NCBI RefSeq assembly: GCF_003334355.1
Contig: NZ_QOWP01000002.1
Source of the DNA: Escherichia coli
Lineage (GTDB): Bacteria; Pseudomonadota; Gammaproteobacteria; Enterobacterales; Enterobacteriaceae
Reading direction: 5' to 3' (one strand)
Length of the DNA stretch: 64,000 bases
Shown here: piece after piece, positions 1 to 64,000 of the stretch
How the letters are laid out: each line of letters starts with the position of its first letter
How positions within the stretch are numbered: the first letter of the stretch is position 1
Position numbers and translations under genes: made by a program
Notes under the pieces: generated by a model
What the model was told of the DNA's origin: nothing
Seen by the model: only the letters and a program-made list of their open reading frames with translations
Database searches by the model: none

Positions 1-1
1 C

Positions 2-181
2 AAATCCAATGGCCGCTCTCTTAATTCAGAATTAGTTCATATAGTGACTGATGCTGTATCAAAGCCATCCAAAATTTCAGGCTATCGAGACGATGCGGAA
101 CGCATCGCTGATGAGCAGTCCGACCTTGTTAAGAAGATGGTGTTTGATACGCTGAAGGATTTGTACAAAAAAACCACCTGA
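2..181 (+). CDS. hypothetical protein, 3' fragment (ORF continues upstream of window)
   Basis: Open frame from window edge to TGA at 179-181 (…DAERIADEQSDLVKKMVFDTLKDLYKKTT*); no family recognised. Confidence 0.3.
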   Translation, partial: KSNGRSLNSELVHIVTDAVSKPSKISGYRDDAERIADEQSDLVKKMVFDTLKDLYKKTT

Positions 182-280
182 CGGTGAGTTAATTTTTGCA
201 TTTACCTGGGCCATATTGACTACTTATAAAATGAGATCAATATTTAATCGCCCAATAACGGGTGTATGTTGAGGTATATC

Positions 281-460
281 ATGGCGAAAAAACCAGGTGA
301 AAACACAGGGAAAAACGGCGGAATATACCAAGAAGTTGGCCCACGCGGCGGTAAGAAAGACAATTTTGCCACCGTCAAGGACAACGAAAGGCTTCCACCA
401 ACAACAAAGCCAGGTCATGGCTGGGTATTGGATAAGCGAACTCCAGACAGCAAAAAGTAA
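281..460 (+). CDS. small protein with YjzC-like signature (hypothetical)
   Basis: 59 aa from ATG 281 with GAGGT SD 6 nt upstream; pattern KPGE..G.Y.EVG..G…LPPT…G..W resembles YjzC-like small proteins; hairpin terminator follows. Confidence 0.45.
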   Translation: MAKKPGENTGKNGGIYQEVGPRGGKKDNFATVKDNERLPPTTKPGHGWVLDKRTPDSKK

Positions 461-466
461 TAATCA

Positions 467-489
467 AGCCGGGTCACTCCGGCTTTTTG
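467..489. terminator. hairpin AGCCGGGTCACTCCGGCT + T-run, between convergent genes
   Basis: GCCGG/CCGGC stem followed by TTTTT directly after stop at 460; overlaps stop of minus-strand gene. Confidence 0.4.
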
Positions 490-839
490 ATATGTCGCTC
501 GCAGAACTCAACAAGCCTGCTCATTAAGTAGCAGTAAGTCTCGTTGGCTCTTCCTGGTTCAACATCAACACCTACCCTTGAGCAGATATCGAATGCCATG
601 TGAGCGCACTCATGGGCAATAGTAGATAGTTTGCCATTGAACACGCCTATCACATGCAAAACACCATTCTCGCTACTCATTGTATGAGACGCTCCGTTGG
701 CGTCCGAGTCATGCACGTCAACGCCAAGTTTTTGATGCAGGCGTTGCCATTCTGGAAAGTCTCTACAAAACACAATTGTACCGCTCTCAAAGAGCGGAAC
801 GAGCATCTTTGGTACGTTTCCAATGTTAACTTTTTTCAT
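474..839 (-). CDS. HExxH-motif protein, putative small zinc metallopeptidase-like
   Basis: 121 aa ORF with protein-like composition and a single HECAH motif ([10 protein letters not shown]); weak SD (AGGA). Confidence 0.5.
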
Positions 840-869
840 GGTATCCTGCGTAAAACTAAGGAGGTTGGT

Positions 870-1364
870 GTGTCTGATTCTATGAGTTACGCTGTGCTAG
901 TTGCCGCAACTCTATTTCTGGGGATAGGGTTGCAGATTGCGTGGTTCTTTTTTTCTAGTTTTATTAAACGTAAAAGAATTGAATCAAGGATATCTGAGAT
1001 TTCTATTGCTATAGGGAAAAATGCTGAAAATCCAGAGAATGAGGCCTGCGCACTGAATTACCTTAAAGAAAAGTTTTCCCCTGAAAAATTTGAAAACAGA
1101 ATTACTGATGCTCTTGGATTGGTAATATCAGTAATTCATATGCCACTAAGTTTGCTGATAACAGTGTGGTACTTCGCCATGATCGCCGGAAGAATATTTG
1201 GTTTCATGAATATAGAGCCTGTAGTTCTTTGGGTTCCAATGATACTGCAATTGTTGTTAAGCGTTGCTATCTTTATTTTTTCTGTTTTTATAAAAATTGT
1301 CTTCGGAAGATACCCCGGAGAAGCGAAGGGATTTAATAAAGAATTCATAAAAACTATAAAATAA
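870..1364 (+). CDS. AT-rich 3-TM membrane protein (candidate superinfection-exclusion/cargo gene at sieA position)
   Basis: GTG 870 preceded by AAGGAGG (858-864); three hydrophobic helices; ~33% GC versus ~50% flanks; upstream in-frame extension to 654 looks non-coding. Confidence 0.5.
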
Positions 1365-1386
1365 ATGCCGTCCTTGGCTTACAGTG

Positions 1387-3261
1387 CTACTGCCGGGTAG
1401 CTTCGTTAACTAAGAGCGGGCGCACGGCAGTAGCCGCCTGATTTAGCGCTCTTTCATAAGCTGGCGTTCCAGCTTTAGTGTTTGCCAGACGTAAGAGCGC
1501 ATTCCTTGCTGCTTTGGATTCATACAAGCGCATCATTGCACCGAAACCAGCCTCAAGCCCCATTGATACGCCAAGAGTCGTAGTTGCGCCAATCGTCCTT
1601 ATCCTGTTGGCTTGCGATTGCCCCGTCTGAGTTACTACATTTGCGGTGTCTGATCTTGCTGTTTGCTGTAGAACTTCATGAAGAGCATCAAGTTCTTTCA
1701 TGTGCTTTCCAGAAAAAATAGCGTTGTAAATTTCACCGCCTGACTGAGATTTCAGCTTATTAACTTCCGTGATGAACTTGGCTGGAGAGTCACCGGCCTT
1801 TTCCGCTATTTTGCTGACGTAAGCTGCACGCATAGCATCTTTCCCTTTATCATCCAATGCGCTCCAGATTCGTTTCACGTCAGATGGTTTTCTGCTTAAT
1901 ACAACAGTATTTATAAGTTCAGGACTGGCTTCACTGCTTGCCTTGTTGAGCTTGTTAGCAATGTTTTTATTAAGCACCTTATTATAAACGTTTGCATAAT
2001 CGGAATTTGCTTTAAGGTATTTTGCTGCGTCTGAAGCACCGAGGTTTTTAGCAACTGCGTTACGAAGGTCTTTTGACATTGCATTCTCTACCATATTGGT
2101 AGCTGCTTTTGCCTGGTTGGGGAAGACCATGGCATCTCCCTGAACATTAGATCTAAATGCTGTTCTGTGCTGGCGCAAGAGATCAAACGTAACATCCAAA
2201 TCAGTTGCAGGGTTTGCTAATTCTTCACGTAGGTTACGCAAGGATGTAAGCAGGCTTTGATTGGCAGAAGTCCCAAGCCGTTCCTGTCTTGCGATCGCTG
2301 TATTCAGAGCATTCATGGTATTTGTGGTATCAACTGCGGCATTACCCATTTTATTGGTGACGTCATTGATAACAGCGCCAGCGGCATCCTTCCGTCCCCT
2401 TAACGTGGTGGTCAGAGATTTCACCACATCATCAGGGTTGTACTCACCAAAACGGTCAAAATAATTGCTTACCAGCTTACTACGCGTTGCATATTGCTCC
2501 GCTCGCTTTGAGCCTGTCCCGAGCAAAGCCCCCTCAGCATCCTGAGTAAGTCCGCGAGTGAAAGCATTTTTCGGCGGGATAACATCAGATGTCATTGGTG
2601 TCACGCCCATCGATTCTGATGTGGCAATTTTCTTTGCCACTTCTGGCGCAATATCACCTTTTATAGCCGTTATTCCACGCCCTATTCCCTTTGCTGCTGC
2701 GGAAAGAACCCCCTGAGCGGCAAGGTTAACTCCGGCATTTTTAGTTGCATTTTGTGCGAAATCGCCTTTCTGATTTGCGGCCTCTGCCAGTGATCCAATA
2801 GCCATGCTTCCTGCCGTTCCAACTCCTGGAACTAAATACCCGCCAATTGTTTCACCAGCTTGAGCGTAGGGGTCTGTCGGTCGATCGACTGGACGATAAA
2901 CATCATCCAAAACCTTGGGGCCACCAAGCCCCTGGCTGATTGCATTAATCAGGCTTGCGCCGCCCTGTAATACGTCGAATGGTATGTTTACCAGACCACG
3001 ACCAGCCTGCTCTGCAATTTGCCCTGCACTTTGACCACCTGTGAGCCAATCACCAGCTTGTTGCATCAATGATGGTTCTTCTTTCTGCTGCTGAGGCGGA
3101 GGGTATGCTGCATAAAACTGATCTCTTGCTTCAGCCCATTTGTCACCAGCCTTAGGGGCAACAACCTCATCAAAATATTGCGCTTGAGCCTGTGCTTTCT
3201 GTTCTTCAGTTAACGCCTGATACTGTGGAGAGGCGATAACATCTTTCCATGCTTTAGCCAT
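1387..3261 (-). CDS. ejection/internal virion protein, P22 gp16-like
   Basis: 624 aa, Ala/Gly/Gln-rich, last gene of late operon; size and position match P22 gp16 (609 aa). Confidence 0.7.
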
Positions 3262-4655
3262 TAATCACCCCATAGTGAAGAAAAGTTACTGCTGGCTGCT
3301 GGCTGTGATACCTGTGTAGGTTGAGATTGCTGCCGCTGAGATTTACCAACATTAACGTTATATTGTTGGTTGTAATTGTCGGTATATTGCTGAATGTCGC
3401 GCATTGATTGTTGCAGTGCTTCAGGGCTTGAGAAATCAACCTGTGGCATACCTTGAAAATACATCTTTGCTTCTGCAACGGTGTTGATACCGGATGCCCC
3501 CATGTCTCTGGCTGCTGCAATGCCCTGATTCTGCATCTTTCCTTGGATTCGCTGTGCAGCGTTGTATAGTTTCCTCTGATCACCACCAGATGCACGGCTA
3601 CGAATATCTGCACCAAGAGCAGGAGAACCTGAAGAGCCTGTAATGCCAGTCATGAAGCCAAGATCGTCAATTGATGCACCAGAAATTGCATCAAGATCTT
3701 TCTTCATTGCGTAATTCTGCGCGCTTGCTGCCGATGTAGCCGGAGCGGCAATAGAGCCAGCAGGGACGCGAACCATATTCCCCTCGTTGTCGATACCTTC
3801 GTAGAACGCATTAGCCCCAGCGCCGTGAAGCTTCCCGCCTACCGTTACAGTTCTGCCATCTGATAACTGAACTGTACGCTCATCATTCCCAGCGATTCCT
3901 CTTATTGACGCTCGCTTCATTGCCAAATCCTGACCTCGTCGCGCAGTAGAAGCAGATAAGTCCTGACCGCGCATCGTGATGTTCTGGCCTCGTGCTGTTA
4001 GTGCTTCTCCTGCCTGATTGCTGCGGATTGTCTCTGCCAGTCTTCCTCGGTCAATCTCACGACCAGCCATCTTGTCCTGAACATTGAAGTAATCAATTGG
4101 ACCAAGAGCAGCCATTCCAAGGTGATCAACAAACTCACCAAATCCTGAAGGGTTCTGCTGATACATCTGAGCAACGTTATTAGGGTCAACACCGACGCGA
4201 GTCAGTTCCTTGGCGTTGTTTTGCAGCCATGATTGCATTGCTTCTGGAGACGAGGCCGCAAGGCGTGCGCCAGCCGCTAAGGTGCCGATAGAATTGCGCT
4301 GGTCTTCGTCTGCCCACTTCATACCAGACTGAATCTTCTCTAATTGACCAGGATATTTGGCCATCAGATCTCGAACCTGCTGTCGATCACCTGATTGAAT
4401 AGCAGAAGCATAATCCTTTCTGAATGCCGCCTCTTGCTTCTGCTGATCATATTGCTGCAATCCTTGCATTGTGCTTGTTATTCCCTGCAGAGCCTGCAGA
4501 CCGATATTGTTGCGACCAAGCCTGGCATCCTCATTATTCTGACGAATGTAAGCCAGTGTCTCATTTACATCACTCGCCTTTGGCGCATTCTCATTTTGCG
4601 CACCAATTCCAGCCAGAAAACCACCGGAGTTGATGCTCTGTTGCCAAGTTGCCAC
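3261..4655 (-). CDS. ejection protein, P22 gp20-like
   Basis: 464 aa; synteny and size match P22 gp20 (471 aa). Confidence 0.7.
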
Positions 4656-4667
4656 TGTTCACCTCCA

Positions 4668-5330
4668 TCAGTAAAGAAGAGAGCCGAGAGCACCTACACC
4701 TGCACCAATTGCCGCTCCCCATGGACCACCAACACTGCCACCAATAGCAGCACCGGAACCTATTCCACCAATCAATTTCTGACCTGTAGATGGTCGGTTG
4801 GCATTTGCTGCGACTGCTGCTGCCTGCTGTTGATACAACTGACTGGCATTGTTTGCATAGGTCTGCCCGGCGTTTGCCTGACCTGTAAGAGCACCAAGGC
4901 CGATATTTGCCAGATTGTTGTAGTTGTTCATCTGACCTGACAGCCAGTTTTGACCGAGTGTAGGTGCGATTGCTGCTAACTGGTTTCCTGTTGCTGTAGA
5001 GCCTAATCCACCCGTTGCCTCTGCTGCTGCCAGACTCTGATAGCGCGCCTGCCCTGCAAGGTCTTTATACTGCTGGGAGTTGTAATACTGGTTAAGCGCC
5101 TGACCTTGCCCCTGAAGAGAGGAAAGATTTTGCAACTGTGATACGTACTGCTGAGCGAGTGGCGTGAACGGTGCAAGGTTCTGCATGTTCGTTTGCCACA
5201 TTTCACGCTGCAATTCGATGCCCTTTTCAGTTGCGCGTGCCTGGGCTTTAGAGCCGGAGTCGCTGCCGCCTTTCATATACCCATTCATGGGAAGCAATTT
5301 ATTCTTGAAGCTTTCGCTAAGTACTAACAT
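4668..5330 (-). CDS. ejection protein, P22 gp7-like
   Basis: 220 aa, Gly/Ala/Gln-rich; synteny and size match P22 gp7 (229 aa). Confidence 0.65.
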   Translation of the reverse strand: MLVLSESFKNKLLPMNGYMKGGSDSGSKAQARATEKGIELQREMWQTNMQNLAPFTPLAQQYVSQLQNLSSLQGQGQALNQYYNSQQYKDLAGQARYQSLAAAEATGGLGSTATGNQLAAIAPTLGQNWLSGQMNNYNNLANIGLGALTGQANAGQTYANNASQLYQQQAAAVAANANRPSTGQKLIGGIGSGAAIGGSVGGPWGAAIGAGVGALGSLLY

Positions 5331-5784
5331 TTATTAGCTCCTCATATTTCGAACGAGGTAATTGATAGAGGGTGATTCCTACCGGTTTTCCGTTACTCAT
5401 GTACGCATCATCAAGGTGACCAACACGGGTAGCGCCAAGCAAACGGATAATTGCCCGTCCGTATTTGGTGGTGTCAGGAACCATGGTGATGCTGTTAAGG
5501 AATGGTGAGTTTTCGAGAAGCCATTTGCAGAATAATCGATGCCCTTGCAGTGCATATTCTCCACGGAATCCGGGGTCATACACCGCATGGCATTCAACAA
5601 CGCTATGCCAGAAGTTACGCACTTCATGAACTCCAGCCAGCACTAATCCTTCGTAGATGCCGAGATATACCGCATCAGGCTTGATGTAGTATTTGTCTCC
5701 ACTGTCTACGATATTTCCCGTGTTTGCCGGGTTGTTGAGGAATTCTGCAAGCTTCACCGGGTTATCGATGAGCTTTATGTGCAT
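5317..5784 (-). CDS. virion-associated protein, P22 gp14 position
   Basis: 155 aa ORF between needle and gp7-like genes; assignment by synteny only. Confidence 0.45.
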   Translation of the reverse strand: MHIKLIDNPVKLAEFLNNPANTGNIVDSGDKYYIKPDAVYLGIYEGLVLAGVHEVRNFWHSVVECHAVYDPGFRGEYALQGHRLFCKWLLENSPFLNSITMVPDTTKYGRAIIRLLGATRVGHLDDAYMSNGKPVGITLYQLPRSKYEELINVST

Positions 5785-6485
5785 TAGTTGATTAATCCAT
5801 GTGTTCGTAAGGCGTCTTCCAGTGCTTTGATGCGCTGCCGCGCCTGCTGTAAACCTGTAGCCATAGCGGAAACTTCAGACTGCGTATACGTGGTACTGAC
5901 CGTGTATGCCTGGTTAGCGTTGAATGCGCCGAGAAGTGCCGTTCCGGTTGCTGCTGTCCATCCTGTCTGACGAGCACCGATAACCTTGGTGCCGCCGACT
6001 GAATAGGATGTTGTTACGTTGAGGGGGGATGCCAGCGATTGTGTTGCTGTGGCTGTTTTCGATACGTAATCGTCCTGCAATGCAGAAATATTTCCTTCAG
6101 CCTCCGTCACTCTACCATCGAGAGCACTGACATCAGCCTGCAAGGTGACTATTTCACCTTCAGCCGTGGTTAGTCTGACATCCAGCGACGCGATTGCATT
6201 GGTATTTGCAGTAATACGGATTTCATGGTCGTCTACGTCGATGCGGAGCTGACGAATTCTTTCTTCGTGATCGACCAGAATCACATCCTGCTCATCGTTC
6301 CTGACCTGTGCATGATAAGCGCCCTGTCCGGCCTCGTTGGCCTTGTTAGCCACGTTACCAACATCAGCGCCCTGTGCGATAACGTACAGCAGATATGACT
6401 GCGAGAAGATATTGCGTGGAAGGATTGATGTATCGAGCCGTGTAGCTTGGATGATTACCGGCACATTGAGATTCGAATCAGCCAT
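5784..6485 (-). CDS. tail needle protein, P22 gp26 homolog
   Basis: N-terminus [25 protein letters not shown]… and C-terminus …RTHGLIN closely match P22 gp26; coiled-coil heptads. Confidence 0.85.
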
Positions 6486-7023
6486 TAACATGCCTCCACG
6501 ATTTACCAGACTGGATATTGTGAATCACCGTCTGACTGACACAGTATTTTTTAGCAAGCTCTCTTTGATTAACTCCCTTTGATTTCTTTATTTCTATTAC
6601 TTGCTCATATGAGAGCTTTGAAATTGGATTATTTTCTCCTTTTAAAGCCGGAAACTTCACCCTGCCTTGAGATGAGCAATGCTTCATATTCTCCTTTTGA
6701 GTACACCACTCTAAATTAGAAGCATTATTATTTTTTCGGTTGTTATCTATGTGATTTATGAACGGCTTGCCTTCTGGATTGGGGACGAAAGCAAGAGCGA
6801 CAAGCCTATGCACAAGCCATTTTACTTTAACTCCATCAACACTAAGTGGCAAATATAGATAACCTTTATTATTCTCGTGTTGTTTTAGCCACCGACCCTT
6901 TCTGAGTTGCGTGCTGCCATGCGCAGCCTTAACAACACGTGAGTGAGAATATACTCGCCCATCCTCTGTTACGGCATATAAACCTTCATATCCAGGAATA
7001 TCTTTTGCGTTTTCACTCAACAT
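6478..7023 (-). CDS. free-standing HNH homing endonuclease (NUMOD4 + HNH_3 + C-terminal HTH)
   Basis: [17 protein letters not shown] (NUMOD4), HRLVALAF…[17 protein letters not shown] (HNH); AT-rich; inserted between gp10 and gp26 genes, 8-bp overlap with gp26 start. Confidence 0.8.
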
Positions 7024-7044
7024 ATCTACTCCTTTAGTTTCGAT

Positions 7045-8463
7045 TTATGTTACACGAATAGAAAGGCCTGATAATGTAACAGGACCTTTTGCAATAACTC
7101 TGAATTTAAATCCAATGAGGCGTCTAACTCGACCAACTTTTCGCCATAAAACGCGATTGTCATATACAAATGGTTTTTGTAATACGACCATTTGCTCACG
7201 ACCGTAATTAATTCCATCTGTAGTTGCTGATATAAATATTCTATCTATTCTATCACACACGCCGCCAGATGTTTCTAATTCAAGGTCATTTATTAAAGCG
7301 TTATCTGCCTTTATTAGAGGGGAATATAAAATATGCTCTTGTTGTTTTTCGTATTGTGAAGATATATCGAACTGCAATTTCCCGGTCACGGATTCCAGCT
7401 TATCGCCGCACGTTATCTGATTGCCTTCGTAAATGAAGTCGATAGCGCGGTACACATCGTCATACAAGCCAGTTTTCAACACACACCATTGCGGACCATT
7501 GGCGCTTGAAGATGCGTCGTACACGAGAACATGGCGCGCAAGATGGATAATCAGCAACTCATGCGCATCAAATCGTAGAGACTCCATCACGCCATCAGCC
7601 AGTTCATCAGCAGTGTAGGAACGGAGGATTTTCTCAATGCTCGCGCTGGCGATTGGTGATACCTGACCGGAGCCGATGATGTACACAGACGGCGCACCTG
7701 TTGCCGGATTGCTGATGAACGCATACGAATCAGCAAACGGCGTTTTGCAGTAAGTTCCGGCGATGCCTTTTTGCACCATCAGTGATGGCTGTGCGACATA
7801 CAAAGCAGCACCAACGGTGGTTGCGCCAGTCAGGGAGAAATATTCAATCGTCGATGAACCAAAGCAGACGATGAAGTCTCGCCATGTGCCGATACCGATG
7901 ATGCCGTCCGGCTGCGACTCGGCACGATATTGTGCGCTGTAACGGTCAGGATGCGATTCGTCTTCAAGGTCAGTGATAAACCATGAATCAGTGCCGTCTT
8001 TTGACCACGCATAACGCCCACGCAAGCGCGTAATGTCACGAACCGAACCTAACTCATACTGAGTGAATCCGCTATCTGCAGGCCAGTTTGAGACGGTTTT
8101 AACCGTGCCATCATAGCGATACTCGACCAGCTGACCGTTAACACCTACCGCCTGTGATGTCCGACCATGCGCCATTGATACGCGACCGCTTCCGGCAACA
8201 TCACCGACTTCACTTTCTCCTTTGTACAGCTTGCCACCACACACGCGATAAACAGCACCCTGCGCCATGTTGTACTCGACGCCGCGAGATACACCGTTCA
8301 CATCAGAACGTTTGGCAATGCCCGGGAATGAGCGAAGATATCCGCTGCTGTTCAGGATTTCTTTGGGTGTGGCCAGCATATTCACTGGCAGATAGTCGAT
8401 ATAGTCGGCGTTTCGAAAGTCTTTGCCGACACCTTTCATAAGCGGAAGTTGCTGAATCGGCAT
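7045..8463 (-). CDS. tail hub protein, P22 gp10-like
   Basis: 472 aa, identical length to P22 gp10; position after gp4-like gene. Confidence 0.7.
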   Translation of the reverse strand: MPIQQLPLMKGVGKDFRNADYIDYLPVNMLATPKEILNSSGYLRSFPGIAKRSDVNGVSRGVEYNMAQGAVYRVCGGKLYKGESEVGDVAGSGRVSMAHGRTSQAVGVNGQLVEYRYDGTVKTVSNWPADSGFTQYELGSVRDITRLRGRYAWSKDGTDSWFITDLEDESHPDRYSAQYRAESQPDGIIGIGTWRDFIVCFGSSTIEYFSLTGATTVGAALYVAQPSLMVQKGIAGTYCKTPFADSYAFISNPATGAPSVYIIGSGQVSPIASASIEKILRSYTADELADGVMESLRFDAHELLIIHLARHVLVYDASSSANGPQWCVLKTGLYDDVYRAIDFIYEGNQITCGDKLESVTGKLQFDISSQYEKQQEHILYSPLIKADNALINDLELETSGGVCDRIDRIFISATTDGINYGREQMVVLQKPFVYDNRVLWRKVGRVRRLIGFKFRVIAKGPVTLSGLSIRVT

Positions 8464-8472
8464 TTATTCACC

Positions 8473-8934
8473 TCACGTACTCGGATCATCTTTCTCGATG
8501 TAAAACCGATTCCACGTAAACGCGCTTTTGTTACCACTACCGCGAGGCATGTCATTTCGCCGCTCAAGTGGTGGTATTTTGGTTAAAGCGATGCAAATTG
8601 TCTGGTATGCACTGTCAGCAGCGGTAAGGAGAGCGTCTGACGGCTGAATGACGTTATCCATGCACACTTGCACAGCGAGTTTCAAGGCGACGCCATCATT
8701 TGCCCATGCAGGGATACCTGAATCATCGTCAGGTAACGGCATGATGCCGTTTTCTGTATCAGCAAACTGATATCCAAGCTCGATACCTTTAGCCTGCCAT
8801 GCTGCCATCATGTCTTCGAGGTCATTAATGGCATCTTCAATTGCCTGAGGGTCAGCATCTGTCAACGTGGCATTGGAATACAGCCCGGCTTTTCGTAAAG
8901 CCTTAAGAACGAGATCACCCTTCGTTTTCGCCAT
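8473..8934 (-). CDS. head completion/tail adaptor, P22 gp4-like
   Basis: 153 aa directly downstream of coat gene; synteny. Confidence 0.6.
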   Translation of the reverse strand: MAKTKGDLVLKALRKAGLYSNATLTDADPQAIEDAINDLEDMMAAWQAKGIELGYQFADTENGIMPLPDDDSGIPAWANDGVALKLAVQVCMDNVIQPSDALLTAADSAYQTICIALTKIPPLERRNDMPRGSGNKSAFTWNRFYIEKDDPST

Positions 8935-9105
8935 CTTCTTCCGCCTTAGCCACTTTATGCTTCGTTGCGGTTTCTTCAGGAGTTTTTACCCAGCCTTTTT
9001 TCAGGTGAGATTTAACTTCTTCGTCATCAACAATGATGTAATCGACAGCAAACTGACCACAGGTGATCATGTTGCCCGGCTTATAGAGCATTGTTCGTGC
9101 CATTG
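8915..9105 (-). CDS. hypothetical small acidic protein
   Basis: 62 aa from ATG with GGGAGA SD; between coat and gp4-like genes. Confidence 0.3.
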
Positions 9106-9144
9106 TCTTCTCCCAATAAAAATGGGGCCGAAGCCCCACCAAAA

Positions 9145-10398
9145 TTACTGCCCGGCAATAACGATGCCCGTATATTCAGGAACAAGTACAGAGCAACCAT
9201 ACAGAGTGGTGAAACGAGCAGTAGTTACGCCTTTGATGTGGTCGAAGGCGTAAGACATGATCAGCGTAGCGCCCTGCTCGGTGGTTGCCGTCATTACCTG
9301 TGGACCCTGACCAGTTGGGAACGCCAGCTTGCCGTACATTAGTTCAACAGAACCATCAGCCCAGAACAGGTTAGCCGGTGCGGCATTTTTGTTGAGAATG
9401 GTGATTGCTGCGCTACTTGCCGCATTAGCATCAACGTTTGCATATGGTCGGCTGGCGACATCCGCGTTGTCAGGCGGCAGAATTTTCGGGGAGATAGTTA
9501 CTGTCGTTCCGCTTACTGCCAGAACGCGGAATACCTGCGGCTGCCCGGTGGTATCTTTGGTAATCTGGTGTACAGAATTCACCCCTGCGATGGTAAACGC
9601 ATCGCCAACCTGCAAACCTTCAGTAGATACCGTAATGGTCCCCTGTCGGTTATCCACTGGCATATCGTTAGCATCTTTCGCTTCAACCTTGTGCGCAGGT
9701 GCTGCTGCCAGCGTAATGGAAGTTGCTGTACCCTTCGGAACACGACCAGAAATATCGGTCTTGTAGCTATCAAAGGAAGCAACCGGAGGGATCTGCGCTT
9801 TTTCGTATGCTGTCAGGGTTGCGCCCTGAGCATAGGCACGGTGACCAAGCTCGCCAGCAAGATCTTTGTAGTTGAAGGGGTTCCAGAAAGAGCGACGGTT
9901 GATACCCTGAGGTACACCAATCGCCGTCATGGTGGCATCAATGCCTGCCGCACAGTTCCACAAATCACGGCCCTGTGAACCAGTGGTTGAGTCAGCCATT
10001 GTGATCACGTTAGTAGCACGCTGCGTGACCATGGAAATCAGGTCAGAGTCAATCTGTGCAGCAAGGCGCATACCTGCGGCGCGACCAGCTTCAGTTTTAT
10101 GTTCCGGGTCACGCATTTCACGCGCATCCAGAGTGTACAGAATGTTTTTCGGCTCCTTGAATACAGAAGGAACAAGGCGCTGAACCAGTGCTGTAGGCGT
10201 TTTTCCGCTGAGGTCGAGGCCTTCCTCAATGTTCATGTGGTAATGCTGCGGACGATACAGAACATCACCTGCTCGCTGCATTGCTGTATCACCTGGACGG
10301 AATTTTTTAGCGTTACGGGAAACTACGCAGGCGGCCTCAAAGCCTTCAACGTAGTTTTCGAACATGATTTCAAGGTCTTTTGCTAATTGGTTAGCCAT
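9145..10398 (-). CDS. major capsid (coat) protein, P22 gp5-like
   Basis: 417 aa following scaffold gene; size and synteny. Confidence 0.75.
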   Translation of the reverse strand: MANQLAKDLEIMFENYVEGFEAACVVSRNAKKFRPGDTAMQRAGDVLYRPQHYHMNIEEGLDLSGKTPTALVQRLVPSVFKEPKNILYTLDAREMRDPEHKTEAGRAAGMRLAAQIDSDLISMVTQRATNVITMADSTTGSQGRDLWNCAAGIDATMTAIGVPQGINRRSFWNPFNYKDLAGELGHRAYAQGATLTAYEKAQIPPVASFDSYKTDISGRVPKGTATSITLAAAPAHKVEAKDANDMPVDNRQGTITVSTEGLQVGDAFTIAGVNSVHQITKDTTGQPQVFRVLAVSGTTVTISPKILPPDNADVASRPYANVDANAASSAAITILNKNAAPANLFWADGSVELMYGKLAFPTGQGPQVMTATTEQGATLIMSYAFDHIKGVTTARFTTLYGCSVLVPEYTGIVIAGQ

Positions 10399-10416
10399 GC
10401 TTAATGCTCCGATAGG

Positions 10417-11310
10417 TTATTTTTTTGCCTTTTTAGCGGCGAAATACGGCGTCCAGTCACCAGTTTCCAGCGCCTTGGCTTTCAGTTTGTCGAGGTTATT
10501 GATTACTGCGCCGTTGCTCCCCTTAACTGTCGGGGTTGTGGCTGCCGTGGTTTTTGCTTTTGGCATGATTCTGGCCTTCGATTCGATACGTTCCAGCAGA
10601 CGACCAATTGCTACGGGGTTGGTAGCTTCTGCCAGTTGCTTGCGCAGTTCAGCGTTGCGACCGAGTGCGAGAACAACGATTTCCGGCTTCTCTGACTCAA
10701 ACAGGATCGCGTTTTGTGTCTCGATGGGGATTTCCTCGAGTACGGCCTGCTCAGCTTCCTGATAGCCAGGAACTTTGAGAGCCTTAACACGTTGCTGATA
10801 TTTGGATAATCGCTCTTGATAGGCAGCCTGAAGCTCCTGCTCCTTCTGCTTGCGAGCCATCTCCTGTTGCTGGTACTTACCGTTATCCTCTGCCCACTTA
10901 GCCATGCGTTGCTGGTAGATTTCTTCATCGAAACCGATGTCATCATCATCCAGTTTTGGCATTCGCGGTGGTTGCGTGATTACCGGCTGCTGCTCGACGG
11001 GTTTCTGAGACTGACGCATCAGCTCTTTCAGCTCGCGGTCTTTCTCTTTAATCGTCTTGCGCAGGTGTTTTACCAGTCCATGCTCTGCGCCATCTTCGCT
11101 GGTTGGCGAATCCAGCTTTTCGTCACCAAAGTAGAATTCCTGTTCTGATTCGTCGTCATCAGTTTCAGTAGCTTCCTCTGCATCATTGCCGGAGGACTCA
11201 CTGCCATCTTCTGTTTCGACTTCTTCAGCCAGTTCGACATCATCAGGAATCTGCTCTGACGCGTCGGTTTCGATTTCAACTTCTGGTGTGTTTTCTGCCA
11301 TCTGGTCCAT
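10417..11310 (-). CDS. scaffolding protein, P22 gp8-like
   Basis: 297 aa, highly acidic N-terminus, helical/charged; between portal and coat. Confidence 0.7.
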   Translation of the reverse strand: MDQMAENTPEVEIETDASEQIPDDVELAEEVETEDGSESSGNDAEEATETDDDESEQEFYFGDEKLDSPTSEDGAEHGLVKHLRKTIKEKDRELKELMRQSQKPVEQQPVITQPPRMPKLDDDDIGFDEEIYQQRMAKWAEDNGKYQQQEMARKQKEQELQAAYQERLSKYQQRVKALKVPGYQEAEQAVLEEIPIETQNAILFESEKPEIVVLALGRNAELRKQLAEATNPVAIGRLLERIESKARIMPKAKTTAATTPTVKGSNGAVINNLDKLKAKALETGDWTPYFAAKKAKK

Positions 11311-11400
11311 TTGTTACCCCTGTTTACTCGATGTTCAGCCCATCGGAAGGCAATAGGGTGCCCGGCCTCATAAAGACAGCCATTGCACGTTATGGGTTAA

Positions 11401-13599
11401 TTACTGCTGTGGTTGTTGCTGAGTTGATTTTTGCAGGATGCTGCTGATGTCCATGCGCTGCGCATGACCCTGTGCCTGACTTTTCAGGACAAGCTCTGCA
11501 TCAGCACGGGCATTGTCTCCTTGCTGTTGCTGGAACTGTCCGAGCAGTTTCAGCGCCTCACGGATATCAGATTTTTGCTGGCTATCGGCAGATGCGAGGA
11601 TTTTCACAACATTTGCCGCAGCAACCTGAGCATCCGTCTGTGCCTGGAATGCTTTAACCTGAATGGCTGCCTGTTCGTTCTGCGCTTTCTGCAATTCAGC
11701 CTGACCAGCAAGAAGCTGACCTTGCGCTGCAACCATAGCCGGATCTGGCTGACTGGCCTGTTGTTGTTTCGCCTGTTCAACCATCTGCTGTTCTTCAGGC
11801 GTTCTCGGCTTGATAACGCCAGACAGAAGCAACTGATTGCGGTTGTATTCTTTAAGGTCGTCCATCCCTTCGCCGTCCATATTGTCGAGGATCATCGACG
11901 ATACAAGGTCGTGTTTCGGCGTTCCGGGCGGGATAAGTGCCAGCATGGAAAGTAACGACTTAACCGTTGCGTCACGGCGAGTAGCGAACGACTGACCGAC
12001 ATCGACAGTCACTTCATAGTTACCCTGCGAAAGGTCGTTAAGCGCGATAACCTGCCCTGTCTGACGGTCAACCACTTCACCAGTCATCAGCGCCACGTCA
12101 TCGCTGCCGTCCTCATTAACGATACGCATCGGCGTATCACTGCCATAGACCTCACGCGCCATAGAAAGCCACACAACGCCAGCGCGACGCATGGATTTAG
12201 CCATGTTGTCCATGTAGATATAGGACTGCGTGTCCATCCGGTTAAAGATGCTATCAACGGTATCGGTGGCGACGTTGCTCGGCATGTTCTCAAGCTGCGA
12301 CGCACCTGTAATTTGCTGAATAGCCGTTCCTGTGTACTGCAATAGCCCGGCAAGAGCAGGAGGCATTTGTGTCGGAGGTGTATAACTACTTACCTGAGCC
12401 TGCGCAGTAATATCGCCGTTTTTGTTTTTCAGACTGACCATCGGCAGGAACGCCGGGCGCTTTTTGTTGCGCTCCGCCCAATGAGTGGCGAGAGGACCAG
12501 GAATCATGTCAACATCAACTACAGGAATGCCATCACCGCCAGCCTGAGTGGCGTTATCTGCAATCATGGAAACCATCAGGTTCTCAAGACGCTGTGCATC
12601 CATCGCTTTTGCTGCGTGGCCTTCGATTCGCTCCTGATTATCAACAAATGAGCGACGACCATATACCGGGATGAGAGGAATATGTTCGCCCGGAATACGC
12701 TTCGGTTCTTCCAGCCATTCAGCTCCAGACAGAAGACCGCAATAAACTCGGCGTTTCTTCACTGTCCGCTCACCGATCAGTTCGAATGCACCATCGGTTA
12801 GCTCGTCGACAACATCTTTGATTTGCTCTTCATCATAGATTGCCGTTTCTCCGCTAACAGGGTTGCGCCACGCCGTGAGCTTCACCTTCTCTATGCGAAC
12901 TTCGTAGTAGCGTCCAACATAGATGGCATCGGGCGTTGACCAGTCATATTGAGTGCCAGTGTCATCACGAGAAAGGCTTGCCGCGATGGAATCAGGGTAT
13001 TCAGCCTCGAACGCTTTAGGCGTCATGGAGAACATTTCCATAGCCCACATAGCATCAGAGCGGTCATATTGCTTGCTGTCCTGATCGAAGAAGACGCATG
13101 TCGCTGGGTCGTAAACAGGAAGAAGGCTGATGCGTCGCTGCTCGTTACTCGGATCCATTTCATCTTCGTAATCGGCACACATGCGGAAACAACCGAATCC
13201 GCCCGTTACAGCATCATCAAATGCGTTATCACACGCTTCGCCACCGGATGTTTCCTGGTAGTCAGCGCGGAATTTGCCGTTCATCTTTTCGGCTAACGCT
13301 TCCGATGCCTTGTCATCCTTCGGCCTGAATTTAACGCTGATGCGATTCTGTCGATACTCGCCAATGATGCGATCACATTCACGGGCAATCTTATTCAGTT
13401 CAAAGCGCGGGTAATGCTCAAACCTGCCTTCATCAAATGAGTAACCAGCGTTTGTGCTGCCTTCCCACTGTGCGCCGGATACCCGGACGAAACGTTGAGC
13501 CTCAATAATCTGCTCACGCATATCCTGCGTTGCTGACCAGGCATTATCAAAGTTGCACAGCACCTTGCGATGCCAGTCAGTCATCTTTTTTTCTGCCAT
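11401..13599 (-). CDS. portal protein, P22 gp1-like
   Basis: 732 aa with long Gln/Ala-rich C-terminal helical extension typical of P22-type portals; follows terminase. Confidence 0.85.
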   Translation of the reverse strand: MAEKKMTDWHRKVLCNFDNAWSATQDMREQIIEAQRFVRVSGAQWEGSTNAGYSFDEGRFEHYPRFELNKIARECDRIIGEYRQNRISVKFRPKDDKASEALAEKMNGKFRADYQETSGGEACDNAFDDAVTGGFGCFRMCADYEDEMDPSNEQRRISLLPVYDPATCVFFDQDSKQYDRSDAMWAMEMFSMTPKAFEAEYPDSIAASLSRDDTGTQYDWSTPDAIYVGRYYEVRIEKVKLTAWRNPVSGETAIYDEEQIKDVVDELTDGAFELIGERTVKKRRVYCGLLSGAEWLEEPKRIPGEHIPLIPVYGRRSFVDNQERIEGHAAKAMDAQRLENLMVSMIADNATQAGGDGIPVVDVDMIPGPLATHWAERNKKRPAFLPMVSLKNKNGDITAQAQVSSYTPPTQMPPALAGLLQYTGTAIQQITGASQLENMPSNVATDTVDSIFNRMDTQSYIYMDNMAKSMRRAGVVWLSMAREVYGSDTPMRIVNEDGSDDVALMTGEVVDRQTGQVIALNDLSQGNYEVTVDVGQSFATRRDATVKSLLSMLALIPPGTPKHDLVSSMILDNMDGEGMDDLKEYNRNQLLLSGVIKPRTPEEQQMVEQAKQQQASQPDPAMVAAQGQLLAGQAELQKAQNEQAAIQVKAFQAQTDAQVAAANVVKILASADSQQKSDIREALKLLGQFQQQQGDNARADAELVLKSQAQGHAQRMDISSILQKSTQQQPQQ

Positions 13600-13600
13600 A

Positions 13601-15016
13601 TCAACCTACACCACAAGGAATTGAGTAACTGGAATAGTCGGGTTGCGCAGCCGACTCCGGGCAATGCATACACATCATCAGCGCATCAGCCAGGTTAGGA
13701 GATGGAATACCGAGCTTCTGCTTCATTTCGACCTTAGTCATTAGCTCCAGCTTCCCGTTGTTATTGAATTTGCGCTGAATCTGCGTCAGTTCTGCAAACA
13801 GCTTCTCCAGCATATTCTCGCCTATCGCTTCTTTGTCGAAACTCAGCATGTCGTCGGGGTCTGCATACTCACCGTGAACAACCGCCCGATATGTCAGATA
13901 CAGCCTGTCAGCCAGCGCGTAATAGAATTGCGCTCGCTTATTGCGGAATACATCGCCAATAGTGCGAACATTGTCGCCCTGTACGACTTCATCAGCCCAT
14001 GCTCCGGCCTGATATGGCGCATCTTCATCGAATGGCGATTCGCTGCCCTTGAACATCGTGGCGGTGATTTTCTTGCCGGAGAACGCTTCCGTTGTCTGTC
14101 TGCGTAGCCCGGCACCAACACCATCACCATCCCACAGGTAATGGTCAGCGCCGTCTTCAATCGCCAGCGAAGTAGCCCAGTCAGCACCCTCGTTGATGTC
14201 CATCAGCAGACCTTCGGCAATGCGCTTAACTACCGAACCTTGACGCGATGCGTAACCTTTAGCATCTGGCCCTGTATCTGACGGGTCATGTGCAGAAACA
14301 ACCGCGCCTTTCGCTTTCCATCCGAGTTTCTTGTGCGCATCGGTTGCGGCTTCAAGCCATTCACGTTTGATGATTGCCATATCACTTGCGCTTACCGGCT
14401 CACCAAGCCAGATGTGACGATACAGTGTCGGATTTCTGCGTTTACACTCTTCCATCTCCAGACGGAGAACTTCAGGAAAGTGCGGGTTGTCGGTGTAGTT
14501 CACCGTCAGCAGGCAAATATCATCGGGAGGATTTACAACGAATCGCTGATAGGTATCGTCGAGGATGTTCTTCGGGTTAAAGCTCACCCATATTTCGGAA
14601 AACGGCTTGCGGATGGTTGGGATCAGGATATCCCATGATTCCTTCGTTACCGCTTCCGCTTCTTCCACCCAGCAGATATCAATGCCTTCGAGCGATTTAA
14701 TCTTCGTCGGGTTGTTTTTGATGCCGTAGAACATGAATTCAGCATTCGTTCCGAGATGACGGATCATTGAACGCTGAATTTCAAACTCAGCCGAATACCC
14801 TTCACGCTCGATGGTGTCTTCAAGCAACCGGATTACCGAATCGCTGATACTGTTTTGCAGTTCACGAGCACAGAGAATACGCACTGGCTGCCGACGCGCC
14901 GCTTCAACAAGCAGTCTCGCAATTGCCCATGATTTACCGCTACCTCGACCGCCTTTGGCGACTTTGTAGCGATGCGCCTCAATGAACGGTTCAAAGATAG
15001 GATTAATCGAGGTCAT
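13601..15016 (-). CDS. terminase large subunit
   Basis: 471 aa, Walker A GGRGSGKS near N-terminus; overlaps small subunit stop. Confidence 0.9.
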   Translation of the reverse strand: MTSINPIFEPFIEAHRYKVAKGGRGSGKSWAIARLLVEAARRQPVRILCARELQNSISDSVIRLLEDTIEREGYSAEFEIQRSMIRHLGTNAEFMFYGIKNNPTKIKSLEGIDICWVEEAEAVTKESWDILIPTIRKPFSEIWVSFNPKNILDDTYQRFVVNPPDDICLLTVNYTDNPHFPEVLRLEMEECKRRNPTLYRHIWLGEPVSASDMAIIKREWLEAATDAHKKLGWKAKGAVVSAHDPSDTGPDAKGYASRQGSVVKRIAEGLLMDINEGADWATSLAIEDGADHYLWDGDGVGAGLRRQTTEAFSGKKITATMFKGSESPFDEDAPYQAGAWADEVVQGDNVRTIGDVFRNKRAQFYYALADRLYLTYRAVVHGEYADPDDMLSFDKEAIGENMLEKLFAELTQIQRKFNNNGKLELMTKVEMKQKLGIPSPNLADALMMCMHCPESAAQPDYSSYSIPCGVG

Positions 15017-15453
15017 TTTCCGAATAGAGTGCTCATCGGTGATGTTTCAATCTGGATTGCGCCGCCGTCTTTGCCTGTTAGCTCGTGATCAACCTTGTCG
15101 CGCCATTTATCCTTCTGTCGGTTCTTAAGCCAGAAGATGGCAGCGGTTGTATCAGGAGGGTAATACTTCTCAAGCGGAGTTTCGACAATTCTGTTTTCAA
15201 TAACACGAATATCGATGTCTGGAGCCACGAAGCCCATAGCTCGTTGATAAAGACGATCACTAACTTCTGCATCAGCGACGGCCTTACCTTTTTTTATGGA
15301 CTCCGAAAACTTAGGATAATCAAGCTTCCACTTGTTAATAGTTGACTCACTGACTTCAAAGAAATCAGCAAGTTCTGCATCGGTGTAGCCCAGCAAGCAC
15401 AGTTTGCGTGCCTGTTCGGCATACGCCTCTTGATACTTTGTTGGGCGTGCCAT
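15013..15453 (-). CDS. terminase small subunit
   Basis: 146 aa with HTH-like N-terminus (ELADFFEVSESTINKW), immediately upstream of TerL. Confidence 0.7.
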   Translation of the reverse strand: MARPTKYQEAYAEQARKLCLLGYTDAELADFFEVSESTINKWKLDYPKFSESIKKGKAVADAEVSDRLYQRAMGFVAPDIDIRVIENRIVETPLEKYYPPDTTAAIFWLKNRQKDKWRDKVDHELTGKDGGAIQIETSPMSTLFGK

Positions 15454-15455
15454 GT

Positions 15456-15698
15456 TTATGCTCCGGTAGTGAACAGGTCTAACGCTTCCTTCGATTTACG
15501 CACCGCTTCGATAGTGCGGGTCGTGATATCTGAGTTAGCGCCACCTGACTGGAAGTGAATTTTGAATAGCTCAAGCTTCAGCTCGTCAGTGCCAATGAAT
15601 TGAAATGCTTCTTCTGCGGCTGCGTTCTGGTTCATGACCAGTTTGTAAATCTCTAACTGGAATTTCTGTTCTTCAGTCATGGGAATAATCTCTGCCAT
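15456..15698 (-). CDS. hypothetical acidic protein
   Basis: 80 aa ORF abutting TerS start. Confidence 0.4.
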   Translation of the reverse strand: MAEIIPMTEEQKFQLEIYKLVMNQNAAAEEAFQFIGTDELKLELFKIHFQSGGANSDITTRTIEAVRKSKEALDLFTTGA

Positions 15699-15954
15699 TG
15701 TTGGCTCCGTTTATCCGTTAAAAGGGATATCAGTTAAGTTATCCCGTGTAGGGTATAAGCCATTGTCGAGACCACTCATTGAATGGCCTCTGCAATAACC
15801 GATGTCTTTCCATCAGTCCGCCACCACAAAGAATCTTTTTTGCCATAAGGCAGGAGGTTCATCTTTCAGTGGCTGCCAGTGTTATTTCCCCACTTACTGG
15901 CTTGGGTTGTTTCGTGGTACTGCCGTAATGCAAAAACTGGATTAACCTGCGAAA

Positions 15955-16485
15955 TCACACCATTCCGGGCAAATACATTTGCACTTCATTTGCCGCTCTC
16001 TCACGTGCAACATGAAGCAATCTTTTTCGCCCACCAACGCCCCACTTAGCCATTTGGCTTGCGCACTGGCTTATCGCTTTGGTTTCAGTATTGATGATGT
16101 GATCGATTCTATTCAGACGGGACATTGCGCCAACGCCGAGACGGACAACCGTTTTGAAAACTTCATAAACTTCGACTTCAAATTCCGGCTTAATCCATGC
16201 TGCATATCTGATTGCCAGAAGTTCAACCCCCCACACACCTGGTTCTGCACCACCTTTGATTATTTTAAGTGGTTGAATTTGTTCCAAAGTGCTTTTTTGC
16301 ACTTTGGCCTCCAGTGCTTTTATGAAGCGTTTTATCTGCGCGCTACGCAAAAACTGGCTTGGACGCTGTTGCTCTGTAGCCTCTTCATTTGCAACTGCTG
16401 CTGCATGGAGATCGTTTAAGTTGTAGCGTCCATCCTCATCAACACGAACGGACACACCATTGACAATAACTGTTGGGTACTTCAT
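15955..16485 (-). CDS. KilA-N domain protein
   Basis: VRVDEDGRYNLNDLHAAA…RPSQFLR…KGG…GVWGVELLAIRYAAWIKPEFEVEVYEVF matches KilA-N pattern; located between lysis and packaging genes. Confidence 0.65.
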   Translation of the reverse strand: MKYPTVIVNGVSVRVDEDGRYNLNDLHAAAVANEEATEQQRPSQFLRSAQIKRFIKALEAKVQKSTLEQIQPLKIIKGGAEPGVWGVELLAIRYAAWIKPEFEVEVYEVFKTVVRLGVGAMSRLNRIDHIINTETKAISQCASQMAKWGVGGRKRLLHVARERAANEVQMYLPGMV

Positions 16486-16620
16486 CAGTGATTACCTTTT
16501 AGTGATGAACCTTGTCACACAGGATTCCGGCCCACAGAAAGGCACCGATCACCAAACCGGCATCCTCAAGGGTCATCCTGAAAGGTTCTGTGTTCAGAAG
16601 TCGCGCGTGTGAAGCGCGTT

Positions 16621-16660
16621 TGTTGCAGATATAAAAAAGCCCCGCAAATGCGAGGCTAAA
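16621..16660 (-). terminator. rho-independent terminator downstream of Rz
   Basis: Minus strand reads CCTCGCATTTGCGGGGC then TTTTTTATATCTGCA; shares 15-mer with tR' copy at 18479-18493. Confidence 0.45.
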
Positions 16661-16830
16661 TCCTGGTATTTGTAATGACTGGCTCTTATCTCAACGCAGC
16701 CCCTTACCGCGCGCCAGATGCTCAATATCAAGCATCAGCAATGAGATGTTTAATCTGGATTCACTCCAGAAGTGATCACCACCCTGTCTACAGAGCCAGA
16801 TGTGAAGGATGATGAGTAAAATTATCGCTA

Positions 16831-17298
16831 TCATTGAAGGCATTGCGTCCTGATGTATTCCTGAAGCGTTCTCAGTGCTGTTTGGTCGCGGATAATTCCG
16901 TCCCGGATATCGAGAACGTTTCGTCCAGCAACTGGAGAGAGTTCGACGGTGGCATCATTGCCCATGCCGGAGGCGCCGGAGGTTTCGGCTGAGGATGGCT
17001 CAGGGCATTTTCCTTTGACGAGCACCCTGCCACCATTATCAAGCTTGCGCCGAAGAGCATCATTTTCAGCTTTCGCATCAGCTAACTCCTTCGTGTATTT
17101 AGCATCGAGTGCATCAGCAGCACGCTGGCGTTGCTGCATGTCAGTAATGGTGGCGGCCGCCTGCTTCAGCTCACTGACTTTTTTATCGCGCTGCTCTTTG
17201 TAGGTCATGGCGTTATCACGGTAATGATTAACAGCCCATGACAGGCAGACGATGATGCAGATAACCAGAGCGGAGATAATCGCGGTTACTCTGCTCAT
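16831..17298 (-). CDS. Rz: i-spanin Rz
   Basis: 155 aa with N-terminal TM and coiled coil; near-identical to lambda Rz as recalled. Confidence 0.9.
16872..17078 (-). CDS. Rz1: o-spanin Rz1 lipoprotein embedded in Rz (+1 frame)
   Basis: Signal peptide with lipobox (VAGC), proline-rich; nested inside Rz. Confidence 0.8.
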
Positions 17299-17771
17299 AC
17301 CTCAATCTCTCTGACTGTTCCGCCAGCTTCTTTGAATTTTGCAATCAGGCTGTCAGCCTTATGCTCGAACTGGCCATAACCAGCCCCCGGCAACGAAGCC
17401 CAGATATTGCTGCAACGGTCGATTGCCTGACGGATATCACCGCGATCAATCATCGGTAAAGCGCCACGCTCTTTAATCTGCTGCAATGCCACAGCGTCCT
17501 GACTTTTCGGAGAGAAATCTTTCAGGCCAAGTTGCTTACGATAGGCATCCCACCAACGGGAAAGAAGCTGGTAACGTCCGGCTGCTGTTGATTTGAGTTT
17601 GGGGTTTAGCGTGACAAGTTTGCGAGGGTGATCGGAGTAATCAGTGAATAGCTCTCCGCCAACAATGACGTCATAACCATGATTTCTGGTTTTCTGACGT
17701 CCGTTATCAGTTCCCTCTGACCACGCCAGCATATCGAGGAACGCCTTACGTTGATTATTGATTTCCACCAT
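17295..17771 (-). CDS. R: endolysin (lytic transglycosylase), lambda R
   Basis: 158 aa [28 protein letters not shown]… essentially lambda R. Confidence 0.95.
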
Positions 17772-18078
17772 CTTCTACTCCGGCTTTTTTAGCAGCGAAG
17801 CGTTTGATAAGCGAACCAATCGAGTCAGTACCGATGTAGCCGATGAACACGCTCGTTATATAAGCGAGATTGCTACTTAGTCCGGCGAAGTCGAGAAGGT
17901 CACGAATGAACCAGGCGATAATGGCGCACATCGTTGCGTCGATTACTGTTTTTGTAAACGCACCGCCATTATATCTGCCGCGAAGGTACGCCATTGCAAA
18001 CGCAAGGATTGCCCCGATGCCTTGTTCCTTTGCCGCGAGAATGGCGGCTAACAGGTCATGTTTTTCTGGCATCTTCAT
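17755..18078 (-). CDS. S: holin/antiholin, lambda S
   Basis: 107 aa [20 protein letters not shown]… with Met1-Lys2-Met3 dual start. Confidence 0.95.
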
Positions 18079-18470
18079 GTCTTACCCCCAATAAGGGGAT
18101 TTGCTCTATTTATTTAGGAATAAGGTCGATTACTGATAGAACAAATCCAGGCTACTGTGTTTAGTAATCAGATTTGTTCGTGACCGATATGCACGGGCAA
18201 AACGGCAGGAGGTTGTTAGCGCGACCTCCTGCCACCCGCTTTCACGAAGATCATGTGTAGAAGGCCGCAGCATAACTATCACTGATGAGTTCAGGATAGC
18301 CAGTGGCACGGCTCAGTTTGGGTTGTGCTGTTGCTGGGCGGCGATGACGCCTGTACGCATTTGGTGATCCGGTTCTGCTTCCGGTATTCGCTTAATTCAG
18401 CACAACGGAAAGAGCACTGGCTAACCAGGCTCGCCGACTCTTCACGATTATCGACTCAATGCTCTTACCT

Positions 18471-18700
18471 GTTGTGCAGATATAAAAAATCCCGAAACCG
18501 TTATGCAGGCTCTAACTATTACCTGCGAACTGTTTCTGGATTGCATTTTGCAGACCTCTCTGCCTGCGATGGTTGGAGTTCCAGACGATACGTCGAAGTG
18601 ACCAACTAGGCGGAATCGGTAGTAAGCGCCGCCTCTTTTCATCTCACTACCACAACGAGCGAATTAACCCATCGTTGAGTCAAATTTACCCAATTTTATT
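18471..18700 (-). promoter_or_regulatory. late promoter pR' with qut, short 6S leader and tR' terminator
   Basis: Minus strand contains TTGACT …TAAATT promoter and GCCTGCATAACGGTTTCGGGATTTTTTAT terminator, matching lambda Q-S intergenic region as recalled. Confidence 0.7.
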
Positions 18701-18753
18701 CAAAAAGTCAATATCATGCCGTAAAGATGTTGCCATCCGTGGCAATCATGCCG

Positions 18754-19377
18754 CTAACGTGTGACCGCATTCAAAATGTTGTCTGCGATTGACTCTTCTT
18801 TGTGGCATTGCACCACCAGAGCGTCATACAGTGGCTTAACAGTGCGTGACCAGGTGGGTTGAGTAAGGTTTGGGATTAGCATCGTTACAGCGCGATATGC
18901 GGCGCTTGCTGGCATTCTTGAATAGCCGACACCTTTGCATCTTCCGCATTCTTTCTCAACAACTCTCCCCCACAGCTCTGTTTTGACAATATCGACCGCA
19001 CGGCCTGTACCGTGGCAATCTCTGCATCTTGCACCCGGCGTCGCGGCACTACGGCAATAATCCGCATAAGCGAATGTTGCGAGAACTTGCAGTACCTTTG
19101 CCTTAGTATTTCCTTCAAGCTTTGCCACACCACGGTATTTCCCCGATACCTTGTGTGCAAATTGCATCAGATAGTTGATAGCCTTTTGTTTGTCGTTCTG
19201 GCTGAGTTCGTGCTTACCGCAGAATGCAGCCATACCGAATCCGGCTTGTGATTGCGCCATCCCCATAGCAGCCATCACATCAGTACCGGAAAGAGAATCA
19301 GAAGCCGTGGCCCGTGGTGAGTCGCTCATCATCGGGCTTTTTGGCGAATGAAATTTAGCTACGCTTTCGAGTCTCAT
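18754..19377 (-). CDS. Q: late antiterminator Q
   Basis: 207 aa, Cys-rich zinc-binding region, lambda Q-like. Confidence 0.9.
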   Translation of the reverse strand: MRLESVAKFHSPKSPMMSDSPRATASDSLSGTDVMAAMGMAQSQAGFGMAAFCGKHELSQNDKQKAINYLMQFAHKVSGKYRGVAKLEGNTKAKVLQVLATFAYADYCRSAATPGARCRDCHGTGRAVDIVKTELWGRVVEKECGRCKGVGYSRMPASAAYRAVTMLIPNLTQPTWSRTVKPLYDALVVQCHKEESIADNILNAVTR

Positions 19378-19562
19378 CGTCTTCCCCTCTTGCCCTGTTT
19401 GACCATCAGGACGCCGTTAACTATTGCGTGACGCTCGCCTTTGCTGTCTCTGTTGTACTTGAGCACTGTTCCTCTTGCGCAGGAAAGCATCCTCGCCACT
19501 TCGGTCTGATTGCCTCGTGTCTGGATAAGAAGCTCTGGTATCGTTTGAATTGTGGCGTTCAT
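19374..19562 (-). CDS. ninH: NinH
   Basis: 62 aa …GNQTEVARMLSCARGTVLKY…HAIVNGVLMV similar to lambda NinH. Confidence 0.8.
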   Translation of the reverse strand: MNATIQTIPELLIQTRGNQTEVARMLSCARGTVLKYNRDSKGERHAIVNGVLMVKQGKRGRR

Positions 19563-19921
19563 ACGTTCTCCAGTTCGGTGATTTTTATTCCAAGCCCTCC
19601 GCCTGGTACTTTCACACCACGAATTACGCGAATGTCATCGAATTGCTCGTCGTCTTCCGCAAATCCGGCGTGGATAAGGGAGTCGAGTAAACCCTTCAGG
19701 ATGTTATCGAGGTCGCGGCGGCGGGAGTCTGGAACGTCTGCGATGACTTTGATGCGGAGTCTTGATTTGGTGAAAATGTCTAACTTGAGTTGGCGGATGA
19801 TTTGCTGAACGTCTTTTCGGTATTTCTGGCCTTTATCGCTGATGTAGTATTGGCTTCCCCGTCTTCGCCAGTAGGTATTCACCGACGGCGGGTAAGGAAG
19901 CACAAACTGATATTCGTTCAT
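19559..19921 (-). CDS. rusA: RusA-family Holliday junction resolvase
   Basis: 120 aa with LPYPPSVNTYW and DSRRRDLDN motifs. Confidence 0.85.
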   Translation of the reverse strand: MNEYQFVLPYPPSVNTYWRRRGSQYYISDKGQKYRKDVQQIIRQLKLDIFTKSRLRIKVIADVPDSRRRDLDNILKGLLDSLIHAGFAEDDEQFDDIRVIRGVKVPGGGLGIKITELENV

Positions 19922-20208
19922 GGCTTAATCTTCCCCTCCTTCAGCAGTATCGTCTGCGTCCTGATCACACCTTCGAGGTGGTAAAGTCTGGCGTCTTTGT
20001 TGTCGAGATTATGGGTGCGTCGGTCGATTTCATCGTGACACGCGCTACAAGCCCATGCGCCGATCAGGTCTTCAGGCTTCATTCCAGTTCCGCAAATTCC
20101 AGCCATCCGGTAATGTGCCAGAACTGTAGTTTCAGGATTACCATTGCATACGCCGTAAATACGTACCTGGCATTCTCTGCCGCGTGCTTCTTTGCGTAGG
20201 TTAGCCAT
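19918..20208 (-). CDS. YbcO-like DUF1364 protein (nin region)
   Basis: 96 aa RGRECQVRIYGVCNGNPETTVLAH…CSACHDEIDRRTH resembles DLP12 YbcO. Confidence 0.7.
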   Translation of the reverse strand: MANLRKEARGRECQVRIYGVCNGNPETTVLAHYRMAGICGTGMKPEDLIGAWACSACHDEIDRRTHNLDNKDARLYHLEGVIRTQTILLKEGKIKP

Positions 20209-20933
20209 TAAGCAGCCTCCCCTGTTACTTTCAGCATTCCGTTATCGAGCAGCTTTCTGGTCAGCCACTGTTGACCACGCCCGGTGATTTTTGTGGTGAA
20301 CGATATCTGTATTCCGTGATTTGTATTGACCGCTGTTTCTTTCACTGTGAAATAGCCGCGATCCATATATTCCTGCATTGGCACATTGCGCCGGGAACCT
20401 GAAGCAATAAGGATTTTGTGATCACGCATCCACGCAAACAGTTTGTTTGGACCAATACCGACAACCTTTGCAAAGTTTCCAATCAAAATTCCGCTGGCCT
20501 CGCCAACGCGATCGGCAAACTCAACTTTAGGTGCGGCAATTGCGAGCTGGTTTTCCAGCTGCATTTTCTGCTCAGCAAGATCAGCAGCAAGGCGCAACGC
20601 TTCCGGTAGCGTTTTGGGGATATTAACCGCAGCTTCTTCAAGCTCTCGCCAGCGGTCAACAAGACGAGCGGTGAATTCCGGCGACAACTGAGCGACGACA
20701 ATAATGCTGTCTCGCTTACCTTGTTCGCCTTCGAAGACGTAGAAATCACGCTTCCCGGTAATAACACCTAAATCATTGATTATGTTAGTGTGCTGCAATG
20801 CAGGAGGCTTGATAACGCCACGTTTCACCAATCTATCTATGGATACTTTTACATTGCTATGGCGGCTTTCTACCAGTTCGGCAATTTCGATACTGGTCAT
20901 CTTAACGGAAGAGAAACAAATTAAATTACTCAT
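20208..20933 (-). CDS. Rha-family regulatory protein with KilAC/ANT C-terminal domain (antirepressor-like)
   Basis: N-terminal MTSIEIAELVESRHSNV (Rha) and C-terminal GPNKLFAWMRDHKIL…GYF (KilAC-like). Confidence 0.75.
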   Translation of the reverse strand: MSNLICFSSVKMTSIEIAELVESRHSNVKVSIDRLVKRGVIKPPALQHTNIINDLGVITGKRDFYVFEGEQGKRDSIIVVAQLSPEFTARLVDRWRELEEAAVNIPKTLPEALRLAADLAEQKMQLENQLAIAAPKVEFADRVGEASGILIGNFAKVVGIGPNKLFAWMRDHKILIASGSRRNVPMQEYMDRGYFTVKETAVNTNHGIQISFTTKITGRGQQWLTRKLLDNGMLKVTGEAA

Positions 20934-20964
20934 TGCTATTCTCCGGTTTGCAAATTGTATTCAC

Positions 20965-21432
20965 TTAAACGCGAATGCGCACAAACTTACAACCTAACGC
21001 CGATTTTATCTCTTCCTCGCGAATGCGATCCGCGTCCATATGCTGAGGCGCAAAATGTTGTTCCTCGTCTATTTCATAGGCGATATTGTTTACAGGATCA
21101 TAGCCATCTATGCGGTATTTATCTAAAACCGGATATTGCCTTATTAATTTAACTCCTTGTAATTGTTCGATGGTGGTTAATGCTATTGTCTCAGAACATC
21201 TATTTAATGCTATTCTCTGATGCTTAAACACGTTAGCAACATCAGCATCAACAACAAAAACCTCTCGCTTAACTTTGAATCCTAGATTATTTTCATAATA
21301 TTCATATTTAATATCGTGCTTTATCCCGTTTTTTATTATGGTACGTTTCACATTGTCATGACGCTTACCCACCAACTCAGCGATTTCAATGCTTGTCATT
21401 TTGATGGCATTGCCATTTATTAACTCATTCAT
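20965..21432 (-). CDS. Rha-like N-terminal domain fused to DUF559/Vsr-like endonuclease-fold C-terminal domain
   Basis: N-terminus MTSIEIAELVGKRHDNV duplicates neighbouring Rha start; C-terminus YRIDGYD…IAYEIDEEQH…DADRIREEEIKSALGCKFVRI fits DUF559 pattern; 3' half AT-rich. Confidence 0.55.
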   Translation of the reverse strand: MNELINGNAIKMTSIEIAELVGKRHDNVKRTIIKNGIKHDIKYEYYENNLGFKVKREVFVVDADVANVFKHQRIALNRCSETIALTTIEQLQGVKLIRQYPVLDKYRIDGYDPVNNIAYEIDEEQHFAPQHMDADRIREEEIKSALGCKFVRIRV

Positions 21433-21595
21433 CGTCTTCTTCCTCGTACATTGAGCTATTCGGATCGCTCATCAGTTCTGCACAGCAGTGCTCACACACG
21501 TGAACTTCCAGCACATGCAGCTTTTGACCGCAATTAGCGCACGTTAAAGCCCGCTCGACGCTTTCTTGTTCGTAACTTCGATTTGGGTCAATCAC
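21425..21595 (-). CDS. ninF: NinF
   Basis: GTG-initiated 56 aa …[40 protein letters not shown]… matching lambda NinF; below ORF-track size cutoff. Confidence 0.75.
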
Positions 21596-21774
21596 CTTGT
21601 TTTCCTCGCACGTTCTCTAAGCCACCGGATATCCCACAGGTGAGCCGTGTAATTGAAGGTTTTTACGTCAGATTCTTTTGGGATTGGCTTGCGTTTATTT
21701 CTGGAGCGTTTCGTTGGAAGGTATTTGCAGTTTTCGCAGATGATGTCGGTGATACTTCGTCGCTGTCTCGCCAT
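21592..21774 (-). CDS. ninE: NinE
   Basis: 60 aa [30 protein letters not shown]… with AAGGAGG SD; lambda NinE-like. Confidence 0.75.
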
Positions 21775-21914
21775 ACGTCCTCCTTTCCCTGCGGTAGTGG
21801 TAAAACTCCTGTTGGTGTTCTTTCACACCGGAGACACCATCGATTCCAGTAAGGCTGTCCTGGTCGAAAGCGATCGTCTTCCTTTCGCTCTCCACATCGA
21901 TAACAGTGCTTCAT
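21663..21914 (-). CDS. ninD: NinD-like zinc-ribbon protein (3' end overlaps ninE in another frame)
   Basis: [31 protein letters not shown]; true stop uncertain because the frame stays open over ninE. Confidence 0.5.
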
Positions 21915-22501
21915 GCGATCACCATTTTGCATGGTTTAATCGCCATTCCGGGAGCCAGTTCAAAATCGGAGTTGCACTGATTGCCCCACATATCCCACCC
22001 GGTCACTTTGTCGCGGCTAAATAACTCACAGCGCGGCACGTCGCCAAGCAACTTAGCTAACATGTCTCTTACGATCGGTGGTTTTGCACTGTGCTCCATT
22101 CTCGGTGCGGTAAAGTGCTGGCATATTGAAGCGTCCATTCTCTCAGGCAACCGCCCTCGAACAGCAAACAAGCAATCCTCGCTATTTGCCCTGGTCATAT
22201 GCCCCATTCCGATCGCACTGTTGCCTTTGTGCTTATTGGTTTTGTGCCAGGTAAAGCCTTTCATAGTCATCAACCTGAATCCCCACGCCTCAACTACCTT
22301 TAGCGCTTCGGCTGGCTGTGTCGGCACCCACCACATCGCTAACAAGCAAGATTCTGGATCCGCTAAATCCCATACTGGCAGTCGGCAAATGTCCTGAACA
22401 TTCATAACATCGTATTTATGTCCAGCACCGCGATTGCCATCGTTGGCTTTGTCGCGATATTGCCAAGGCGGATCTGCGTAAATAAGTCGGTATTTGTTCA
22501 T
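21911..22501 (-). CDS. MT-A70 family DNA N6-adenine methyltransferase
   Basis: 196 aa with IYADPPWQY motif; nin-region position. Confidence 0.85.
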
Positions 22502-22938
22502 GCAGCTTTATCTCCCCATCTCGCTTTCCACTCCAGATCCAGTCGCGCTTCGTCTGACCACTTAACGCCACGCTCTGTACCGAATGCCTGTATAAGCTCT
22601 AATAGCTCCGCAAATTCGCTTACACGCATCCTGCTGGTTGACTGGCCTATTACCACAAAGCCATTCCCGGCAAGGTTAGGAACAACGTCCTGCTGCTTTA
22701 ATGCTGCGGTAAACACACACTTCCAGCTTTCTGCATCCAGCCAGCGACCATGCCATTCAACCTGACGAGAGACGTCACCTAAGCAGGCCCATAGCTTCCT
22801 GTTTTGGTCTAAGCTGCGGTTGCGTTCCTGAATGGTTACTACGATTGGTTTGGTTGGGTCTGGAAGGATTTGCTGTACTGCGTGAATAGCGTTTTGCTGA
22901 TGTGCTGGAGATCGAATTTCAAAGGTTAGTTTTTTCAT
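22498..22938 (-). CDS. ninB: NinB (Orf-family recombination mediator)
   Basis: 146 aa MKKLTFEIRSPAHQQNAIHAVQQILPDPTKP… near-identical to lambda NinB. Confidence 0.9.
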   Translation of the reverse strand: MKKLTFEIRSPAHQQNAIHAVQQILPDPTKPIVVTIQERNRSLDQNRKLWACLGDVSRQVEWHGRWLDAESWKCVFTAALKQQDVVPNLAGNGFVVIGQSTSRMRVSEFAELLELIQAFGTERGVKWSDEARLDLEWKARWGDKAA

Positions 22939-23131
22939 GACTTCCCTCTCTAACAGATTTCAGGTTATTCCACTCCGTTACCGCACTGCGATAATTCGCG
23001 GCCGCCACAGCGGCGTGGTTAGCGCAGTAGATTTGGCACCCGTTCTCCATGTCTAATATTGTCGGTGATTTTCCGCATTTACATTTTTTGGCACGCGGTG
23101 CGTCTGAACACATTCCGTTAACGGTGTTCAT
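22919..23131 (-). CDS. hypothetical Cys-rich small protein
   Basis: 70 aa ORF between helicase and ninB with CKCG…C…C pattern. Confidence 0.4.
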   Translation of the reverse strand: MNTVNGMCSDAPRAKKCKCGKSPTILDMENGCQIYCANHAAVAAANYRSAVTEWNNLKSVREGSHEKTNL

Positions 23132-23212
23132 CAGGATCCCCCTCGTTCTTAATCCAATAAAAAAGGGCTACTGTGTAAATAGCCCCTGTTATTAGCTCAG
23201 TGATGTAGATGG

Positions 23213-24589
23213 TCATACGTCCGCCCCTTGTGCATATCGTCTGCCACGCGCAGCAGGCGCATTTGATGCTGTGCAAATCTGTCTGGCTTCATCCTGGTCA
23301 CATGCAACAAAGTGTCCGTTGCAGAACCGCTGGTAAACCGTACCAAGTGAGCCAAAACGGTTTTTCGTCACGATGATTTCAGCAAATGGCGCGGCGCTAC
23401 TGTTCTCGTCATATACCGCTTCCCGATAGAGCATGATGATTGAGTCTGCGTCCTGCTCAATGCTTCCTGAATCACGCAAATCTGCGTTTGTCGGGCGTTT
23501 GTTTGGTCGCTTCTCAACATCGCGCGAAAGCTGACTCAGGGAGATAACCGGTGTTTTCAGGTCTTTCGCCATCGCCTTCAGGCTTCCGGAGATGTGAGCA
23601 ATTGCGAGGTCGTTGCGGTCTGCTTTCGGCTTCTCAATCAGGCCAAGATAATCCGCCATGATGAGTGAGATGTTTGGATTTTCCTGTTTGTGCCGCTCTG
23701 CGATTGAGCGAATTTCTTCTACCGATAACCGCGAGGCATCGACTACCCATACATCCAAATCTGCAAGCTGACTCATGCCGTTAGCAACACGCGCCCAGCC
23801 TTCGTCATCCATCGATGCAGGATTTCGCAGTACGCTAACCGACATCCTCCCGGCGTTGGCAATGCTTCGCTCTGCAATCTGCAATGCGCTCATTTCCATT
23901 GAGAAAATCAATACTCCGCGCCGGACGTCAGAACCAGGAATAACGCGGCTTGCAACGCCTTCGGCAATCTTCAGCGCCAGCTCGGTTTTCCCCATACCAG
24001 GACGAGCAGCGATTATCACCAGGTCTTCTGCGTTCATCCCTCCGGTGATGGCGTCAAGTTCTTCGATTCCGGTCTTCAGGGTATCTGACTCTTCTCCGTT
24101 CCTCAGACGCCTGTCAAGCGTGTCAGTGTAGTCAGTGATGATTTCCCCTAACCGTACAGGTTTAACCTCGTCACGGGGCTTTCTGATGGCTGAGAGACGC
24201 TTTACAAGCTCGTCCATCGCCTGACTCGATGTATCGATGGTTCCGCTCTGAATTGGTTCACGCATTTCATCCATGATTTCCAGCACCAGACGGCGGTGAT
24301 AGTTATCTGCGACCATTCCGGCATATCCCTTCAGGTTTGCGGCACTCGGGCAGTTTTTGCTGGTCATCAGGATTGACGTGAAATGCTCCTCTCCGCACGC
24401 CTCGGCAACCATCAGCGCGTCGATTAAATTTCTGTTTCGCGCCTGCTTGCGGATAACCTCGAAGGCTTTCCGGTAGAGCGGAATTGAAAACGCTTCCGGC
24501 TCCAGCGTTGCCAGAACGTCGCTGGCGGTTGGTGTTAATCCACCAATCAGCAGGCCACCGATAACGCTCGCTTCGATATCCTGTCTCAT
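23213..24589 (-). CDS. DnaB-type replicative helicase (P22 gene 12-like)
   Basis: 458 aa with Walker A GMGKT and DnaB C-terminal motifs. Confidence 0.9.
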
Positions 24590-25416
24590 GCAATCCCCCT
24601 GTCTGCAAACTTCCCTTCCCGAACTCCCGTTAACGAGTCTTCCCTCAGCAGGTAATCAAAATCAGCCGTCCAGCCCGTGTCGTTGTCTCCGAAGTAAAAC
24701 GGCTTGGCCTGATGCACAAACGCCCTGACATACGCTCTGAAACCGTCCACATTTGGCGTTTTCAGTTGCGGGATGATTTTCTTCAGGCGGCGTTTGCGTT
24801 TCTCGTTGACCGCAACAGCGTGTGGCAGTCTGTCACCGACTTCGGTGTTGTAGGCGTTCAGGAAGGATTCGTAGTCGATTCGTTCTGCCTTGCGACGTTC
24901 AGGTTTAACCTGCCCATCGCCGCCCCCGTTAGGGGGTAAGGGGGTATTTGTATTTATTGTCTTTTGTATATTGTCTTTTGTGTTTGACTGATTCGGTAAA
25001 TTGCTTTTTACCGATTTGGTGAAGGTTTGTTTTACCGAATTAGTAAATGTTTTACCGAATCCGTTAACTTTCGTTTTCCACTCGGAAATGTTTGTATTCA
25101 TACCAACTTGACGCCCCACCTGAATGAGAACTCCCATTCTGATAAGCTCGTTTTTGGCGGTAGAGCATTTGGTTGGTGCCATGCCAGTGAGTTCAGCGAA
25201 CTGTTCGTTTCCGATCCAATCTATTTTTTTGTTGTAACCGTATGTCTTGCGCCACACAGCCATAACAATCAGTAACTGATGTGCAGTAAGCCCAGAAAGC
25301 ATGGCGGCTTCTAACAGTGTGTTTGCAGTCCGAGTGTAGCCATCTTCGAGTTCTGCCACGCGATGCTCCACGACCTCCAGTTGAGGCCTGTAATCAGCTA
25401 ACTTAACGACGCCCAT
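24586..25416 (-). CDS. replication initiator, lambda O / P22 gp18-like
   Basis: 276 aa; N-terminal O-like domain, low-complexity linker encoded over iterons. Confidence 0.75.
24981..25060. repeat. replication origin iterons (TTTTACCGAAT x3 plus one inverted copy) with adjacent AT-rich tract
   Basis: Copies starting 25005, 25030, 25050 and inverted copy 24981-24990; CCCCCGTTAGGGGG and TTGTCTTTTGT repeats nearby. Confidence 0.6.
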
Positions 25417-25596
25417 GTTTCACTCCTGCTTTGGCTAGTCTGTAAACACCAACAAGGCGCTCTGCGAACGCCCTGTTATTTGCTGCGGCTACCACTAATC
25501 CCTCAGGTGAATCAGGGTGTCGAATCTCTTCTTTTTCCTGGTATTTCTTACGACGTTTTGTCATAATTACTCCTGTGGATTGATCCAGTAATTCCC

Positions 25597-25893
25597 TCAG
25601 AATTGCATATCAATTTGCTTAAAATCCTCGGTGGCAGCCGGGGATTTTTTCTTTGTGATTTCATCAAGCGCATACTTAAAAGCCCTGCTAATCGGACTGA
25701 TGTCTGATGCCATTCCGAAAGCACACAAGACCGAAGCAATAAATCTCCAGTCCGTTCTGCTTATCTTCGATTCATGACAGCCAATCATCTTTGCCAGACC
25801 GCGCTGGGTAAGCGTTGACAGGTTGATGAGTAAATCAGTTTCAGCGCGATCAATTTCTCGCTGTGTTGGCTTGCTGTAACTTGTTTGTGTCAT
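25597..25893 (-). CDS. cII: CII-like transcriptional activator
   Basis: 98 aa; C-terminus KKKSPAATEDFKQIDMQF parallels lambda CII KKRPAATERSEQIQMEF. Confidence 0.75.
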   Translation of the reverse strand: MTQTSYSKPTQREIDRAETDLLINLSTLTQRGLAKMIGCHESKISRTDWRFIASVLCAFGMASDISPISRAFKYALDEITKKKSPAATEDFKQIDMQF

Positions 25894-26014
25894 TTCTTAC
25901 TATCTCCATAGGTAAATAATTTGGGTTTTTATCGTGCACCATTGACAGTCATCCTTGACCACGCCGGGCACCCGACCGTATACCGGGCCGTTCGGTACTA
26001 AAAGTACATTTTTA

Positions 26015-26245
26015 TTACATAACAAACTGCTGTTTACCGATACGGCGAATCTGTGCTGCTGAGTACTTGCCGCCTGATGCCTTGGCGATCTTATCCGCAT
26101 ATTCGGTTTCACCAGTGAACTCGGTACGCGGCAGAGAACCACGCTCAAGCCACTTATAGATGGCTTTTGGCGTAAGTCCACAAACATCAGCCACAACAGA
26201 AACTCGAACGGATTTGATAACTTCTCCAAACGTAACTTCGTTCAT
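26015..26245 (-). CDS. cro: Cro-like HTH repressor
   Basis: 76 aa HTH protein divergent from cI across operator repeats. Confidence 0.6.
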   Translation of the reverse strand: MNEVTFGEVIKSVRVSVVADVCGLTPKAIYKWLERGSLPRTEFTGETEYADKIAKASGGKYSAAQIRRIGKQQFVM

Positions 26246-26261
26246 GCTTCTCTCCTGTGGT

Positions 26262-26331
26262 GAACTTATGGTTCATATTATGACGGAACTGATAGTACAG
26301 TCAATACCTAATATAGTTGAACTTATGGTTC
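26262..26331. promoter_or_regulatory. cI/cro operator region: two copies of palindrome TGAACTTATGGTTCA
   Basis: Identical 15-mers at 26262-26276 and 26317-26331 between divergent cro and cI; second overlaps cI start codon. Confidence 0.55.
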
Positions 26332-27032
26332 AACAGAAAGAGCGTGAAACTTTCTCGCAGAGGCTTGCGCTGGCCTGTGATAAAGCGGGATTACCTTTGC
26401 ATGGTAGGCAGGCTGATTTAGCTGTCAGGCTTAAGGTCACACCAAAAGCCATTAGTAAATGGTTCAACGGGGAGTCAATACCAAGAAAAGACAAGATGGA
26501 ATCTCTGGCTTCGGTGCTGGGAACTACTGCTGCATATCTGCATGGCTATGCTGATTATGACGGTATCACGGTAAATCATCTATCAAGATCAAATGATTCT
26601 TATCGTGTTGATGTATTGGATGTTCAGGCGAGCGCCGGGCCAGGAACCATGGTTTCCAATGAATTTATAGAAAAGATAAGAGCAATTGAATATACGCCCG
26701 AGCAGGCAAGAATTTTATTTAATGGAAGGCCACAGGAAAGCGTAAAAGTCATCACGGTTCGCGGTGACAGCATGGAGGGAACCATCAATCCGGGAGATGA
26801 GATCTTTGTTGATGTATCCATAACCTATTTTGATGGCGATGGCATTTATGTGTTTGTATACGGGAAAACAATGCACGTTAAGCGCCTGCAAATGCAAAAG
26901 AACAGGCTTGCCGTCATCTCTGACAATGCCGCTTATGATCGATGGTACATAGAAGAAGGTGAAGAAGAGCAACTTCACATTCTAGCCAAAGTCCTCATTA
27001 GGCAGTCAATCGATTACAAGCGATTCGGATAA
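26325..27032 (+). CDS. cI: CI prophage repressor (HTH + S24 LexA-like autopeptidase)
   Basis: N-terminal HTH, C-terminal S24 fold (GDSMEGTINPGDEIFVD …KRL). Confidence 0.85.
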   Translation: MVQQKERETFSQRLALACDKAGLPLHGRQADLAVRLKVTPKAISKWFNGESIPRKDKMESLASVLGTTAAYLHGYADYDGITVNHLSRSNDSYRVDVLDVQASAGPGTMVSNEFIEKIRAIEYTPEQARILFNGRPQESVKVITVRGDSMEGTINPGDEIFVDVSITYFDGDGIYVFVYGKTMHVKRLQMQKNRLAVISDNAAYDRWYIEEGEEEQLHILAKVLIRQSIDYKRFG

Positions 27033-27274
27033 AAATAAATTTCCTTAAAGTTCACTAACTTATGATGTAGTGAGCTTTTTATACCCATAAAATGTACTAT
27101 TGGTACTTTACATTAATGAACTTTAAGTACATCATAAGCCCATAGACGAACGGCGCGTCTTTAAACCATGCGTCGGGAGCGCGGCGGGTTCAGGATGAAC
27201 GGCAATGCTGCTCACTACAAAAGAACATTTCCATAACCGGAGGGTTATTGAAGTGTTTTTGTTAGGAGGTTTAA

Positions 27275-27808
27275 GTGGATCTTACTCAAGTGTCTGTAAG
27301 GGAGATTCTTCATTACAATCCTGTGAGTGGTGACTTTTATTGGAAGCCGAGAGCAAAGCATTTGTTTGCGGATAACAGAGCTGCCTTGACGTGGAACAAG
27401 AAGTATCCAGGTAAAAAGGCTGGCTCACCTGACAACAAGGGTTATCTGAGAATAAATATTGGAGGTAAAAAATTTAAGTCTCACAGACTTGCATGGCTTT
27501 ACGTGCATGGCTACTGGCCTGATGTGATTGATCACATAAACGGCGTTAAGGATGACAACAGAATCTCCAATTTAAGAAGCGTTTCTTTCAAAGAGAATAT
27601 GAAAAACATGCCTTTAAAATCATCTTCATCAACTGGAGTTACAGGTGTTGAAGCAAGAAAAGAGCATGGGTTTTATGTTGCATCGATAACTGTGGATGGA
27701 AAACGAAAATACCTAGGCTCATTCAAACTTTTAGATGATGCCAAACAAGCAAGGAAAGAAGCCAATGCACTATATGGCTTTCATGAAAATCATGGACGGA
27801 GCCAGTAA
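27275..27808 (+). CDS. HNH endonuclease with AP2 DNA-binding domain
   Basis: HRLAWLYVHGYWPDVIDHINGVKDDNRISNLR (HNH_3) followed by AP2-like TGVTGV…GFYVASITVDGKRKYLGSF. Confidence 0.8.
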   Translation: MDLTQVSVREILHYNPVSGDFYWKPRAKHLFADNRAALTWNKKYPGKKAGSPDNKGYLRINIGGKKFKSHRLAWLYVHGYWPDVIDHINGVKDDNRISNLRSVSFKENMKNMPLKSSSSTGVTGVEARKEHGFYVASITVDGKRKYLGSFKLLDDAKQARKEANALYGFHENHGRSQ

Positions 27809-27938
27809 ACGTGTTTCAAGAGCCATTTCGCTTGCAGGAACGCGTTAGAAGGAAGTTGAAGGTGGTACTGTCTGCCTGCCAGAAGTTGCGCTTTTCGCAG
27901 CTGGTCATCGTACAAGTAAGCAGGTTACAGCGAGGTAA

Positions 27939-28166
27939 GTGATGAATCAGACATACATTCCATCATGCTTGAGAAATCTGCCAAAGCAGAAAGCAAAGCC
28001 CCGCAAGCAAGCCATAAAGGACGCTAAGTCAGAGGTTATTGATAAAGCAATACAATTGCTCAGGGAGGAGTTAAGAAGTGGCAAGCTCGAAGGAATGATG
28101 ATGCCCTATCAGCGCGGATATCTATCGGCGATTAGTAAGTTGGAAGTATTGAAGAGTGAATTATGA
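27939..28166 (+). CDS. hypothetical basic protein
   Basis: 75 aa ORF in early-left operon. Confidence 0.35.
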   Translation: MMNQTYIPSCLRNLPKQKAKPRKQAIKDAKSEVIDKAIQLLREELRSGKLEGMMMPYQRGYLSAISKLEVLKSEL

Positions 28167-28221
28167 ACTACCTGGAATTTCCGGATGGTTCATTGTTTTG
28201 GCAGCAAGCATAGAGGTGAAT

Positions 28222-28518
28222 ATGGAATTCAAAGGTACTAAAGGTAAGTGGGAAATAATGATGGATGGCGATGAGATTAAAATCATCCAGGCAGACTCAC
28301 TTGAAAATGGCGCAGGCTGGCGTTCGTATATTGCAATCTGTGAGGAAGTTCAATGCATTGAAGATGCCAATCTAATAGCGGCAGCACCTGAACTTCTCGA
28401 AGCACTTCAGTTATTACTTAAGCAATCCAAAAATAGAACAACGACAACATATCCAGAATGGTATGGAGCTGTTAATAAAGGTTTTGCAGCAATCATCAAG
28501 GCTCTGGGAGGTGAGTGA
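28222..28518 (+). CDS. hypothetical protein
   Basis: 98 aa from ATG with GAGGTG SD. Confidence 0.35.
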   Translation: MEFKGTKGKWEIMMDGDEIKIIQADSLENGAGWRSYIAICEEVQCIEDANLIAAAPELLEALQLLLKQSKNRTTTTYPEWYGAVNKGFAAIIKALGGE

Positions 28519-28718
28519 TGTGCGAGTTTTACGAAGCAGATATCAAACGCCCAGAAATGGCAAGTGATGCGACATTACGTGATTACTTCGCGGCAAAGGC
28601 TATGCAAGCAATGATTAGCAATCCATCGATTATCGATAATGATTCTGATGGAGCTGTTAATTATGCAGCAAGCGCTGCATATAAGTTTGCAGACGCAATG
28701 CTCAAAGCTCGCGAATAA
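28518..28718 (+). CDS. hypothetical protein
   Basis: 66 aa, start overlaps previous stop, GGGAGG SD. Confidence 0.35.
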   Translation: MCEFYEADIKRPEMASDATLRDYFAAKAMQAMISNPSIIDNDSDGAVNYAASAAYKFADAMLKARE

Positions 28719-28813
28719 GCACTGTGTATTCATTCCAACGAGTGAATACACGGAGCAATGTCGCTCGTAACTAAACAGGAGCCGACTTGTTCTGATTATT
28801 GGAAATCTTCTTT

Positions 28814-28837
28814 GCCCTCCGATGTGAGGGCTTTTTT
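28814..28837 (+). terminator. rho-independent terminator (GCCCTC-CGATGT-GAGGGC + T6), preceded by 9-bp perfect hairpin at 28724-28751
   Basis: Stem-loop and T-run read directly. Confidence 0.45.
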
Positions 28838-28903
28838 ATATGCATACCAATAACGCTTCACTCGAGGCGTTTTCGTTATGCAATCAAACAGAAGGAGCAT
28901 CCT

Positions 28904-29074
28904 ATGCAACAGTTCGCTATTGCAGGGGCGGCATCGGTTCGCCCTTTCAACCCGATTTTATCGGTACAGCATTCACGAAAAAATATTTTAACCGGAGCAG
29001 ACTTTAAACAACCAAGAATGAAAAGTTTGCTCGAAAAGCTTTGGGATATTTTGAAACAACAAGGCCGTCCATGA
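28904..29074 (+). CDS. hypothetical small protein
   Basis: 56 aa from ATG with AGGAG SD. Confidence 0.3.
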   Translation: MQQFAIAGAASVRPFNPILSVQHSRKNILTGADFKQPRMKSLLEKLWDILKQQGRP

Positions 29075-29229
29075 GTTTTACAGATAACTGGTCAGACGAA
29101 GAATTCATTCGTCAGATGAAAGAATTAATCGGTAACGAAGGAGATATTCATGTCACTTGCAACCACAGTGAAGGAGAGCAAGTTACAGAGACGCATGTAC
29201 ACGCAGAAAGCTCTCTGGTATCGCCATAA
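29071..29229 (+). CDS. hypothetical small acidic protein
   Basis: 52 aa, start overlaps previous stop. Confidence 0.3.
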   Translation: MSFTDNWSDEEFIRQMKELIGNEGDIHVTCNHSEGEQVTETHVHAESSLVSP

Positions 29230-29330
29230 TGGTGACCGCGAAGGAATGCGGGTATGCCTTAATTTGTCCCGAGTCGAAGTATTAAATCAGCGTTATTTCC
29301 TTGGGCCATGTCCATTCTGAGAACAATCAT

Positions 29331-29936
29331 ATGAGCAAAGAATTTTACGCAAGACTGGCAGCCATTCAGGAGAATCTGAACGCGCCAAAAAATCAGTACA
29401 ACTCATTCGGTAAATATAAATACAGAAGCTGCGAAGATATTCTTGAAGGCGTTAAGCCGTTACTGAATGGTCTGTTTTTATCAATCAGCGATGAAGTTGT
29501 GTTGATTGGTGATCGGTATTACGTGAAAGCCACGGCAACTATTACCGATGGCGAAAACAGTCATACGGCAACCGCTCTTGCACGAGAGGAAGAAAGCAAG
29601 AAAGGAATGGATTCTGCACAAGTTACGGGAGCTACAAGCTCTTATGCACGCAAGTATTGCCTCAATGGTTTGTTCGGCATTGATGATGCGAAAGATGCAG
29701 ATACCGACGAGCATAAACATCAGCAGAACGCAGCAGCAAAGCAATCAAAACCATCACCTACACCTGAACAGGTTCTAAAAGCATTCACTGACGCAGCATT
29801 GCAGAAAAACACCGTAGAAGAGCTTAAACAGGCGTTCGCCAAAGCGTGGAAGATGCTCGAAGGCACACCGGAGCAGCACAAAGCGCAGGACGTTTACAAC
29901 ATCAGACGAGACGAATTAGAAGGAGCGGCTGCTTAA
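29331..29936 (+). CDS. erf: ERF-family single-strand annealing protein
   Basis: FYARLAAIQENLNAPKNQYNSFGKYKYRSCEDILEGVKP matches ERF N-terminal pattern. Confidence 0.75.
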   Translation: MSKEFYARLAAIQENLNAPKNQYNSFGKYKYRSCEDILEGVKPLLNGLFLSISDEVVLIGDRYYVKATATITDGENSHTATALAREEESKKGMDSAQVTGATSSYARKYCLNGLFGIDDAKDADTDEHKHQQNAAAKQSKPSPTPEQVLKAFTDAALQKNTVEELKQAFAKAWKMLEGTPEQHKAQDVYNIRRDELEGAAA

Positions 29937-30319
29937 TGGCACATTCGATTACTGTAAGACTAAACAAGCCCGCAAGAGAGTTTCAGGCCGGGGAAAATAT
30001 CGGATTCAACATCCGTGCTGGCGTTCAGTATTACGATCGCCAGACAAAAAAGAAAGAATGGACAAACTACAGCGCCGTTGTATTTGCCAAGCCGGGAGCG
30101 CAAGCGGATTACTACCGTAGTGTTCTTGTTGAAGGTGGCATTGTGGAAATTACCGGAGAAAACATCAGGGTTGATGTTTATCAGGGGCAAAATGGTCAAT
30201 CAATCACTCTTGAATTACTGAATGCAAAGATTGGATTTGCAGCTTCAGGAAATGGCCCGCAGCAGCAAAGTAGTAACCAGCAGAACACTCCTGTATACGA
30301 CGATTCCATCCCATTCTGA
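29936..30319 (+). CDS. ssb: phage single-stranded DNA-binding protein
   Basis: OB-fold-like body and acidic C-terminal tail ending DDSIPF; start overlaps erf stop (TAATG). Confidence 0.7.
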   Translation: MAHSITVRLNKPAREFQAGENIGFNIRAGVQYYDRQTKKKEWTNYSAVVFAKPGAQADYYRSVLVEGGIVEITGENIRVDVYQGQNGQSITLELLNAKIGFAASGNGPQQQSSNQQNTPVYDDSIPF

Positions 30320-30342
30320 TTTAGAAAAATAAGGATTTAATT

Positions 30343-30639
30343 ATGCCAGCGCCTCTGTATGGTGCGGATGACCCGCGCCGCTGTTCCGGCAATTCCGTAT
30401 CGGAGGTGCTGGATAAATTCAGAAAAAACTACGATCGAATAATGTCTCTACCGCAGGAAACGAAAGAGGAAAAGGAATTTCGCCACTGTATATGGCTTGC
30501 AGAGAAAGAAGAACGCGAGCGAATTTACCAGACATCAATCCGACCATTCCGCAAAGCCACATATACCCACTTCCCTGAATATATCGACCCGCGCCTGCGT
30601 AATTACCGCTCACGCTATGGCGCTATCAGTAATGACTGA
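30343..30639 (+). CDS. hypothetical protein
   Basis: 98 aa ORF with SD. Confidence 0.4.
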
Positions 30640-30649
30640 GGAATTTACC

Positions 30650-30817
30650 ATGAGAGGACTTGCATACAATCCCGGCATTCTTCCGGCAGAAATGATTATT
30701 CGCCAACGCGTAAAGCCAATGCCATCGAGAGAGGAATTGCTTAAGAGAAATTCTTTTCCATCAGTAAATCAAAACAAATATCTGAATGCGATGTGGCGCA
30801 AAGGAGGCAACCAGTGA
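30650..30817 (+). CDS. hypothetical small protein
   Basis: 55 aa. Confidence 0.3.
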
Positions 30818-40589: not shown

Positions 40590-43500
40590 ATGAAGTTTTT
40601 ACCCTATATTTTTCTTCTCTGTTGTGGTCTTTGGTCGGCCATAAGTTTCGCAGACGAAGATTACATCGAATATCGTGGCATCAGTAGTAACAACCGTGTC
40701 ACACTTGATCCACTACGTCTGAGCAACAAGGAATTACGTTGGTTAGCGAGCAAAAAAAATCTTGTGATTGCAGTACATAAGTCCCAAACGGCTACGTTGT
40801 TGCATACCGATTCGCAGCAACGGGTTCGTGGTATTAATGCTGATTATTTAAATCTTTTAAAAAGAGCGTTAAATATCAAATTAACACTCCGGGAATACGC
40901 AGATCATCAAAAAGCAATGGACGCGCTTGCAGAAGGTGAAGTCGATATAGTGTTATCACATTTAGTTACTTCGCCGCCTCTTAATAATGACATTGCTGCA
41001 ACCAAACCATTGATAATTACCTTTCCGGCGCTGGTAACCACCCTTCACGACTCAATGCGACCGCTTACCTCACCAAAACCAGTAAATATTGCTCGGGTAG
41101 CAAATTACCCCCCAGACGAGGTAATTCATCAATCATTTCCAAAAGCAACAATTATCTCTTTTACAAATTTATATCAGGCATTAGCATCCGTCTCAGCTGG
41201 GCACAATGATTACTTTATTGGTAGTAACATCATTACCAGCAGTATGATTTCCCGCTATTTCACTCACTCCTTAAATGTAGTGAAATATTATAACTCGCCG
41301 CGTCAATATAATTTTTTCTTGACCAGAAAAGAATCTGTCATTCTTAATGAAGTACTCAATAGATTTGTTGATGCTTTAACAAATGAAGTTCGCTATGAAG
41401 TATCACAAAATTGGCTTGATACAGGAAACCTGGCCTTTCTGAACAAACCATTAGAACTCACTGAACATGAAAAACAGTGGATTAAGCAGCATCCCAATTT
41501 AAAGGTGCTGGAAAATCCTTACTCGCCCCCCTATTCTATGACGGATGAAAATGGCTCGGTTCGGGGCGTTATGGGAGACATTCTTAATATTATTACCTTG
41601 CAAACAGGTTTAAATTTTTCTCCGATCACCGTTTCACACAATATCCATGCTGGAACACAGCTTAGCCCCGGAGGATGGGATATAATACCTGGCGCTATTT
41701 ATAGTGAAGATCGAGAAAATAATGTTTTATTTGCTGAAGCCTTCATAACAACGCCTTACGTTTTTGTCATGCAAAAAGCGCCTGACAGTGAACAAACATT
41801 AAAAAAAGGAATGAAAGTTGCCATTCCATATTATTATGAGCTGCATTCGCAATTAAAAGAGATGTATCCGGAGGTTGAATGGATACAGGTCGATAATGCC
41901 AGCGCTGCATTTCACAAGGTTAAGGAAGGTGAACTTGATGCTCTGGTCGCGACACAGCTAAATTCGCGTTACATGATCGATCATTACTATCCTAATGAAC
42001 TTTATCATTTTCTTATTCCTGGCGTTCCGAATGCATCGCTTTCGTTCGCTTTTCCTCGCGGAGAACCGGAACTTAAGGATATTATTAATAAAGCACTGAA
42101 TGCAATTCCCCCAAGCGAAGTTCTGCGCCTGACGGAAAAATGGATTAAAATGCCCAATGTGACCATTGACACATGGGACCTATATAGCGAGCAATTTTAT
42201 ATTGTTACGACATTATCCGTTTTATTAGTTGGCAGTAGCCTTTTATGGGGATTCTACCTGTTACGCTCAGTTCGTCGTCGTAAAGTCATTCAGGGTGATT
42301 TAGAAAACCAAATATCATTCCGAAAAGCACTCTCGGATTCCTTACCGAATCCAACTTATGTTGTAAACTGGCAAGGTAATGTCATTAGTCATAATAGTGC
42401 TTTTGAACATTATTTCACTGCGGATTACTACAAAAATGCAATGTTACCATTAGAAAACAGTGACTCACCCTTTAAAGATGTTTTTTCTAATGCGCATGAA
42501 GTCACAGCAGAAACGAAAGAAAATCGAACAATATACACACAGGTATTTGAAATTGATAATGGCATCGAGAAAAGATGCATTAATCACTGGCATACATTAT
42601 GCAATCTTCCTGCAAGTGACAATGCAGTATATATTTGTGGTTGGCAAGATATTACTGAAACGCGTGATCTAATTAATGCACTCGAGGTAGAAAAAAATAA
42701 AGCGATAAAGGCTACCGTAGCAAAAAGTCAGTTTCTGGCAACGATGAGTCACGAAATAAGAACACCAATAAGCTCTATTATGGGCTTCCTGGAACTTCTG
42801 TCGGGTTCTGGTCTTAGCAAGGAGCAACGGGTGGAGGCGATTTCACTTGCCTACGCCACCGGACAATCACTCCTCGGCTTAATTGGTGAAATCCTTGATG
42901 TCGACAAAATTGAATCGGGTAACTATCAACTTCAACCACAATGGGTCGATATCCCTACTTTAGTCCAGAACACTTGTCACTCTTTCGGTGCGATTGCTGC
43001 AAGCAAATCGATCGCATTAAGTTGCAGCAGTACGTTTCCTGAACATTACCTGGTTAAGATCGACCCTCAGGCGTTTAAGCAGGTCTTATCAAATTTACTG
43101 AGTAATGCTCTCAAATTTACCACCGAGGGGGCAGTAAAAATTACGACCTCCCTGGGTCACATTGATGACAACCACGCTGTTATCAAAATGACGATTATGG
43201 ATTCTGGAAGTGGATTATCGCAGGAAGAACAACAACAACTGTTTAAACGCTACAGCCAAACAAGTGCAGGTCGTCAGCAAACAGGTTCTGGTTTAGGCTT
43301 AATGATCTGCAAAGAATTAATTAAAAATATGCAGGGCGATTTGTCATTAGAAAGTCATCCAGGCATAGGAACAACATTTACGATCACAATCCCGGTAGAA
43401 ATTAGCCAGCAAGTGGCGACTGTCGAGGCAAAAGCAGAACAACCCATCACACTACCTGAAAAGTTGAGCATATTAATCGCGGATGATCATCCGACCAACA

Positions 43501-44183
43501 GGCTATTACTCAAACGCCAGCTAAATCTATTAGGATATGATGTTGATGAAGCCACTGATGGTGTGCAAGCGCTACACAAAGTCAGTATGCAACATTATGA
43601 TCTGCTTATTACTGACGTTAATATGCCGAATATGGATGGTTTTGAGTTGACTCGCAAACTCCGTGAGCAAAATTCTTCCTTACCCATCTGGGGGCTTACA
43701 GCCAACGCACAGGCTAACGAACGTGAAAAAGGGTTAAGTTGCGGCATGAACTTATGTTTGTTCAAACCGTTGACCCTGGATGTACTGAAAACACATTTAA
43801 GTCAGTTACTCCAAGTTGCGCATATTGCACCTCAGTATCGCCACCTTGATATCGAAGCCCTGAAAAATAATACGGCGAACGATCTACAACTGATGCAGGA
43901 GATTCTCATGACTTTCCAGCATGAAACGCATAAAGATCTACCCGCTGCGTTTCAAGCACTAGAAGCTGGCGATAACAGAACTTTCCATCAGTGTATTCAT
44001 CGCATCCACGGTGCGGCTAACATCCTGAATTTGCAAAAGTTGATTAATATTAGCCATCAGTTAGAAATAACACCTGTTTCAGATGACAGTAAGCCTGAAA
44101 TTCTTCAGTTGCTGAACTCTGTAAAAGAACACATTGCAGAGCTGGACCAGGAGATTGCTGTTTTCTGTCAGAAAAATGACTAA
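40590..44183 (+). CDS. evgS: hybrid sensor histidine kinase EvgS
   Basis: 1197 aa; periplasmic domains, HisKA/HATPase, receiver, HPt. Confidence 0.95.
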   Translation: MKFLPYIFLLCCGLWSAISFADEDYIEYRGISSNNRVTLDPLRLSNKELRWLASKKNLVIAVHKSQTATLLHTDSQQRVRGINADYLNLLKRALNIKLTLREYADHQKAMDALAEGEVDIVLSHLVTSPPLNNDIAATKPLIITFPALVTTLHDSMRPLTSPKPVNIARVANYPPDEVIHQSFPKATIISFTNLYQALASVSAGHNDYFIGSNIITSSMISRYFTHSLNVVKYYNSPRQYNFFLTRKESVILNEVLNRFVDALTNEVRYEVSQNWLDTGNLAFLNKPLELTEHEKQWIKQHPNLKVLENPYSPPYSMTDENGSVRGVMGDILNIITLQTGLNFSPITVSHNIHAGTQLSPGGWDIIPGAIYSEDRENNVLFAEAFITTPYVFVMQKAPDSEQTLKKGMKVAIPYYYELHSQLKEMYPEVEWIQVDNASAAFHKVKEGELDALVATQLNSRYMIDHYYPNELYHFLIPGVPNASLSFAFPRGEPELKDIINKALNAIPPSEVLRLTEKWIKMPNVTIDTWDLYSEQFYIVTTLSVLLVGSSLLWGFYLLRSVRRRKVIQGDLENQISFRKALSDSLPNPTYVVNWQGNVISHNSAFEHYFTADYYKNAMLPLENSDSPFKDVFSNAHEVTAETKENRTIYTQVFEIDNGIEKRCINHWHTLCNLPASDNAVYICGWQDITETRDLINALEVEKNKAIKATVAKSQFLATMSHEIRTPISSIMGFLELLSGSGLSKEQRVEAISLAYATGQSLLGLIGEILDVDKIESGNYQLQPQWVDIPTLVQNTCHSFGAIAASKSIALSCSSTFPEHYLVKIDPQAFKQVLSNLLSNALKFTTEGAVKITTSLGHIDDNHAVIKMTIMDSGSGLSQEEQQQLFKRYSQTSAGRQQTGSGLGLMICKELIKNMQGDLSLESHPGIGTTFTITIPVEISQQVATVEAKAEQPITLPEKLSILIADDHPTNRLLLKRQLNLLGYDVDEATDGVQALHKVSMQHYDLLITDVNMPNMDGFELTRKLREQNSSLPIWGLTANAQANEREKGLSCGMNLCLFKPLTLDVLKTHLSQLLQVAHIAPQYRHLDIEALKNNTANDLQLMQEILMTFQHETHKDLPAAFQALEAGDNRTFHQCIHRIHGAANILNLQKLINISHQLEITPVSDDSKPEILQLLNSVKEHIAELDQEIAVFCQKND

Positions 44184-44189
44184 ATAGCG

Positions 44190-44216
44190 GCTCCCACAAT
44201 GTTCAAATGTGGGAGC
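44190..44216. terminator. bidirectional hairpin (GCTCCCACA-N9-TGTGGGAGC) between evgS and yfdE
   Basis: Perfect 9-bp stem read directly. Confidence 0.5.
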
Positions 44217-44238
44217 TATTTACCAGCACATCTTACAT

Positions 44239-45384
44239 TTATGATGAGAACTCCTGGCGAATTTGTTCCCCATGCTGGTCGAGCGTTGCCGCTCCCGGCA
44301 TAACATGCGGGTCCGCGCAGCCGCTGATTTTTATCGGATTACCCGGCATCATTATTCCCCCGGCTTCAATCAACATATTTCTCGCCTGAGTTTGTGGCAA
44401 TTTAATGGCCTCAGCCACACTTAATAACGGCGCGACGGGTACACCAACTTCATGTATTCTGGCTAACCAAACTTCAGCTGCCTGCGTTTTTAACGTCCGC
44501 TCAATATATTGTTTAAGAATAGCCTGGTTTTGTACGCGTAAAATATTGCTGCTAAATCGGGGATCATTAACCAGTTCCGTAAGCTCCAGTGCCTGGCATA
44601 ACGCAGAAAAAAGCTTGTCATTACCACAACAAATCGTAATCGGCTTATCCTGAGTATTGAAAACATCAAAAGGTGCCATGTAGGGATGGCGATTTCCCAG
44701 ACGTTGTGGTGACTTCCCAGTTGCGATATATGCCATCAGACCATGCTCCAGAAAACTCAGCGTGGCATCAAACATCGCTATATCGACATGCGCCCCTCTC
44801 TGGCTCTTTTCGCGGCCATAAAGTGCACTCACTATTCCGCTGAATAAATAGACACCGCCGCATAGATCCGCAAGAGATGTACCAACGCGCACTGGCGGAG
44901 CATCAGGATATCCTGTTTCCATCATTATCCCGCTCATTGCCTGAATGATGGTATCGTAGGCAGGAGCATCTTTTAGCGGACCGGTATGTCCGAAACCTGA
45001 CGATGAAGCATATATGAGGCGCGGGTTGATTTCTTGAAGCGTTTCCCATGAAAACCCCAGTTTTTCCATTGTACCTGGGCGAAAATTCTCAGCTAATACA
45101 TCAGCTTGTTTGAGCATATTTATAAATATACTTTTATCGTGATCATTCTTTAAATCAAGAACCACACTCTCTTTGCCATGATTAATAAAACTGTAATAGA
45201 GTGACTGTCCATCCACATAGGGACCAAATGTGCGGGTATCATCACCATGACCCGGCGGCTCAACTTTAATTACCCTTGCGCCCATATTACAAAGAAGTTG
45301 AGTTCCGAAAGGTCCATTAAGGACATGTGTCATATCGATAACTAATAAGCCTTCAAACGGCCCTTTGCTTTCATTATTTGTCAT
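44239..45384 (-). CDS. yfdE: acetyl-CoA:oxalate CoA-transferase (family III CoA-transferase)
   Basis: CaiB/BaiF-type sequence; start taken at MTNNESKG (381 aa). Confidence 0.85.
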   Translation of the reverse strand: MTNNESKGPFEGLLVIDMTHVLNGPFGTQLLCNMGARVIKVEPPGHGDDTRTFGPYVDGQSLYYSFINHGKESVVLDLKNDHDKSIFINMLKQADVLAENFRPGTMEKLGFSWETLQEINPRLIYASSSGFGHTGPLKDAPAYDTIIQAMSGIMMETGYPDAPPVRVGTSLADLCGGVYLFSGIVSALYGREKSQRGAHVDIAMFDATLSFLEHGLMAYIATGKSPQRLGNRHPYMAPFDVFNTQDKPITICCGNDKLFSALCQALELTELVNDPRFSSNILRVQNQAILKQYIERTLKTQAAEVWLARIHEVGVPVAPLLSVAEAIKLPQTQARNMLIEAGGIMMPGNPIKISGCADPHVMPGAATLDQHGEQIRQEFSS

Positions 45385-45457
45385 TTGCTTATGCCTTGAA
45401 AAAAGCCGAAGGTGAAAAGACACTTCGGCATTTATGTAAAATCAATAACATGATTAA

Positions 45458-46402
45458 TTATGAAACCAGTCGACTGACATAAATCCACAAGGGAGCCGTG
45501 ACGACAAAGCCCAGTACGCTCACAGCCAATGACGCTGTACCAGTACGGGTGTAGACATTAAACCGGCTGGCAATAATGATTCCGGAGAATGCCGGCGGTA
45601 ATGCGCCTGCCAGTACCATCATCTGCAGATGTTCGCTGTTCAAATGACATGCCATACCAACGAGAAGCAGTGCCAGTGGCATCAGAATCAGCTTCAGGAA
45701 GGTGTTATAAGCAATTTCGGCACTGAACTCGAATTTATGTGCAGCCAGAGTCAACCCCGCAGCGAATACCGCTACCCCTGAGTTAGCCTTCGCAATCAGA
45801 TTAAAGGTTGGGTCCCATGCTGCCGGAATTTTTACCCCAACCAACACCAGGATCGTTGCCAGAACAGGTGCCCATACTACTGGCTCCTTTGCCGCAGAAA
45901 TTAATGCGCTCAGATTACTATTCTTCTTACCATCCGCTCCTGAGGAAGGATTCAGCAAATACAGACCAATAGGAATAGTAATTGCGTTAACAATAATAGA
46001 AATAATTGCTACCACTAAACCTGTTGATACGGAATCACCATAAATAGGATCGAGAACTGCAAACCCCAGGAATCCAATGGTAGGTGAACCCGCAATTAAT
46101 GCACATACAGCTGCTTCTGCATGGGTACGTTTAAAAAATTTGTAGCAACCAAACCAGGAGAAAAAGAAACATCCGACAATAACCACAAGTGATACAAGGG
46201 TCAGACGAGTGTCCGCAAAAATCATTTCCCTGTTTGCCCGGGTAATAGAAACAAATAGAGCCGCAGGAAGCGCGTAGTTTAATACCAGTTTATTAAATGC
46301 GCGGGCTTGATCTTCTGAAAAAGTTTCTCGTCTGCCGCTAAAATAACCCAACAGCATGATTACGATAATAGGCAATAAATCGCCAATAAAAAATGTTAGC
46401 AT
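45458..46402 (-). CDS. yfdV: AEC-family transporter
   Basis: 314 aa polytopic membrane protein in oxc-frc operon. Confidence 0.85.
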
Positions 46403-46471
46403 AATAGTATTTCCGATAAGGGTCCCCTCACCATCGCATAATGAGTTGGCAAGAGGAGACGATGTCAGTAT

Positions 46472-48166
46472 TTAATTACCAGCGACTTGTTTTGGGTTAA
46501 GTTTGGTAATATGGCCACTTTCAGTTCCTGCTGCAGGGTCGATGACCACATTAATAATGGTCGGTTTGCGCGACTGAATACCGGTGGTTAAAGCATGACG
46601 AAGTTCATCTGTCGTGGTGACGTTATAGCCAACGCCACGAAACGCATCCATTAATTTGTCATACCTTGCATGGTGCATCAGATCCGTTGGTGATGGTGCA
46701 CCAGCGCCACTGAGATCAACACCGTCTCCTCTGTAGATGCCGCCATTATTAAAAATAACGATCGTCACCGGCAGGTTATATCGACAAATCGTTTCAATTT
46801 CCATCCCACTGAAACCAAAAGCACTATCACCTTCAATGGCGACAACCGGAGAACCAGAAGTCACGCTAGCACCGATGGCATAGCCCATACCGATGCCCAT
46901 GACACCCCAGGTACCACAATCCAGACGACGACGTGGTTTATACATATCAATAATATTTCGTGCATTATCCAGGGTATTTGCACCTTCATTAACTAAATAA
47001 ATATCCTGGTTCTCGCGCAATACGTCGCGCACAGCACTTAATGCATTAAAGTAATTTAATGGTTGAGTATCTGTACTTAATTTTTCATGCATTTTTTGTG
47101 CATTTTGCTGCTTGTGGATATTTAAAATATCGCGCCATACCAGTGGAGTCGTAAATGTGTTTTGTTTCAGTTCTGCCAGCATACCTTGCATACTGGATGC
47201 AATATCACCAACGACTGGCACAGCAATGGGGCGGTTGCTGTCAATTTCCTGCGGTTCAATATCCAGTTGAATAAACTGTGTATCTGCCGCCCATCCTTTT
47301 TTACCGTGTGCCAATAACCAATTCAGTCGTGCACCAACAAGCATGACAACGTCAGCATTTGCCAGGGCAAACGAACGCGCAGCTGCCGCAGAAAGTGGAT
47401 GCGTATCTTCAAGGATCCCTTTCGCCATAGACATTGGCAGGAATGGAATCTGAGTACTTTCAATAAATTCACGAAGCTGTTCATCAGCTTGTGAATACGC
47501 CGCGCCTTTGCCAAGGATAATTAATGGCCGTTCAGCTTTTGCTAAAAGCGAAATTGCGCTAGTGACTGACTTCGGGCATGGCAATAATGCTGGCGACGGA
47601 TTTTCAACTTTAACAATCGTGGTTAACGCTTCGTCTTTTTCCATCGTCGCGGCCAGGACATTTGCTGGCAAATCAAGATAAACTCCGCCAGGGCGACCCG
47701 ATACAGAGACCCGGATAGCGCGTGCCAATGCAATGCCAAGATCCTGCGGCTGATTAACGCGAAATGCTGCTTTGGCATACGGTTTTGCCGCATTCATTTG
47801 GTCCAGCTCTTCATAATCACCTTGCTGTAGGTCGACGATCGCGCGGTCGCTGGAGCCGCTAATCATGATCATCGGAAAACCATTTACCGTTGCGTTGGCC
47901 AATGCGGTCAAACCATTGAGGAATCCTGGCGCAGAAACTGTCAGGCAGATCCCCGGTTTTTGGGTAAGAAAACCGCTTGCCGCAGCGGCATAGCCTGCCG
48001 ACTGCTCATGACGAAAACCAATATAACGAATGCCTTCCGCCTGGGCATGGCGTGCCATATCCGTCACAGGAATACCTACAACACCATAAATAGTGTCAAT
48101 ATTATTCTGTTTTAATGCTTCAACGATGATATGCATACCATCTGTCATTTGAAGTTGATCTGACAT
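46472..48166 (-). CDS. oxc: oxalyl-CoA decarboxylase (ThDP-dependent)
   Basis: 564 aa with ThDP-binding motif. Confidence 0.9.
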   Translation of the reverse strand: MSDQLQMTDGMHIIVEALKQNNIDTIYGVVGIPVTDMARHAQAEGIRYIGFRHEQSAGYAAAASGFLTQKPGICLTVSAPGFLNGLTALANATVNGFPMIMISGSSDRAIVDLQQGDYEELDQMNAAKPYAKAAFRVNQPQDLGIALARAIRVSVSGRPGGVYLDLPANVLAATMEKDEALTTIVKVENPSPALLPCPKSVTSAISLLAKAERPLIILGKGAAYSQADEQLREFIESTQIPFLPMSMAKGILEDTHPLSAAAARSFALANADVVMLVGARLNWLLAHGKKGWAADTQFIQLDIEPQEIDSNRPIAVPVVGDIASSMQGMLAELKQNTFTTPLVWRDILNIHKQQNAQKMHEKLSTDTQPLNYFNALSAVRDVLRENQDIYLVNEGANTLDNARNIIDMYKPRRRLDCGTWGVMGIGMGYAIGASVTSGSPVVAIEGDSAFGFSGMEIETICRYNLPVTIVIFNNGGIYRGDGVDLSGAGAPSPTDLMHHARYDKLMDAFRGVGYNVTTTDELRHALTTGIQSRKPTIINVVIDPAAGTESGHITKLNPKQVAGN

Positions 48167-48219
48167 GATTAATAACCTCGAAATTTTTATAAATTGGGAG
48201 CCAGAAGCCCCCGTTAATA

Positions 48220-49470
48220 TCAGATGGCGTGGTTTTGCTTCATTGCAGCAATTTCATCGTCGCTATAACCCAGCTCCTGCAATACAGCAGCGGTATGTTC
48301 ACCTAATAGCGGCGCAGCTTTAATATCCGGCGTAAAGGCAGAGAATTTCATTGGACAACCAACGGTCAGATATTTTCCACGCAACGGTTGTTCCACTTCA
48401 ACAACACTGCCACTTTGGCGCAAAGAGGGATCAAGTGAAATTTCTTTCATACTTAAAACCGGTGCACAAGGAATATCAAACTGAGTCAAATAGGCCACCG
48501 CTTCATGTTTATCAATAGTGACAGTGTATTTTTCGATTTCAGCAAAAATATCGAAAATATGTGGCTGTCGTGCATGGGCTGTACTGTATGCCGGATCGGT
48601 AATCCATTCTGGTTTGCCGATGGCTTTACAGGTGTTTTCCCAGTTTTGCTCCTGAATAGTGAAATAAATATAGGCGTTAGGATCGGTTTCCCAGCCTTTA
48701 CATTTCAGGATCCAGCCAGGCTGACCGCCACCACCTGCATTACCACCGCGGGGAACTGCATCACCAAATGTACCATTCGGATACTGCGGGTATTCTTCCA
48801 GATAACCCAATTTATCGAGACGCTGCTGGTCACGTAATTTCACGCGGCAAAGGTTCAATACGGCATCCTGCATTGACATGGTGACTCGTTGCCCACGCCC
48901 CGTTTTTTCGCGATGCAGCAAAGCAGCAAGTAAACCGATCAGCAAATGCATTCCGGTGTTGCTGTCACCCAACGCTGCAGCGCTTACCAGCGGCGGACCA
49001 TCCCAAAAACCCGTAGTGGATGCCGCGCCACCCGCTGCCTGAGCAACGTTTTCATAGGCTTTTACATTCACATAAGGCGAACACTCATCAAACCCTTTGA
49101 TCGAACCAAAAATCAGACGTGGATTGATTTCTTGAATATGCTCCCAGGTGAAGCCCATGTGATCAATGGCCCCTGGATGAAAGTTCTCGACTAAGATATC
49201 AGCTTCGCGGATCAGCTTTTCCATTACCTCTTTGCCTTCCGCTGTTTTGGTATTTAACTCAATAGAACGTTTGTTACTGTTAAGCATGGTGAAGTAAAGC
49301 GCATCGATATCAGGAATATCTCGCAGCTGGTGACGCGTTACGTCACCAACGCCGGGACGTTCAATTTTAATAACGTCAGCGCCAAACCAGGCCAGCATTT
49401 GAGTACAAGATGGGCCAGATTGCACACCGGTGAAATCGAGAACTTTAATTCCTTGAAGTGGAGTTGACAT
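48220..49470 (-). CDS. frc: formyl-CoA:oxalate CoA-transferase
   Basis: 416 aa family III CoA-transferase. Confidence 0.9.
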
Positions 49471-49721
49471 AGCAATACCTATTAGTTAATTAAATATGTG
49501 TTAATTTAGCGTTTATTTAAGGCGTAATATCTTCTATAAATAACCCGCAAAATATCGTCGTAGCTGCACTCGATATTTTTAAAATCCTGTATCAAGTGCT
49601 GAAAATCATTTCATCGCCACTTCCAATTCCTTTCTGCATGGTAAGTAGTGAGGACGAAAAGAAGAATATGATAAATATTGATTCGTGGTAATCAGAGAGA
49701 GTCGCGACATTTGTGATGTTA

Positions 49722-49739
49722 TTCTTACAACTGTAAGAA
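49722..49739. promoter_or_regulatory. EvgA box, perfect palindrome TTCTTACA-AC-TGTAAGAA upstream of frc
   Basis: Read directly in yfdX-frc intergenic region. Confidence 0.6.
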
Positions 49740-49982
49740 GCGCCGGTGATTTACAAGCAAGGGTATGATTACGCTTTTTAAAGCGTACCATAAAACATAA
49801 CATAATAAATGATTTGTGATGACACGGGATTATTGCGGTTTACTTTGAGGAATATAAAATGCGAGTTTATAGCACCGCGAGCGCCAAATAATTTTATGAC
49901 CACAACCTGTCGTATTGTGGTCATAAAAAATTGTCGGCTGGAGGGAGTTAAATCCTTTACCTCAATATACTGCCTGTCAGCA

Positions 49983-50615
49983 TTAGTTCACAAACAGTGC
50001 TTCGCTATCGACGATGATTCCATCTTCCGCACCTTTAAGCGCCAGGTTTGCCTCGTAGTATTGCTTTTTATCAAGCAGTTTCTGCGCATCAGCAAGTGCA
50101 TTACGAGTCTGTTTAAGTGGCATCAGATATTGGTTTTCCATTACGCCAACACCGGCCAGGCGAAGCTCTTCCATTGCGCCCTTTTTATCCCCTTTCGCCA
50201 TTTTTTCATTGGCAATTTTTATCGCGGCTTCTTTTTCGGGAGTTGCTACATAACTCTCAGAAATTCCGACAGATGCATTAATGACAATATATTGGTCATC
50301 ATTGAGATTGGTCTTTTTACCTGGCTTAGCGAACTTTGCCCATTCGGTACTGTCATCTGACAGCAAAGCGGAAGCTTCATTGGTCAGTTCTTTTGCCTTT
50401 TCTGGATCGCCATGAAACAGAGCCAGGCGCGCTACCTGCACGTCACGCATCGCATATAAACCTTGTTCAGAGATACGCTCTGCTGCTGCCGTTTTCTGGG
50501 TTTGCTGAACTTGCTGAGTTTGCTGTTGTGCCGCTACCGGTGCATTATCAGCAGCCCATACAGTTGAAGATGCCAGAATTGCTGTGACCATCGTAGCCAT
50601 AATTAAACGTTTCAT
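49983..50615 (-). CDS. yfdX: periplasmic protein YfdX
   Basis: 210 aa with signal peptide. Confidence 0.85.
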
Positions 50616-50750
50616 ACTTACCTCATTCTTTAACAGTTTTAGAAAACGCCGCCATCATATTGGGTGAGCATGAAATGAGAAATCAGAGAGCAACGGTCAT
50701 TTTGAAAGGGTTATCTTACAGTTGTAGTTATTATCGCAAGAAGTATTTTA

Positions 50751-50768
50751 GTCTTACAATTGTAGGAA
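50751..50768. promoter_or_regulatory. EvgA box (GTCTTACA-AT-TGTAGGAA) upstream of yfdX; weaker copy at 50713-50730
   Basis: Matches EvgA consensus; located ~135 bp upstream of yfdX start. Confidence 0.55.
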
Positions 50769-50910
50769 TCTGCTTCCTGTCGCAGAGAACTATTCTTATG
50801 TACCACAAAGAGATGTCATTTATTATATCGATGTAAATATTGATTAATTATATGTAAATACAGCCATAACATCGTAGGTTCTCAGTGAACCATTTTCAGG
50901 ATAACTTTCT

Positions 50911-51186
50911 ATGAAAGTAAACTTAATACTTTTCAGCTTATTTTTATTGGTCTCTATTATGGCATGCAATGTTTTTGCATTTTCCATTTCTGGTGGTGTA
51001 AGTGAGAGGAGCTATAAAGAGACTGAAAAAACATCAGCGATGACGACCACACACTCTACAAAACTTCAGCCATCACAGGCGATTTTGTTTAAGATGAGAG
51101 AAGATGCGCCACCATTAAACCTCACAGAAGAAATCACGCCTACTTATCCGACAAAGGCGAATTATCTTATTCATCCTGTGCGATAG
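50911..51186 (+). CDS. ypdI: small secreted/lipoprotein YpdI
   Basis: 91 aa with signal peptide (IMAC). Confidence 0.75.
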   Translation: MKVNLILFSLFLLVSIMACNVFAFSISGGVSERSYKETEKTSAMTTTHSTKLQPSQAILFKMREDAPPLNLTEEITPTYPTKANYLIHPVR

Positions 51187-51262
51187 CGTCTGTCACATGG
51201 CAGGTGAACAATCATGTCTGATGCTGATGTGAACACCTGCCCAAATGAGCCATCCTGACCCA

Positions 51263-51505
51263 CTATCGCCTGCCATACCCCACCATAAAGCGAATCATCA
51301 AGCCACAAGCCGGGGCAAGAAACATAAATATCCCCGTCACCAGTTCATTACCGCCAGTTAACCACATGGTGAAGTAATAAATGAGTGCAGCGAGGATCAC
51401 CATGCCGAAGAAAGAAGAGACCGCCGATACCACGTTCAGTACCTGACCGATGTAGCCGCTTACGCAGACAATACACAGGGCGAGAAACATCCATAAATAA
51501 ATCAT
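51263..51505 (-). CDS. yfdY: small inner-membrane protein YfdY
   Basis: 80 aa, two TM helices. Confidence 0.75.
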   Translation of the reverse strand: MIYLWMFLALCIVCVSGYIGQVLNVVSAVSSFFGMVILAALIYYFTMWLTGGNELVTGIFMFLAPACGLMIRFMVGYGRR

Positions 51506-51857
51506 AGCTCAACCTCCTGCCGCGCTAAAAAACCTGTAACTTCAGTCACTTTAATAGTAAGACAATCCTTAACCTCTGGCAATTTTTGCTAAGCATCAAT
51601 GAAAACAGCATGTTAAATGCAAGACTGTTGTGTACGGAAAAATATTTACTTTGCACGATTAATAATCAGTAGCTGAAAGCAGTCAGCGAGTGATAAAGTA
51701 CAGATACCGCATTCATGCTCCTCGTGGTTATGTCCTGACTAGTCTTTACACTCTTTACAGGAACCATTGTCGTACATGATGGCCCAACCAATTGAGTGTA
51801 CCGCTGTCGACATGGAATCTTCTGCGATACAACAATTCGTATCTACAGAAGGTAACT

Positions 51858-52778
51858 ATGTTTCCACAATGCAAATTTTCCCGCGAGTTTCTACATCCTC
51901 GCTACTGGCTCACATGGTTTGGGCTTGGTGTACTCTGGCTTTGGGTACAGCTTCCTTATCCTGTTCTCTGCTTTCTCGGCACGCGTATTGGCGCAATGGC
52001 GCGACCATTCCTGAAACGTCGTGAATCTATCGCCCGTAAAAACCTGGAACTTTGTTTCCCGCAGCATTCTGCGGAAGAACGCGAGAAGATGATTGCCGAA
52101 AACTTTCGTTCACTCGGCATGGCGCTGGTAGAAACCGGCATGGCATGGTTCTGGCCCGACAGTCGCGTACGTAAATGGTTTGATGTTGAAGGGTTGGATA
52201 ACCTTAAACGCGCACAAATGCAAAATCGCGGCGTAATGGTTGTCGGCGTCCATTTTATGTCGCTGGAACTGGGCGGCCGCGTGATGGGACTGTGCCAACC
52301 AATGATGGCTACCTATCGTCCACATAATAATCAGCTGATGGAATGGGTGCAGACCCGTGGGCGCATGCGCTCTAACAAAGCGATGATCGGCAGAAATAAT
52401 CTGCGCGGCATTGTCGGTGCACTGAAGAAAGGTGAAGCGGTATGGTTTGCTCCCGATCAGGATTATGGTCGTAAAGGCAGCTCCTTCGCGCCGTTCTTTG
52501 CGGTGGAAAATGTCGCCACAACCAATGGCACCTATGTTCTCTCCCGTCTCTCTGGCGCAGCCATGTTGACCGTAACGATGGTAAGAAAAGCGGATTACAG
52601 CGGATATCGTTTGTTCATCACCCCAGAGATGGAAGGCTACCCGACAGATGAAAATCAAGCCGCTGCCTATATGAACAAGATTATCGAGAAAGAGATCATG
52701 CGCGCACCGGAGCAGTACCTCTGGATCCACCGTCGCTTTAAAACGCGCCCGGTGGGAGAATCGTCGTTGTACATTTAA
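51858..52778 (+). CDS. lpxP: lipid A palmitoleoyltransferase (cold-induced)
   Basis: Start at MFPQCKFSREFLHPRYWLTWFG (306 aa), LpxL-paralog. Confidence 0.9.
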   Translation: MFPQCKFSREFLHPRYWLTWFGLGVLWLWVQLPYPVLCFLGTRIGAMARPFLKRRESIARKNLELCFPQHSAEEREKMIAENFRSLGMALVETGMAWFWPDSRVRKWFDVEGLDNLKRAQMQNRGVMVVGVHFMSLELGGRVMGLCQPMMATYRPHNNQLMEWVQTRGRMRSNKAMIGRNNLRGIVGALKKGEAVWFAPDQDYGRKGSSFAPFFAVENVATTNGTYVLSRLSGAAMLTVTMVRKADYSGYRLFITPEMEGYPTDENQAAAYMNKIIEKEIMRAPEQYLWIHRRFKTRPVGESSLYI

Positions 52779-53133
52779 CAAACTGCTCTTACTCTTTCCC
52801 TCCTCAAATCGGCCATAATAACCTCATGGTTTTTATGGCTTTTTTCTTAAGGTTTTTTCCTTCGCTGAATATCTAATTATTACCGTCAGAAATTAAACTG
52901 TCGCCGATATGAGACACTTGTAAGTTACTAAAAGTAAATAAGAAAATGCCTCTTGTCTCGTTTCAGTTTTAGGCGTACATTAGCGCCGTCTCGAGCAGTT
53001 TAGCTCAGAATTCTGGGGTGATGCCCACGGTAAAATACAGGGCTTTTAAGGTCGCTTTGCCCGGTGTCAACTCACTGTATCAGGTGTAATGAAGTCATTC
53101 AGGCGTAACAGTAATTACGCGGAGAGATGTAAA

Positions 53134-53205
53134 GTGAAATATTTCTTTATGGGCATTTCTTTTATGGTCATCGTTTGGGCCAGTACTTTTGCCCTGATGA
53201 TCTAA
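53134..53205 (+). CDS. ypdK: small membrane protein YpdK (23 aa)
   Basis: GTG start after GGAGAG; MKYFFMGISFMVIVWASTFALMI as recalled. Confidence 0.55.
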   Translation: MKYFFMGISFMVIVWASTFALMI

Positions 53206-53269
53206 AAGCAAACTGTGCAATGAAAAACAGGAGCCATCAGGCTCCTGTTTGCATTTCTGACGACGGTGT

Positions 53270-54508
53270 TTATTCCGCGTTTTCGTGAATATGTTTGCTG
53301 CTGGCGGGTAGTAAACCGTCGGCACGGAACATCGCTTTAATCCCTCTGATGGCCTGACGAATACGGTCGCGGTTTTCAATCAGTGCAAAGCGAACATGCG
53401 TATCACCATAGTCGCCAAAGCCAATCCCCGGCGAGACACAAACCTTCGCTTCGTTAAGGAGCTTCTTGGCAAATTCCAGCGATCCCATGGCCGCATATGG
53501 TTCCGGGATTTTCGCCCAGACATACATCGAAGCCTTCGGCATTTCAACCATCCAGCCCGCTTCATGCAGCCCTTTAACCAATACATCACGGCGGCGTTTG
53601 TACTGTTCGGCAATGTCGCGCACGCACTGTTGATCGCCCTCCAGCGCCGCAATCGCCGCCACCTGCAACGGCGTAAAGGTGCCGTAATCGTGATAGCTTT
53701 TAATACGAGCCAGGGCGCTGACCAGCGTTTTGTTGCCAACCATAAAGCCGATACGCCAGCCCGCCATGTTGTAGCTTTTCGACAGCGTAAAGAACTCGAC
53801 TGCCACATCGCGTGCACCCGGTACCTGCATAATTGACGGCGCTTTCCAGCCATCGTAGACGATATCGGCATAGGCCAGGTCATGGACCACCAGCACATCG
53901 TAGCGTTTCGCCAGCGCCACTACTTTTTCGAAGAACTCCAGTTCCACGCATTGCGCGGTTGGGTTTGACGGGAAGCCGAGGATCATCATCTTCGGTTTCG
54001 GATAACTTTCACGAATGGCTCGCTCCAGTTCGTTGAAGAAATCGACACCTTCCACCAGCGGCACTGAGCGTACCTGCGCCCCGGCAATCACCGCGCCATA
54101 AATATGGATCGGGTAACTTGGATTCGGCACCAGCACCGTGTCACCATGATCCAGCGTCGCCAGCATCAGATGCGCCAGGCCCTCTTTCGAACCAATAGTG
54201 ACGATGGCTTCTGATTCCGGGTCGATTTCAACGTCGTAGCGATCCTGATACCAGCGGGAAATGGCGCGACGTAACCGCGGAATGCCGCGTGAAGTGGAGT
54301 AACCATGCGTGTCCGGGCGCTGGGCCACAGTACATAATTTTTCGACGATATGCGGCGGAGTCGCACCGTCCGGGTTACCCATGCTGAAATCGATAATATC
54401 TTCGCCGCGCCGACGCGCAGCCATTTTCAGTTCAGCGGTGATGTTAAAAACGTAGGGCGGGAGACGATCAATGCGCGTAAAGCGACGTTCAGGGCGAGTG
54501 TCAGCCAT
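53270..54508 (-). CDS. alaC: glutamate-pyruvate aminotransferase AlaC
   Basis: 412 aa class I aminotransferase. Confidence 0.9.
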
Positions 54509-54884
54509 AATTTCCTCAGATTAACGTTAGCGCCCGGACCGTCCGAGCGACGCTGCCACAATGGTGGCTGTTTTGAAAATAGCCTGATTAATTTCTGTCT
54601 GTCCAGCGTTTTAGAACATTTTTATCAATGGCTTTAAATGAGGAACTCAACTTCAAAAACAGGAAATTTTTCTACGCTAACAAGAAAATTACCACCAATT
54701 TTATTAACATTATAATTTCAATAAATTTACCATCCAGAAGCGCATTATCAAGAGATACATTGCTAATACACCATTTATCTTTCAATCCCCTTTTAAATTT
54801 ATGGTTTTTCCTCAAAAACGGCCTGCTGGTCATCAGCCTTCAGGTTACCTATCATAGAGGTTTAATCCTTATTCAGAGTCACCC

Positions 54885-56582
54885 GTGCACGAAATATTCA
54901 ACATGCTGCTGGCGGTCTTCGATCGGGCAGCGTTAATGCTTATCTGCCTGTTCTTTCTCATCCGTATCCGCCTGTTTCGCGAACTGTTGCACAAGTCGGC
55001 GCACTCCCCAAAAGAATTGCTCGCCGTTACCGCCATTTTCTCGCTGTTCGCCCTGTTCAGCACCTGGTCCGGCGTTCCCGTAGAAGGCTCGCTGGTGAAC
55101 GTACGTATTATCGCGGTGATGTCCGGCGGGATTCTGTTTGGCCCGTGGGTAGGCATCATTACCGGCGTGATTGCGGGTATTCACCGGTATTTAATTGATA
55201 TCGGCGGCGTGACGGCGATCCCCTGCTTTATCACCAGCATTCTGGCGGGTTGTATATCGGGCTGGATCAACCTGAAAATCCCCAAAGCACAGCGCTGGCG
55301 CGTCGGTATTCTCGGCGGCATGTTGTGTGAGACGTTGACCATGATTCTGGTAATTGTCTGGGCACCAACTACCGCGTTGGGGATCGATATCGTCTCTAAA
55401 ATCGGCATTCCAATGATCCTCGGTAGCGTCTGTATCGGCTTTATTGTGCTTCTGGTGCAAAGCGTTGAGGGCGAAAAAGAGGCCAGCGCCGCGCGGCAGG
55501 CCAAGCTGGCGCTGGATATCGCCAACAAAACGCTACCGCTGTTTCGCCATGTCAATAGCGAGTCATTACGCAAGGTCTGCGAAATTATCCGCGATGACAT
55601 TCACGCCGATGCGGTGGCGATTACTAATACCGATCATGTGCTGGCCTATGTTGGCGTGGGTGAGCATAACTATCAGAATGGCGATGACTTCATTAGCCCG
55701 ACGACCCGTCAGGCGATGAATTACGGAAAAATCATCATTAAAAACAATGATGAAGCCCACCGTACGCCGGAAATCCACTCGATGCTGGTGATCCCGCTTT
55801 GGGAGAAAGGCGTTGTGACCGGAACGCTGAAAATTTACTACTGCCACGCACATCAGATAACCTCGTCATTACAGGAAATGGCGGTTGGTCTGTCGCAAAT
55901 CATCTCCACGCAACTGGAGGTTTCACGCGCCGAGCAGCTACGTGAAATGGCAAATAAGGCAGAGCTTCGCGCCCTGCAAAGCAAAATTAATCCCCATTTT
56001 CTGTTTAACGCTTTGAACGCTATTTCATCGTCAATCCGTCTGAATCCGGATACCGCTCGCCAGCTGATCTTTAATCTGTCGCGTTATCTGCGCTATAACA
56101 TTGAATTAAAAGACGATGAGCAAATCGATATCAAAAAAGAGCTGTATCAAATTAAAGACTATATTGCCATTGAGCAGGCCCGCTTTGGCGACAAGCTCAC
56201 GGTTATCTATGATATTGATGAAGAGGTGAATTGCTGCATTCCCAGCCTGCTGATCCAGCCGTTGGTGGAGAATGCCATTGTCCACGGTATCCAGCCTTGC
56301 AAAGGTAAAGGCGTTGTCACCATCAGCGTTGCAGAGTGCGGCAATCGGGTACGCATTGCGGTGCGGGATACCGGGCACGGCATCGATCCAAAGGTGATTG
56401 AGCGGGTCGAAGCGAATGAAATGCCGGGCAATAAAATTGGCCTGCTGAATGTTCATCATCGCGTGAAGTTATTGTATGGCGAGGGGCTGCATATCCGCCG
56501 CCTGGAACCAGGAACGGAAATTGCGTTTTACATTCCTAACCAACGCACCCCAGTCGCCTCACAGGCTACGTTATTGCTTTGA
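54885..56582 (+). CDS. ypdA: LytS-type sensor histidine kinase YpdA
   Basis: 565 aa, 5TM-LytS domain, GAF, His kinase. Confidence 0.9.
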
Positions 56583-56596
56583 GCCGGAGTGATATT

Positions 56597-57331
56597 GTGA
56601 AAGTCATCATTGTTGAAGACGAATTCCTGGCACAACAGGAACTGAGCTGGCTAATTAAAGAGCACAGCCAGATGGAGATTGTCGGCACCTTTGACGACGG
56701 TCTGGACGTGTTGAAGTTTTTGCAGCATAACCGCGTCGACGCCATTTTTCTGGATATCAATATTCCGTCGCTGGATGGTGTGTTGCTGGCGCAAAACATC
56801 AGCCAGTTCGCCCATAAACCGTTTATTGTGTTCATCACCGCGTGGAAAGAACATGCGGTAGAAGCGTTTGAACTGGAGGCGTTTGACTACATTCTCAAAC
56901 CGTATCAGGAGTCACGCATTACCGGGATGCTGCAAAAACTGGAAGCGGCCTGGCAACAACAGCAGACCAGCAGCACGCCTGCCGCGACGGTAACGCGTGA
57001 GAATGACACCATTAATCTGGTGAAAGATGAGCGAATAATCGTCACGCCAATTAACGATATCTATTACGCCGAAGCGCACGAGAAAATGACCTTTGTCTAT
57101 ACGCGGCGTGAATCCTACGTAATGCCGATGAACATTACCGAATTTTGCAGCAAACTGCCGCCGTCGCATTTTTTCCGCTGCCATCGCTCATTTTGTGTCA
57201 ATCTGAACAAAATCCGCGAAATCGAACCGTGGTTTAATAACACCTATATTCTGCGGCTGAAAGATCTGGATTTTGAAGTGCCAGTCAGCCGCAGCAAAGT
57301 AAAAGAATTTCGCCAGTTAATGCATCTTTAA
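56597..57331 (+). CDS. ypdB: LytTR-family response regulator YpdB
   Basis: GTG start (244 aa); receiver and LytTR domain. Confidence 0.9.
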   Translation: MKVIIVEDEFLAQQELSWLIKEHSQMEIVGTFDDGLDVLKFLQHNRVDAIFLDINIPSLDGVLLAQNISQFAHKPFIVFITAWKEHAVEAFELEAFDYILKPYQESRITGMLQKLEAAWQQQQTSSTPAATVTRENDTINLVKDERIIVTPINDIYYAEAHEKMTFVYTRRESYVMPMNITEFCSKLPPSHFFRCHRSFCVNLNKIREIEPWFNNTYILRLKDLDFEVPVSRSKVKEFRQLMHL

Positions 57332-57343
57332 TCGGGAACTTTC

Positions 57344-58201
57344 ATGAAAGCACCAGGCTTGCCCGCCGATCAACAATTTTTCGCCGATCTGTTCAGCGGC
57401 CTGGTGCTTAACCCGCAACTACTGGGGCGCGTCTGGTTTGCCAGCCAGCCTGCCTCGTTGCCGGTGGGCAGTTTATGTATTGATTTTCCCCGTCTGGATA
57501 TCGTGCTGCGCGGCGAATACGGCAATCTGCTGGAAGCAAAGCAGCAACGTTTGGTGGAAGGAGAAATGCTGTTTATTCCGGCGCGCGCGGCTAATTTACC
57601 GGTCAACAACAAACCGGTGATGCTGTTAAGCCTGGTGTTCGCTCCGACCTGGCTTGGGTTATCGTTTTACGATAGCCGCACCACGTCGTTGTTGCATCCT
57701 GCTCGCCAGATCCAGCTTCCCAGCCTGCAACGCGGTGAAGGTGAAGCGATGCTTACCGCCCTCACCCATCTTAGCCGTTCGCCGCTGGAGCAAAATATCA
57801 TTCAGCCGCTGGTGTTAAGTTTGCTGCATCTTTGCCGTAGCGTGGTGAATATGCCGCCGGGCAATTCGCAGCCGCGCGGCGATTTTCTCTATCACAGCAT
57901 TTGTAACTGGGTTCAGGATAATTATGCCCAGCCGCTCACCCGCGAGAGCGTGGCGCAGTTTTTTAATATCACGCCCAATCATCTGTCAAAACTGTTTGCT
58001 CAGCATGGAACGATGCGTTTTATCGAGTATGTGCGTTGGGTGCGAATGGCGAAGGCGAGGATGATTTTGCAGAAATATCATCTGTCAATTCATGAAGTGG
58101 CACAGCGTTGCGGTTTTCCGGATAGCGACTATTTTTGTCGCGTTTTCCGGCGTCAGTTTGGTCTGACGCCGGGAGAGTACAGCGCCCGTTTTCAGGGCTA
58201 A
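57344..58201 (+). CDS. ypdC: AraC-family transcriptional regulator YpdC
   Basis: 285 aa, C-terminal AraC HTH. Confidence 0.9.
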   Translation: MKAPGLPADQQFFADLFSGLVLNPQLLGRVWFASQPASLPVGSLCIDFPRLDIVLRGEYGNLLEAKQQRLVEGEMLFIPARAANLPVNNKPVMLLSLVFAPTWLGLSFYDSRTTSLLHPARQIQLPSLQRGEGEAMLTALTHLSRSPLEQNIIQPLVLSLLHLCRSVVNMPPGNSQPRGDFLYHSICNWVQDNYAQPLTRESVAQFFNITPNHLSKLFAQHGTMRFIEYVRWVRMAKARMILQKYHLSIHEVAQRCGFPDSDYFCRVFRRQFGLTPGEYSARFQG

Positions 58202-58203
58202 CG

Positions 58204-60699
58204 TCAGAAGGTTAATTCTGTTTCCAGCAGCGTCAGGATACTTTGTGCATCTTGCGCGGCAAACAACGACTGGCGGAAGTTTTTATTCACCAGTTTACGC
58301 GCCAGCTGCGAGAAGACTTTCACATGATTCATCCCTTCGTTAGCACCCAGCGTCAGCATGATCACCAGTTCGACTTCGCCCATTTCTGACTGCCAGTCAA
58401 TCGGTTTCGCCAGCCGGGTAATGCTGATACTGGAATGACGGATCCACTGTGATTTGGTATGCGGGATCGCCACGCCAAAACCAACGCCAGTGGTGACTAT
58501 CTCTTCCCGCTGCCAGACATCTTCTTCCAGCTCAAACGGATGTTCAGTGCGCCCGTTAACGCCGAGGTTGCCGCACAGGAACTGGATCGCCTGCTCTTTA
58601 TTGCTAAATTCCTGATCAACAAAGATATTCTCCAGCGCCAGCAGTGGGCGAACGTCTTCTTCCGGCGTAAAGGCGGTGAGTAACGCTTCAATTTCCTGCG
58701 CACTGCGGCATTCACATGCCTGACGCGCCAGTTCCCGACACGCCTCGCTATCCAGTTGACGAAGCTGGCTTTTCACCGCCGGAATACGCGGGCTACTCAT
58801 ACTCAGCTCATCCAGGCCCAGCCCAAGCAGTAGCGGCAGATAACGGCTTTCACCGCCCAGTTCACCGCAAATGCCTACCCATTTGCCCCGCTGATGCGCA
58901 GTGGTAACTATTTGCTGCAACATGCGCAGGAACGATGGCGTAATCGGGTTATATAGCGGCGATACGCGCGGGTTATTACGATCGACCGCATACAGATACT
59001 GGGTCATATCGTTGGAGCCGATACTGAAGAAATCGACCTCATCGCAGAAGTGGTCGATGATGTAGCACACCGACGGAACTTCCACCATGATCCCAAGCGT
59101 AATCGTCTCTGCATGACGCAGGCCATCGCGCTTAAGCTCAACGATCGCTTTTTGGATCTCGCCTTTCACCCATAAGATCTGATCGAGGCTGTGAACCATC
59201 GGGATCATCAACTGGGCGTTGCCGAAACTGGCGGCGCGCAAAATGGCCCGCAGTTGAGTGCGGAACAGGCCAGCAAATTCCGGGTAAATACGTACCGCGC
59301 GATAGCCGAGGAACGGGTTCTCTTCCTGGGGAATATTCAGATAAGGAATGCTTTTATCGCCGCCGATGTCCATCGTGCGGAAGATAATCGGCTTGTCGCC
59401 CGCCGCCAGTAGCACCTGCTGGTAGGCTTCAAATTGCTCCTGCTCGTCCGGCGCGCTGTCGCGATCCATATAGAGCATTTCGGTACGGAACAGCCCGACA
59501 CCTTCCGCGCCGTTGGCAAACGCGCCTGGCGCTTCCAGAGCGGTGCCGATATTCGCCGCAATATCAATACGCTTGTTATCACGGGAATAGGCCAGCTGCG
59601 CGGCAGCCTGCGCCTGTTGTTTTTGGCGTTTATCCGCCAGCGTCTGCGCGACCTGATAATAACCGCTCACCGCGTCATTCGGGTTAATCGCCAGCACGCC
59701 GCACTGGGCGTCAAGCACTGCAGGTTGCCCGGCATAACGGGCAATCGCATCCAGCGGCAAGCCACTCAGTACCGGGATCGCCGAGGCACGGGCCAGAATC
59801 AGTGTATGCGAGGTGCGCCCGGTTTTCTCCAGAATCATGCCCGCAAGATTTTTCAAATCAAGGCTCAAAAACTGGCTTGGGGTTAAATCTTCAGCCACCA
59901 GAATGGTCGGTTTTTCAAGCACCAGCTTGTTGCGCGGCTTCAGTTCCGGCCAGGTGATATGCAGCAACTGTTCGCTGATATCGCGAATGTCGCTAACACG
60001 TTCGCGCAGATAATCGCTGGCAGAGGCAGAAAGTTTGGCGCAAACCTGCTCCATATTGCTGATGATCGCCGCCCCCAGCCCCTGATGCTGTTCTGTCATC
60101 AGGCGACGGATATTGCCTGCAAATTCATCATCCTGAATCAGCGACAAATGGGCGCTGAGGATAGTTTTGCTTTCGCCGTCACGCTCACGCAATTGCTGGT
60201 TCAGTTGCTCGGCAAGCGTTGCCAGGCTGTGCTCCAGCCGGGTGGAATCTTGCGCACTGGCGGGGATTGCCCGATAACTGTCGAGGCTGTCGCTTTGTAA
60301 CAGGGTCAGCGTACCCACGCCGACGCCGCTTGCCAGCACATTGCCGTACAGTAAATCCGGGTTAAGGCGGCTTAATGAACGCGGCAGCGGATGCGCCGTC
60401 AGTTCTGCCTGCGTAGGCTGAACGCTGTCGCTGTCGATAAAGCGCACCTGGATGTACTCTTCCAGCACGCGCCGCGCCTGCTCTTCATCGCTGCCGCTAA
60501 TGTTCAGGCTGCAACTGTCATTAAATAGGGTGCCGGTGCCAATCAGCGCCAGCGAGCTTTTCGCATCTGCCTTTGCGTTCTGGCGATGGTTAATAAAAGT
60601 GATTTCGCTTTGCCACTGGCTGCACTGTTCTTTAAGTTCCCACGCCGGACGAGCATGTAGACCGTTAGGCAAAGGACAGAGAAATTGAATCGTTAACAT
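58204..60699 (-). CDS. fryA: PTS multiphosphoryl transfer protein (HPr-EI-IIA fusion)
   Basis: 831 aa with HPr-like N-terminus, EI domain, IIA-Fru domain. Confidence 0.9.
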   Translation of the reverse strand: MLTIQFLCPLPNGLHARPAWELKEQCSQWQSEITFINHRQNAKADAKSSLALIGTGTLFNDSCSLNISGSDEEQARRVLEEYIQVRFIDSDSVQPTQAELTAHPLPRSLSRLNPDLLYGNVLASGVGVGTLTLLQSDSLDSYRAIPASAQDSTRLEHSLATLAEQLNQQLRERDGESKTILSAHLSLIQDDEFAGNIRRLMTEQHQGLGAAIISNMEQVCAKLSASASDYLRERVSDIRDISEQLLHITWPELKPRNKLVLEKPTILVAEDLTPSQFLSLDLKNLAGMILEKTGRTSHTLILARASAIPVLSGLPLDAIARYAGQPAVLDAQCGVLAINPNDAVSGYYQVAQTLADKRQKQQAQAAAQLAYSRDNKRIDIAANIGTALEAPGAFANGAEGVGLFRTEMLYMDRDSAPDEQEQFEAYQQVLLAAGDKPIIFRTMDIGGDKSIPYLNIPQEENPFLGYRAVRIYPEFAGLFRTQLRAILRAASFGNAQLMIPMVHSLDQILWVKGEIQKAIVELKRDGLRHAETITLGIMVEVPSVCYIIDHFCDEVDFFSIGSNDMTQYLYAVDRNNPRVSPLYNPITPSFLRMLQQIVTTAHQRGKWVGICGELGGESRYLPLLLGLGLDELSMSSPRIPAVKSQLRQLDSEACRELARQACECRSAQEIEALLTAFTPEEDVRPLLALENIFVDQEFSNKEQAIQFLCGNLGVNGRTEHPFELEEDVWQREEIVTTGVGFGVAIPHTKSQWIRHSSISITRLAKPIDWQSEMGEVELVIMLTLGANEGMNHVKVFSQLARKLVNKNFRQSLFAAQDAQSILTLLETELTF

Positions 60700-60723
60700 A
60701 ACCGCTCCGGGTTAATCAGGAGA

Positions 60724-61761
60724 TCATCTGAAATCCGTCAGTTGAACAACCGTCTCACGCGTAAGACGTTGAATAAGGGCAGATAAAAGTTGCTGCATCT
60801 GCAAAATGTCGCGGCAATCGGCAATCGATGCGGCGCAATGTCCATGGCGGGTTGCTGGCCCCATCACCACTGTGGGCACGCCGGTGCCGGTTAAGTGCAC
60901 CGCCCCGCCGTCCGTGCCGCCGTTGCTGAACATATCTGCCTGCAACGGCACGCCAATTTCTGCCGCCACGGTTTCGACCCAGGCGGTAAGTTTTGGCGGC
61001 GCAATCAGCGACTTGTCGCTTAACACCAGCATCGGCCCGTTACCAATCTGGCGATGGTTAGCCGCGCCATAATCAAAGTTTTTCGCCCAGCAGGCGGTAT
61101 CAAGCACAATGGCGACGTCCGGCGACACCGCGCGGGTGGCAGTTTGCCCGCCGCGTAATCCCACCTCTTCGCTGGAACTTGCCACCAGCCACACTTCCGC
61201 AGGTAGTTCGGCGTCGTGCAGTTCGCGCAGTAACGTCACCAGCAGATAGCAACCGAGGCGGTCATCAAAGGCTTTCCCCATCACTCGCTGGTGAGGGAGA
61301 ACCTGAAAAGTGGTATCAAACGTGACGCGATCGCCGGGACGAATTCCCGCCTGCATCACTTCGTCATAGGAGCGCGCACCAATGTCCACGCGCATGGCGC
61401 TGACGTCATTCCCCTGCCGGTCGCCGTCAAGCAGGCCTGGAATTTTGCACTCTTCACGGGTGGTGATGCGCACCGGCTGCAGCTGGCGGGCAGCCATGCG
61501 TACGTTGCCAACCGGCAGCACATCAATCGCCCCTTCGCGGGAGATGCTGCGCACCATAAATCCCACTTCGTCCATATGCGCACAGATCATCACCTTCGGA
61601 CCTGTCGATTCATTCAGGCGGATCAGCACCGATCCCAGACCATCAAATCGCACTTCTTTTTGCAGGCGATCCGCTTCTTCCAGCAGGATCTGCCGCACTT
61701 CCTGTTCCGAGGAGGCGATCGCATCTGCCTCGCTCAACGCTTTTAATAGCGATAAATCCAT
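60724..61761 (-). CDS. ypdE: M42-family aminopeptidase
   Basis: 345 aa. Confidence 0.85.
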
Positions 61762-62846
61762 TATGCCTCTCCCGTGAGCAACACTGTTTTCGGCATGGCG
61801 TAGAGCACTTCTGCGCCTTGCGGGGTAACCAGCACAACATCTTCGATGCGCACGCCCCCTTGCCCTGGCAAATAAATCCCCGGCTCCACGGTCAGTAACA
61901 TGCCTGGCTGTAGCGTCGTGGTGTCCCGCGGTGAAAAACGCGGATCTTCATGAACTTCAATGCCGATAGCGTGACCGGTGTTATGACCGAAATAGTCGCC
62001 ATAACCTGCTTCTGTAATGACCCGGCGCGCGGCATCGTCAACCTGCTGGCAGCGCACGCCGGGGCGAATCGCGGAGATTGCTGCGAGCTGTGCCTGCAGG
62101 ACAATTTGATAGACGTTAAACAGCGGGTGAGATTCGGCGCTCACCCCTTCGCCATTCACCAGCAAGGTGCGCGTCATATCAGAGCAGTAGCCCTGATACA
62201 GCGCACCGAAATCGAGAGTGACAAACTCGCCCGCTGCAACAATCTTGTCGCTGGCTTTGCCGTGCGGCAGCGCCCCACGCCAGCCACTGGCGACAATGGT
62301 GTCAAAAGAGGCTTTTTCTGCGCCCTGCTGGCGCATAAACCACTCCAGTTCAGCGGCTATCTCGCGCTCGCTCATCCCCGCCTGAATAAAGCGGCGAATA
62401 TGCTCTGCACCGCGATCAGCAATCCCACAGGCGAGGCGGATTTTCTCCACCTCCTCTGGCGTTTTGATTTGCCGCAGCACATCCGGCGTGGCGCTAACCA
62501 GTTTCGCATTGAGTTCAGACTGCCAGCGGTGCGCGGTTTCCCAACTCACCTGCTGGCCCTCAAAACCGAGCGTTTGCAACTGTTCATCGGCAATGATTTG
62601 ATTGACGATAGTGGTAAGCGTGTTCGTCGCGTCAAGCAAATGCAGCTGGTAGCCTTGCGCACGGGCTTCCACCTCAACGTAATAGCGCGAATCCACCAGA
62701 ATGTGCGCACTTTCACGGCTAATCACCACATAACCTGATCCGGTGGAGATCCCCAGATGCGGCTGTTTGTTCTGCCGTGAGGAGAGAAGCACTGCATCCA
62801 GTTGTTGCGCCTTAAGCCAGTCGCGCAGCGAAGCGAGTAATGTCAT
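61761..62846 (-). CDS. ypdF: Xaa-Pro aminopeptidase (M24)
   Basis: 361 aa with M24 metal ligand pattern. Confidence 0.85.
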
Positions 62847-62860
62847 CTGGATTTTCCTTC

Positions 62861-63470
62861 TTACAGGCTATCGATTAACAATTTGCCTTTACGGAACATC
62901 ATCAGACGCAGGAACACCACCATCAGCGCAGTTATGACTGCCCCCAGCGCGATCCCCGCCATATAGACGCCCAGGTTAGTGACCAGCGGCCATGCCCAGA
63001 TAGCGGACTCCGGGAACCATTGCACTGCGCCCAGCCAGACAGCGGCGGTTGAGCCGACAATAGCGCCGACCATATACGACGGAATGGCGGTGATGGGGCT
63101 TTCCAGCGCAAACGGAATCGCACCCTCACTGATCCCCATAAACGCCAGGAACATGGCGGTCTTACCCTGCGGATAAAGTTGAGCGTTGAACAGGCGTTTG
63201 CCGGTTAAACGACGGTCGATAATGGTCGCCAGCCCCAGACCAATCGGCGGAATAACGATAGCGATAGAACGAGCGGTGACCGGTAATACGTGGTCAGTGG
63301 TAAAGCTGAAGGCAACAAAACCTGCGGCTTTGTTGATCGGGCCACCAAGGTCGATTGCTGTCGCCGCGGCGATCCCCATTGCGTACATCAGCGCGCCCTT
63401 CTCACCTGCGGCAGTCAGCACAGTACGGATACCGCCGTTGATCCAGCCACCAAAGGGGGTGATGACGTAG
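62861..63470 (-). pseudogene. fryC: fryC (PTS fructose-like IIC) 3' fragment, interrupted by IS3
   Basis: Frame …YYVITPFGGWINGGIRTVLTAAGEKGALMYAM… runs open into the IS3 terminus at 63471; no start codon in window. Confidence 0.8.
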
Positions 63471-63535
63471 TGATCTTACCCAGCAATAGTGGACACGCGG
63501 CTAAGTGAGTAAACTCTCAGTCAGAGGTGACTCAC

Positions 63536-63835
63536 ATGACAAAAACAGTATCAACCAGTAAAAAACCCCGTAAACAGCATTCGCCTGAATTTCGCAGTGA
63601 AGCCCTGAAGCTTGCTGAACGCATCGGTGTTACTGCCGCAGCCCGTGAACTCAGCCTGTATGAATCACAACTCTACAACTGGCGCAGTAAACAGCAAAAT
63701 CAGCAGACGTCTTCTGAACGTGAACTGGAGATGTCTACCGAGATTGCACGTCTCAAACGCCAGCTGGCAGAACGGGATGAAGAGCTGGCTATCCTCCAAA
63801 AGGCCGCGACATACTTCGCGAAGCGCCTGAAATGA
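63536..63835 (+). CDS. insE: IS3 transposase OrfA (InsE)
   Basis: [31 protein letters not shown]… HTH/leucine-zipper. Confidence 0.9.

Positions 63836-64000: not shown

Follow-up and report, generated by a model that had tools for sequence, protein, structure and literature searches.

The accessory block beside gene 16

The first 1,386 nt of the window, the term used here for the whole 64,000 nt stretch of Escherichia coli DNA that was analysed, almost certainly represent the right-hand portion of P22's 'ant moron' as borne by a P22-like E. coli prophage, and comprise four known genes. The 'ant moron' is the immI/sieA accessory region, flanked by ejection gene 16 on one side and by the tailspike gene on the other. 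The identity, integrity and arrangement of all four genes are established, with no observation speaking against the identities, and the block itself is already known, as it is the textbook P22 sieA/immI accessory region re-detected in an E. coli prophage. Window positions 83-1400 align to nucleotides 13300-14617 of P22 (BK000583) with 96.6% DNA identity, ungapped and in a single piece, and mnt, orf59a, the sieA promoter, sieA and gene 16 are colinear in this alignment. At the amino acid level, identities to the P22/HK620 counterparts are 93% for SieA, 78% for the C-terminus of Mnt, 77% for gp16, 98% for Orf59a and 99% for HkcC. The block also shares 99.1-99.4% identity with six complete E. coli genomes, where the RefSeq names include 'Arc family DNA-binding protein' and 'superinfection exclusion protein A'. 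The coordinates of the features are given in the table.

Features of the accessory block and its border with the late genes (window coordinates)
Feature	Position	Strand	Basis
mnt 3' part, Arc/Mnt-family ribbon-helix-helix repressor of immI	1..181	+	homology to P22 Mnt
predicted sigma-70-like promoter (TTGACT-17-AATATT) upstream of orf59a	216..244	+	consensus scan and hexamer conservation
orf59a (HkcD in HK620), 59-aa basic YjzC-like protein	281..460	+	98% to P22 orf59a; phrog_3202
GC-rich hairpin, mnt/orf59a terminator	466..485		stem scan; P22 and HK620 annotation
hkcC homolog, 121-aa standalone HExxH...E zincin-like protein	474..839	-	99% to HK620 HkcC; phrog_1365
predicted PsieA promoter, inside first hkcC codons	809..839	+	homology to P22 annotation
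sieA type A, 164 aa, GTG start, inner-membrane superinfection-exclusion protein	870..1364	+	homology; phrog_7745
gene 16 homolog, ejection/DNA-transfer protein	1387..3261	-	77% aa to P22 gp16; phrog_770 E 7e-276

The original prediction was that P22 late synteny, with sieA and immI, had been replaced here by an uncharacterised block of four genes that could not be assigned to any characterised function. This is contradicted by the colinear alignment and by the clear homology to P22 sieA and mnt, which account for two of the four genes. The description does hold for orf59a and hkcC to the extent that their function is unassigned, but these are also known genes, already listed for P22 and HK620 without an assigned function (PMC2629481). 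The bordering gp16-like gene and the plus-strand frame running off the window were both correctly recognised. The former is the last late gene ahead of the accessory region, and the latter is mnt, of which the last 59 codons and the stop lie in the window, while the N-terminus with its DNA-binding strand lies outside. Identity to P22 Mnt residues 25-83 extends to 46 of the 59 residues and includes the C-terminal tetramerisation region; the fragment has Arc-like PHROG matches, and the phage and E. coli records that match it assign the gene to the Mnt or Arc family.

The order and orientation of mnt, orf59a, hkcC and the terminator hairpin are those of the P22 immI region, with the difference that the window holds just the 3' end of mnt. 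In E. coli prophages that are nearly identical, mnt lies directly against the tailspike gene, and arc and ant are absent from the annotation. The tailspike gene just beyond mnt in these genomes places sieA between gene 16 and the tailspike gene, and the reduced immI resembles that of phages ST64T and L (PMC2629481, PMC8022706). HK620 has the same convergent layout around its terminator tORF59A, with 99% identical HkcC and 98% identical HkcD; it differs in having hkcB (109 aa, with an N-terminal TM segment and a coiled coil) in the sieA slot, and in retaining only remnants of mnt and ant.

SieA and superinfection exclusion

The membrane protein encoded next to gene 16 is identical to P22 SieA at 152 of 164 residues over its full length (12 substitutions, E 3e-114), and matches phrog_7745, 'superinfection exclusion SieA-like', across residues 1-164 of 164 (E 7e-109). 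Three hydrophobic segments were predicted by a Kyte-Doolittle scan, at approximately residues 5-32, 78-111 and 114-150, and the FxRYPxEAxxFNK motif described in PMC10883804 is found at residues 145-157. The GTG start has a Shine-Dalgarno sequence, AAGGAGG, 5 nt upstream. The gene had been described as AT-rich with three TM segments and a strong Shine-Dalgarno sequence, all in keeping with these data, but its GC content is 35.6% rather than the approximately 33% given. It lies on the opposite strand to the late genes and ends 22 bp from the stop of gene 16. The P22 'sieA promoter' (13861-13891) maps through the colinear alignment onto the predicted PsieA interval, which was not flagged by a simple consensus scan. 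The likeness to P22 SieA therefore covers protein length, the three predicted TM segments, the motif, the position beside gene 16, the orientation and the upstream promoter region; the difference is that sieA is carried here by an E. coli prophage, whereas P22 is a Salmonella phage. Type-A sieA is uncommon in E. coli, being present in 35 of 5426 complete genomes.

SieA has been characterised as a protein of the inner membrane that by itself stops P22-like phages from injecting their DNA (Leavitt et al. 2024, PMC10883804). Exclusion of more than 10^7-fold was obtained from a construct with sieA and only 85 bp of upstream sequence, both P22 SieA and the 24%-identical HS1 SieA exclude when expressed alone, and SieA escape mutations map to gp16 and gp20 (PMC10883804). 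Carried over from this literature to the present allele, the same mechanism and sufficiency would apply: the three-TM protein would be expressed from the prophage and, through interference with the trans-envelope conduit of gp16 and gp20, would keep superinfecting P22-like phages from injecting their DNA. The resident gp20 shares 62% amino acid identity with its P22 counterpart, compared to the 77% of gp16, and at the residue corresponding to P546 of P22, a SieA-escape position, the resident gp16 has Thr.

The suggestion that this locus holds an exclusion module was therefore correct for the membrane gene, because that gene is sieA itself, but it does not extend to the proposed partnership with the HExxH protein. 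In that proposal, the HExxH protein and the three-TM protein would together make up a new abortive-infection or exclusion system of two components that had displaced sieA/immI. The setting is favourable to it, as the locus is a known exclusion hotspot in which hkcC and sieA are adjacent and divergent, although their starts (839 and 870) do not overlap as had been reported and are separated by a 30 bp gap. However, the membrane component is SieA, for which the 85 bp construct mentioned above is sufficient, and these 85 bp span approximately the first 18 codons of hkcC. Furthermore, hkcC is found without sieA in HK620, in the majority of the E. coli genomes that have it, and in prophages of siphovirus type or from Xenorhabdus. 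The two genes also lie on different strands and their expected timing is opposite, with sieA expected from the prophage and hkcC from the late operon. Coverage of at least 80% of window positions 1-1400 at one place was found in only 7 of the 5426 complete E. coli genomes; as 35 genomes have sieA, 132 have orf59a with hkcC and 7 have the block, hkcC and sieA assort independently. A defence system was also not indicated by PADLOC-DB 2.0, where the five proteins had zero matches at E<=0.1, although this is a weak negative as SieA itself was also missed. That HkcC and SieA form one system is not supported, and a joint system of the kind proposed is very unlikely.

As originally posed, the finding is consequently of little importance, with the exclusion function already accounted for by SieA (Leavitt et al. 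2024, PMC10883804). It can serve as a calibration case, in that an AT-rich three-TM gene beside gene 16 of a P22-like prophage should first be compared to types A, B and C of SieA.

The hkcC gene and its zincin-like product

The 121-aa frame with the HExxH motif, convergent with the 59-aa frame as had been noted, encodes a protein with 99% identity both to HkcC of HK620 and to the product of an ORF in P22, from which it differs by one amino acid. The P22 ORF is intact, yet it is unannotated in BK000583 and NC_002371, and this raises the alternative that the frame is non-coding, a chance opening on the strand opposite the sieA promoter region, in which case its omission from P22 annotation would be explained. 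Consistent with this, the sieA promoter sits within the 5' end of the ORF, and on the opposite strand the sieA frame stays open for 72 codons (654-869). The gene is, however, an annotated CDS in HK620 and in RefSeq (WP_000757525.1), its homologs occur in contexts that have no sieA, and those with only 18-43% identity retain the full length and an invariant HExxH...E. Non-synonymous change is strongly depleted (pN 0.24-0.29) against saturated synonymous change (pS 0.75-0.90) among homologs which are 57-63% identical, and the AF2 model is confident (pLDDT 89). A non-coding frame is barely credible in the face of these observations, and the comparisons identify hkcC as a genuine gene, subject to purifying selection. 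The product matches phrog_1365 (E 1.7e-39).

In every alignment made, H76, E77 and H80 of HkcC are invariant, and E100 is invariant down to homologs of 18% identity, the sole exception being a frameshifted fragment in one alignment. The AF2 model predicts a beta-beta-alpha-beta-beta topology followed by two helices (residues 71-88 and 100-116) which carry the HExxH motif and the Glu consecutively. The Glu is located 20 residues past the second His, which is the spacing of H146 and E166 in thermolysin. HkcC shares with the thermolysin-like gluzincins the HExxH motif and a downstream Glu on the following predicted helix, but differs from them in having no Pfam or NCBIfam family match; its zincin-like fold is a prediction. 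Pfam searches with HkcC and 18 homologs gave nothing significant, the best being a SprT-like match for one member (E 0.086) and a spurious lantibiotic match, and all five proteins were without matches in NCBIfam. A profile search recovered 546 cluster representatives at E<=1e-3, and among the best 150 of the 546 most were 105-140 aa in length; by these sequence criteria hkcC belongs to a large family of HExxH...E proteins of approximately 120 aa.

Comparison to PDB sequences with phmmer gave marginal matches to thermolysin and neutral proteases over the HExxH...E stretch (E 0.09-0.7), while a profile search of the same sequences gave nothing and Foldseek found no significant match of the model in the PDB. 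In the AFDB, Foldseek returned proteins of approximately 120 aa automatically named SprT-like, IrrE-N-like or DUF4157 (E 1e-5 to 1e-16). The name 'IrrE N-terminal-like' is confined to the automatic names of some of these AFDB neighbours. An ImmA/IrrE (M78) protease which cleaves Mnt as its repressor was considered and rejected, as neither HkcC nor the 18 homologs match PF06114, the neighbouring mnt encodes a ribbon-helix-helix protein on the opposite strand, and no repressor lies next to the copies in siphoviruses and Xenorhabdus.

The gene is on the late strand in all eight contexts compared (P22, HK620, Morganella, Rosenbergiella, Klebsiella, a metagenome contig, Xenorhabdus and ST64T), and a terminator scan of the interval from gene 16 to hkcC revealed no minus-strand terminator-like site. 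Transcription of hkcC is probably by read-through of the late operon from gene 16, so that, judging from its position, the gene would be expressed late. Taken with the features of its product, HkcC may be a late-expressed zinc metallopeptidase.

The convergent pair of hkcC and orf59a

The 59-aa gene had been predicted to carry a YjzC-like signature. The ORF is present and its product matches phrog_3202 (E 7e-31), but the match to the YjzC Pfam family PF14168 is weak (i-E 0.0018, 19.0 bits, model positions 8-54 of 55), although close homologs in UniRef are named 'YjzC family protein' and distant homologs carry a precomputed PF14168 match. Its pN is 0.09-0.19 against saturated pS, and within an artificial fusion model Orf59a is predicted to adopt a compact three-stranded beta fold (pLDDT 92-97). 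The hexamers of its predicted promoter occur at the same place upstream of the homologs in Rosenbergiella, K. oxytoca and the metagenome contig, and are invariant in the alignment while the spacer and flanks diverge. The hairpin downstream has an 8 bp stem with a T-tail on the plus strand and a poor tail on the minus strand; it is annotated as the 'mnt terminator' in P22 and as the bidirectional terminator tORF59A in HK620, and its minus-strand arm encodes the last codons of hkcC, K-P-E-stop. By its sequence features, orf59a therefore has the architecture of a moron, with its own conserved predicted promoter and a hairpin terminator.

An orf59a homolog is located tail-to-tail with a mini-zincin gene, 6-22 bp apart, in six of seven contexts. 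Two of the six are P22-like phages, those of Salmonella and E. coli and those of Morganella; three are tail operons of siphovirus type, from Rosenbergiella, K. oxytoca and a metagenome contig; the sixth is a Xenorhabdus locus downstream of lysis genes, where the zincin is 18% identical to hkcC and keeps the HExxH...E. Where measured, the orf59a homologs in these pairs share 76-81% identity. In the phage collection 52 records were found for hkcC and 52 for orf59a, each at >=95% identity, and both genes occur together in 132 of the 5426 complete E. coli genomes. Because the convergent pair travels together through unrelated phage contexts, hkcC and orf59a appear to share a functional link with one another and not with sieA.

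One form that such a link could take is a mobile two-gene module, in which the late mini-metallopeptidase HkcC acts on or counteracts Orf59a, a small protein that would be made from a promoter of its own, in the lysogen as well. This is possible but doubtful. It would agree with the convergent pairing in six of seven contexts regarded as independent, the equal co-occurrence in phage records, the conserved promoter hexamers of orf59a and the zincin being encoded on the late strand throughout the contexts compared. On the other hand, inheritance of a single mobile cassette could explain the co-occurrence with no functional interaction, the distant hkcC paralogs (Orf129 of ST64T and L, and epsilon34 gp70) are beside terminase genes and have no orf59a partner, and S. 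bongori has orf59a without the zincin. When hkcC was joined to orf59a through a 30-aa linker and modelled with AF2 (partly paired rows), both parts were confident but the overall pTM was only 0.57, which does not point to a confident interface. Under the module reading, Orf59a could for example be a prophage-expressed effector or defence factor that is switched off when the phage itself grows lytically, and orf59a may in addition be silenced by late transcription running towards it.

The fuller proposal, that the pair is an unrecognised mobile system in which a beta-fold defence, exclusion or host-modulating factor made in the lysogen is removed or neutralised by the late mini-metallopeptidase, is improbable. 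If true, it would make orf59a/hkcC a protease-based self-immunity switch aided by convergent transcription. A type II toxin-antitoxin system was rejected, as the genes are not co-oriented and in all contexts are convergent with a terminator hairpin between them. No functional study was found in the literature on orf59a, hkcC and YjzC; the pair is the one remaining loose end of this block, both genes having been listed as of 'unknown function' since 2001-2008, and P22 genetics provide a cheap route to their role.

The pairing of orf59a with a zincin was seen within the Enterobacterales, and is not extended to the Gram-positive YjzC genes. In Clostridium phage phiCT9441A a YjzC gene likewise lies inverted among the genes of the structural operon, but the HExxH motif is absent from its neighbour, and the YjzC matches in Brochothrix and Streptococcus are in unannotated frames.

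Gene content and relationship to P22

The gene coordinates are based on an ORF listing and direct reading of the sequence, and are tabulated with those of related features in comparison loci (L003 to L018) from other phages and genomes. The original description of the ORFs was essentially correct by both means, except that the HExxH and membrane gene starts, said to overlap, are divergent and 30 bp apart (839 and 870), and the GC content of the membrane gene, given as ~33%, is about 36% (35.6%, versus 47.6% for the whole window). This ORF, sieA, encodes three hydrophobic blocks. Its frame is open for a further 72 codons upstream of the GTG, antisense to hkcC, producing a mechanical ORF of 236 aa; P22 has the same upstream open frame, which is probably kept open incidentally, by coding constraint on the opposite strand.

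Coordinates of features in the window and in comparison loci
Feature	Locus	Position	Strand	Remarks
mnt 3' end	window	1-181	+	ORF entering from window edge, stop at 181
orf59a promoter	window	216-244	+	sigma-70-like, TTGACT-17-AATATT; sequence scan
orf59a	window	281-460	+	59 codons
hairpin terminator	window	466-485		other arm encodes K-P-E-stop of hkcC
hkcC homolog	window	474-839	-	121 codons; 10-residue stretch with HExxH
sieA upstream open frame	window	654-869	+	antisense to hkcC
sieA	window	870-1364	+	GTG start, AAGGAGG 5 nt upstream
gene 16 homolog	window	1387-3261	-	624 codons
orf59a promoter homologs	L005; L006; L008	6619-6591; 6629-6601; 6593-6565		TTGAC-17-AATATT
orf59a/hkcC pair, tail to tail	window; L005; L006; L008	281-839; 6001-6556; 6001-6563; 6001-6526
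orf59a/hkcC pair, tail to tail	L017; L018; L010 (HK620)	3001-3557; 3001-3580; 3501-4059
hkcC ORF	P22 (BK000583 / NC_002371)	13861-14223
hkcB	L004; L010 (HK620)	4871-5200; 3141-3470
mnt adjoining tailspike gene	L003; L004	2920-3171; 1726-4193		near-identical E. coli prophages
YjzC-family gene	L013 (phiCT9441A)	2486-2653		inverted

A megablast search of window 1-1400 against phage genomes matched 59 phage records, 52 of them from Salmonella phages and including every P22 record. Window 83-1400 aligned with P22 as one colinear piece of 96.6% identity, and the matched stretch of BK000583 carries mnt, orf59a, the mnt terminator, the sieA promoter, sieA and the end of gene 16 in the order and orientation seen here. 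Identity with the P22 proteins is 152/164 residues (93%) for SieA, 98% for Orf59a, 78% for the C-terminal 59 residues of Mnt, 77% for gp16 and 62% for gp20. The membrane protein was assigned over its full length to 'superinfection exclusion SieA-like' in PHROGs (E 7e-109), and the motif FxRYPxEAxxFNK, described at SieA residues 145-157 (PMC10883804), is found at exactly these residues. In E. coli, the source species of the window, six complete genomes carry the whole block at 99.1-99.4% identity, and RefSeq calls its genes 'Arc family DNA-binding protein' and 'superinfection exclusion protein A'. The segment is thus already known, as the sieA/mnt accessory genes of P22. Because homology to P22 sieA and mnt is clear, the claim that sieA and immI are replaced here by unassignable genes is wrong, and the block is not novel as its genes were already known. 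In the near-identical E. coli prophages L003 and L004, mnt adjoins the tailspike gene, and arc and ant are unannotated.

Exclusion by SieA and the sieA slot

SieA is found in the inner membrane and nowhere else, and it prevents both K+ release and lysogenisation (PMC10883804). Its targets are confined to P22-like phages, it works in E. coli, and the mutations that allow escape lie in the C-terminal parts of gp16 and gp20 (PMC10883804). A single chromosomal sieA together with the 85 bp upstream of it lowered P22 plating >10^7-fold (Leavitt et al. 2024, PMC10883804). Of the HExxH gene, these 85 bp include no more than about 18 codons at the 5' end, and the HExxH protein is therefore dispensable for exclusion. 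The predicted role of the membrane protein in exclusion is borne out trivially, since the protein is SieA, and the same construct leaves the proposed peptidase and membrane-protein 'system' unsupported. In the resident phage, gp16 is highly diverged at the residues equivalent to P22 534-546, and carries Thr at residue 561, the counterpart of P22 Pro546; the P22 gp16 substitution P546S is among those that escape SieA. The four gp20 escape positions (T338, T341, A348 and G350) are all unchanged.

A survey of 5426 complete E. coli genomes found the sieA segment in 35 and the orf59a and hkcC segment in 132, and only seven have a place that spans 80% or more of window 1-1400; hkcC appears to be linked to orf59a rather than to sieA. 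Numerous E. coli prophages match the window over 1-872 and continue, exactly at the sieA start position, into a homolog of hkcB, the HK620 gene for a 109-aa protein with a coiled coil and an N-terminal TM segment; hkcB may be an alternative exclusion gene. The break at ~872, a few bases from the sieA start, is seen in HK620 as well as in these prophages.

Conservation and predicted fold of HkcC

The hkcC ORF is intact in P22, differing from the window protein by one amino acid, and has no CDS annotation in BK000583 / NC_002371, where only the 'sieA promoter' and 'mnt terminator' features are given. Homologs are annotated in HK620, many P22-like phage records and RefSeq E. coli genomes; the 121-aa protein is 99% identical to HK620 hkcC, and orf59a corresponds to HkcD. 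Both 59a and hkcC already figure among the P22/HK620 genes in the literature (Villafane et al., PMC2629481). The protein matches phrog_1365 (E 1.7e-39) and 32 database clusters, down to 43% identity, and its profile matches 546 cluster representatives at E<=1e-3 and 151 at E<=1e-10, the best 150 matches listed being mostly of 105-140 aa. H76, E77 and H80 are invariant in the alignments, as is E100 except in one frameshifted fragment. Against homologs of 57-63% identity, pN is 0.24-0.29 with synonymous sites saturated (pS 0.78-0.90). Judged by this conservation, hkcC is a real gene.

The AlphaFold2 model (pLDDT 89, pTM 0.83) has a predicted beta-beta-alpha-beta-beta topology followed by two helices bearing HExxH and a Glu 20 residues beyond the second His, which is the thermolysin spacing. 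Exactly this stretch was aligned by phmmer with thermolysin and neutral protease, at E 0.09-0.7 only. Foldseek gave no significant match in the PDB and many ~120-aa proteins in AFDB50, automatically named SprT-like, IrrE N-terminal-like, DUF4157 or 'lysine-specific metallo-endopeptidase domain'; Pfam, NCBIfam and PADLOC searches found nothing. These structural comparisons are weak. HkcC is probably a minimal gluzincin-like metallopeptidase with a putative zincin fold and a predicted activity.

Predicted transcription and possible partnership of hkcC and orf59a

The predicted promoter and the hairpin terminator would give orf59a classical moron architecture. In five contexts the promoter hexamers are unchanged despite a diverging spacer, which suggests that orf59a has transcription of its own, in addition to that from Pmnt implied by the P22 map. 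Outside P22-like phages, siphovirus tail operons of Rosenbergiella, Klebsiella oxytoca and a metagenome contig contain an hkcC homolog, flanked by the tube/chaperone genes on one side and the tape-measure gene on the other. In Xenorhabdus the homolog comes last in the lysis cassette, and in ST64T, L and epsilon34 the more distantly related Orf129 group occupies the interval from the lysis to the terminase genes. As hkcC is on the late-gene strand in every context examined, and a window scan found no minus-strand terminator-like site between gene 16 and hkcC, late read-through would be the simplest source of its mRNA.

The residual question of the locus is the role of the two genes together. 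In six of the seven contexts examined, a convergent gene of 59-60 aa, 76-81% identical to orf59a where measured, lies 6-22 bp from hkcC, the settings being P22-like podovirus prophages, siphovirus tail operons and the region after the Xenorhabdus lysis cassette, where the zincin retains HExxH...E at 18% identity to hkcC. S. bongori carries orf59a without the zincin, and the Orf129 paralogs occur without orf59a. In an AlphaFold2 fusion model Orf59a is a compact three-stranded beta protein (pLDDT 92-97), with no evidence of a confident HkcC-Orf59a interface (pTM 0.57), and no functional study of either gene was found in the literature searched. Our best guess is that a prophage-expressed small protein, Orf59a, and a late mini-metallopeptidase, HkcC, could form a functionally linked pair; a link of any kind is a tentative proposal that we consider rather unlikely, and the specific reading as defence with self-immunity is very improbable. 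The Gram-positive phage phiCT9441A of Clostridium likewise has a YjzC-family gene inverted within its structural-gene operon, among neighbours that are not zincins.

Follow-up and report, generated by a model that had tools for sequence, protein, structure and literature searches.

A putative free-standing I-HmuI-type HNH homing cassette between tail genes 10 and 26 of a P22-like late region in Escherichia coli

Why does a gene for an HNH endonuclease stand between tail genes 10 and 26 of a P22-like phage, and how much of the surrounding DNA belongs with it? The question is raised by a 64,000-nucleotide stretch of Escherichia coli DNA (NCBI RefSeq assembly GCF_003334355.1, contig NZ_QOWP01000002.1), here called the window, in which the minus strand of 5317..8934 carries genes in the P22 late order, with one extra open reading frame (ORF) between genes 10 and 26. 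A preliminary description of this DNA had seen in the ORF an insert that interrupts the order 4, 10, 26, and the neighbouring genes as assigned by PHROG agree with it. From the sequence comparisons set out below, we consider it likely (probability about 0.72) that the insert is a free-standing I-HmuI-type HNH homing endonuclease gene, carried in the late operon as a promoter-less cassette and spreading by intronless homing and co-conversion. The features that matter are the following:

5317..5784, minus strand: gene 14 homologue (ORF and PHROG)
5784..6485, minus strand: gene 26 homologue, tail needle of P22 type (PHROG 1219, 6e-126; junction alignment)
6478..6497, minus strand: 3' end of the HNH gene, codons W-R-H-V-N-G-stop (read from the sequence)
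6478..7023, minus strand: putative HNH endonuclease gene, free-standing, 181 aa (ORF, Pfam, PHROG, I-HmuI and PADLOC)
7024..7044, minus strand: spacer of 21 nt, from the gene 10 stop to the HNH start (read from the sequence)
7045..7363, minus strand: AT-rich "type II" 3' tract of gene 10 (GC content and identity to insert-free alleles)
7045..8463, minus strand: gene 10 homologue, tail hub / head closure Hc3, 472 aa (PHROG 578, 8e-216)
8473..8934, minus strand: gene 4 homologue (ORF and PHROG)

In the ORF listing of the window the insert occupies 6478..7023 of the minus strand, starts with ATG and encodes 181 aa. The ORFs on both of its sides, genes 10 and 26, are complete, and the window contains no tRNA genes. 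When 24 kb of the window are compared with the complete E. coli genomes, none of these matches at a coverage above 80%. Pfam places NUMOD4 at residues 7-60 of the encoded protein (E 5.6e-11) and HNH_3 (PF13392) at residues 70-113, the latter being a significant match to the family profile (E 1.7e-10); a weak match to HTH_3 covers residues 144-174 (E 0.008). PHROG 59, "HNH endonuclease", matches at 3e-58. An identical protein exists in RefSeq as WP_021514124.1, where it is labelled "NUMOD4 domain-containing protein". A component of a defence system is ruled out: in PADLOC the "homing endonuclease" models alone match the protein (best 8e-27), and an NCBIfam search with it returns zero matches.

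Among proteins of solved structure, the only significant relative is I-HmuI, an HNH homing endonuclease of Bacillus phage SPO1 that is encoded in a DNA polymerase intron and has a sibling, I-HmuII. It is the sole match by sequence (1U3E, E 2.3e-12, residues 7-152) and also by fold, when the AlphaFold2 model of the window protein (pLDDT 91) is used as the query. In Foldseek the predicted fold aligns with I-HmuI over its full length (E 1e-8, 182 columns, TM 0.52-0.55), with 27% identity in the structural alignment. Two strands and a helix are predicted around the HNH motif (strands 88-91 and 104-107, helix 109-118; pLDDT 95-98), and three C-terminal helices of the model lie at the position expected for a helix-turn-helix. 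Judged by its sequence and predicted structure, the protein is of the I-HmuI-like three-domain type, in which an N-terminal DNA-binding NUMOD4 with a beta-sheet is followed by a beta-beta-alpha-metal HNH domain and a C-terminal helix-turn-helix. In I-HmuI, His75 is the general base and Asn96 is a metal ligand; H91 of the window protein aligns with the former and N112 with the latter. The two enzymes differ in that the metal ligand Asp74 of I-HmuI has Asn90 at its position in the window protein. This substitution is a trait of the family and not a sign of decay, because N90 is invariant across an alignment of 77 homologues, as are H91, N112 and H115. As far as an alignment can tell, the HNH motif is intact by family standards, with the presumed general-base His and metal-binding Asn kept. 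The preliminary description would have been weakened by a loss of catalytic HNH residues, and it is their invariance in the 77 homologues that is found. Its picture of an AT-rich NUMOD4-HNH-HTH gene is also borne out, by the Pfam domains, by the fold match to I-HmuI and by a GC content of 40% in the ORF against ~51% in the flanks.

The way in which the gene is fitted into the operon can be read at its two junctions. Upstream, the spacer at 7024..7044, which in gene orientation reads ATCGAAACTAAAGGAGTAGAT, holds the Shine-Dalgarno sequence of the HNH gene, AAGGAG, at 7029..7034. Downstream, both the Shine-Dalgarno sequence of the needle gene (GGAGG, 6493..6497) and its ATG (6483..6485) lie inside the 3' end of the HNH gene, and the two genes overlap by 8 nt, ATGGCTGA, at 6478..6485. 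The longest needle ORF starts at 6491 instead, which would lengthen the overlap to 14 nt. The ATG at 6485 is preferred because it aligns with the MAD... start of all relatives, and with this start the preliminary description, which had an ORF at 6478-7023 between gp10 and gp26 with an 8 bp overlap, is exact in its coordinates. In the insert-free alleles of Sf6, HK620, Dewey, E. coli 980-2 and BTP1, the stop codon of gene 10 either overlaps the start of gene 26 or directly adjoins it (…GAGTAATGGC…), and the junction takes the form TAATG, the TAA of gene 10 overlapping the ATG of gene 26. Alignment of the gp10-gp26 junction with such insert-free P22-like phages had been proposed as a way of defining the insertion site, and on the needle side it does so: alleles with the insert and alleles without it are homologous again from precisely the needle ATG onward, TAATGGCTGATTCG.

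Consensus scans of 6478..7363 detect no minus-strand terminator, and the promoter-like sites in this interval are fewer than expected from shuffled sequence. The cassette is treated as a promoter-less cistron because it shows neither a terminator nor an above-chance promoter signal. The HNH gene is free-standing and not intron-encoded, since it forms a separate cistron with its own ribosome-binding site and the flanking ORFs are complete. In this it differs from I-HmuI, whose gene resides in a group I intron, whereas the window gene stands between two other genes. As the signals of the needle gene are contained within the last codons of the HNH gene, the late operon still works, and a simple deletion would be costly. 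The free-standing endonuclease genes of T4 are also promoter-less cassettes between conserved genes, with co-conversion of flanking sequence, and the expression signals of the downstream gene lie within the endonuclease gene, so that its deletion is discouraged (PMC2988022). The likeness of the window gene to MobA, MobE and the seg genes of T4 extends to the intergenic position, the presence or absence of the cassette among relatives, the flanking sequence that travels with it and the embedding of signals for an essential downstream gene. The differences lie in the host, here a temperate P22-like podovirus, in the site, which is in the tail-machine genes and not in those of nucleotide metabolism or replication, and in the flank, which is a strongly recoded segment of 106 codons and not a set of scattered polymorphisms.

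This recoded segment also changes the estimate of how large the element is. The AT-rich zone runs past the HNH ORF and also takes in the final ~320 nt of gene 10, as far as ~7363. When gene 10 is compared bin by bin with insert-free alleles, nt 1-1080 are ~95% identical (99% in aa), whereas the end of the gene, beginning at nt ~1101, is only ~55% identical in nt and 67% in aa. The part replaced comprises gene nt ~1101-1419, the last ~106 codons, and its GC content is 30-38% as against ~51% upstream in gene 10. Tail tract and HNH gene are alike in base composition. Because identity and GC content both drop in the gene 10 tail and the composition there is like that of the HNH gene, the foreign block spans about 880 nt, at ~6486..7363, and comprises the recoded end of gene 10 together with the spacer and the HNH gene. 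On the same comparisons, gene 10 of the window is a chimera, with 1100 resident nt at its 5' end and a cassette-borne 3' end. The preliminary description was right to see a mobile sub-element at this place, and too narrow in confining it to the ORF, since the block of ~880 nt includes the last ~320 nt of gene 10.

The left boundary of the replaced tract is not the same everywhere. In the window, as in several other loci, it falls at gene nt ~1101; it is at ~1125 in AH19B041 and at ~1131 in A39, SCU-124 and SMN013SH2. Recombination end-points that arose independently or secondarily would give such variation, a pattern that is compatible with homing and not exclusive to it. In a conservation profile of the insert-free alleles, no sequence near the site is better conserved than the gene 10 tail, and the best-conserved 24-mer, at -184..-161 relative to the stop of gene 10, belongs to the tract that is replaced; as a location for the target of the enzyme this is only suggestive.

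A survey of 5426 complete E. coli genomes recovers the conserved 5' part of a P22-like gene 10 in 919. The AT-rich gene 10 tail plus spacer is present in 56 of these 919 genomes (about 6%), and all 56 have an HNH gene at the site. Three variants share it: variant A, which is the HNH gene of the window at an nt identity of at least 99% (16 genomes), variant B (WP_000947776.1, 36 genomes) and variant C (WP_042048397.1, 4 genomes). Phage HZ41 carries variant A, at 99.8%. The gene is missing from P22, Sf6, HK620, Dewey and BTP1, and from about 94% of the E. coli P22-like prophages; the preliminary description would have been contradicted by the same gene in all relatives, and most are seen to be without it. 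The proteins of variants A, B and C are 44-56% identical overall, yet the motif is kept in all of them and the C-terminus, WRHVNG, is identical. Between A and B the flanks are nearly identical (93-100% nt) and the cores are 30-65% identical, which at the sequence level is a core swap inside a common frame. The occurrence of diverged enzymes at one genomic site in related phages recalls I-HmuI and I-HmuII. Disruption is rare, with one IS1 insertion and no other seen among the 56 E. coli copies.

Beyond E. coli, a search of 5.8 billion proteins yields a graded series of relatives, at 99, 85, 82, 75, 68 (Providencia rettgeri) and 61% identity, those from 85 to 61% originating from Providencia rettgeri, an NCBI genome assembly (L024) and Logan sequencing-run assemblies. 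Wherever the context was examined, the relative is part of a P22-like cluster, with gene 10 on one side and the needle gene on the other. Four of these loci (L020, L021, L022 and L024) have the 21-nt spacer as well; in the Providencia prophage (L018) it is divergent and longer, at 27 nt. The C-terminal 112 aa of gene 10 at HNH-bearing loci form one group, with 70-98% mutual identity as against 61-68% to insert-free tails, and this grouping does not depend on how far the remainder of gene 10 has diverged (50-99% aa). The tails of the relatives are AT-rich when compared with the 5' parts of their own gene 10, except in the uniformly low-GC Providencia prophage. Two more type II tails, one from Salmonella enterica and one from an ENA contig, come from a protein search and are again followed by NUMOD4-HNH; this search, made with a 103-aa tail, gave partial proteins only and is not a census. 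All of the 25 insert-free loci taken from species-representative genomes, spanning 10 genera, have type I tails that abut the needle ATG, without an HNH gene. They come from Citrobacter, Escherichia, Kluyvera, Xenorhabdus, Arsenophonus, Morganella, Erwinia, Rahnella and Pantoea, and the remainder from contigs binned to a Collinsella metagenome-assembled genome. Among the loci examined, the linkage between tail type and HNH gene has no exception.

The history of the cassette can be followed most closely in variant A. Across six loci, identity is 98.9-100% for the HNH gene, 100% for the spacer and 97.5-100% for the gene 10 tail. Outside the cassette it is 93.5-95.6% for gene 10 nt 1-1080 and 78-98% for the first 180 nt of gene 26, and the rest of the needle gene consists of unrelated alleles. 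As the identity of the cassette is above that of its flanks, the cassette is younger than its backgrounds. Such high conservation beside different needle alleles is as expected for a horizontally spreading element. The spread between related phages that the preliminary description had assumed is in keeping with this pattern, together with the presence and absence of the gene among relatives, and its suggestion that the cassette may bias recombination at the needle gene is plausible. Six out of six variable sites of the HNH gene among these loci are synonymous. A comparison of variants A, B and C shows saturation at synonymous sites (pS 0.64-0.86) and a pN of 0.32-0.41. Synonymous-only variation within A, and a pN well below the saturated pS between variants, together indicate that the HNH protein is under purifying selection. 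Since the three variants diverged long ago, vertical descent during a long residence at the site contributes as well.

A sister NUMOD4-HNH gene is present at a second site, the gene 4|gene 10 junction, in Salmonella phage UPF_BP1 (gp41) and in E. coli K56-43-un (WP_178943738.1). It has the same spacer and ribosome-binding site, its first 47 residues are almost identical, and overall aa identity is 54-57%. The sister gene has been inserted within the 5' end of gene 10; 31 codons of the former start survive upstream of it, and its C-terminal extension overlaps a new, recoded gene 10 start. The recoded gene 10 segment is found downstream of the HNH gene in the sister cassette, whereas it is upstream in that of the window. 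The pairing of a nuclease with a recoded piece of gene 10 at both sites implies that the lineage has moved between them.

From these data a homing cycle can be proposed. The enzyme would be made late, either in a mixed infection or during infection of a lysogen under induction. It would then nick or cut the DNA of a related phage that has no insert, at a site either in the last third of gene 10, which is conserved, or spanning the gene 10/gene 26 junction. With the HNH-bearing genome as template the break would be mended, and the whole block of ~880 nt would be copied as a co-conversion tract. Because the tail is ~55% identical in nt to resident alleles, the exchange could end only before gene nt ~1100 on one side and at the needle ATG on the other; crossovers form only where homology exists, so that the entire block would be copied. 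With the recoded tail, the enzyme probably also loses its target in the genome that carries it, which would confer self-immunity. Since the late operon is silent in prophages, any drive would act only in lytic growth.

The linkage of tail and HNH gene would nevertheless arise by ordinary recombination too, because no crossover resolves in a tract that is 55% identical, and as the same linkage can appear without an endonuclease, linkage alone is no proof of endonuclease-driven conversion. This point favours a reading in which the gene is a passive passenger, either a one-time homing endonuclease or one that has its target at another place, and in which the block has been moved by ordinary homologous recombination only: the association of tail and HNH gene follows directly from the missing homology within the tract. 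P22-like late regions are in any case highly mosaic, the needle alleles beside the same cassette differ completely, and occupancy is merely 56 of 919 genomes. However, a useless nuclease gene should decay under neutral hitch-hiking, and what is seen is the opposite. The variable sites of variant A are all synonymous (6 of 6), the catalytic residues are invariant in 77 homologues, three anciently diverged variants retain intact ORFs at the same site, and the IS1 insertion remains the sole disruption seen in the 56 E. coli copies. We regard a mere passenger as unlikely. Purifying selection over deep divergence at one locus would also suit a gene that has been domesticated, and so would a late-operon gene with a strong ribosome-binding site that is co-expressed with virion genes. 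The protein could then be a weapon against co-infecting relatives, for which copying is not needed, or a DNA-binding or regulatory factor acting through its helix-turn-helix; marker exclusion has been documented for I-HmuI-type enzymes in Bacillus HMU phages and for T4 endonucleases (PMC2988022). Yet about 94% of the E. coli P22-like prophages, as well as P22, Sf6 and HK620, are without the gene, and it has no linked partner gene except the recoded gene 10 tail, which makes domestication more improbable still. This alternative also overlaps with homing, because competitive cleavage followed by repair from the donor is homing.

Encoding in the morphogenetic module might finally point to a packaging accessory. 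HNH proteins of the HK97 gp74 class assist terminase in cutting cos DNA, whereas P22-like phages package by the headful from pac. A protein of this type is ruled out here by position, architecture and distribution, and the idea deserves almost no credence. The terminase and portal genes are 5-10 kb upstream, separated from the HNH gene by the homologues of genes 10 and 4 and by the capsid and scaffold genes; the architecture is that of I-HmuI, with NUMOD4 and helix-turn-helix, and not that of a small stand-alone HNH protein; and most relatives do without the gene. Homing by a free-standing I-HmuI-type endonuclease is the reading that we prefer. It can be extended, tentatively and with rather more doubt than belief, to a two-part selfish module in which the nuclease is joined to a version of its target, the gp10 C-terminal domain, that is recoded and "immune". 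Within such a module, the diverged cores (A, B, C and others) may compete for one site, by analogy with I-HmuI and I-HmuII, and the sister lineage may have jumped to the other end of gene 10, where it would play the same trick. If this were true, homing endonucleases would be a main driver of allele exchange in the gp10 and needle part of the P22-like tail machine across Enterobacterales genera, and the existence of two gp10 C-terminal forms would be due to nuclease pressure and not to structural need.

T4-like lytic phages are the setting in which free-standing homing endonucleases have been studied best, and P22-like phages are a workhorse of structural virology. The HNH protein is already in RefSeq under generic names, and free-standing HNH homing endonuclease genes of phages are well known. 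Full-text literature searches yielded no paper on an HNH gene at the gene 10-gene 26 junction of P22-like phages, and an earlier mention is possible. What the locus adds is a delimited cassette with a recoded structural-gene flank and a sharp site, three enzymes at one site and a sister at a second. The locus provides a clean natural example of the homing type in the tail-machine genes of temperate P22-like phages, and it would extend the concept of homing to a new setting without changing it. The cassette explains one mosaic boundary inside gene 10, and it may explain the reshuffling of needle alleles nearby. Cultured partners for crosses are available, as HZ41 carries the HNH gene and Sf6 and HK620 are without it, and the enzymes could supply new sequence-specific nickases.

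As to where the recoded tail came from, a tblastn search for a donor in 50,697 phage records finds only HZ41 above 70% aa identity, and a scan of species-representative genomes returns insert-free type I tails only. The Providencia prophage has a uniformly low GC content, yet its tail is merely 71% identical.

The 5' end of gene 10, which encodes the tail hub homologue, is the insertion site of a sister NUMOD4-HNH gene in two of the comparison loci:

L010 4388..5113: sister NUMOD4-HNH gene, E. coli K56-43-un
L001 3519..4103: sister NUMOD4-HNH gene, Salmonella phage UPF_BP1

At both, the insertion left a 31-codon remnant of the old gene 10 start, and the 3' end of the sister gene is overlapped, out of frame, by the recoded gene 10 start. 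The spacer ATCGAAAC..AAGGAGTAGATATG is common to the sister gene and to the main cassette, the one inserted between gene 10 and the tail needle gene 26. K56-43-un has two HNH genes, as the sister gene is accompanied there by variant B, one of the diverged HNH genes of the gene 10/gene 26 site.

Of two further copies of the HNH gene, one lies in damaged surroundings and one is itself broken:

L009 2097..4541: decayed prophage remnant, E. coli ETEC1748
H78, NZ_CP022164.1 1923410..1924752: copy of variant A (the window's form) broken by IS1A, E. coli M160133

The annotation of the ETEC1748 remnant gives the gene 4 homologue, the needle gene and the terminase small subunit gene as truncated pseudogenes. 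Both gene 10 and HNH variant B remain intact. Disruption of variant A was noticed in one of 16 copies, that of M160133 with its IS1A element.

A compositional step is also found in one locus without the HNH gene:

L044 about 2980..3312: insert-free gene 10 3' stretch, Citrobacter sp. Res13-Sevr-PEB04-36

The final 330 nt of this gene 10 have 43% GC, versus 57% upstream, and its tail resembles type I, the form of insert-free loci. It may mark a further mosaic boundary, located at the same point of the gene.

The window holds a second free-standing HNH gene, located just downstream of a repressor ORF:

26160..27032: CI/LexA-like repressor ORF
27275..27808, plus strand: HNH gene, 177 aa, GTG start

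In its product, an AP2-like DNA-binding domain comes after an HNH_3-like motif. The PADLOC homing-endonuclease model gives a match at 1e-8, and the protein shares 42% identity with an HNH protein encoded beside the tailspike gene of the E. coli A39 prophage.

Near the window start, downstream of the stop codon of the ejection-protein gene, lies a low-GC patch with two mutually overlapping ORFs on opposite strands, which looks like accessory cargo:

474..1364: low-GC patch, about 36% GC
474..839, minus strand: ORF, 121 aa, HExxH-like motif
654..1364, plus strand: ORF, 236 aa, hydrophobic protein

Follow-up and report, generated by a model that had tools for sequence, protein, structure and literature searches.

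Organization of the locus

A gene for a KilA-N protein and a gene for a small acidic protein form a pair on the minus strand of a P22-like E. coli prophage, in the interval between Rz and the small terminase gene (Table 1). All positions refer to the window, i.e., the whole 64,000-nucleotide stretch of E. coli DNA that was analysed. The minus-strand gene order runs from Q through holin, lysozyme, and Rz with Rz1 to a 50-aa ORF and an intrinsic terminator, and continues past the terminator with the KilA-N gene, the DUF2560 gene (which encodes the acidic protein), TerS, TerL and portal. Both ORFs were found where the original prediction had placed them, and the P22-like context that it proposed was also right: the flanks of the interval are 96–98% identical to those of the Lederbergvirus phages phiv205-1, HK620, CUS-3 and Sf101. 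Among 5426 complete E. coli genomes, 65 carry the entire 1.2 kb at > 98% identity.

Table 1. Coordinates of the features in and around the Rz–TerS interval, in late-operon order
Feature	Position	Strand	Details
Q	18754-19377	minus	First in the listed gene order
PR'-like promoter	18711-18683
Rz	16831-17298	minus	Rz1 with it
50-aa ORF	16691-16843	minus	phrog_11822, E = 3.9e-38
Intrinsic terminator	16628-16657	minus	8-bp GC-rich stem (16657-16638), 4-nt loop, T-run
Second small hairpin, CGCGCTTCACACGCGCG	16602-16618	minus	Between terminator and leader
Exchangeable cassette	15927-16602	minus	Leader + gene + 28 bp; sharp mosaic breakpoints
Structured 5' leader	16486-16600	minus	~115 nt; long imperfect hairpin, 27 consensus pairs, 5 helices
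Basal helix of the leader	16581-16586 with 16494-16499	minus	ACCUUU with AAAGGU (Shine-Dalgarno region), consensus fold
KilA-N gene	15955-16485	minus	176 aa, pI 9.5
KilA-N domain	16147-16461	minus	Residues 9-113; Pfam PF04383, E = 2e-17
ORF11CD3-like helical domain	15958-16131	minus	Residues ~119-176, pI ~10.9
Conserved non-coding element	15740-15926	minus	187 bp, between cassette slot and DUF2560 gene
DUF2560 gene (P22 orf80, HK620 hkbM)	15456-15698	minus	Pfam PF10834, E = 1.3e-43
TerS	15013-15453	minus	Start codon 2 nt past the DUF2560 end

The intrinsic terminator, which had been assigned to Rz, is present and lies in the late-operon sense upstream of the KilA-N gene. However, it is directly preceded by the 50-aa ORF rather than by Rz. 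This ORF has a hydrophobic N-terminus and overlaps the Rz stop, as is the case with Sf6 gp65 and epsilon34 gp67, and it is part of the conserved upstream flank (16603-17400; 95–96% identity in HK620 and phiv205-1), outside the cassette described below. In prophages of Plesiomonas, Dickeya, Serratia and Pluralibacter, the homologous gene occupies other genome positions and is likewise preceded by a hairpin and T-run, with other stem sequences. The second small hairpin is kept in most relatives.

The KilA-N protein and its C-terminal domain

The KilA-N profile is matched by the 176-aa protein and by 14 of 14 aligned relatives, and the protein is 94% identical to those of ST104 (orf45), PS119 and MG40 that occupy the same slot. 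In the AlphaFold2 model (pLDDT 84), helices span residues 100-139, 142-148 and 153-171. The top Foldseek match of the KilA-N domain in the PDB is the APSES DNA-binding domain of Mbp1 (1bm8; probability 0.80, E = 0.16).

The C-terminal extension of about 60 aa had been described as uncharacterised, and a domain search had been proposed for it. A plain Pfam search gave no family covering residues 114-176, and Pfam ORF11CD3 (PF10549) did not match the 176-aa protein at E ≤ 10, although it weakly matched three of its relatives (E ≤ 0.1). However, the extension could be identified by alignment to HK620 HkbK and by profile–profile comparison. BLASTP aligned the protein collinearly with HkbK through the C-terminus (E = 5e-17), and residues 109-161 of HkbK match Pfam ORF11CD3 at E = 4e-13. 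When profiles of the C-terminus only were compared with ORF11CD3-type profiles in hhalign, the probability was 92.3% (E = 5.7e-7, 56 columns). The C-terminus of P22 Rha matches both C-terminal HMMs (E = 2.2e-12 and 3.5e-4). The motif shared between the C-terminus and ORF11CD3 domains is N..S.C..(M/L)..W...K..L...Q..(I/L)PG. The extension is, by these homologies, a divergent ORF11CD3 domain common to HK620 HkbK and P22 Rha.

When the C-terminal 72 aa served as phmmer query against 1.84 billion representatives, only 21 matches emerged, all of them close relatives or fragments, and no new partner domain appeared. PDB sequence searches using family profiles gave nothing meaningful, NCBIfam gave no match for either the 176-aa or the 80-aa protein, and domain searches of the 176-aa protein detected no HNH, GIY-YIG or LAGLIDADG nuclease domain. 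The 176-aa protein is thus a putative DNA-binding protein of KilA-N plus ORF11CD3-like architecture, a type that belongs to the domain-shuffling 'Bro network'. Because either a Phage_pRha or a KilA-N N-terminus is joined to the shared ORF11CD3 module, the protein can be regarded as the slot counterpart of Rha and HkbK.

An exchangeable cassette in the late operon

Similarity to HK620, phiv205-1 and epsilon34 ends at 15926 and returns at 16602/16603, and the 15926 breakpoint is also present in P22 and HK97. Comparison of this junction among P22-like phages, as originally suggested, revealed a variable slot, occupied by Rha, a GIY-YIG-like gene, another KilA-N gene or Sf6 gene 66, depending on the phage, or by no gene at all. 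The last case is seen in phage L and ST64T, where the 187-bp element and DUF2560 follow Rz directly; relative to these phages, the KilA-N gene is inserted between neighbouring genes. Judged by its borders, the KilA-N gene is an exchangeable cassette. The proposed cargo position thus holds for this gene, which is replaceable among relatives, but not for the 80-aa DUF2560 protein, which belongs to the backbone. The junction itself is a known mosaic site, and near-identical genes are already annotated in ST104, HK620 and P22; in P22, rha fills this place, and the pid moron follows slightly further on in antisense orientation (PMC3573128).

The cassette also occurs at other positions in late operons, always in late-gene orientation and preceded by a spacer of ~150–360 nt. 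It was found between endolysin and spanin genes, among siphovirus and myovirus tail genes, after P22 gp16 adjoining an immI-like region, and upstream of Terminase_2; in one phage, three cassettes lie in tandem. Sister cassettes with the same leader do encode nucleases, namely HNH_3+AP2 proteins in L075 and L035 and a GIY-YIG-like protein in epsilon34. Since the 176-aa protein has no nuclease domain, 'selfish homing' is argued from these neighbouring cassettes only. Presence/absence polymorphism at an intergenic site and a predicted RBS-occluding hairpin were both found here, in each case computationally.

The original prediction compared the locus with classical morons such as bor, lom or toxins, in which case the KilA-N gene, and perhaps the 80-aa gene, would be expressed from the prophage for the benefit of the host. 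The junction is indeed a proven moron site in P22, that of pid (PMC3573128), and the KilA-N gene is inserted relative to phage L. In addition, Dickeya- and Pluralibacter-type members carry a perfect TATAAT immediately 5' of the leader hairpin, suggesting that some cassettes may be self-transcribed. However, a crude consensus scan of the minus strand at 16486-16637, between the terminator and the ATG, gave no sigma-70-like promoter, and no downstream terminator was detected on the minus strand at 15699-15954; the terminator lies upstream of the gene, not downstream. The GC content of the gene (0.461 vs. 0.476 in the window) is not atypical, the Shine-Dalgarno (SD) sequence is occluded in the predicted leader fold, the gene is always co-oriented within late operons, and DUF2560 is backbone rather than an insertion. 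Furthermore, in lysogens of BTP1, a P22-like prophage, the highly expressed genes are bstA, cI, pid, gtrA and gtrC alone, i.e., pid is among them while the neighbouring late genes are not (PMC7067206). The KilA-N gene, as far as its sequence indicates, does not look like a promoter-bearing moron, and we regard this explanation as unlikely.

The DUF2560 gene and the 187-bp element

The small acidic protein of the original prediction exists as described, with 80 aa; its pI is 4.72, and it has 13 acidic and 8 basic residues. It matches the DUF2560 profile end to end (model positions 1-72 of 72), and its AlphaFold2 model consists of four helices (pLDDT 90.9). The protein is 100% identical in HK620, Sf101 and epsilon34 and 98.8% identical in P22, and a mosaic breakpoint coincides precisely with its stop codon. 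Remoter homologues (31–38% identical) precede the terminase genes in the same way in phages of Klebsiella and Proteus. A literature search returned no functional work on DUF2560 itself.

The non-coding element upstream of this gene is 92–99% identical in about 200 phage records, P22-like and HK97-like phages included. It contains no credible ORF, and the RNA fold z-score for 15699-15954 is − 3.1. An Rfam match to Proteo-phage-1 at 15871-15942 was weak and sub-threshold, and it was discarded; a search of 68 kb did not report it in relatives at E ≤ 1. The region 15456-15926 is backbone, comprising the 187-bp element and DUF2560, the latter of which is placed directly before the packaging genes regardless of terminase type. 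DUF2560 itself, near-identical across many P22-like phages, is a backbone gene of these phages, not the cargo that it had been taken for.

The position next to TerS would be explained if both ORFs were packaging accessories that aid terminase or pac recognition. DUF2560 and its 31–38% identical homologues do always lie right before packaging genes; in this prophage, 2 nt separate the gene from the TerS ATG. Nevertheless, the TerS types and intervening genes beside identical DUF2560 proteins are of at least three different kinds, which shows that DUF2560 does not co-vary with the terminase, and HK97-like phages retain a mere 28-codon DUF2560 stub. A P22 deletion phage, described as lacking orf25–orf80 in a text that is unclear on whether orf80 was fully removed, still lyses and lysogenises (PMC11016777), which suggests, within that uncertainty about the extent of the deletion, that DUF2560 is dispensable. 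As for the KilA-N gene, phage L and ST64T have nothing in the slot, and the same cassette is found among lysis or tail genes elsewhere. The original prediction would have been overturned by both ORFs being standard packaging accessories in all relatives; for DUF2560, which is conserved across the P22-like relatives examined, this is only partly the case, and the KilA-N gene is not universal. A packaging function for the pair is quite unlikely.

A predicted structured leader RNA upstream of the KilA-N gene

The KilA-N gene is preceded by a long imperfect hairpin whose basal helix pairs the SD region (Table 1) and whose 3' side carries a conserved 6-nt bulge, GUGUGA. Independent folds of 13 relatives gave the same architecture, and two covariance models, R1 and R2, matched solely right upstream of ORF starts. 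The ORFs headed by this leader are unrelated: they include hkbK of HK620 (54 bits with R1, 96 bits with R2), two Rha types, epsilon34 gp68, the KilA-N-P63C gene of HK97 and two HNH_3/AP2 endonucleases. In the structural alignment, which was fitted by covariance model and thus inflates pair counts, 95.1% of cells are paired and 25 of the 27 pairs show compensatory change. The covariation is 0.636, vs. 0.231 for shuffled alignments (reached in 0 of 500) and ≤ 0.088 for slid controls. Unconstrained MFE folds regained a median of 91% of the consensus pairs, although two of the 27 leaders (HK97 and the second copy in L018) formed none of them in their own MFE folds. The GG of the SD is predicted to be paired at P ≥ 0.95 in 21 of 24 leaders, and the hairpin consistently ends at the SD, 8–10 nt ahead of the AUG. 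Since the basal SD helix comprises 6 bp and is A-U rich, repression may be mild.

For the minus strand between 16483 and 16600, Rfam 15 yielded no match even when the cut-off was relaxed to E ≤ 1, and the full window has no gathering-level match; the leader is apparently undescribed until now. RNAalifold on a plain MAFFT alignment gave 6 pairs alone because of register shifts, and it was dropped for single-sequence folds and the model-based alignment. A 25-aa upstream ORF (MTLEDAGLVIGAFLWAGILCDKVHH, ~16503-16580) was judged non-coding, its stop being lost in ST104 and its frame disrupted by indels in the Plesiomonas and Dickeya homologues. sRNA-Xcc1, which lies beside an ORF6N gene in the Dickeya neighbourhood, has no structural relationship to the leader.

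Instead of a regulatory RNA, the leader could be a conserved DNA linker for cassette recombination or a fortuitous palindrome. The mosaic breakpoint matches its 5' edge, boundary sequences are annotated in the Sf6 record, and the fold z-score of the prophage's own copy is a modest − 2.1. The idea of such boundary sequences in lambdoid phages reportedly goes back to the HK620 genome paper of Clark et al. (2001). However, the leader sequence diverges strongly among cassettes while its pairing is kept, which is the opposite of what a recombination linker needs. The G-U pairs and the 126-bit strand asymmetry (149.5 bits in sense, 23.4 bits in reverse) favour RNA, and the hairpin invariably ends at the SD. 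A role as a mere linker or chance palindrome is thus improbable.

Proposed model and significance

The anatomy, the domain identities, the mosaic borders, the conservation and covariation of the leader with its predicted SD pairing, and its occurrence before unrelated ORFs are all supported by the sequence analysis. On these we build the following reading, which we consider probable: the locus combines a selfish, late-transcribed, translationally throttled Bro-network cassette with a separate backbone segment. With no promoter of its own detected and a terminator just upstream, transcription is expected from Q-modified polymerase, i.e., the main transcriber of the cassette would be the terminator-resistant polymerase starting at PR'. 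Expression would then fall late in lytic growth and not in the lysogen, and the leader hairpin, by pairing the SD, would throttle translation, following the same logic by which T-even phages restrain free-standing homing-endonuclease genes. The product, in which a KilA-N domain of putative APSES-like fold precedes a basic helical module of the ORF11CD3 type, may be a non-essential, potentially growth-inhibitory DNA-binding protein carried on a selfish cassette. A benefit, if any, would more likely concern the DNA of other resident or co-infecting phages than packaging or lysogenic conversion, and any DUF2560 role would be conjectural.

An anti-phage defence or superinfection-exclusion function, with the KilA-N protein acting in abortive infection like BstA of BTP1, is very unlikely: BstA, too, is the product of a P22-like prophage and begins with a KilA-N-like domain (PMC8585504), and KilA-family proteins can be toxic, with P1 KilA annotated as host-killing, but neither protein here matches a PADLOC model at E ≤ 1, the C-terminal domain of BstA is unrelated to ORF11CD3, and bstA is co-transcribed with cI in lysogens (PMC7067206), whereas the KilA-N gene is insulated in a late operon.

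Returning to the throttled late cassette, we tentatively propose a broader role for the ~115-nt leader, a proposal that we hold to be possible and only slightly short of probable: it may represent an undescribed cis-acting RNA class that marks mobile late-operon cassettes, a shared 'silencing adaptor' for toxic or selfish DNA-binding genes. Read in this way, the cassettes occupy several late-operon sites in temperate phages of enterobacteria, in podovirus, siphovirus and myovirus prophages alike. The interchangeable ORFs comprise KilA-N, Rha, P63C and ORF11CD3 combinations, HNH-AP2 and GIY-YIG-like genes. The structure usually stands behind an intrinsic terminator, and the units are able to stack in tandem. 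The hairpin might open via a common host or phage factor or via RNase III.

Taken alone, both ORFs are routine; the added value lies in the leader and in the ORF11CD3 identity. ORF11CD3 is the constant module that links the KilA-N and Rha slot occupants, so the P22/phi80 Rha phenotype is the best functional lead. The leader, if real, would provide a means of detecting such cassettes automatically, correct probable mis-annotated start codons (e.g., that of P22 rha) and account for the sharp mosaic borders. Translational gating of selfish late genes would, moreover, be a mechanism open to testing in a phage gene class that has resisted functional study for two decades.

Comparison with known systems

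The closest relatives are the KilA-N proteins of the Salmonella P22-like phages ST104 (orf45), PS119, SE1, MG40 and UPF_BP1, which are 90–94% identical and share the Rz–DUF2560 slot and the leader, here found in an E. coli prophage. In ST104, orf45 is accompanied by a divergent (44% identical) DUF2560 allele, orf47 and a dec-like gene. HkbK of HK620 resembles the 176-aa protein in its slot, its KilA-N plus ORF11CD3 layout, its homologous leader and its identical flanks. However, the two proteins are only 26% identical, HkbK scores directly on Pfam ORF11CD3 whereas the 176-aa protein requires profile–profile comparison, and in HK620 hkbK is followed by hkbL.

P22 Rha (orf201) likewise shares the slot, an ORF11CD3 C-terminus and a leader of the same family, whereas its N-terminal DNA-binding module is Phage_pRha instead of KilA-N. 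With reference to Henthorn & Friedman, P22 rha is described as a non-essential late-operon gene that harms phage growth in hosts deficient in IHF (PMC4936722). The analogy to rha regulation prompted a scan for IHF sites; no IHF consensus (WATCARNNNNTTR) was found near the KilA-N gene, and the window total equals chance expectation.

The 80-aa protein has its counterparts in P22 orf80 and HK620 hkbM (98.8–100% identical, same position), with P22 orf80 being flanked by the pid moron and orf59c. While pid lies at the same lysis–packaging junction and is evidence that cargo inserts there (Cenens 2013, Wolput 2022; PMC3573128, PMC8835761), it occupies another slot, one that lies past the 187-bp element and before orf80 and that is empty here (~27 bp). 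Moreover, pid is read in the direction opposite to the late genes, from its own promoter and with a separate terminator, and shows no sequence kinship to the KilA-N gene. BstA of BTP1 and KilA of P1 are also temperate-phage proteins with a KilA-N or KilA-N-like N-terminus, but they are regulated differently from the 176-aa protein, lie elsewhere in their genomes and have other C-terminal domains. The length of BstA is about 307 aa.

For the leader, the nearest parallel comes from T-even phages and Aeh1, in which RBS-sequestering hairpins control I-TevI-III, segB and mobE and likewise hide the SD of genes that are dispensable, mobile and potentially harmful and that lie within a host operon (PMC2988022). 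We note two differences. First, the T-even hairpins are short and gene-specific, whereas the leader described here is one homologous ~115-nt structure that serves many unrelated ORFs in lambdoid late operons. Second, the T-even hairpins are bypassed by internal late promoters. Nevertheless, the same leader also heads HNH-AP2 and GIY-YIG-like genes, recalling the endonuclease hairpins of the T-even phages.

Gene order at the lysis/packaging junction

Every gene in this part of the window lies on the minus strand (see table), and the flanks are 96-98% identical to those of P22-like (Lederbergvirus) phages, e.g., phiv205-1, HK620, CUS-3 and Sf101. The exact 1.2-kb arrangement is present in 65 of 5426 complete E. 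coli genomes. Both ORFs originally predicted at this junction are there, i.e., a 176-aa ORF with a KilA-N domain and an acidic 80-aa ORF (pI 4.7), separated by a 256-bp gap. The 50-aa ORF is equivalent to Sf6 gp65 and epsilon34 gp67 and is kept in relatives, and the small hairpin that has the terminator on one side and the leader on the other is kept across most cassette contexts. In phiv205-1 (record L003, 1514-1954; comparison records are cited in their own coordinates), a TerS homologue of the window's type (phrog_309, terminase small subunit) is labelled "HNH homing endonuclease", which is probably a mis-annotation.

Features of the junction and its surroundings, in window coordinates
Feature	Position	Strand	Remark
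Lambda-Q-type antiterminator	18754-19377	-	
PR'-like promoter	18711-18683	-	TTGACT-17-TAAATT
Holin	17755-18078	-	
Lysozyme	17295-17771	-	
Rz	16831-17298	-	Rz1 embedded
50-aa ORF	16691-16843	-	hydrophobic N-terminus; overlaps Rz stop; phrog_11822
Intrinsic terminator	16657-16638 (stem)	-	followed by T-run; between 50-aa and 176-aa ORFs
Small hairpin	16602-16618	-	CGCGCTTCACACGCGCG
Cassette	15927-16602	-	leader, KilA-N gene and 28 bp
Leader	16486-16600	-	~115 nt; predicted RNA hairpin
176-aa ORF (KilA-N)	15955-16485	-	
187-bp element	15740-15926	-	non-coding
80-aa ORF (DUF2560)	15456-15698	-	
TerS	15013-15453	-	
TerL	13601-15016	-	
Portal	11401-13599	-	

A backbone DUF2560 gene and a conserved 187-bp element

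The 80-aa protein had been regarded as cargo. It is instead the product of a DUF2560 backbone gene; the match to this Pfam family covers its whole length (E=1.3e-43). Identity is 100% to HK620 HkbM, to epsilon34 gp69 and to the protein of Sf101, and 98.8% to P22 Orf80; tblastn located the protein in 178 phage records. ST64T orf118 and ST104 orf46 represent a 44%-identical allele at the same position, and homologues in Klebsiella and Proteus phages (31-38% identity) likewise directly precede the packaging genes, including those of the HNH and P27-type TerS kind. A role of DUF2560 in packaging is a weak possibility; several TerS types adjoin identical DUF2560 proteins and the DUF2560 stop codon is the exact site of a mosaic breakpoint, both of which disfavour a terminase-specific partnership.

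The 187-bp element is 92-99% identical in ~200 phage records (P22-like, HK97-like and some Stx phages), invariably between the cassette slot and DUF2560 or a DUF2560 stub, the latter being the first 28 codons, all that HK97-like phages have of the gene. In HK97 (L007, 3540-3849) and other HK97-like phages, the element and stub lie directly upstream of the gp74 HNH gene, which looks like an old recombination scar. The RNA fold z-score over 15699-15954 is -3.1, and 15871-15942 gives a sub-threshold match to Rfam Proteo-phage-1 (21.7 bits vs. a gathering score of 42), in which two single-stranded consensus blocks fit almost perfectly. Sf6 gene 66 is placed within this element, not in the cassette slot.

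An exchangeable cassette

From 17400 down to 16602/16603 the DNA resembles that of HK620, phiv205-1 and epsilon34; this similarity is then lost and returns from 15926, a breakpoint common to P22 and HK97. The 676 bp from breakpoint to breakpoint are replaced in relatives, with hkbK and hkbL in the slot of HK620, a Rha gene in those of phiv205-1 and P22, and a GIY-YIG-annotated gene in that of epsilon34. The slot is empty in phage L (L016, 801-1157), whose orf118, as annotated, is the DUF2560 gene (80 aa) lengthened 5' through the 187-bp element. The expected variable-cargo junction holds for the replaceable KilA-N gene, but not for DUF2560. Tandem occupancy was also observed: a P22-like record (L030, 946-3531; IMG/VR UViG_3300045988_051161) carries three leader-plus-gene cassettes between Rz and DUF2560, namely KilA-N-P63C, hkbK+hkbL and window-type KilA-N, followed by a Sf6-gene-66-like gene within the 187-bp element. 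The N-terminal ~60 aa of epsilon34 gp68 (L004, 1291-1776), the product annotated as GIY-YIG, are homologous to HkbL (HK620, L002, 2737-2994) and to the HK97 77-aa ORF (L007, 3214-3447), both of which are small proteins encoded after KilA-N genes; phrog_875 matches both gp68 and HkbL.

Homologues of the window protein (43-80% identity) also occupy other late-operon positions, i.e., between endolysin and spanin in a Plesiomonas lambdoid prophage, among tail genes in Dickeya, Serratia and other prophages, after a P22-gp16-like gene and beside Arc, Bro-N and Rha genes in Pluralibacter, and upstream of a Terminase_2 gene. All are co-oriented with the late genes, each behind a ~150-360-nt spacer. 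A packaging role of the KilA-N protein is disfavoured, since the slot may be empty and the cassette is found in other places. Orientation, terminator position, composition and predicted occlusion of the Shine-Dalgarno (SD) sequence likewise make a promoter-bearing lysogenic-conversion moron unlikely, although a TATAAT directly 5' of the hairpin in some relatives speaks for one.

The KilA-N protein and its C-terminal domain

Residues 9-113 of the 176-aa protein match Pfam KilA-N (E=2e-17), and residues 114-176, which the original prediction called uncharacterised, receive no Pfam assignment. Comparison of protein sequences and profiles identifies this extension as a divergent ORF11CD3 domain. 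HkbK, which occupies the same slot in HK620, aligns with the window protein over the full length of both by BLASTP (26% identity, E=5e-17) and consists, according to Pfam, of KilA-N (residues 7-101) and ORF11CD3 (residues 109-161, E=4e-13). Alignment of the C-terminal ~60 residues alone of the two families by hhalign gave a probability of 92.3% (E=5.7e-7, 56 columns), and three relatives of the window protein match ORF11CD3 weakly. The HMMs from both C-termini also matched the P22 Rha C-terminus (residues ~143-200; E=2.2e-12 and 3.5e-4), and P0247 is a recorded Phage_pRha+ORF11CD3 chimera whose shared part is 97% identical to HkbK. P22 Rha, HkbK and the window protein thus share an ORF11CD3 domain on which the N-terminal, putative DNA-binding modules have been swapped. 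Such domain swapping is known as the "Bro network", whose definition is reportedly due to Iyer, Koonin and Aravind (2002). ORF11CD3 is among its ten listed Pfam families (PMC10111431).

In the AlphaFold2 model (pLDDT 84), helices 100-139, 142-148 and 153-171 come after an alpha/beta KilA-N domain; the best PDB match, a weak one, is the Mbp1 APSES DNA-binding domain. A BstA-like defence role finds no support in either PADLOC or the domain architecture.

A structured leader shared by unrelated genes

Alignment of the spacers from all contexts revealed the terminator hairpin with its T-run, the second small hairpin, and ~115 nt patchily conserved up to the ATG. Thirteen diverse leaders, each folded on its own by MFE, gave one and the same long imperfect hairpin, in whose short basal helix an upstream ACCUUU-like segment pairs with the SD. 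A covariance model (R1), for which this common structure and three window-type sequences served as input, matched a leader upstream of every homologue of the window protein and, unexpectedly, upstream of other slot occupants and unrelated genes, i.e., HK620 hkbK and phiv205-1 Rha (54 bits each), P22 rha (43 bits), epsilon34 gp68 (36 bits), HK97 KilA-N-P63C (34 bits) and an HNH_3+AP2 endonuclease (Pfam; L075, 3975-4637). A search of both strands of 636 kb with the retrained model (R2) yielded one further HNH endonuclease gene, different from the first (phrog_99; L035, 571-1194), which lies upstream of holin and lysozyme ORFs. Each of the distinct R2 loci inspected immediately precedes an ORF start; there is one copy in the 64-kb window, and none was found in phage L or Sf6. 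The leader has no match in Rfam 15 and no RefSeq annotation at its position.

The covariation figures come from a model-derived alignment of 27 distinct sequences fitted to the structure, and independent checks were added. In this alignment, 95.1% of pair cells are canonical and 25 of the 27 pairs contain compensatory double changes, with a covariation score of 0.636 vs. 0.231 for shuffles (0 of 500 reach 0.636) and at most 0.088 for slid partners. In unconstrained MFE folds, the median share of consensus pairs regained is 91%, and folding is better than in shuffles (z<-2) for 24 of the 27 leaders. The SD GG is predicted to be paired (P>=0.95) in 21 of 24 leaders; by comparison, shuffling of the upstream sequence gives a mean unpaired probability of 0.27 (Wilcoxon p=5e-5). 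The G-U pairs and the scores by strand (sense 149.5 bits vs. reverse 23.4) point to an RNA with the orientation of the late transcript. The window copy itself has a z-score of just -2.1, and the MFE folds of the HK97 leader and of the second copy in record L018 did not regain the consensus structure. That the leader is a mere recombination linker is contradicted by the divergence of its sequence while pairing is preserved.

The annotated starts of P22 rha (L005, 1016-1128; GTG, 201 aa) and phiv205-1 Rha (L003, 3022-3138; 186 aa) run through the leader hairpin, and the leader model ends at or a few nt from an internal Met codon (~Met24 and Met13, respectively); both proteins are probably shorter than annotated. 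Another structured RNA fronting a Bro-network gene was seen in a Dickeya prophage (L011, 5358-5445), where Rfam sRNA-Xcc1 matches the 5' region of an ORF6N gene beside the KilA-N cassette (66.5 bits, with a gathering score of 53).

Proposed working of the cassette and comparison with known systems

Both ORFs are of known kinds with near-identical copies already annotated, and the variability of this junction and the P22 pid moron have been published (PMC3573128, PMC8835761). The ORF11CD3 assignment for the window extension and the P22 Rha C-terminus, the exact cassette borders and the shared covarying leader appear to be new; the Sf6 record has annotated boundary sequences, and older lambdoid-genome papers may have noted the leader. 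What was an ordinary finding becomes a moderately interesting, testable RNA and cassette observation. The anatomical claims are likely and the biological role is speculative.

No sigma-70-like promoter was found between the terminator and the ATG, nor a terminator after the KilA-N gene, suggesting that the gene would be transcribed mostly by Q-modified polymerase starting at PR', i.e., late. This agrees with RNA-seq of the P22-like prophage BTP1, in which strong expression in the lysogen is limited to bstA, cI, pid, gtrA and gtrC (PMC7067206). From the predicted structure, the leader would occlude the SD and limit translation; candidate means of relief are RNase III cutting of the ~40-bp rod or a factor recognising the conserved 6-nt bulge. 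Since HNH-AP2 and GIY-YIG-like genes also stand behind this leader, and since the units are polymorphic, can be stacked and turn up at several positions, the cassette may be a selfish element kept at low expression. T-even phages likewise occlude the SD of homing-endonuclease genes, both intron-encoded and free-standing (PMC2988022). The window protein may be a DNA-binding Bro-network protein and a functional parallel of P22 Rha, a dispensable late-operon product which inhibits phage growth without IHF (PMC4936722).

Follow-up and report, generated by a model that had tools for sequence, protein, structure and literature searches.

In phage lambda, the 6S leader RNA initiated at pR' has a length of ca. 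194 nt (bioRxiv 10.1101/2024.10.31.621285) and ends at the terminator tR' (t6S), which lies after Q, pR' and qut and is overridden by Q. A terminator of a second family is found after the lysis genes of other lambdoid phages: in Salmonella phage epsilon34 (EU570103) and coliphage HK106 (JQ086369), a GCCTCGC-loop-GCGGGGC hairpin followed by a T-tract is recorded as a 'Rho-independent terminator' downstream of Rz, a 50-aa ORF being present or not. Intra-operon terminators have also been predicted, in a study of phage L, for P22-like late operons having a single antiterminated promoter; they were proposed to block spurious transcription that is not antiterminated or to attenuate it partially, their roles being stated as not known (PMC8022706). 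The phage L terminator sits after the procapsid genes, whereas the one described below sits after the lysis genes.

The DNA analysed here, a stretch of 64,000 nt referred to as the window, represents an HK620-like (P22-type, Lederbergvirus) prophage of E. coli. It carries counterparts of both terminators, each next to a copy of the same 15-mer. Both elements are already known, tR' being a textbook case and the post-lysis terminator being annotated in records of related phages.

Two predicted terminators in a lambdoid late operon

The features predicted in this region are as follows.

18754..19377, minus strand: Q antiterminator of lambda type, 207 aa (ORF list, local blastn)
18683..18711, minus strand: late promoter pR' (TTGACT-17-TAAATT), overlapping qut (promoter scan, collinearity with lambda)
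18483..18676, minus strand: 6S-type leader RNA, 194 nt (start placed by collinearity with lambda)
18484..18541, minus strand: tR' terminator, long interrupted stem and U6 (RNA folds)
18475..18489, minus strand: copy 2 of the 15-mer (TTTTTTATATCTGCA), T-tract of tR' and 9-nt tail (pattern search)
18397..18480, minus strand: conserved stem-loop of ~84 nt just past tR' (GCACAACAGGUAAGAGCAUU...AGUGCUCUUUCCGUUGUGC), with a variable interior (folds)
17755..18078, minus strand: S holin of lambda type (ORF list, blastn)
17295..17771, minus strand: R endolysin of lambda type (ORF list, blastn)
16831..17298, minus strand: Rz spanin with embedded Rz1 (16872-17078), 3' part of HK620 type
16691..16843, minus strand: conserved hypothetical ORF, 50 aa, positional counterpart of epsilon34 gp67
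16633..16657, minus strand: post-lysis intrinsic terminator, AGCCUCGC-AUUU-GCGGGGCU stem-loop and U6 (fold, annotation of epsilon34 and HK106)
16624..16638, minus strand: copy 1 of the 15-mer, post-lysis T-tract and 9-nt tail (pattern search)
16602..16618, no strand assigned: small GCGC hairpin past the tail, kept in several downstream flank classes (fold and flank survey)
15955..16485, minus strand: ORF of KilA-N type, first gene past the post-lysis terminator (ORF list)
15453..13601, minus strand: small and large terminase subunits (ORF list)

The window contains two exact copies of TGCAGATATAAAAAA, each on the plus strand (16624-16638 and 18475-18489), and a pattern search of the whole 64 kb with up to two mismatches gave no further site. 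Since the genes here are all on the minus strand, the motif is read as TTTTTTATATCTGCA with the hairpins lying 5' of it, and in this coding orientation it is made up of an intrinsic-terminator T-tract and 9 further bases. The original prediction, which reported this 15-mer twice with a GC-rich hairpin at each copy, was thus confirmed in part: the repeat is real, exact and on a single strand, but its second copy lies 4 bases away from the 18479-18493 initially given, and a compact hairpin is found only at the post-lysis site (16657..16638), tR' having a long interrupted stem instead.

The copy at 18489..18475 belongs to the counterpart of lambda tR', at the predicted end of a 194-nt 6S leader RNA. 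A Q gene of lambda type, pR' and qut lie upstream of it, and a stable stem immediately precedes the U-tract. The promoter is collinear with that of lambda with a single substitution, in the spacer, and 222 nt separate the -35 hexamer (18711) from the T-tract in the window as in lambda. From this hexamer through 40 nt past the T-tract, only 2 of 262 positions differ from lambda, and a start 7 nt past the -10 hexamer would give an RNA of 194 nt (18676-18483) ending at the A after U6. The stem itself (18541..18489, AAUCCAGAAAC...GUUUCGGGAUU) is the same long stem as in lambda and folds as 11 pairs, AAUCCCGAAAC/GUUUCGGGAUU, closing an inner GCAGG/CCUGC branch. Its fold energy is -22.1 kcal/mol in the window (z -3.05) as opposed to -34.1 kcal/mol in lambda, a weakening due to a C>A change at 18537 in the 5' arm that removes one G-C pair and that is private to the window, being absent from about 108 other tR' loci. 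Lambda has a single copy of the 15-mer, at 44774-44788, and a second, post-lysis hairpin was not found in its genome.

Just past tR', the 'CTGCA' of the 15-mer forms the foot of the stem-loop at 18397-18480. The GCACAACAGGUAAGAGCAUU...AGUGCUCUUUCCGUUGUGC closing stem of this element is found downstream of three types of tR' hairpin, namely those of lambda, of P22/HK620 (at least 8 loci) and of a locus with another type of Q (L459), so that the 3' part of the tR' tail appears to be accounted for by a neighbouring conserved stem-loop.

The post-lysis site has, in turn, the features expected of an intrinsic terminator. The hairpin at 16657..16638 (AGCCTCGC-ATTT-GCGGGGCT in its DNA form) comprises 8 pairs, 6 of which are G-C, and a 4-nt loop followed by U6, which corresponds to the canonical anatomy of such signals. 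It belongs to the same family as the terminators annotated in epsilon34 and HK106 and occupies the same place, the window and epsilon34 being 94% identical over 119 nt in this area; the epsilon34 record annotates gp67 as similar to Sf6 gene 65. The three phages differ in their tails, with ACATCTGCAG in epsilon34, ATGTCCGCAG in HK106 and ATATCTGCAA in the window. Across relatives, changes in the hairpin fall in the loop or are compatible with wobble pairing (GCCCCGC, GCTTCGC), variation that is too slight for a covariation test. A search of Rfam with positions 15400-19400 gave no match at the gathering score.

Other roles for the post-lysis site were considered and discarded. A bidirectional terminator is ruled out by the plus strand, on which the hairpin is followed by TAAATCC and no T-tract. 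A promoter hidden in the tail was rejected as no acceptable -35/-10 pair was seen by inspection or in the promoter scan, and the scan was equally negative over the interval that separates the terminator from the KilA-N ORF. A tRNA remnant made up of the tail and a GGTAAGAGCA box was also considered and given up, ARAGORN having found no tRNA in the window.

Taken together, we consider it probable (roughly 0.8) that the two 15-mers mark two separate intrinsic terminators in a Q-antiterminated late operon, in an HK620-like prophage that has a lambda-type Q-pR'-6S-S-R segment. By analogy with lambda and P22, pR' would be constitutive. When Q is absent, RNA polymerase would halt at tR' (T-tract 18489..18484) and release the 194-nt 6S-type leader, while polymerase that has met Q at qut would pass both tR' and, beyond the lysis genes, the second terminator (hairpin 16657..16638, T-tract 16638..16633), and go on to transcribe KilA-N, the terminase genes and the virion genes. 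For polymerase devoid of Q, the second terminator would most likely be a barrier to these downstream genes; alternatively, it may provide the 3' end of the lysis-gene RNA.

Tails of the two terminators in related phages

As a bare repeat, the 15-mer is not exceptional. Exact repeats that reach 15 nt number 9 in the window, against 7.3 +/- 3.0 repeated 15-mers in random sequences of matching composition (Markov-1), a count in keeping with chance. Only the register is remarkable, with both copies beginning at a terminator T-tract on the same strand. The T-tract part would be required by every such terminator, and the other 9 bases then represent the tail. That these 9 bases match by coincidence, as AT-rich tails of unrelated terminators, is possible although not the explanation that we favour. 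Post-T-tract tails are compositionally biased, with prefixes such as ATTGCC, ATTGGAG and ATTTGGG common to many unrelated hairpins, and of the 15-mer matches listed in viral contigs (120) most are in AT-rich contigs of unrelated origin and a hairpin precedes just 5 of 117, indicating that outside lambdoid phages the motif is not linked to terminators. Tails of ~200 distinct terminator hairpins from lambdoid loci were compared in ~19,300 pairings of unrelated hairpins; they began with the same 7 nt or more in 0.33% of the pairs and with the same 9 nt or more in 0.07%. A window with ~100 terminator pairs should contain ~0.07 pairs that match over 9 nt. A match of this length is thus unlikely for this specific pair (about 7 in 10,000) and only mildly so for some terminator pair in a 64-kb window.

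Related terminators were collected by scanning viral contigs for the post-lysis hairpin (at least 120 loci), the 3' arm of lambda tR' (107 loci) and the tR' hairpin of P22/HK620 type (at least 120 loci). The tails of lambda tR' are mostly ATATCTGTG, as ATATCTGTG[C/T]AACAGGTAAGAGCATT, with the ATATCTGCA tail (ATATCTGCACAACAGG...) of lambda and the window occurring at ~16 of 108 loci and an unrelated tail, ATTTGGGTCAG..., at 20 of 107; altogether these loci fall into at least 19 tail classes. Among the matches listed for the post-lysis hairpin, the tail is ACATCTGCAG / ACATCTGCAGTAAAC in 22 cases, ATATCTGAAT / ATATCTGAATTTCAC, the HK620 type, in 18 and ATATCTGCAA / ATATCTGCAACAAAC, the type of the window, in 4, next to dozens of unrelated tails.

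Both terminators are present 1.5-2.1 kb apart in 46 loci, the window included. In 34 of these loci, the two tails have no more than 2 leading nucleotides in common; they agree over 7 nt in 9 loci and over 9 nt in 3, and a 13-nt core is common to both in 12. A survey of lambdoid loci for a constant flanking motif, which the original prediction had called for, therefore spoke against one, the 15-mer being exact at both terminators in 3/46 loci only. The tail variants of the two terminators combine freely. In particular, the post-lysis tail of window type is seen with both tR' variants, which gives no indication that one copy has converted the other, and concerted evolution of the two was discarded on the same observation.

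The identical 15-mer is best regarded, from the sequences compared, as the property of a small sublineage, the wider likeness consisting of a looser core, T5-6 A[T/C]ATCTG. Each terminator family shows several tail variants around this core, and the window happens to join the two 'CA' variants. ATCTG at tail positions 3-7 is common to the commonest variants of both families, and the full ATATCTG core is found in the commonest tR' tail and in the second commonest post-lysis tail, two observations that weigh against coincidence. Related tails also recur past other hairpins, some of them in the tR' position: the CATTTCTGCA tail is found at the tR'-position terminator of HK620 and at a locus (L158) situated between a different Q-like gene and a holin, where the stem is CCTCGC/GCGGGG as in the post-lysis hairpin, and a further locus (L205) has the tail ATATCTGG. 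Two points weigh against our favoured reading: a 9-nt match in register is rare (0.07%), and the similar tails past several hairpins point to some non-random cause for the shared core. The resemblances suggest to us a shuffling of terminator ends from one position to another within the lambdoid group; the looser core is probably a trace either of terminator ends exchanged long ago between lambdoid phages or of some mild constraint that the ends share.

Under another reading the tail would be functional: the T-tract and A(Y)ATCTG(CA) would act, as DNA or as RNA, as an element downstream of the hairpin for which several lambdoid terminators have been selected independently. Such an element might modulate the efficiency of termination, affect release, or mark a site at which the read-through RNA is processed. 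Telesnitsky and Chamberlin in 1989, and Reynolds and Chamberlin in 1992, are said to have found that sequences downstream of the U-tract alter terminator efficiency, and the short islands of similarity past at least five hairpins (lambda tR', HK620-type, L158, L205 and post-lysis), within unrelated flanks, are in line with such a role. We nevertheless regard it as unlikely, because the tail varies freely in each family (ATATCTG, ACATCTG, ATGTCCG, ATACCCG, or absent), many copies of one hairpin have quite different tails, the motif has no terminator linkage outside lambdoid phages, and the adjacent conserved stem-loop already explains the 3' part of the tR' tail.

Blocks of homology and junctions in the late region

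The block between the two terminators had been described as essentially lambda sequence followed by P22-like virion genes. As for the latter, the downstream terminase genes are HK620-like, that is P22-like; the former holds from Q through the 5' half of Rz, but not for the 3' end of Rz, Rz1, the 50-aa ORF and the second terminator, which are of HK620/epsilon34 type. In local blastn, positions 19387-17051 of the window align without interruption with lambda 43875-46213 (96.5% identity). This block spans from the start of Q, where the lambda record marks a recombination site (43884/5), to the middle of Rz, ending at ca. 17051 at the start of Rz1. Homology with HK620 (blastn) occurs in a first block from 20741 to 18654, just past qut, a second from 18201 to 16603, whose ends lie ~120 nt ahead of S and 21 nt beyond the 15-mer, and further blocks from 15926 to 15458 and from 15101 onward into the terminase genes. 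The comparisons with lambda and with HK620 gave no block bounded by both terminators.

Junctions were mapped as the ends of blastn alignments between positions 15000-19800 of the window and the 107 tR' loci. Homology is lost in clusters at 18480-18499 (19 breakpoints, at the tR' T-tract), 18440-18459 (27), 18080-18099 (11), 17060-17079 (35, mid-Rz), 16600-16639 (20, post-lysis tail), 15800-15819 and 15440-15459, and is gained at 19380-19399, 18660-18679, 18300-18339 (27), 18200-18219, 16860-16879, 16640-16659 (7, start of the hairpin) and 15920-15939 (43). Junctions do occur at each terminator, but the 4.8 kb contain at least ten such sites in all, some of them within genes. Strong junctions elsewhere include the start of Q, the end of qut, a point 25 nt past tR', ~18300-18340, 18200, the start of S and mid-Rz; with so many of them, the lysis cassette does not appear to be exchanged as one unit.

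These data bear on the proposal that the two copies are matched boundary repeats, at which recombination swaps the lysis cassette as a unit. Breakpoints do cluster at both terminators (19 at 18480-18499, 20 at 16600-16639 and 7 at 16640-16659), the homology of HK620, Kapi1 and phiv205-1 ends just past the post-lysis tail (ca. 16626-16631 in megablast, 16603 in blastn), and the post-lysis hairpin is found downstream of many spanin types. To this extent the terminators may act as recombination boundaries, yet the 15-mer does not bound a cassette: beyond its rarity as an exact pair and the free assortment of the tails, the lambda block crosses tR' and stops in mid-Rz, and the junction clusters include mid-Rz, with 35 breakpoints, and the start of S. 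Hybrid junctions were not found either. The 107 tR' loci were searched for sequences in which tR' had recombined with the post-lysis terminator, but none has a downstream flank of post-lysis type, and the only match to a hybrid pattern combining the post-lysis hairpin with the tR' downstream box, at L459, turned out to be the tR' equivalent belonging to another type of Q. Moreover, if the two ends of a genome's cassette resemble each other, deletion of the lysis genes would be favoured and not their exchange. Exchange at a terminator needs homology of tR' with tR' and of post-lysis with post-lysis, and similarity of the ends within a genome is not required. The boundary-repeat proposal is already largely refuted and we consider it very improbable; the two 15-mers are the ends of ordinary, already annotated stop signals and not matched repeats bounding a cassette. 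In the form in which it was put forward, the finding is of little consequence and its useful outcome is a negative one, namely that a striking exact repeat beside two hairpins is no evidence for a bounded mobile cassette. The true mosaic joints of the late region are many, and some are inside genes, such as that in mid-Rz at the start of Rz1.

The post-lysis hairpin appears to be a small conserved island between many unrelated and reassorting flanks. Among the matches listed, its 23 nt are associated with 28 upstream and 29 downstream flank classes, the upstream class of the window being paired with five downstream classes. Because these loci were picked by the hairpin, its conservation is built into the comparison, and the informative part is the sharp loss of similarity at its edges. 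Upstream of the hairpin there are no fewer than 8 spanin (Rz) types and, occasionally, genes other than lysis genes. 'Linker' or boundary sequences at the junctions of lambdoid modules were reportedly postulated by Susskind and Botstein, and the likeness resides in a short conserved sequence between unrelated flanks that reassort. The conserved unit is here the hairpin with its T-tract and not the 15-mer, and crossover within the hairpin is putative. That one 23-nt hairpin between dozens of unrelated flanks fits this old idea is of modest value for the study of phage genome evolution.

More tentatively, although with somewhat less confidence than we would give to coincidence, one may envisage a portable pool of terminators, each made of hairpin, T-tract and a few tail bases (chiefly AGCCTCGC-ATTN-GCGGGGCT-T6), serving as crossover points that reassort lysis cassettes and their neighbours; the T-tract and AYATCTG core would then be a scar of exchange or a functional tail travelling with the hairpin. 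Past the hairpin of the window, the post-lysis tail opens a diverged yet recognisable downstream block that contains the small GCGC hairpin.

Edges of the lysis block

Homology to HK620 picks up again at 18201, beside the third terminator-like hairpin of the region, which lies ca. 120 nt upstream of S:

18204-18233, minus strand: terminator-like hairpin (GGCAGGAGGTCGCGCTAACAACCTCCTGCC plus GUUUUGCC), with GTTTTGCC at 18203..18196

Clusters of homology breakpoints among related phages flank this hairpin on both sides, and it, not tR', forms the left edge of the lysis block shared with HK620. Within Rz, a lambda/HK620-type junction (17051-17078) coincides with the start of Rz1, where a breakpoint was also detected in 35 of the 107 related loci, so that the C-terminal part of Rz and Rz1 are inherited together as a single unit, whereas the N-terminal part of Rz is derived from lambda.

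The tR' stem and the structure that follows it

The tR' of the window prophage carries a C>A substitution at 18537 (minus strand) in the 5' arm of its stem, which reads AATCCAGAAAC where others read AATCCCGAAAC and by which a G-C pair is lost. The predicted fold reaches -22.1 kcal/mol versus -34.1 kcal/mol in lambda. This substitution was found in none of the ca. 108 other lambda-type tR' loci compared, and it could render the terminator leakier in this prophage. Directly 3' of tR' occurs a further structure:

18397-18480, minus strand (lambda 44783-44866): stem-loop of ca. 84 nt

Its closing stem (GCACAACAGGUAAGAGCAUU / AGUGCUCUUUCCGUUGUGC) is conserved and is preceded, in identical form, by three different types of tR' hairpin; its interior varies, with mosaic junction clusters just within. 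Daniels et al. 1988 name a late-leader RNase III site in their title, and this stem-loop may correspond to it.

Recurring hairpins and tails

The hairpin located after the lysis genes recurs in other phages:

16634-16656, minus strand (loci L123-L242): post-lysis hairpin (GCCTCGCATTNGCGGGGC plus T-tract)

Among the matches listed, its exact sequence is associated with 28 upstream and 29 downstream classes of unrelated flanks and is preceded by at least eight spanin types, as well as by non-lysis genes. Its behaviour is that of a portable terminator or linker. Between this terminator and the KilA-N ORF lies an unannotated reading frame:

16499-16576, minus strand: hydrophobic ORF of 25 codons (MTLEDAGLVIGAFLWAGILCDKVHH)

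The stretch 16562-16617, which overlaps this ORF, is common to many Stx phages.

Hairpins at the tR' position were also found downstream of different Q types:

HK620 (L001), 3155-3195: tR'-position hairpin
Phage locus L158, about 7775-7830, minus strand: tR'-position hairpin

These two hairpins are different and share the tail TTTTT(T)CATTTCTGCA, beyond which the sequences are unrelated. The HK620 hairpin, a strong one directly after qut, carries no annotation in the HK620 record, where the late terminator is annotated as "tQ" ca. 600 nt further downstream.

Finally, the longest exact repeats within the window are two pairs of 17-nt direct repeats (40450-40466 / 40982-40998 and 30802-30818 / 31043-31059).

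Follow-up and report, generated by a model that had tools for sequence, protein, structure and literature searches.

A Rha-type DNA-binding head joined to a Vsr-like nuclease domain in a prophage nin region of Escherichia coli: a probable homing-endonuclease-like gene beside an antirepressor

Introduction

Homing endonucleases of the EDxHD group bind DNA through their N-terminal region and end in a Vsr-like domain; free-standing examples exist (PMC3239194). The EDxHD Vsr-like enzymes belong to the same PD-(D/E)xK clade as DUF559 (Steczkiewicz et al. 2012, PMC3424549). For AbaSI, residues D61, E75 and H78 have been shown experimentally to be essential, as has K23 (PMC4081097). In phages, nuclease genes are found at recombination boundaries (PMC10448857). 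Odn of phage ICP1 is a homing-endonuclease-derived T5orf172 nuclease with a RepA_N head copied from its satellite target (PMC10448857). The target of Odn, the satellite origin, is known and tested (PMC10448857, citing eLife 2021;10:e68339).

Here we analyse a small gene in the nin region of an E. coli prophage, lying in a window of 64,000 nucleotides (the whole stretch of DNA that was analysed). The original prediction, made from the letters and their open reading frames, described it as a Rha DNA-binding domain fused to a nuclease-fold domain, an arrangement not known to have been characterised. In the literature that we searched, no description was found of a Rha, Bro-N or KilA-N head on a Vsr or DUF559 domain; Vsr-like EDxHD homing endonucleases as a kind have been described (PMC3239194).

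Results

An intact gene lies between ninF and an antirepressor gene

The list of open reading frames of the window contains an intact ORF of 155 amino acids with an ATG start, placed, as had been proposed, between ninF and a Rha/KilAC antirepressor gene:

20965..21432, minus strand: nuclease-fusion ORF, 155 codons, with a Rha-type head, a linker and a Vsr/DUF559-like nuclease domain
20965-20967, minus strand: stop codon TAA of the ORF
21425..21595, minus strand: ninF, whose stop overlaps the ATG of the ORF (ATGAATGA)
20934..20964, minus strand: spacer of 31 nt after the ORF stop, containing GGAG as the ribosome-binding site of the gene that follows
20208..20933, minus strand: antirepressor gene, Rha head plus KilAC (PHROG 63, anti-repressor Ant, E=2.5e-91)

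The overlap of the ninF stop with the ATG is the same junction that the antirepressor gene uses at empty sites. A search for a promoter or terminator belonging to the ORF returned one weak promoter-like site inside it, fewer than chance expects. Because of this lack of a convincing promoter of its own and of the overlap with the ninF stop, the ORF would be expressed with the nin operon. The GC content falls to 33–35% at 21075-21375, against about 50% in the flanks, and is 41–43% at the extreme 3' end; the AT-rich part is thus the middle of the ORF and not its 3' half, as had been supposed.

In RefSeq, PGAP marks codons 1-32 only, as a 96-bp pseudogene ('Rha family transcriptional regulator, incomplete'), and leaves the other 372 bp unannotated. 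The same call was found in all four occupied RefSeq genomes inspected, out of five that carry the ORF. Comparison with homologues gave dN/dS values of 0.12–0.31 for the ORF, with synonymous sites saturated in the distant pairs, and of 0.17–0.25 (about 0.2) for the nuclease domain. The ORF is therefore real, intact and under purifying selection. It is no decayed Rha pseudogene, an outcome that the original prediction had named as fatal to it.

The protein combines a Rha-type head with a minimal Vsr-like nuclease domain

Profile searches, alignments and an AlphaFold2 (AF2) model divide the protein as follows:

21337..21432, minus strand: codons 1-32, the left recombination joint (alignment A2; blastn break at 21337/21338)
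21247..21402, minus strand: Rha-type DNA-binding head, residues 11-62, a winged helix (strand-helix-helix-hairpin) with AF2 pLDDT >90
21157..21240, minus strand: helical linker, residues 65-92 (AF2 helices 65-70 and 72-92)
20968..21156, minus strand: nuclease core, residues 93-155, beta-beta-beta-alpha-beta
21106-21108 and within 21055-21075, minus strand: predicted catalytic codons, D109 in the former and E120, D122, E123 and H126 in the latter

The head is matched by Pfam Phage_pRha (PF09669) at residues 12-35 with E=8e-5, a match confined to positions 1-24 of the 91 in the model, and by NCBIfam TIGR02681 below threshold (19 bits against a cut-off of 45.95). Some 42–50 of 141 relatives match PF09669, and in the AF2 model the head is predicted to form a complete small winged-helix fold. 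Rha/KilAC and Bro-N/ANT antirepressors (20208-20933; mEp554_12) have the same N-terminal head, but where they continue into KilAC or ANT, PHROG and Pfam searches detected neither C-terminal domain in the ORF protein, which carries the nuclease there instead; PHROG antirepressor families match it at residues 1-73 only.

The original prediction also held that the start of the protein duplicates that of its neighbour. The resemblance itself stood, as residues 12-28 (MTSIEIAELVGKRHDNV) agree with MTSIEIAELVESRHSNV of the neighbouring antirepressor at 14 of 17 positions, but its origin is another one. At unoccupied sites, for example in strain ISHS7, the antirepressor gene begins with a stretch to which codons 1-32 are 100% identical in nucleotides, so the common head marks a recombination joint. 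We had considered a local tandem duplication of the antirepressor head and rejected it: the two copies in the window differ at many synonymous sites, a repeat search finds just 75% identity over 20 nt between them, copy 1 is the allele present at empty sites, and each family member bears a head of its own even with no Rha gene nearby.

From the end of the linker (about residue 80 onward, ...ALTTIEQL) a conserved nuclease module begins, in which E81, E89 and Q90 are invariant. The C-terminal motifs named in the original prediction are present, with profile matches of uneven strength. The single sequence gave weak Pfam hits to MTES_1575 (E=0.006) and DUF559 (PF04480; E=0.007, 16.6 bits), and the isolated nuclease domain reached E=0.001 for DUF559. 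Homologues score higher: 15 of 20 members of one sample and 67 of 141 of another match DUF559 at E<=0.001. Stronger than the Pfam matches was PADLOC mREase_II (PvuRts1I/AbaSI-like; E=9e-9) over residues 106-155, which covers positions 53-102 of a 294-position model and thus the nuclease core only.

Neither the ORF protein nor the full-length profile A1 or the nuclease profile A4 gave a significant sequence match in the PDB. Because the only informative result of these searches was a sub-threshold alignment with AbaSI, a comparison of folds was needed. The predicted structure, which is confident, contains the restriction-endonuclease-like core alpha-beta-beta-beta-alpha-beta; the fold, as modelled, is a Vsr-like, minimal PD-(D/E)xK domain, and its absence would have refuted the original prediction. 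The residues typical of the Vsr/DUF559 clade are present: an aspartate on the second strand, acidic residues on the third strand and beyond it, and a histidine in the loop that comes next (counterparts Vsr D51/H69 and AbaSI D61/H78). All 75 homologues share D109, E120, D122, E123 and H126 without exception. Since each chain has one active site, a double-strand cut would require dimerisation.

Among solved nuclease domains, that of AbaSI is the closest by sequence (29% identity over 66 residues in the sub-threshold alignment), and its motifs D..(10)..ExDE..H and D..R..I....G.k..R align with the ORF protein. The HMM alignment, read together with the residues reported in PMC4081097, equates AbaSI D61/E75/H78 with the invariant D109/E123/H126; the essential K23, in contrast, corresponds to T86, a position that varies across the family. 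For the E...D...x...H...D order of the EDxHD enzymes, E89, D109, D122, H126 and D135 are candidates. Four of them, E89, D109, H126 and D135 (for Vsr E25, D51, H69 and D97), are invariant or conserved in 74 of 75 sequences and follow one another as they should; AbaSI E26 and D61 lend support to E89 and D109, and D135 equals Vsr D97 by position only.

Occupied and empty alleles delimit a probable inserted cassette

Comparison with unoccupied prophages places the breakpoints inside the two heads:

20742..21336, no strand assigned: tract of 595 bp, in place of which the ISHS7-type empty allele has 94 bp (blastn of the window against L003, alignment A2)

Within the tract lie the remainder of the nuclease gene, the spacer and a Rha head that replaces the former one. 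By the blastn breakpoints, the first 64 codons of the downstream antirepressor gene (20742-20933) thus lie in sequence that differs from the ISHS7-type empty allele. Two pairs of occupied and empty alleles are available, the window against ISHS7/PEC389 and phage mEp044 against mEp554. In both the window lineage and the mEp044 lineage the empty allele is one antirepressor gene; in the mEp021 group it is mEp554_12, a single Bro-N+ANT gene, and mEp044 has in its place a Bro-N+nuclease gene, followed by the spacer and by the same ANT body under a new Rha head. Both halves of the split gene remain translatable in both pairs. The 31-nt spacer travels together with the nuclease gene, being kept in the window, in mEp044 and at loci L008 and L007, even where an unrelated gene follows. 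Judged from these alignments, the cassette looks as if it splits the antirepressor gene, leaving the resident head on the nuclease and supplying the remainder with a new Rha head.

The family is large, patchily distributed and carries exchangeable heads

The fusion recurs well beyond this prophage. We found 516 homologues, many of full length, and the two-domain architecture is common to hundreds of them at 40–76% identity. Searched on its own, the nuclease module is represented by 1129 cluster representatives (E<=1e-10, clusters at 50% identity), in which it is almost always C-terminal. The heads that precede it are Rha, Bro-N, AntA, KilA-N, ORF6N and NUMOD3. NUMOD3, a homing-endonuclease DNA-binding module, occurs on 3–5 of 141 relatives. 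The other five are of the kind that heads phage antirepressors at these loci, and we take them to match antirepressor heads in general. Weak Pfam PvuRts1I-like_N matches were seen in some homologues.

The unique part of the ORF is present in 5 of 5426 complete E. coli genomes, and the surrounding nin region in 2216. In five other genomes the unique part is 99.8–100% identical and the flanks 93–98% identical, in prophages that have different modules. Among Krischvirus phages, one of about 64 records (pEJ01) has a homologue, which lies between gene 32 and frd and matches no PHROG; in JSE this slot is empty, and in RB49 an HNH endonuclease occupies it, accompanied by a duplicated leader. In the mEp021 group the nuclease gene is carried by one of seven phages (mEp044). 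The gene thus occurs sporadically in three phage lineages. Its occupied and empty alleles are precisely defined, the joints fall within the heads, and diverged prophages share the cassette in near-identical form.

An antirepressor gene often adjoins the nuclease gene (window, mEp044, L008, L010, L014 and L024). We asked whether a downstream Rha antirepressor gene is a universal companion. It follows in the window, mEp044 and L008, and the link fails in L007, L009 and L011–13, where an unrelated 63-aa ORF follows, as well as in the Krischvirus copy, which has no Rha-type regulator next door, in Vibrio phage 1.206.O and in Chromatium. Some homologues lie in bacterial chromosomes with no obvious phage context, as in Chromatium okenii, where the gene stands beside toxin-antitoxin genes.

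Discussion

The ORF is probably a free-standing, Vsr-like, homing-endonuclease-like selfish nuclease; its nuclease activity, its target site and homing itself are what we infer from the comparisons above. The protein would be placed on DNA by its Rha-type winged-helix head, and the C-terminal Vsr/DUF559-type PD-(D/E)xK domain would make the cut, with D109, E120/D122/E123 and H126 as the likely metal-binding and catalytic residues. The mobile cassette would comprise part of a head, the nuclease, the stop codon, the 31-nt spacer with its ribosome-binding site and a replacement Rha head. In this prophage it lies within what is one antirepressor gene at unoccupied sites: the resident codons 1-32 now head the nuclease, and the KilAC body would be translated from the new head and the new ribosome-binding site. 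During lytic growth the protein would be made with the nin operon and, if a related phage that lacks the cassette were present, might cut in or near the antirepressor gene of that phage; repair from the cassette-bearing genome would then copy the cassette in, with homology provided on the left by the common head and on the right by the antirepressor gene.

Homing is favoured by the low dN/dS of the nuclease domain, the architecture with swappable heads, the sporadic, mobile distribution, the Krischvirus slot, the alleles of the mEp021 group and the EDxHD precedent. Points that weigh against it are the variable counterpart of AbaSI K23, the single active site per chain, the missing sequence link to I-Bth0305I and the chromosomal homologues outside a phage context. 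In addition, adjacency to antirepressor genes could reflect a functional partnership instead of homing, and the mosaic joints could stem from ordinary lambdoid recombination without a nuclease-made break. More tentatively, and with considerable doubt, the cassette may specifically invade antirepressor genes at the boundary of head and body, re-using the resident head and giving the remainder a replacement head; the re-used head would direct the nuclease to the sites that it recognises, as in Odn, or act as a built-in homology arm. Such specific invasion would explain why the heads of the family resemble the set found on antirepressors.

The ORF protein resembles I-Bth0305I and the other EDxHD enzymes, among them those encoded by free-standing Hef-type genes in T4-like phages (PMC3239194), in its DNA-binding N-terminus, its Vsr-like C-terminus and its phage-borne gene, and it has the same patchy presence in collinear genomes. 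It shares no detectable sequence similarity with I-Bth0305I, whose structure (3r3p) was not reached even at E<=10 when all PDB sequences were searched with the profiles A1 and A4, so that the link is one of fold and clade only. In addition, its head is of the Rha type (Bro-N, AntA or KilA-N in relatives), where EDxHD enzymes have NUMOD/HTH repeats, it is much smaller, its gene lies outside any intron or intein, and its nuclease role is predicted. The T4-like Seg (GIY-YIG) and Mob (HNH) genes and T5orf172 of ICP1 and T5-like phages (PMC10448857) offer a further parallel: small genes whose products bind DNA at one end and carry a nuclease at the other, lodged within conserved genes or between them, patchy among close relatives, in slots also held by other endonuclease genes, with domain swapping and at a boundary of genetic exchange. 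The difference lies in the fold, Vsr-like PD-(D/E)xK and not GIY-YIG or HNH, and in heads drawn from the antirepressor pool. Against the small endonuclease-like proteins of DUF559/NGO0050 type (PDB 3hrl) and REase_MTES_1575, the ORF protein alone scores only E ~0.007. In typical DUF559 proteins the DNA-binding head is of another kind or missing; because their function is unknown, filing the ORF under DUF559 would leave its role unexplained.

Other readings of the locus have to be weighed against a homing endonuclease. Like Odn, the ORF protein joins a homing-type nuclease to a head homologous to that of another element, and the heads vary in parallel with their counterparts. It might be a competition nuclease that carries a copy of the head of an antirepressor or regulator and cuts the DNA sites of that regulator in rival phages or satellites to the benefit of its own phage, an unlikely but not negligible explanation. 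Over the helix-turn-helix part of the head (residues 12-32) its nucleotide sequence is that of the ISHS7-type antirepressor allele, the downstream antirepressor now bears a different head allele, the heads of the family are of the antirepressor type, and coliphage nucleases mirror satellite RepA heads in a manner similar to the ICP1 precedent (PMC10448857). However, a recombination joint explains the identity of codons 1-32 just as well, the antirepressor heads concerned have no known DNA site, and the Krischvirus copy sits in a classic homing-endonuclease slot without an adjacent Rha-type regulator. Moreover, 5 of 2216 nin regions is a low frequency for a beneficial weapon, and, in contrast to Odn, the head has its match in the gene next door in the same phage.

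A prophage defence or exclusion nuclease of the modification-dependent restriction type is suggested by the PADLOC match, the PvuRts1I-like_N matches of some homologues and the similarity to AbaSI, but it seems improbable. The PADLOC match is limited to the nuclease core, and the SRA-like domain with which PvuRts1I/AbaSI enzymes bind modified cytosine, next to a Vsr-like cleavage domain of the same kind, is absent, the remainder of the protein being a Rha head. AbaSI is moreover a bacterial restriction enzyme, unlike this phage cassette, and expression in a lysogen would not be expected of a nin-operon gene that lacks a convincing promoter. Of the two functions first proposed, a homing or selfish nuclease fits the distribution best, and an anti-phage effector is backed just by that domain-level match. 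We also have little faith in a regulator or antirepressor variant that uses its nuclease-like domain solely for oligomerisation or partner binding and does not cut. The 'Rha family regulator' annotation in several genomes and the frequent adjacency of antirepressor genes speak for it, but the full acidic and histidine active-site set is invariant, which would not be expected of a purely structural domain, and its patchy occurrence does not resemble a core regulator's. The view implied by RefSeq, a decayed Rha-family remnant or a functionless chance ORF, is very improbable and already contradicted: against the 96-bp pseudogene calls stand the full 155 codons in an architecture seen in hundreds of homologues, the invariant catalytic residues, the dN/dS of about 0.2 and the confident fold prediction.

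The two allele pairs make the proposed mechanism directly testable, and the split antirepressor pairs provide a clean natural case of a selfish insertion shuffling the domains of phage regulators. If specific invasion of antirepressor genes holds, a selfish nuclease would change its target specificity by recombining with its own target gene. Should the members be active homing endonucleases, they would represent a new architecture, antirepressor-type heads on a 75-residue Vsr-like nuclease, and at 145–165 aa they are very small, which could interest nuclease engineers. Seeing them as putative nucleases also alters how lambdoid nin and replication regions are read. A large family is now invisible or mis-annotated; its members go under 'Rha family transcriptional regulator', 'hypothetical protein' or, as in the window, a 96-bp pseudogene that leaves the nuclease half unannotated.

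Locus and integrity of the gene

The Rha-nuclease ORF is located in a lambdoid nin region (NinB, an MT-A70 methylase, NinD/E/F, DUF1364, RusA, NinH, and Q). As originally predicted, it lies between ninF and a Rha antirepressor gene, and it is intact in the ORF list of the window, with an ATG start and 155 codons. The features considered here are:

20965–21432, minus strand, Rha-nuclease ORF
21425–21595, ninF
20208–20933, Rha-head/KilAC antirepressor gene, 241 aa (PHROG 63 'anti-repressor Ant', E = 2.5e-91)
19918–20208, DUF1364
19559–19921, rusA
21911–22501, minus strand, MT-A70-type methyltransferase gene

In agreement with the proposal that the ORF and the antirepressor gene begin with a common head, residues 12–28 of both proteins agree at 14 of 17 positions, and the C-terminal nuclease motifs named at the same time were found in the 155-aa protein. 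The AT-richness attributed to the 3′ half was observed too, but its position was not: GC content is 33–35% over 21075–21375, as compared with ~50% in the flanks, and since the last ~100 nt of the ORF have 41–43% GC, the AT-rich part is the middle of the ORF and not strictly its 3′ half.

The RefSeq pipeline calls an incomplete 'Rha family transcriptional regulator' pseudogene over the first 96 bp and leaves the remainder without annotation (seen in all four occupied complete genomes inspected, out of five carriers). Decay of a Rha gene, which would have undermined the original prediction, is contradicted by the intact ORF, by low pairwise dN/dS (0.12–0.31 for the whole ORF and 0.17–0.25 for the nuclease domain), and by invariant catalytic residues. 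Distant pairs combine saturated synonymous sites with high protein identity. The fusion of head and nuclease also recurs, as we found 516 homologues at E ≤ 0.001, many of them full-length with 40–76% identity, from sources including E. coli, Salmonella, Vibrio phages, and Chromatium. Judged from these comparisons, the ORF is a gene under purifying selection and not a remnant.

Domains, fold, and active site

Of the two Pfam profiles suggested beforehand, Phage_pRha matched the protein in a single-sequence search (residues 12–35, E = 8e-5), whereas the match to DUF559 was weak (residues 89–139, E = 0.007), as was that to REase_MTES_1575 (residues 92–154, E = 0.006). PADLOC mREase_II matched residues 106–155, covering the nuclease core only (E = 9e-9). 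Though weak, the single-sequence matches are consistent with each other. An AlphaFold2 model built from 75 full-length homologues (mean pLDDT 88, confident) has a strand-helix-helix-hairpin head (residues 11–62), helices at 65–92, and the expected nuclease-type core, beta-beta-beta-alpha-beta, at 97–154. Fold comparison of this model retrieved TnsA, Hjc, and AbaSI, the latter with 29% identity over 66 residues. Among viral models, Foldseek matched phage DUF559 proteins, Bro-N proteins of large eukaryotic viruses, and entries called 'homing endonuclease' or 'group I intron protein'. The whole two-domain model aligned at 15–20% identity over 165–230 columns with giant-virus Bro-N proteins, with proteins of iridoviruses and ascoviruses, and with an 'ALI motif' protein of an entomopoxvirus; thus, eukaryotic large DNA viruses may also have fusions of a Bro-N head with a Vsr-like nuclease.

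In the family alignment of 75 sequences, E81, E89, Q90, Q99, D109, N116, E120, D122, E123, H126, R138, C148, and R152 are invariant, and D135 is kept in 74. The activity of AbaSI is abolished by D61A, E75A, and H78A, and its E26 and Q47 form a conserved pair (PMC4081097). A sub-threshold HMM alignment, which sets 'DGYDPVNNIAYEIDEEQHF' of the Rha-nuclease protein opposite AbaSI 'DLYFPQLGIHIEVDEGHHF', places D61, E75, H78, E26, and Q47 at D109, E123, H126, E89, and Q99, respectively. The sole mismatch is the essential K23, which by position corresponds to T86; this position varies across the family, with K in 54 of 75 close homologues and in 29 of 141 broader representatives.

Family members and their heads

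Searching 1.84 billion cluster representatives with a profile of the 80-residue nuclease module, we obtained 1129 matches at E ≤ 1e-10; at E ≤ 0.001 there were 4458, a looser set that grades into general DUF559. In nearly all of the best 150 representatives the module is at the extreme C-terminus, preceded by 60–130 residues and at times by up to about 330. A Pfam scan of 141 representatives (counts at E ≤ 0.001 and E ≤ 0.1) identified heads of the types Phage_pRha (42–50), Bro-N (12–13), AntA (6–7), KilA-N (4–9), NUMOD3, a DNA-binding module of homing endonucleases (3–5), and ORF6N (2). Most are N-terminal domain types of phage antirepressor-type proteins. The module swaps between heads, because modules of 72–88% identity bear unrelated ones and because, in one phage type, the same slot holds an AntA-headed copy or a copy with a different head.

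Chromatium okenii has at least three distinct paralogues (L026:3001–3492, L027:905–1396; proteins P0081, P0108, and P0116). One, on the chromosome, adjoins PIN/MazE and Phd toxin-antitoxin genes, and a further one lies on a small contig next to a fragment of a DDE transposase; L026 and L027 show no evident phage context.

Anatomy of the insertion

At the empty sites of strains ISHS7 and PEC389 there is one Rha-head/KilAC gene, whose start overlaps ninF. Nucleotides 1–96 of the window ORF are identical to the ISHS7 allele of this gene and diverge thereafter, window 20742–21336 standing in place of 94 bp of ISHS7. This replacement comprises the rest of a Rha head with linker and nuclease, a stop codon, a 31-nt spacer containing GGAG, and a second Rha head of 64 codons joined to the KilAC body. 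The spacer is kept wherever close relatives of the gene occur, even before an unrelated next gene.

The gene mEp554_12 is a single Bro-N+ANT antirepressor gene. In mEp044, a near-identical Bro-N 5′ end of ~55 codons is followed by its own Bro-N second half, linker, nuclease, and spacer, and then by a new ~105-residue Rha head in frame with the same ANT body at 'KPALPDFTDP'. The cassette therefore splits an antirepressor gene between head and body at two unrelated genome positions, and the same splitting logic holds independently in the window and in the mEp021 group, so that gene splitting with head replacement is seen cleanly in two natural cases. The left joint lies inside homologous heads and the right one in the antirepressor gene, and both products are still translatable. 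This arrangement is not universal, as some copies are followed by unrelated genes and others have an antirepressor-type gene immediately upstream or in divergent orientation.

In strain VTB97022v, the antirepressor gene after an identical cassette is cut to a 237-bp pseudogene (L019:3264–3500) and a second, different KilAC antirepressor gene follows (L019:2479–3249), indicating further rearrangement at the site.

Distribution

The 1.9-kb region around the ORF was matched in 2216 of 5426 complete E. coli genomes, and the ORF in only five; its unique 403 bp were found in exactly those five. Chicken, poultry, dog, and human hosts are represented among the carriers, which are from several countries (the annotations read name Cuba, South Africa, and China). 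Their prophages have different Q genes, replication genes, and accessory genes of the nin region. Identity to the window is highest at the cassette and falls on both sides:

Identity of the carriers to the window
Cassette (unique part): 99.8–100%
Antirepressor gene: 97–99%
ninF: 93–100%
DUF1364: 93–97%

Among 50,697 phage records, tblastn found one T4-like Krischvirus with the module, pEJ01; in ~60 close relatives the gene 32–frd interval aligns as two pieces without it. This slot is empty in JSE (121-nt intergenic); at the same point RB49 has a gene for a 485-aa HNH endonuclease, and pEJ01 the 145-aa Rha-nuclease gene. A duplicated leader and ribosome-binding segment flanks the insert on both sides in pEJ01 and RB49. 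Presumably, T4 segG also adjoins gene 32. In the mEp021 group the module is present in one of seven coliphages, mEp044; others have annotated homing endonucleases close by, and related loci have HNH genes and an apparent DnaB intein nearby. Free-standing homing endonuclease genes would be expected to show such sporadic presence, as seen here in E. coli, Krischvirus, and the mEp021 group.

Over its initial ~40 nt, the conserved gene downstream of the Krischvirus slot differs between empty JSE, which includes AACGACTCAACCGAA, and occupied pEJ01 and RB49, which both include GATGAAAAAGTAAGT despite their different endonucleases (L005:~3260–3300, L018:~2900–2940, L017:~1400–1440). This difference may reflect polymorphism of the target site or of immunity, or else a tract of co-conversion.

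Proposed mechanism and alternatives

Considering the structure, conservation, distribution, and joints of the gene, we lean toward a free-standing Vsr-like homing endonuclease, for which we infer cutting, a target, and biased inheritance. The Rha-type head would bind DNA, the nuclease would cut a relative without the cassette, within or close to the antirepressor gene, and repair from the cassette-bearing genome would copy the cassette in, using the shared head and the antirepressor gene as homology. Expression would follow the nin operon, since the ORF uses the antirepressor's native start, which overlaps the ninF stop, and a search of the ORF found no convincing promoter of its own. The lambda nin genes are delayed-early genes transcribed from pR.

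The main rival, a nuclease whose head mimics that of another protein as in Odn, appears improbable, and the two readings are not mutually exclusive. In its favor, the head is identical to one antirepressor allele in its helix-turn-helix part, whereas the antirepressor encoded downstream has another, and ICP1 Odn combines a homing-endonuclease-derived nuclease with a head copied from satellite RepA; coliphage relatives of Odn likewise mirror satellite heads (PMC10448857). A role in modification-dependent restriction is weaker, as the protein lacks a reader domain, and a non-catalytic regulator is unlikely because the active site is invariant. Overall, the original interpretation of a Rha head joined to a putative nuclease is supported.

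Vsr-like 'EDxHD' homing endonucleases are an established class to which free-standing enzymes and the Hef type of T4-like phages also belong; in its member I-Bth0305I, an N-terminal NUMOD/HTH region precedes a Vsr-like domain at the C-terminus (PMC3239194). Vsr, DUF559, and I-Bth0305I were placed in one PD-(D/E)xK clade by Steczkiewicz et al (PMC3424549). The Rha-nuclease family resembles the EDxHD enzymes in fold and proposed mode of action, and probably in residue pattern. Its closest affinities are with DUF559 and the AbaSI N-domain, profile searches detected no sequence similarity to I-Bth0305I, and its heads are of antirepressor type instead of a NUMOD/HTH region. As the original prediction had supposed, the literature searched gave no description of this family, which is sizeable, mis-annotated, and unusual in its head repertoire, and whose members are probably selfish nucleases.

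Neighboring loci

In strains MB46 and XH992, DUF1364 and rusA are separated by a gene for a 174-aa HNH endonuclease (L001:2298–2822; L021:1964–2488) that is absent in the window (site at 19918–19921), PEC389, and ISHS7. This junction is a second presence/absence polymorphism of the nin region and looks like another slot for a free-standing homing endonuclease. The 196-aa MT-A70-type methyltransferase (DPPW motif), encoded between ninB and ninD, is shared by the window and ISHS7 but missing from PEC389 and MB46; in other strains this position is taken by a gene for a different N6-adenine methylase or for a PAPS reductase.

On a mEp021-like phage contig, DnaB helicase has 816 aa instead of 471 (L011:5901–8351), with ~345 extra residues directly after the Walker A 'GSGK' and ending '...VTHNT'; this insert resembles an intein that contains an endonuclease domain. 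Three metagenomic contigs carry a gene for a 605-aa HNH_3 protein directly upstream of the Rha-nuclease gene (L011:2102–3919, L012, and L013), and in L008 a 164-aa HNH_3 gene precedes dnaB (L008:6329–6823). In these phages (L008, L011–L013), selfish nuclease genes appear to be clustered in the replication region.

Follow-up and report, generated by a model that had tools for sequence, protein, structure and literature searches.

A probable P22-type lambdoid replication origin within the mosaic O gene of an Escherichia coli prophage

Introduction

The replication origin of phage lambda is located inside gene O and contains four palindromic iterons (NC_001416, iterons 39034-39118) with annotated starts at 39034, 39054, 39078 and 39101. 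An AT-rich tract follows directly after iteron 4, and lambda unwinding occurs in this tract (PMC7466680). An inverted repeat (GTCAGAG...CTCTGAC) is found approximately 40-50 nucleotides further on. Transcription from pR runs across the origin, and the lambda P protein recruits the host DnaB. In the Stx phages 933W and P27, too, a lambdoid origin is located centrally in gene O, where an AT-rich tract comes after the iterons (PMC7466680); their iterons are six in number and of the lambda type, as is their O/P pair. In P22, gene 18 contains four repeats of about 20 bp that are distinct from those of lambda (PMC8022706). Viable hybrids in which the P22 18-12 segment stands in place of the lambda O-P-ori segment have been grown in E. 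coli (PMC3349717).

Here we analysed a stretch of 64,000 nucleotides of E. coli DNA (the window, to which all positions refer), for which a sequence-only reading had proposed a probable replication origin within an O-like gene. The lambda-like layout, the alignment to an annotated P22 origin and the co-variation of iterons and initiator N-domain support this proposal. We consider it very probable that positions 24923-25067 are a lambdoid prophage replication origin of the P22 gene-18 subtype, built like ori-lambda. The element is not new: it is the already described P22-type lambdoid origin, present in the mosaic O gene of an E. coli prophage.

Results and Discussion

The candidate origin is located in an O-like initiator gene

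The features of the locus are listed in Table 1. Residues 19-113 of the O-like initiator match Pfam Phage_rep_O (PF04492; phage_O_Nterm) with an E value of 1.7e-36. The protein also matches TIGR01610 ("phage replication protein O, N-terminal domain"; NCBIfam) with 85 bits, the cutoff being 45.5, and over its whole length PHROG 345 (phrog_345), "replication initiation O-like". An AlphaFold2 model was built from a 24-sequence alignment. It predicts confidently an N-domain of helices and a beta-hairpin (approximately residues 27-118), followed by an unstructured linker with a pLDDT below 50 (residues 119-177) and a helical C-domain of moderate confidence (approximately 178 to 260). Iterons, AT-rich tract and hairpin correspond to codons 117-165 of the gene. 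According to the model, the candidate origin thus sits in the segment coding for the linker between the two initiator domains, as in lambda. When PDB chains were searched with the initiator sequence, no match was obtained at E values up to 1, which leaves no solved homologue to define the DNA-binding mode.

Table 1. Features of the candidate origin and of the genes and promoter associated with it. The strand is that of the coding direction of the O-like gene where minus is given.
Feature	Position	Strand	Coding strand sequence	+ strand sequence	Remarks
pR-like promoter	26275-26304	minus			TTGACT, 16 nt, CATAAT; 10/12 matches in promoter scan
O-like replication initiator gene	24586-25416	minus			276 aa; ORF and Pfam, TIGR01610, phrog_345 matches
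Iteron 1	25051-25067	minus	TTAACGGATTCGGTAAA	TTTACCGAATCCGTTAA	
Iteron 2	25031-25047	minus	TTTACTAATTCGGTAAA	TTTACCGAATTAGTAAA	
Iteron 3	25007-25023	minus	TTCACCAAATCGGTAAA	TTTACCGATTTGGTGAA	
Iteron 4	24984-25000	minus	TTTACCGAATCAGTCAA	TTGACTGATTCGGTAAA	
AT-rich tract	24945-24983	minus	ACACAAAAGACAATATACAAAAGACAATAAATACAAATA		39 bp; directly promoter-distal to iteron 4
G+C-rich inverted repeat	24923-24944	minus	CCCCCTTACCCCC-TAAC-GGGGG		distal to AT-rich tract
DnaB-like replicative helicase gene	23213-24589	minus			458 aa; phrog_19, E=1.4e-135

Four palindromic iterons are arranged in the register of lambda

Four related 17-mers are found on the + strand within 24984-25067; the four iterons described in the sequence-only reading, with a spacing of about 20-25 bp, are all present. 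It had taken an 11-mer as the repeat unit; the repeat as such holds, but the unit is more accurately an imperfect 17-bp palindrome with the consensus TTTACCGA-A-TCGGTAAA and two to three mismatches in each copy. Every iteron has one perfect 8-nt half-site, and its other half-site contains two mismatches. The core TTTACCGAAT is present in three exact copies and one copy with one mismatch within 77 bp. One of the exact copies is inverted, as had been noted, and the fuller account of this inversion is that iteron 4 looked inverted because its perfect half-site is on the opposite side. On the coding strand the iterons start at 25067, 25047, 25023 and 25000, which gives a start-to-start spacing of 20/24/23 bp (23/24/20 on the + strand).

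The four iterons start at offsets 349, 369, 393 and 416 of the coding sequence, corresponding to frames 1, 0, 0 and 2, and the peptides encoded by iterons 1-4 are NGFGK, FTNSVK, FTKSVK and LPNQSN. Since the iterons occur in three frame/orientation contexts with differing peptides, the repeat is in the DNA and not in the peptide.

For a chance estimate, 10-mer copies with at most one mismatch were counted in 1596 overlapping 161-bp windows of the 64-kb sequence. Four such copies were reached only in the two windows that cover this locus. A first-order, composition-matched Markov null reached the four-copy count in 21 of 1000 simulations, which is only moderately significant, because the stretch is of low complexity. 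The repeat count alone is therefore not decisive, and the weight rests on the palindromic form of the 17-mers, the lambda-identical spacing and the comparative data.

A fifth iteron-like 17-mer, TTCGCCGTATCGGTAAA, is located at 26033-26049 in the cro-like gene and has three mismatches to the consensus. By our own estimate, which assumes equal base frequencies, chance alone would yield approximately 0.15 sites of this kind in 64 kb. Of the 80 related loci described below, only L038 has the site again, and the iterons of L038 are of the HK97 type; the site therefore follows the cro allele rather than the O type. We rejected this site as a part of the origin, and it is probably a chance match.

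An AT-rich tract and an inverted repeat follow the iterons

The AT-rich tract begins with ACACAAAAGA and has 78% A+T across its first 40 nucleotides. The G+C content reaches its minimum in this region, 0.32 across the element compared with approximately 0.52 in the flanks, and the strand asymmetry is strong. TTGTCTTTTGT occurs twice in the tract (24957-24967 and 24971-24981), which on the coding strand corresponds to two ACAAAAGACAAT units 14 bp apart. The tract is presumed to be the unwinding element. Next to it, a hairpin CCCCCGTTAGGGGG (CCCCC-N4-GGGGG) is located at 24923-24936, and a second G5 run on the + strand at 24940-24944; the G5 run of the coding strand can pair with either C5 run. 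The hairpin is present in both the MFE and the centroid single-strand DNA folds. The adjoining hairpin and the AT-rich tract with repeats, both pointed out in the sequence-only reading, were thus found again. A scan of the whole window with Rfam at gathering thresholds gave no match, and neither did a tRNA/tmRNA scan.

The locus aligns to the P22 origin and shares its layout with lambda

Positions 25067-24923 align without gaps and exactly to the rep_origin feature 32840-32984 of P22virB-3 (OQ031658.1) inside gene 18, which is labelled "bi-directional replication origin similar to phage lambda", the P22 annotation itself having been made by similarity. P22 has identical iterons 1, 3 and 4, an identical AT-rich tract and the same hairpin stem. 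In iteron 2, three of the 17 positions differ (P22 TTTACCAGATCGGTAAA), all of them central or in the degenerate half, and the hairpin loop differs at one nucleotide. The initiator N-domain is 93% identical, and the partner is in both cases a phage-encoded DnaB-type helicase of the gene 12 type (approximately 90% identical). In contrast, the C-domain is only 58-59% identical to the P22 type and belongs to the HK97/BTP1 type (98-100%), the first nine codons are HK97-like, and the host is E. coli, whereas P22 is a Salmonella phage. With regard to the P22 subtype, the locus therefore has the iterons, the N-domain and the DnaB-type helicase, but not the C-domain.

As in lambda, the candidate origin lies inside an O-family initiator gene, all elements being within the open reading frame, as the sequence-only reading had stated. 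The likeness extends to four palindromic iterons spaced by 20/24/23 bp, to an AT-rich tract directly after iteron 4 that opens with the identical 12 nucleotides, ACACAAAAGACA, to an inverted repeat at the equivalent distance and to transcription from pR across the origin. After these first 12 nucleotides the sequence of the AT-rich tract departs from that of lambda. The iteron sequence is a different one (TCCCTCAAAACGAGGGA against TTTACCGAATCGGTAAA); the two initiators share 42% identity in the N-domain, and their C-domains are unrelated (7%). Where lambda encodes P, the window has a downstream gene for a DnaB-like helicase, and neither the window segment nor any of the 80 loci gave a match to lambda P in a tblastn search. 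A lambda O/P origin in the strict sense would combine a P-type loader downstream with the lambda iteron sequence, and the locus has neither. The gene location, the iterons and their register, the AT-rich tract, the inverted repeat and the matching of iterons and N-domain are all those of a lambdoid origin. From the origins of the Stx phages, it differs in having four P22-type iterons and a DnaB-like partner.

Compared with gene O/gene P of HK97, gene order, C-domain, AT-rich tract, hairpin and helicase are essentially identical (98-100%). The N-domain of HK97 is a different one (44% identity), and the same four slots are occupied in HK97 by iterons of another type (TTAGCCAAGTCGGCTAA).

The O gene is a three-part mosaic

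A comparison with HK97, P22 and BTP1 divides the O gene into three parts. The first 27 nucleotides (codons 1-9) match HK97. The part from approximately codon 20 to the end of iteron 4, which comprises the N-domain and the iterons, matches P22 and BTP1. From ACACAAAAGA on, the gene matches HK97 and BTP1, and this part includes the AT-rich tract, the hairpin and the C-domain. The junctions are located in a conserved LEVVEHRVA-coding stretch near the 5' end and at ACACAAAAGA. The mosaic structure follows from the C-domain identities, 58-59% to the P22 type and 98-100% to the HK97/BTP1 type. Judged from these alignments, a P22-type origin-recognition cassette has been joined to an HK97-type C-domain, the helicase-recruiting domain.

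Iterons, initiator domains and partner genes in related loci

For a broader comparison, 80 O-gene loci with 47-100% protein identity were taken from IMG/VR, and lambda was added. In all 80 loci and in lambda, ACACAAAAGA with at most one mismatch is found in the middle of the gene, right after iteron 4. When the loci are aligned on this sequence, four palindromic 17-mers in the 20/24/23-bp register are seen in most of them. The iterons fall into the classes TTTACCGA..TCGGTAAA (window and P22), TTAGCCAA..GCTAA (HK97), GTCACC..GGTGAC, GTTACC..GGTAAC, TTAGCAGA..TCTGCTAA and TCCCTC..GAGGGA (lambda). Loci L063-L065, L077 and L085 do not fit all four slots of the fixed register: no recognisable iteron is present in their first one or two slots, and the O genes of L063 and L085 are longer. 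The number or the spacing of the iterons may differ in these loci.

The co-variation of iterons and initiator domains was determined for 56 non-identical loci. All loci with TTTACCGA-type iterons have an N-domain at least 81% identical to that of the window, their C-domains ranging from 5 to 100%. All loci of the other iteron types have an N-domain at most 57% identical to it, even where the C-domain is 100% identical (HK97). The half-site distance correlates with N-domain identity with a Spearman coefficient of -0.62 and with C-domain identity with one of -0.27. These data indicate that the iteron sequence tracks the N-terminal DNA-binding domain and not the C-terminal domain.

Within the TTTACCGA class, 12% of the outer 5+5 nucleotides are variable, compared with 50% of the central seven nucleotides and 69% of the spacers. 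The corresponding values for the TTAGCC class are 10%, 61% and 56%. This pattern shows DNA-level constraint on the outer 5+5 nucleotides of the iterons, and it fits a dimer that contacts two half-sites approximately one helical turn apart. The footprints of lambda O at the distal G-tracks of each iteron (PMC7466680) agree with the constraint on the outer positions.

The AT-rich tract is AT-rich and strand-asymmetric in every lineage, lambda included. After it, a perfect inverted repeat of at least 5 bp was found in 40 of 40 distinct sequences (25% of shuffles), and one of at least 6 bp in 21 of 40 (6% of shuffles). It is mostly located at +37 to +51 nucleotides after ACACAAAAGA. At least five unrelated stems are used: CCCCC/GGGGG, GTCATC/GATGAC, GCCTGAAC/GTTCAGGC, ATCCCCT/AGGGGAT and, in lambda, GTCAGAG/CTCTGAC. 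The same position in every lambdoid origin examined together with at least five unrelated stems suggests an element that depends on structure and not on sequence, for example a cruciform or a single-strand hairpin, which we put forward only tentatively. Such a repeat might bound the unwound bubble or position the entry of the helicase.

In these loci, the type of the initiator C-domain goes with the downstream partner gene. HK97-like and P22-like C-domains are followed by closely related DnaB-like helicases. L080 has P22-type iterons and N-domain with a C-domain that is 10% identical; its downstream protein (~2330-3429) has no detectable similarity to the helicase of the window and looks primase-like by eye. 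L081 also combines P22-type iterons and N-domain with a different C-domain (5% identical), and its downstream protein (~2580-3464) is a distant DnaB homologue (26% identical). The partners in L080 and L081 show that the recognition cassette combines with several different partner proteins.

Alternative explanations

The small remaining doubt about the origin is divided between a decayed or inactive origin and a mainly recombinational role of the conserved tract. An origin by descent that is now a non-functional relic in a defective prophage is conceivable, as many E. coli prophages are defective. The state of the locus makes this very improbable. The O and helicase reading frames are intact and overlap as in functional phages, the promoter and the upstream genes are intact as well, and all four iterons keep the conserved outer positions. 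Moreover, two other complete E. coli chromosomes carry the 201 bp around the candidate origin at 100% identity and many further genomes at 99.5%, and at least 80% of the 201 bp is covered in 35 of 5426 genomes. Identical O proteins are also found on IMG/VR viral contigs of up to 40 kb. The prophage could still be replication-defective for reasons outside the origin segment.

About equally improbable is that the conserved AT-rich/C-rich segment is primarily a linker for recombination between N-domain/iteron and C-domain/helicase cassettes rather than an unwinding element. Upstream of ACACAAAAGA the HK97 sequence diverges from that of the window, and downstream of it the two are nearly identical, with the junction exactly there; the second junction is in the LEVVEHRVA-coding stretch, and L080 and L081 keep the iterons and N-domain with unrelated C-domains, all of which would be expected of such a linker. 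However, the tract keeps its AT-richness and strand asymmetry in all lineages, even in lambda, whose sequence departs after 12 nucleotides and in which this very tract is unwound (PMC7466680). Recombination and unwinding are also not mutually exclusive: the conserved flanks may double as recombination joints, which is compatible with origin function.

That the repeats are a by-product of coding for a repeated or low-complexity linker peptide (FTNSVK/FTKSVK), with no cis-acting role, is the least probable explanation and can practically be dismissed: iterons 2 and 3 do share a frame and encode the similar FTNSVKQ and FTKSVKS, and the region encodes a predicted disordered, low-complexity linker, but iterons 1 and 4 lie in other frames or orientations and encode unrelated peptides, conservation follows iteron geometry (outer 5+5 nucleotides) and not codon position, the iteron type switches together with the N-terminal DNA-binding domain, and the register is identical to that of the experimentally defined O-binding sites of lambda. 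The frame analysis led us to reject the peptide-repeat explanation.

Proposed mechanism of initiation

For the P22-type lambdoid origin that we prefer, a sequence of initiation steps can be proposed by analogy with lambda (PMC7466680, PMC12663957). Dimers of the O-like protein would bind each iteron via the N-terminal winged-helix domain, and the four iteron complexes would assemble into a bent nucleoprotein structure. On supercoiled DNA, this bent complex would open the adjacent AT-rich tract, aided by transcription from pR through the region. The C-domain would then recruit the phage's own DnaB-like helicase, encoded directly downstream, onto the opened strands, as in P22; this step differs in lambda, where a P-DnaB complex is used instead. 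Host primase and polymerase would finally begin bidirectional theta replication.

Significance

The analysis puts the candidate origin of this prophage at 24923-25067, with iterons of the P22 specificity class. Its practical value is modest and lies mainly in annotation. The assignment can be used to predict replication incompatibility or cross-activation between co-resident lambdoid prophages, as well as for the design of ori-based plasmids or interference constructs. With regard to the evolution of lambdoid origins, the 80 loci illustrate a fixed scaffold of four slots at 20/24/23 bp, the ACACAAAAGA anchor, the AT-rich tract and the inverted repeat, within which the recognition cassettes are exchangeable. 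Recent work reported that Lamassu and OLD are enriched at the iterons of lambda. A catalogue of iteron classes may therefore help to predict the phages that trigger Lamassu/OLD. The inverted repeat, like the palindromic iterons, could be sensed at phage origins by SMC-like/OLD-type defence (PMC12663957; bioRxiv 10.64898/2026.07.10.737580).

Early operon and genomic context

The locus is the early-right operon of a lambdoid prophage. The gene order shows that the pR-like promoter serves the genes for cro, cII, a 53-aa ORF, O and the helicase, and transcription that drives the O and helicase genes thus runs across the origin. The cI-like repressor gene faces the opposite way to the cro-like and cII-like genes. 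The helicase gene overlaps the O gene by four nucleotides at the O stop codon. Its product also matches TIGR00665 and TIGR03600, below their equivalog cutoffs, and is 90.6% identical to the helicase of a P22-type locus (L021; gene 12 product). The DnaB-like helicase is presumably the protein loaded at the origin. The surrounding 20 kb match HK97, CUS-3, HK022 and similar phages in mosaic pieces.

Several minor observations were made in the same region. Copies of TGAACCATAAGTTCA at 26261-26275 and 26318-26332 (minus strand) flank the pR-like promoter between the cro-like and the cI-like gene and are probably OR operators. Three related copies of the AAAGTTCACT type are located at 27001-27200, immediately beyond the cI-like gene and at the place expected for OL. 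A strong terminator-like hairpin with a 12-bp stem followed by TTCTTTGT is found at 25621-25648 on the + strand, its T-run extending to approximately 25658. It is antisense to the 3' end of the cII-like gene. In lambda the terminator of the oop antisense RNA is found at this position, and in P22 records an oop promoter and an oop terminator are annotated at the corresponding site. A 177-aa ORF (27275-27808, + strand), which separates the cI-like gene from the leftward early genes, encodes a protein that by eye resembles an HNH homing endonuclease.
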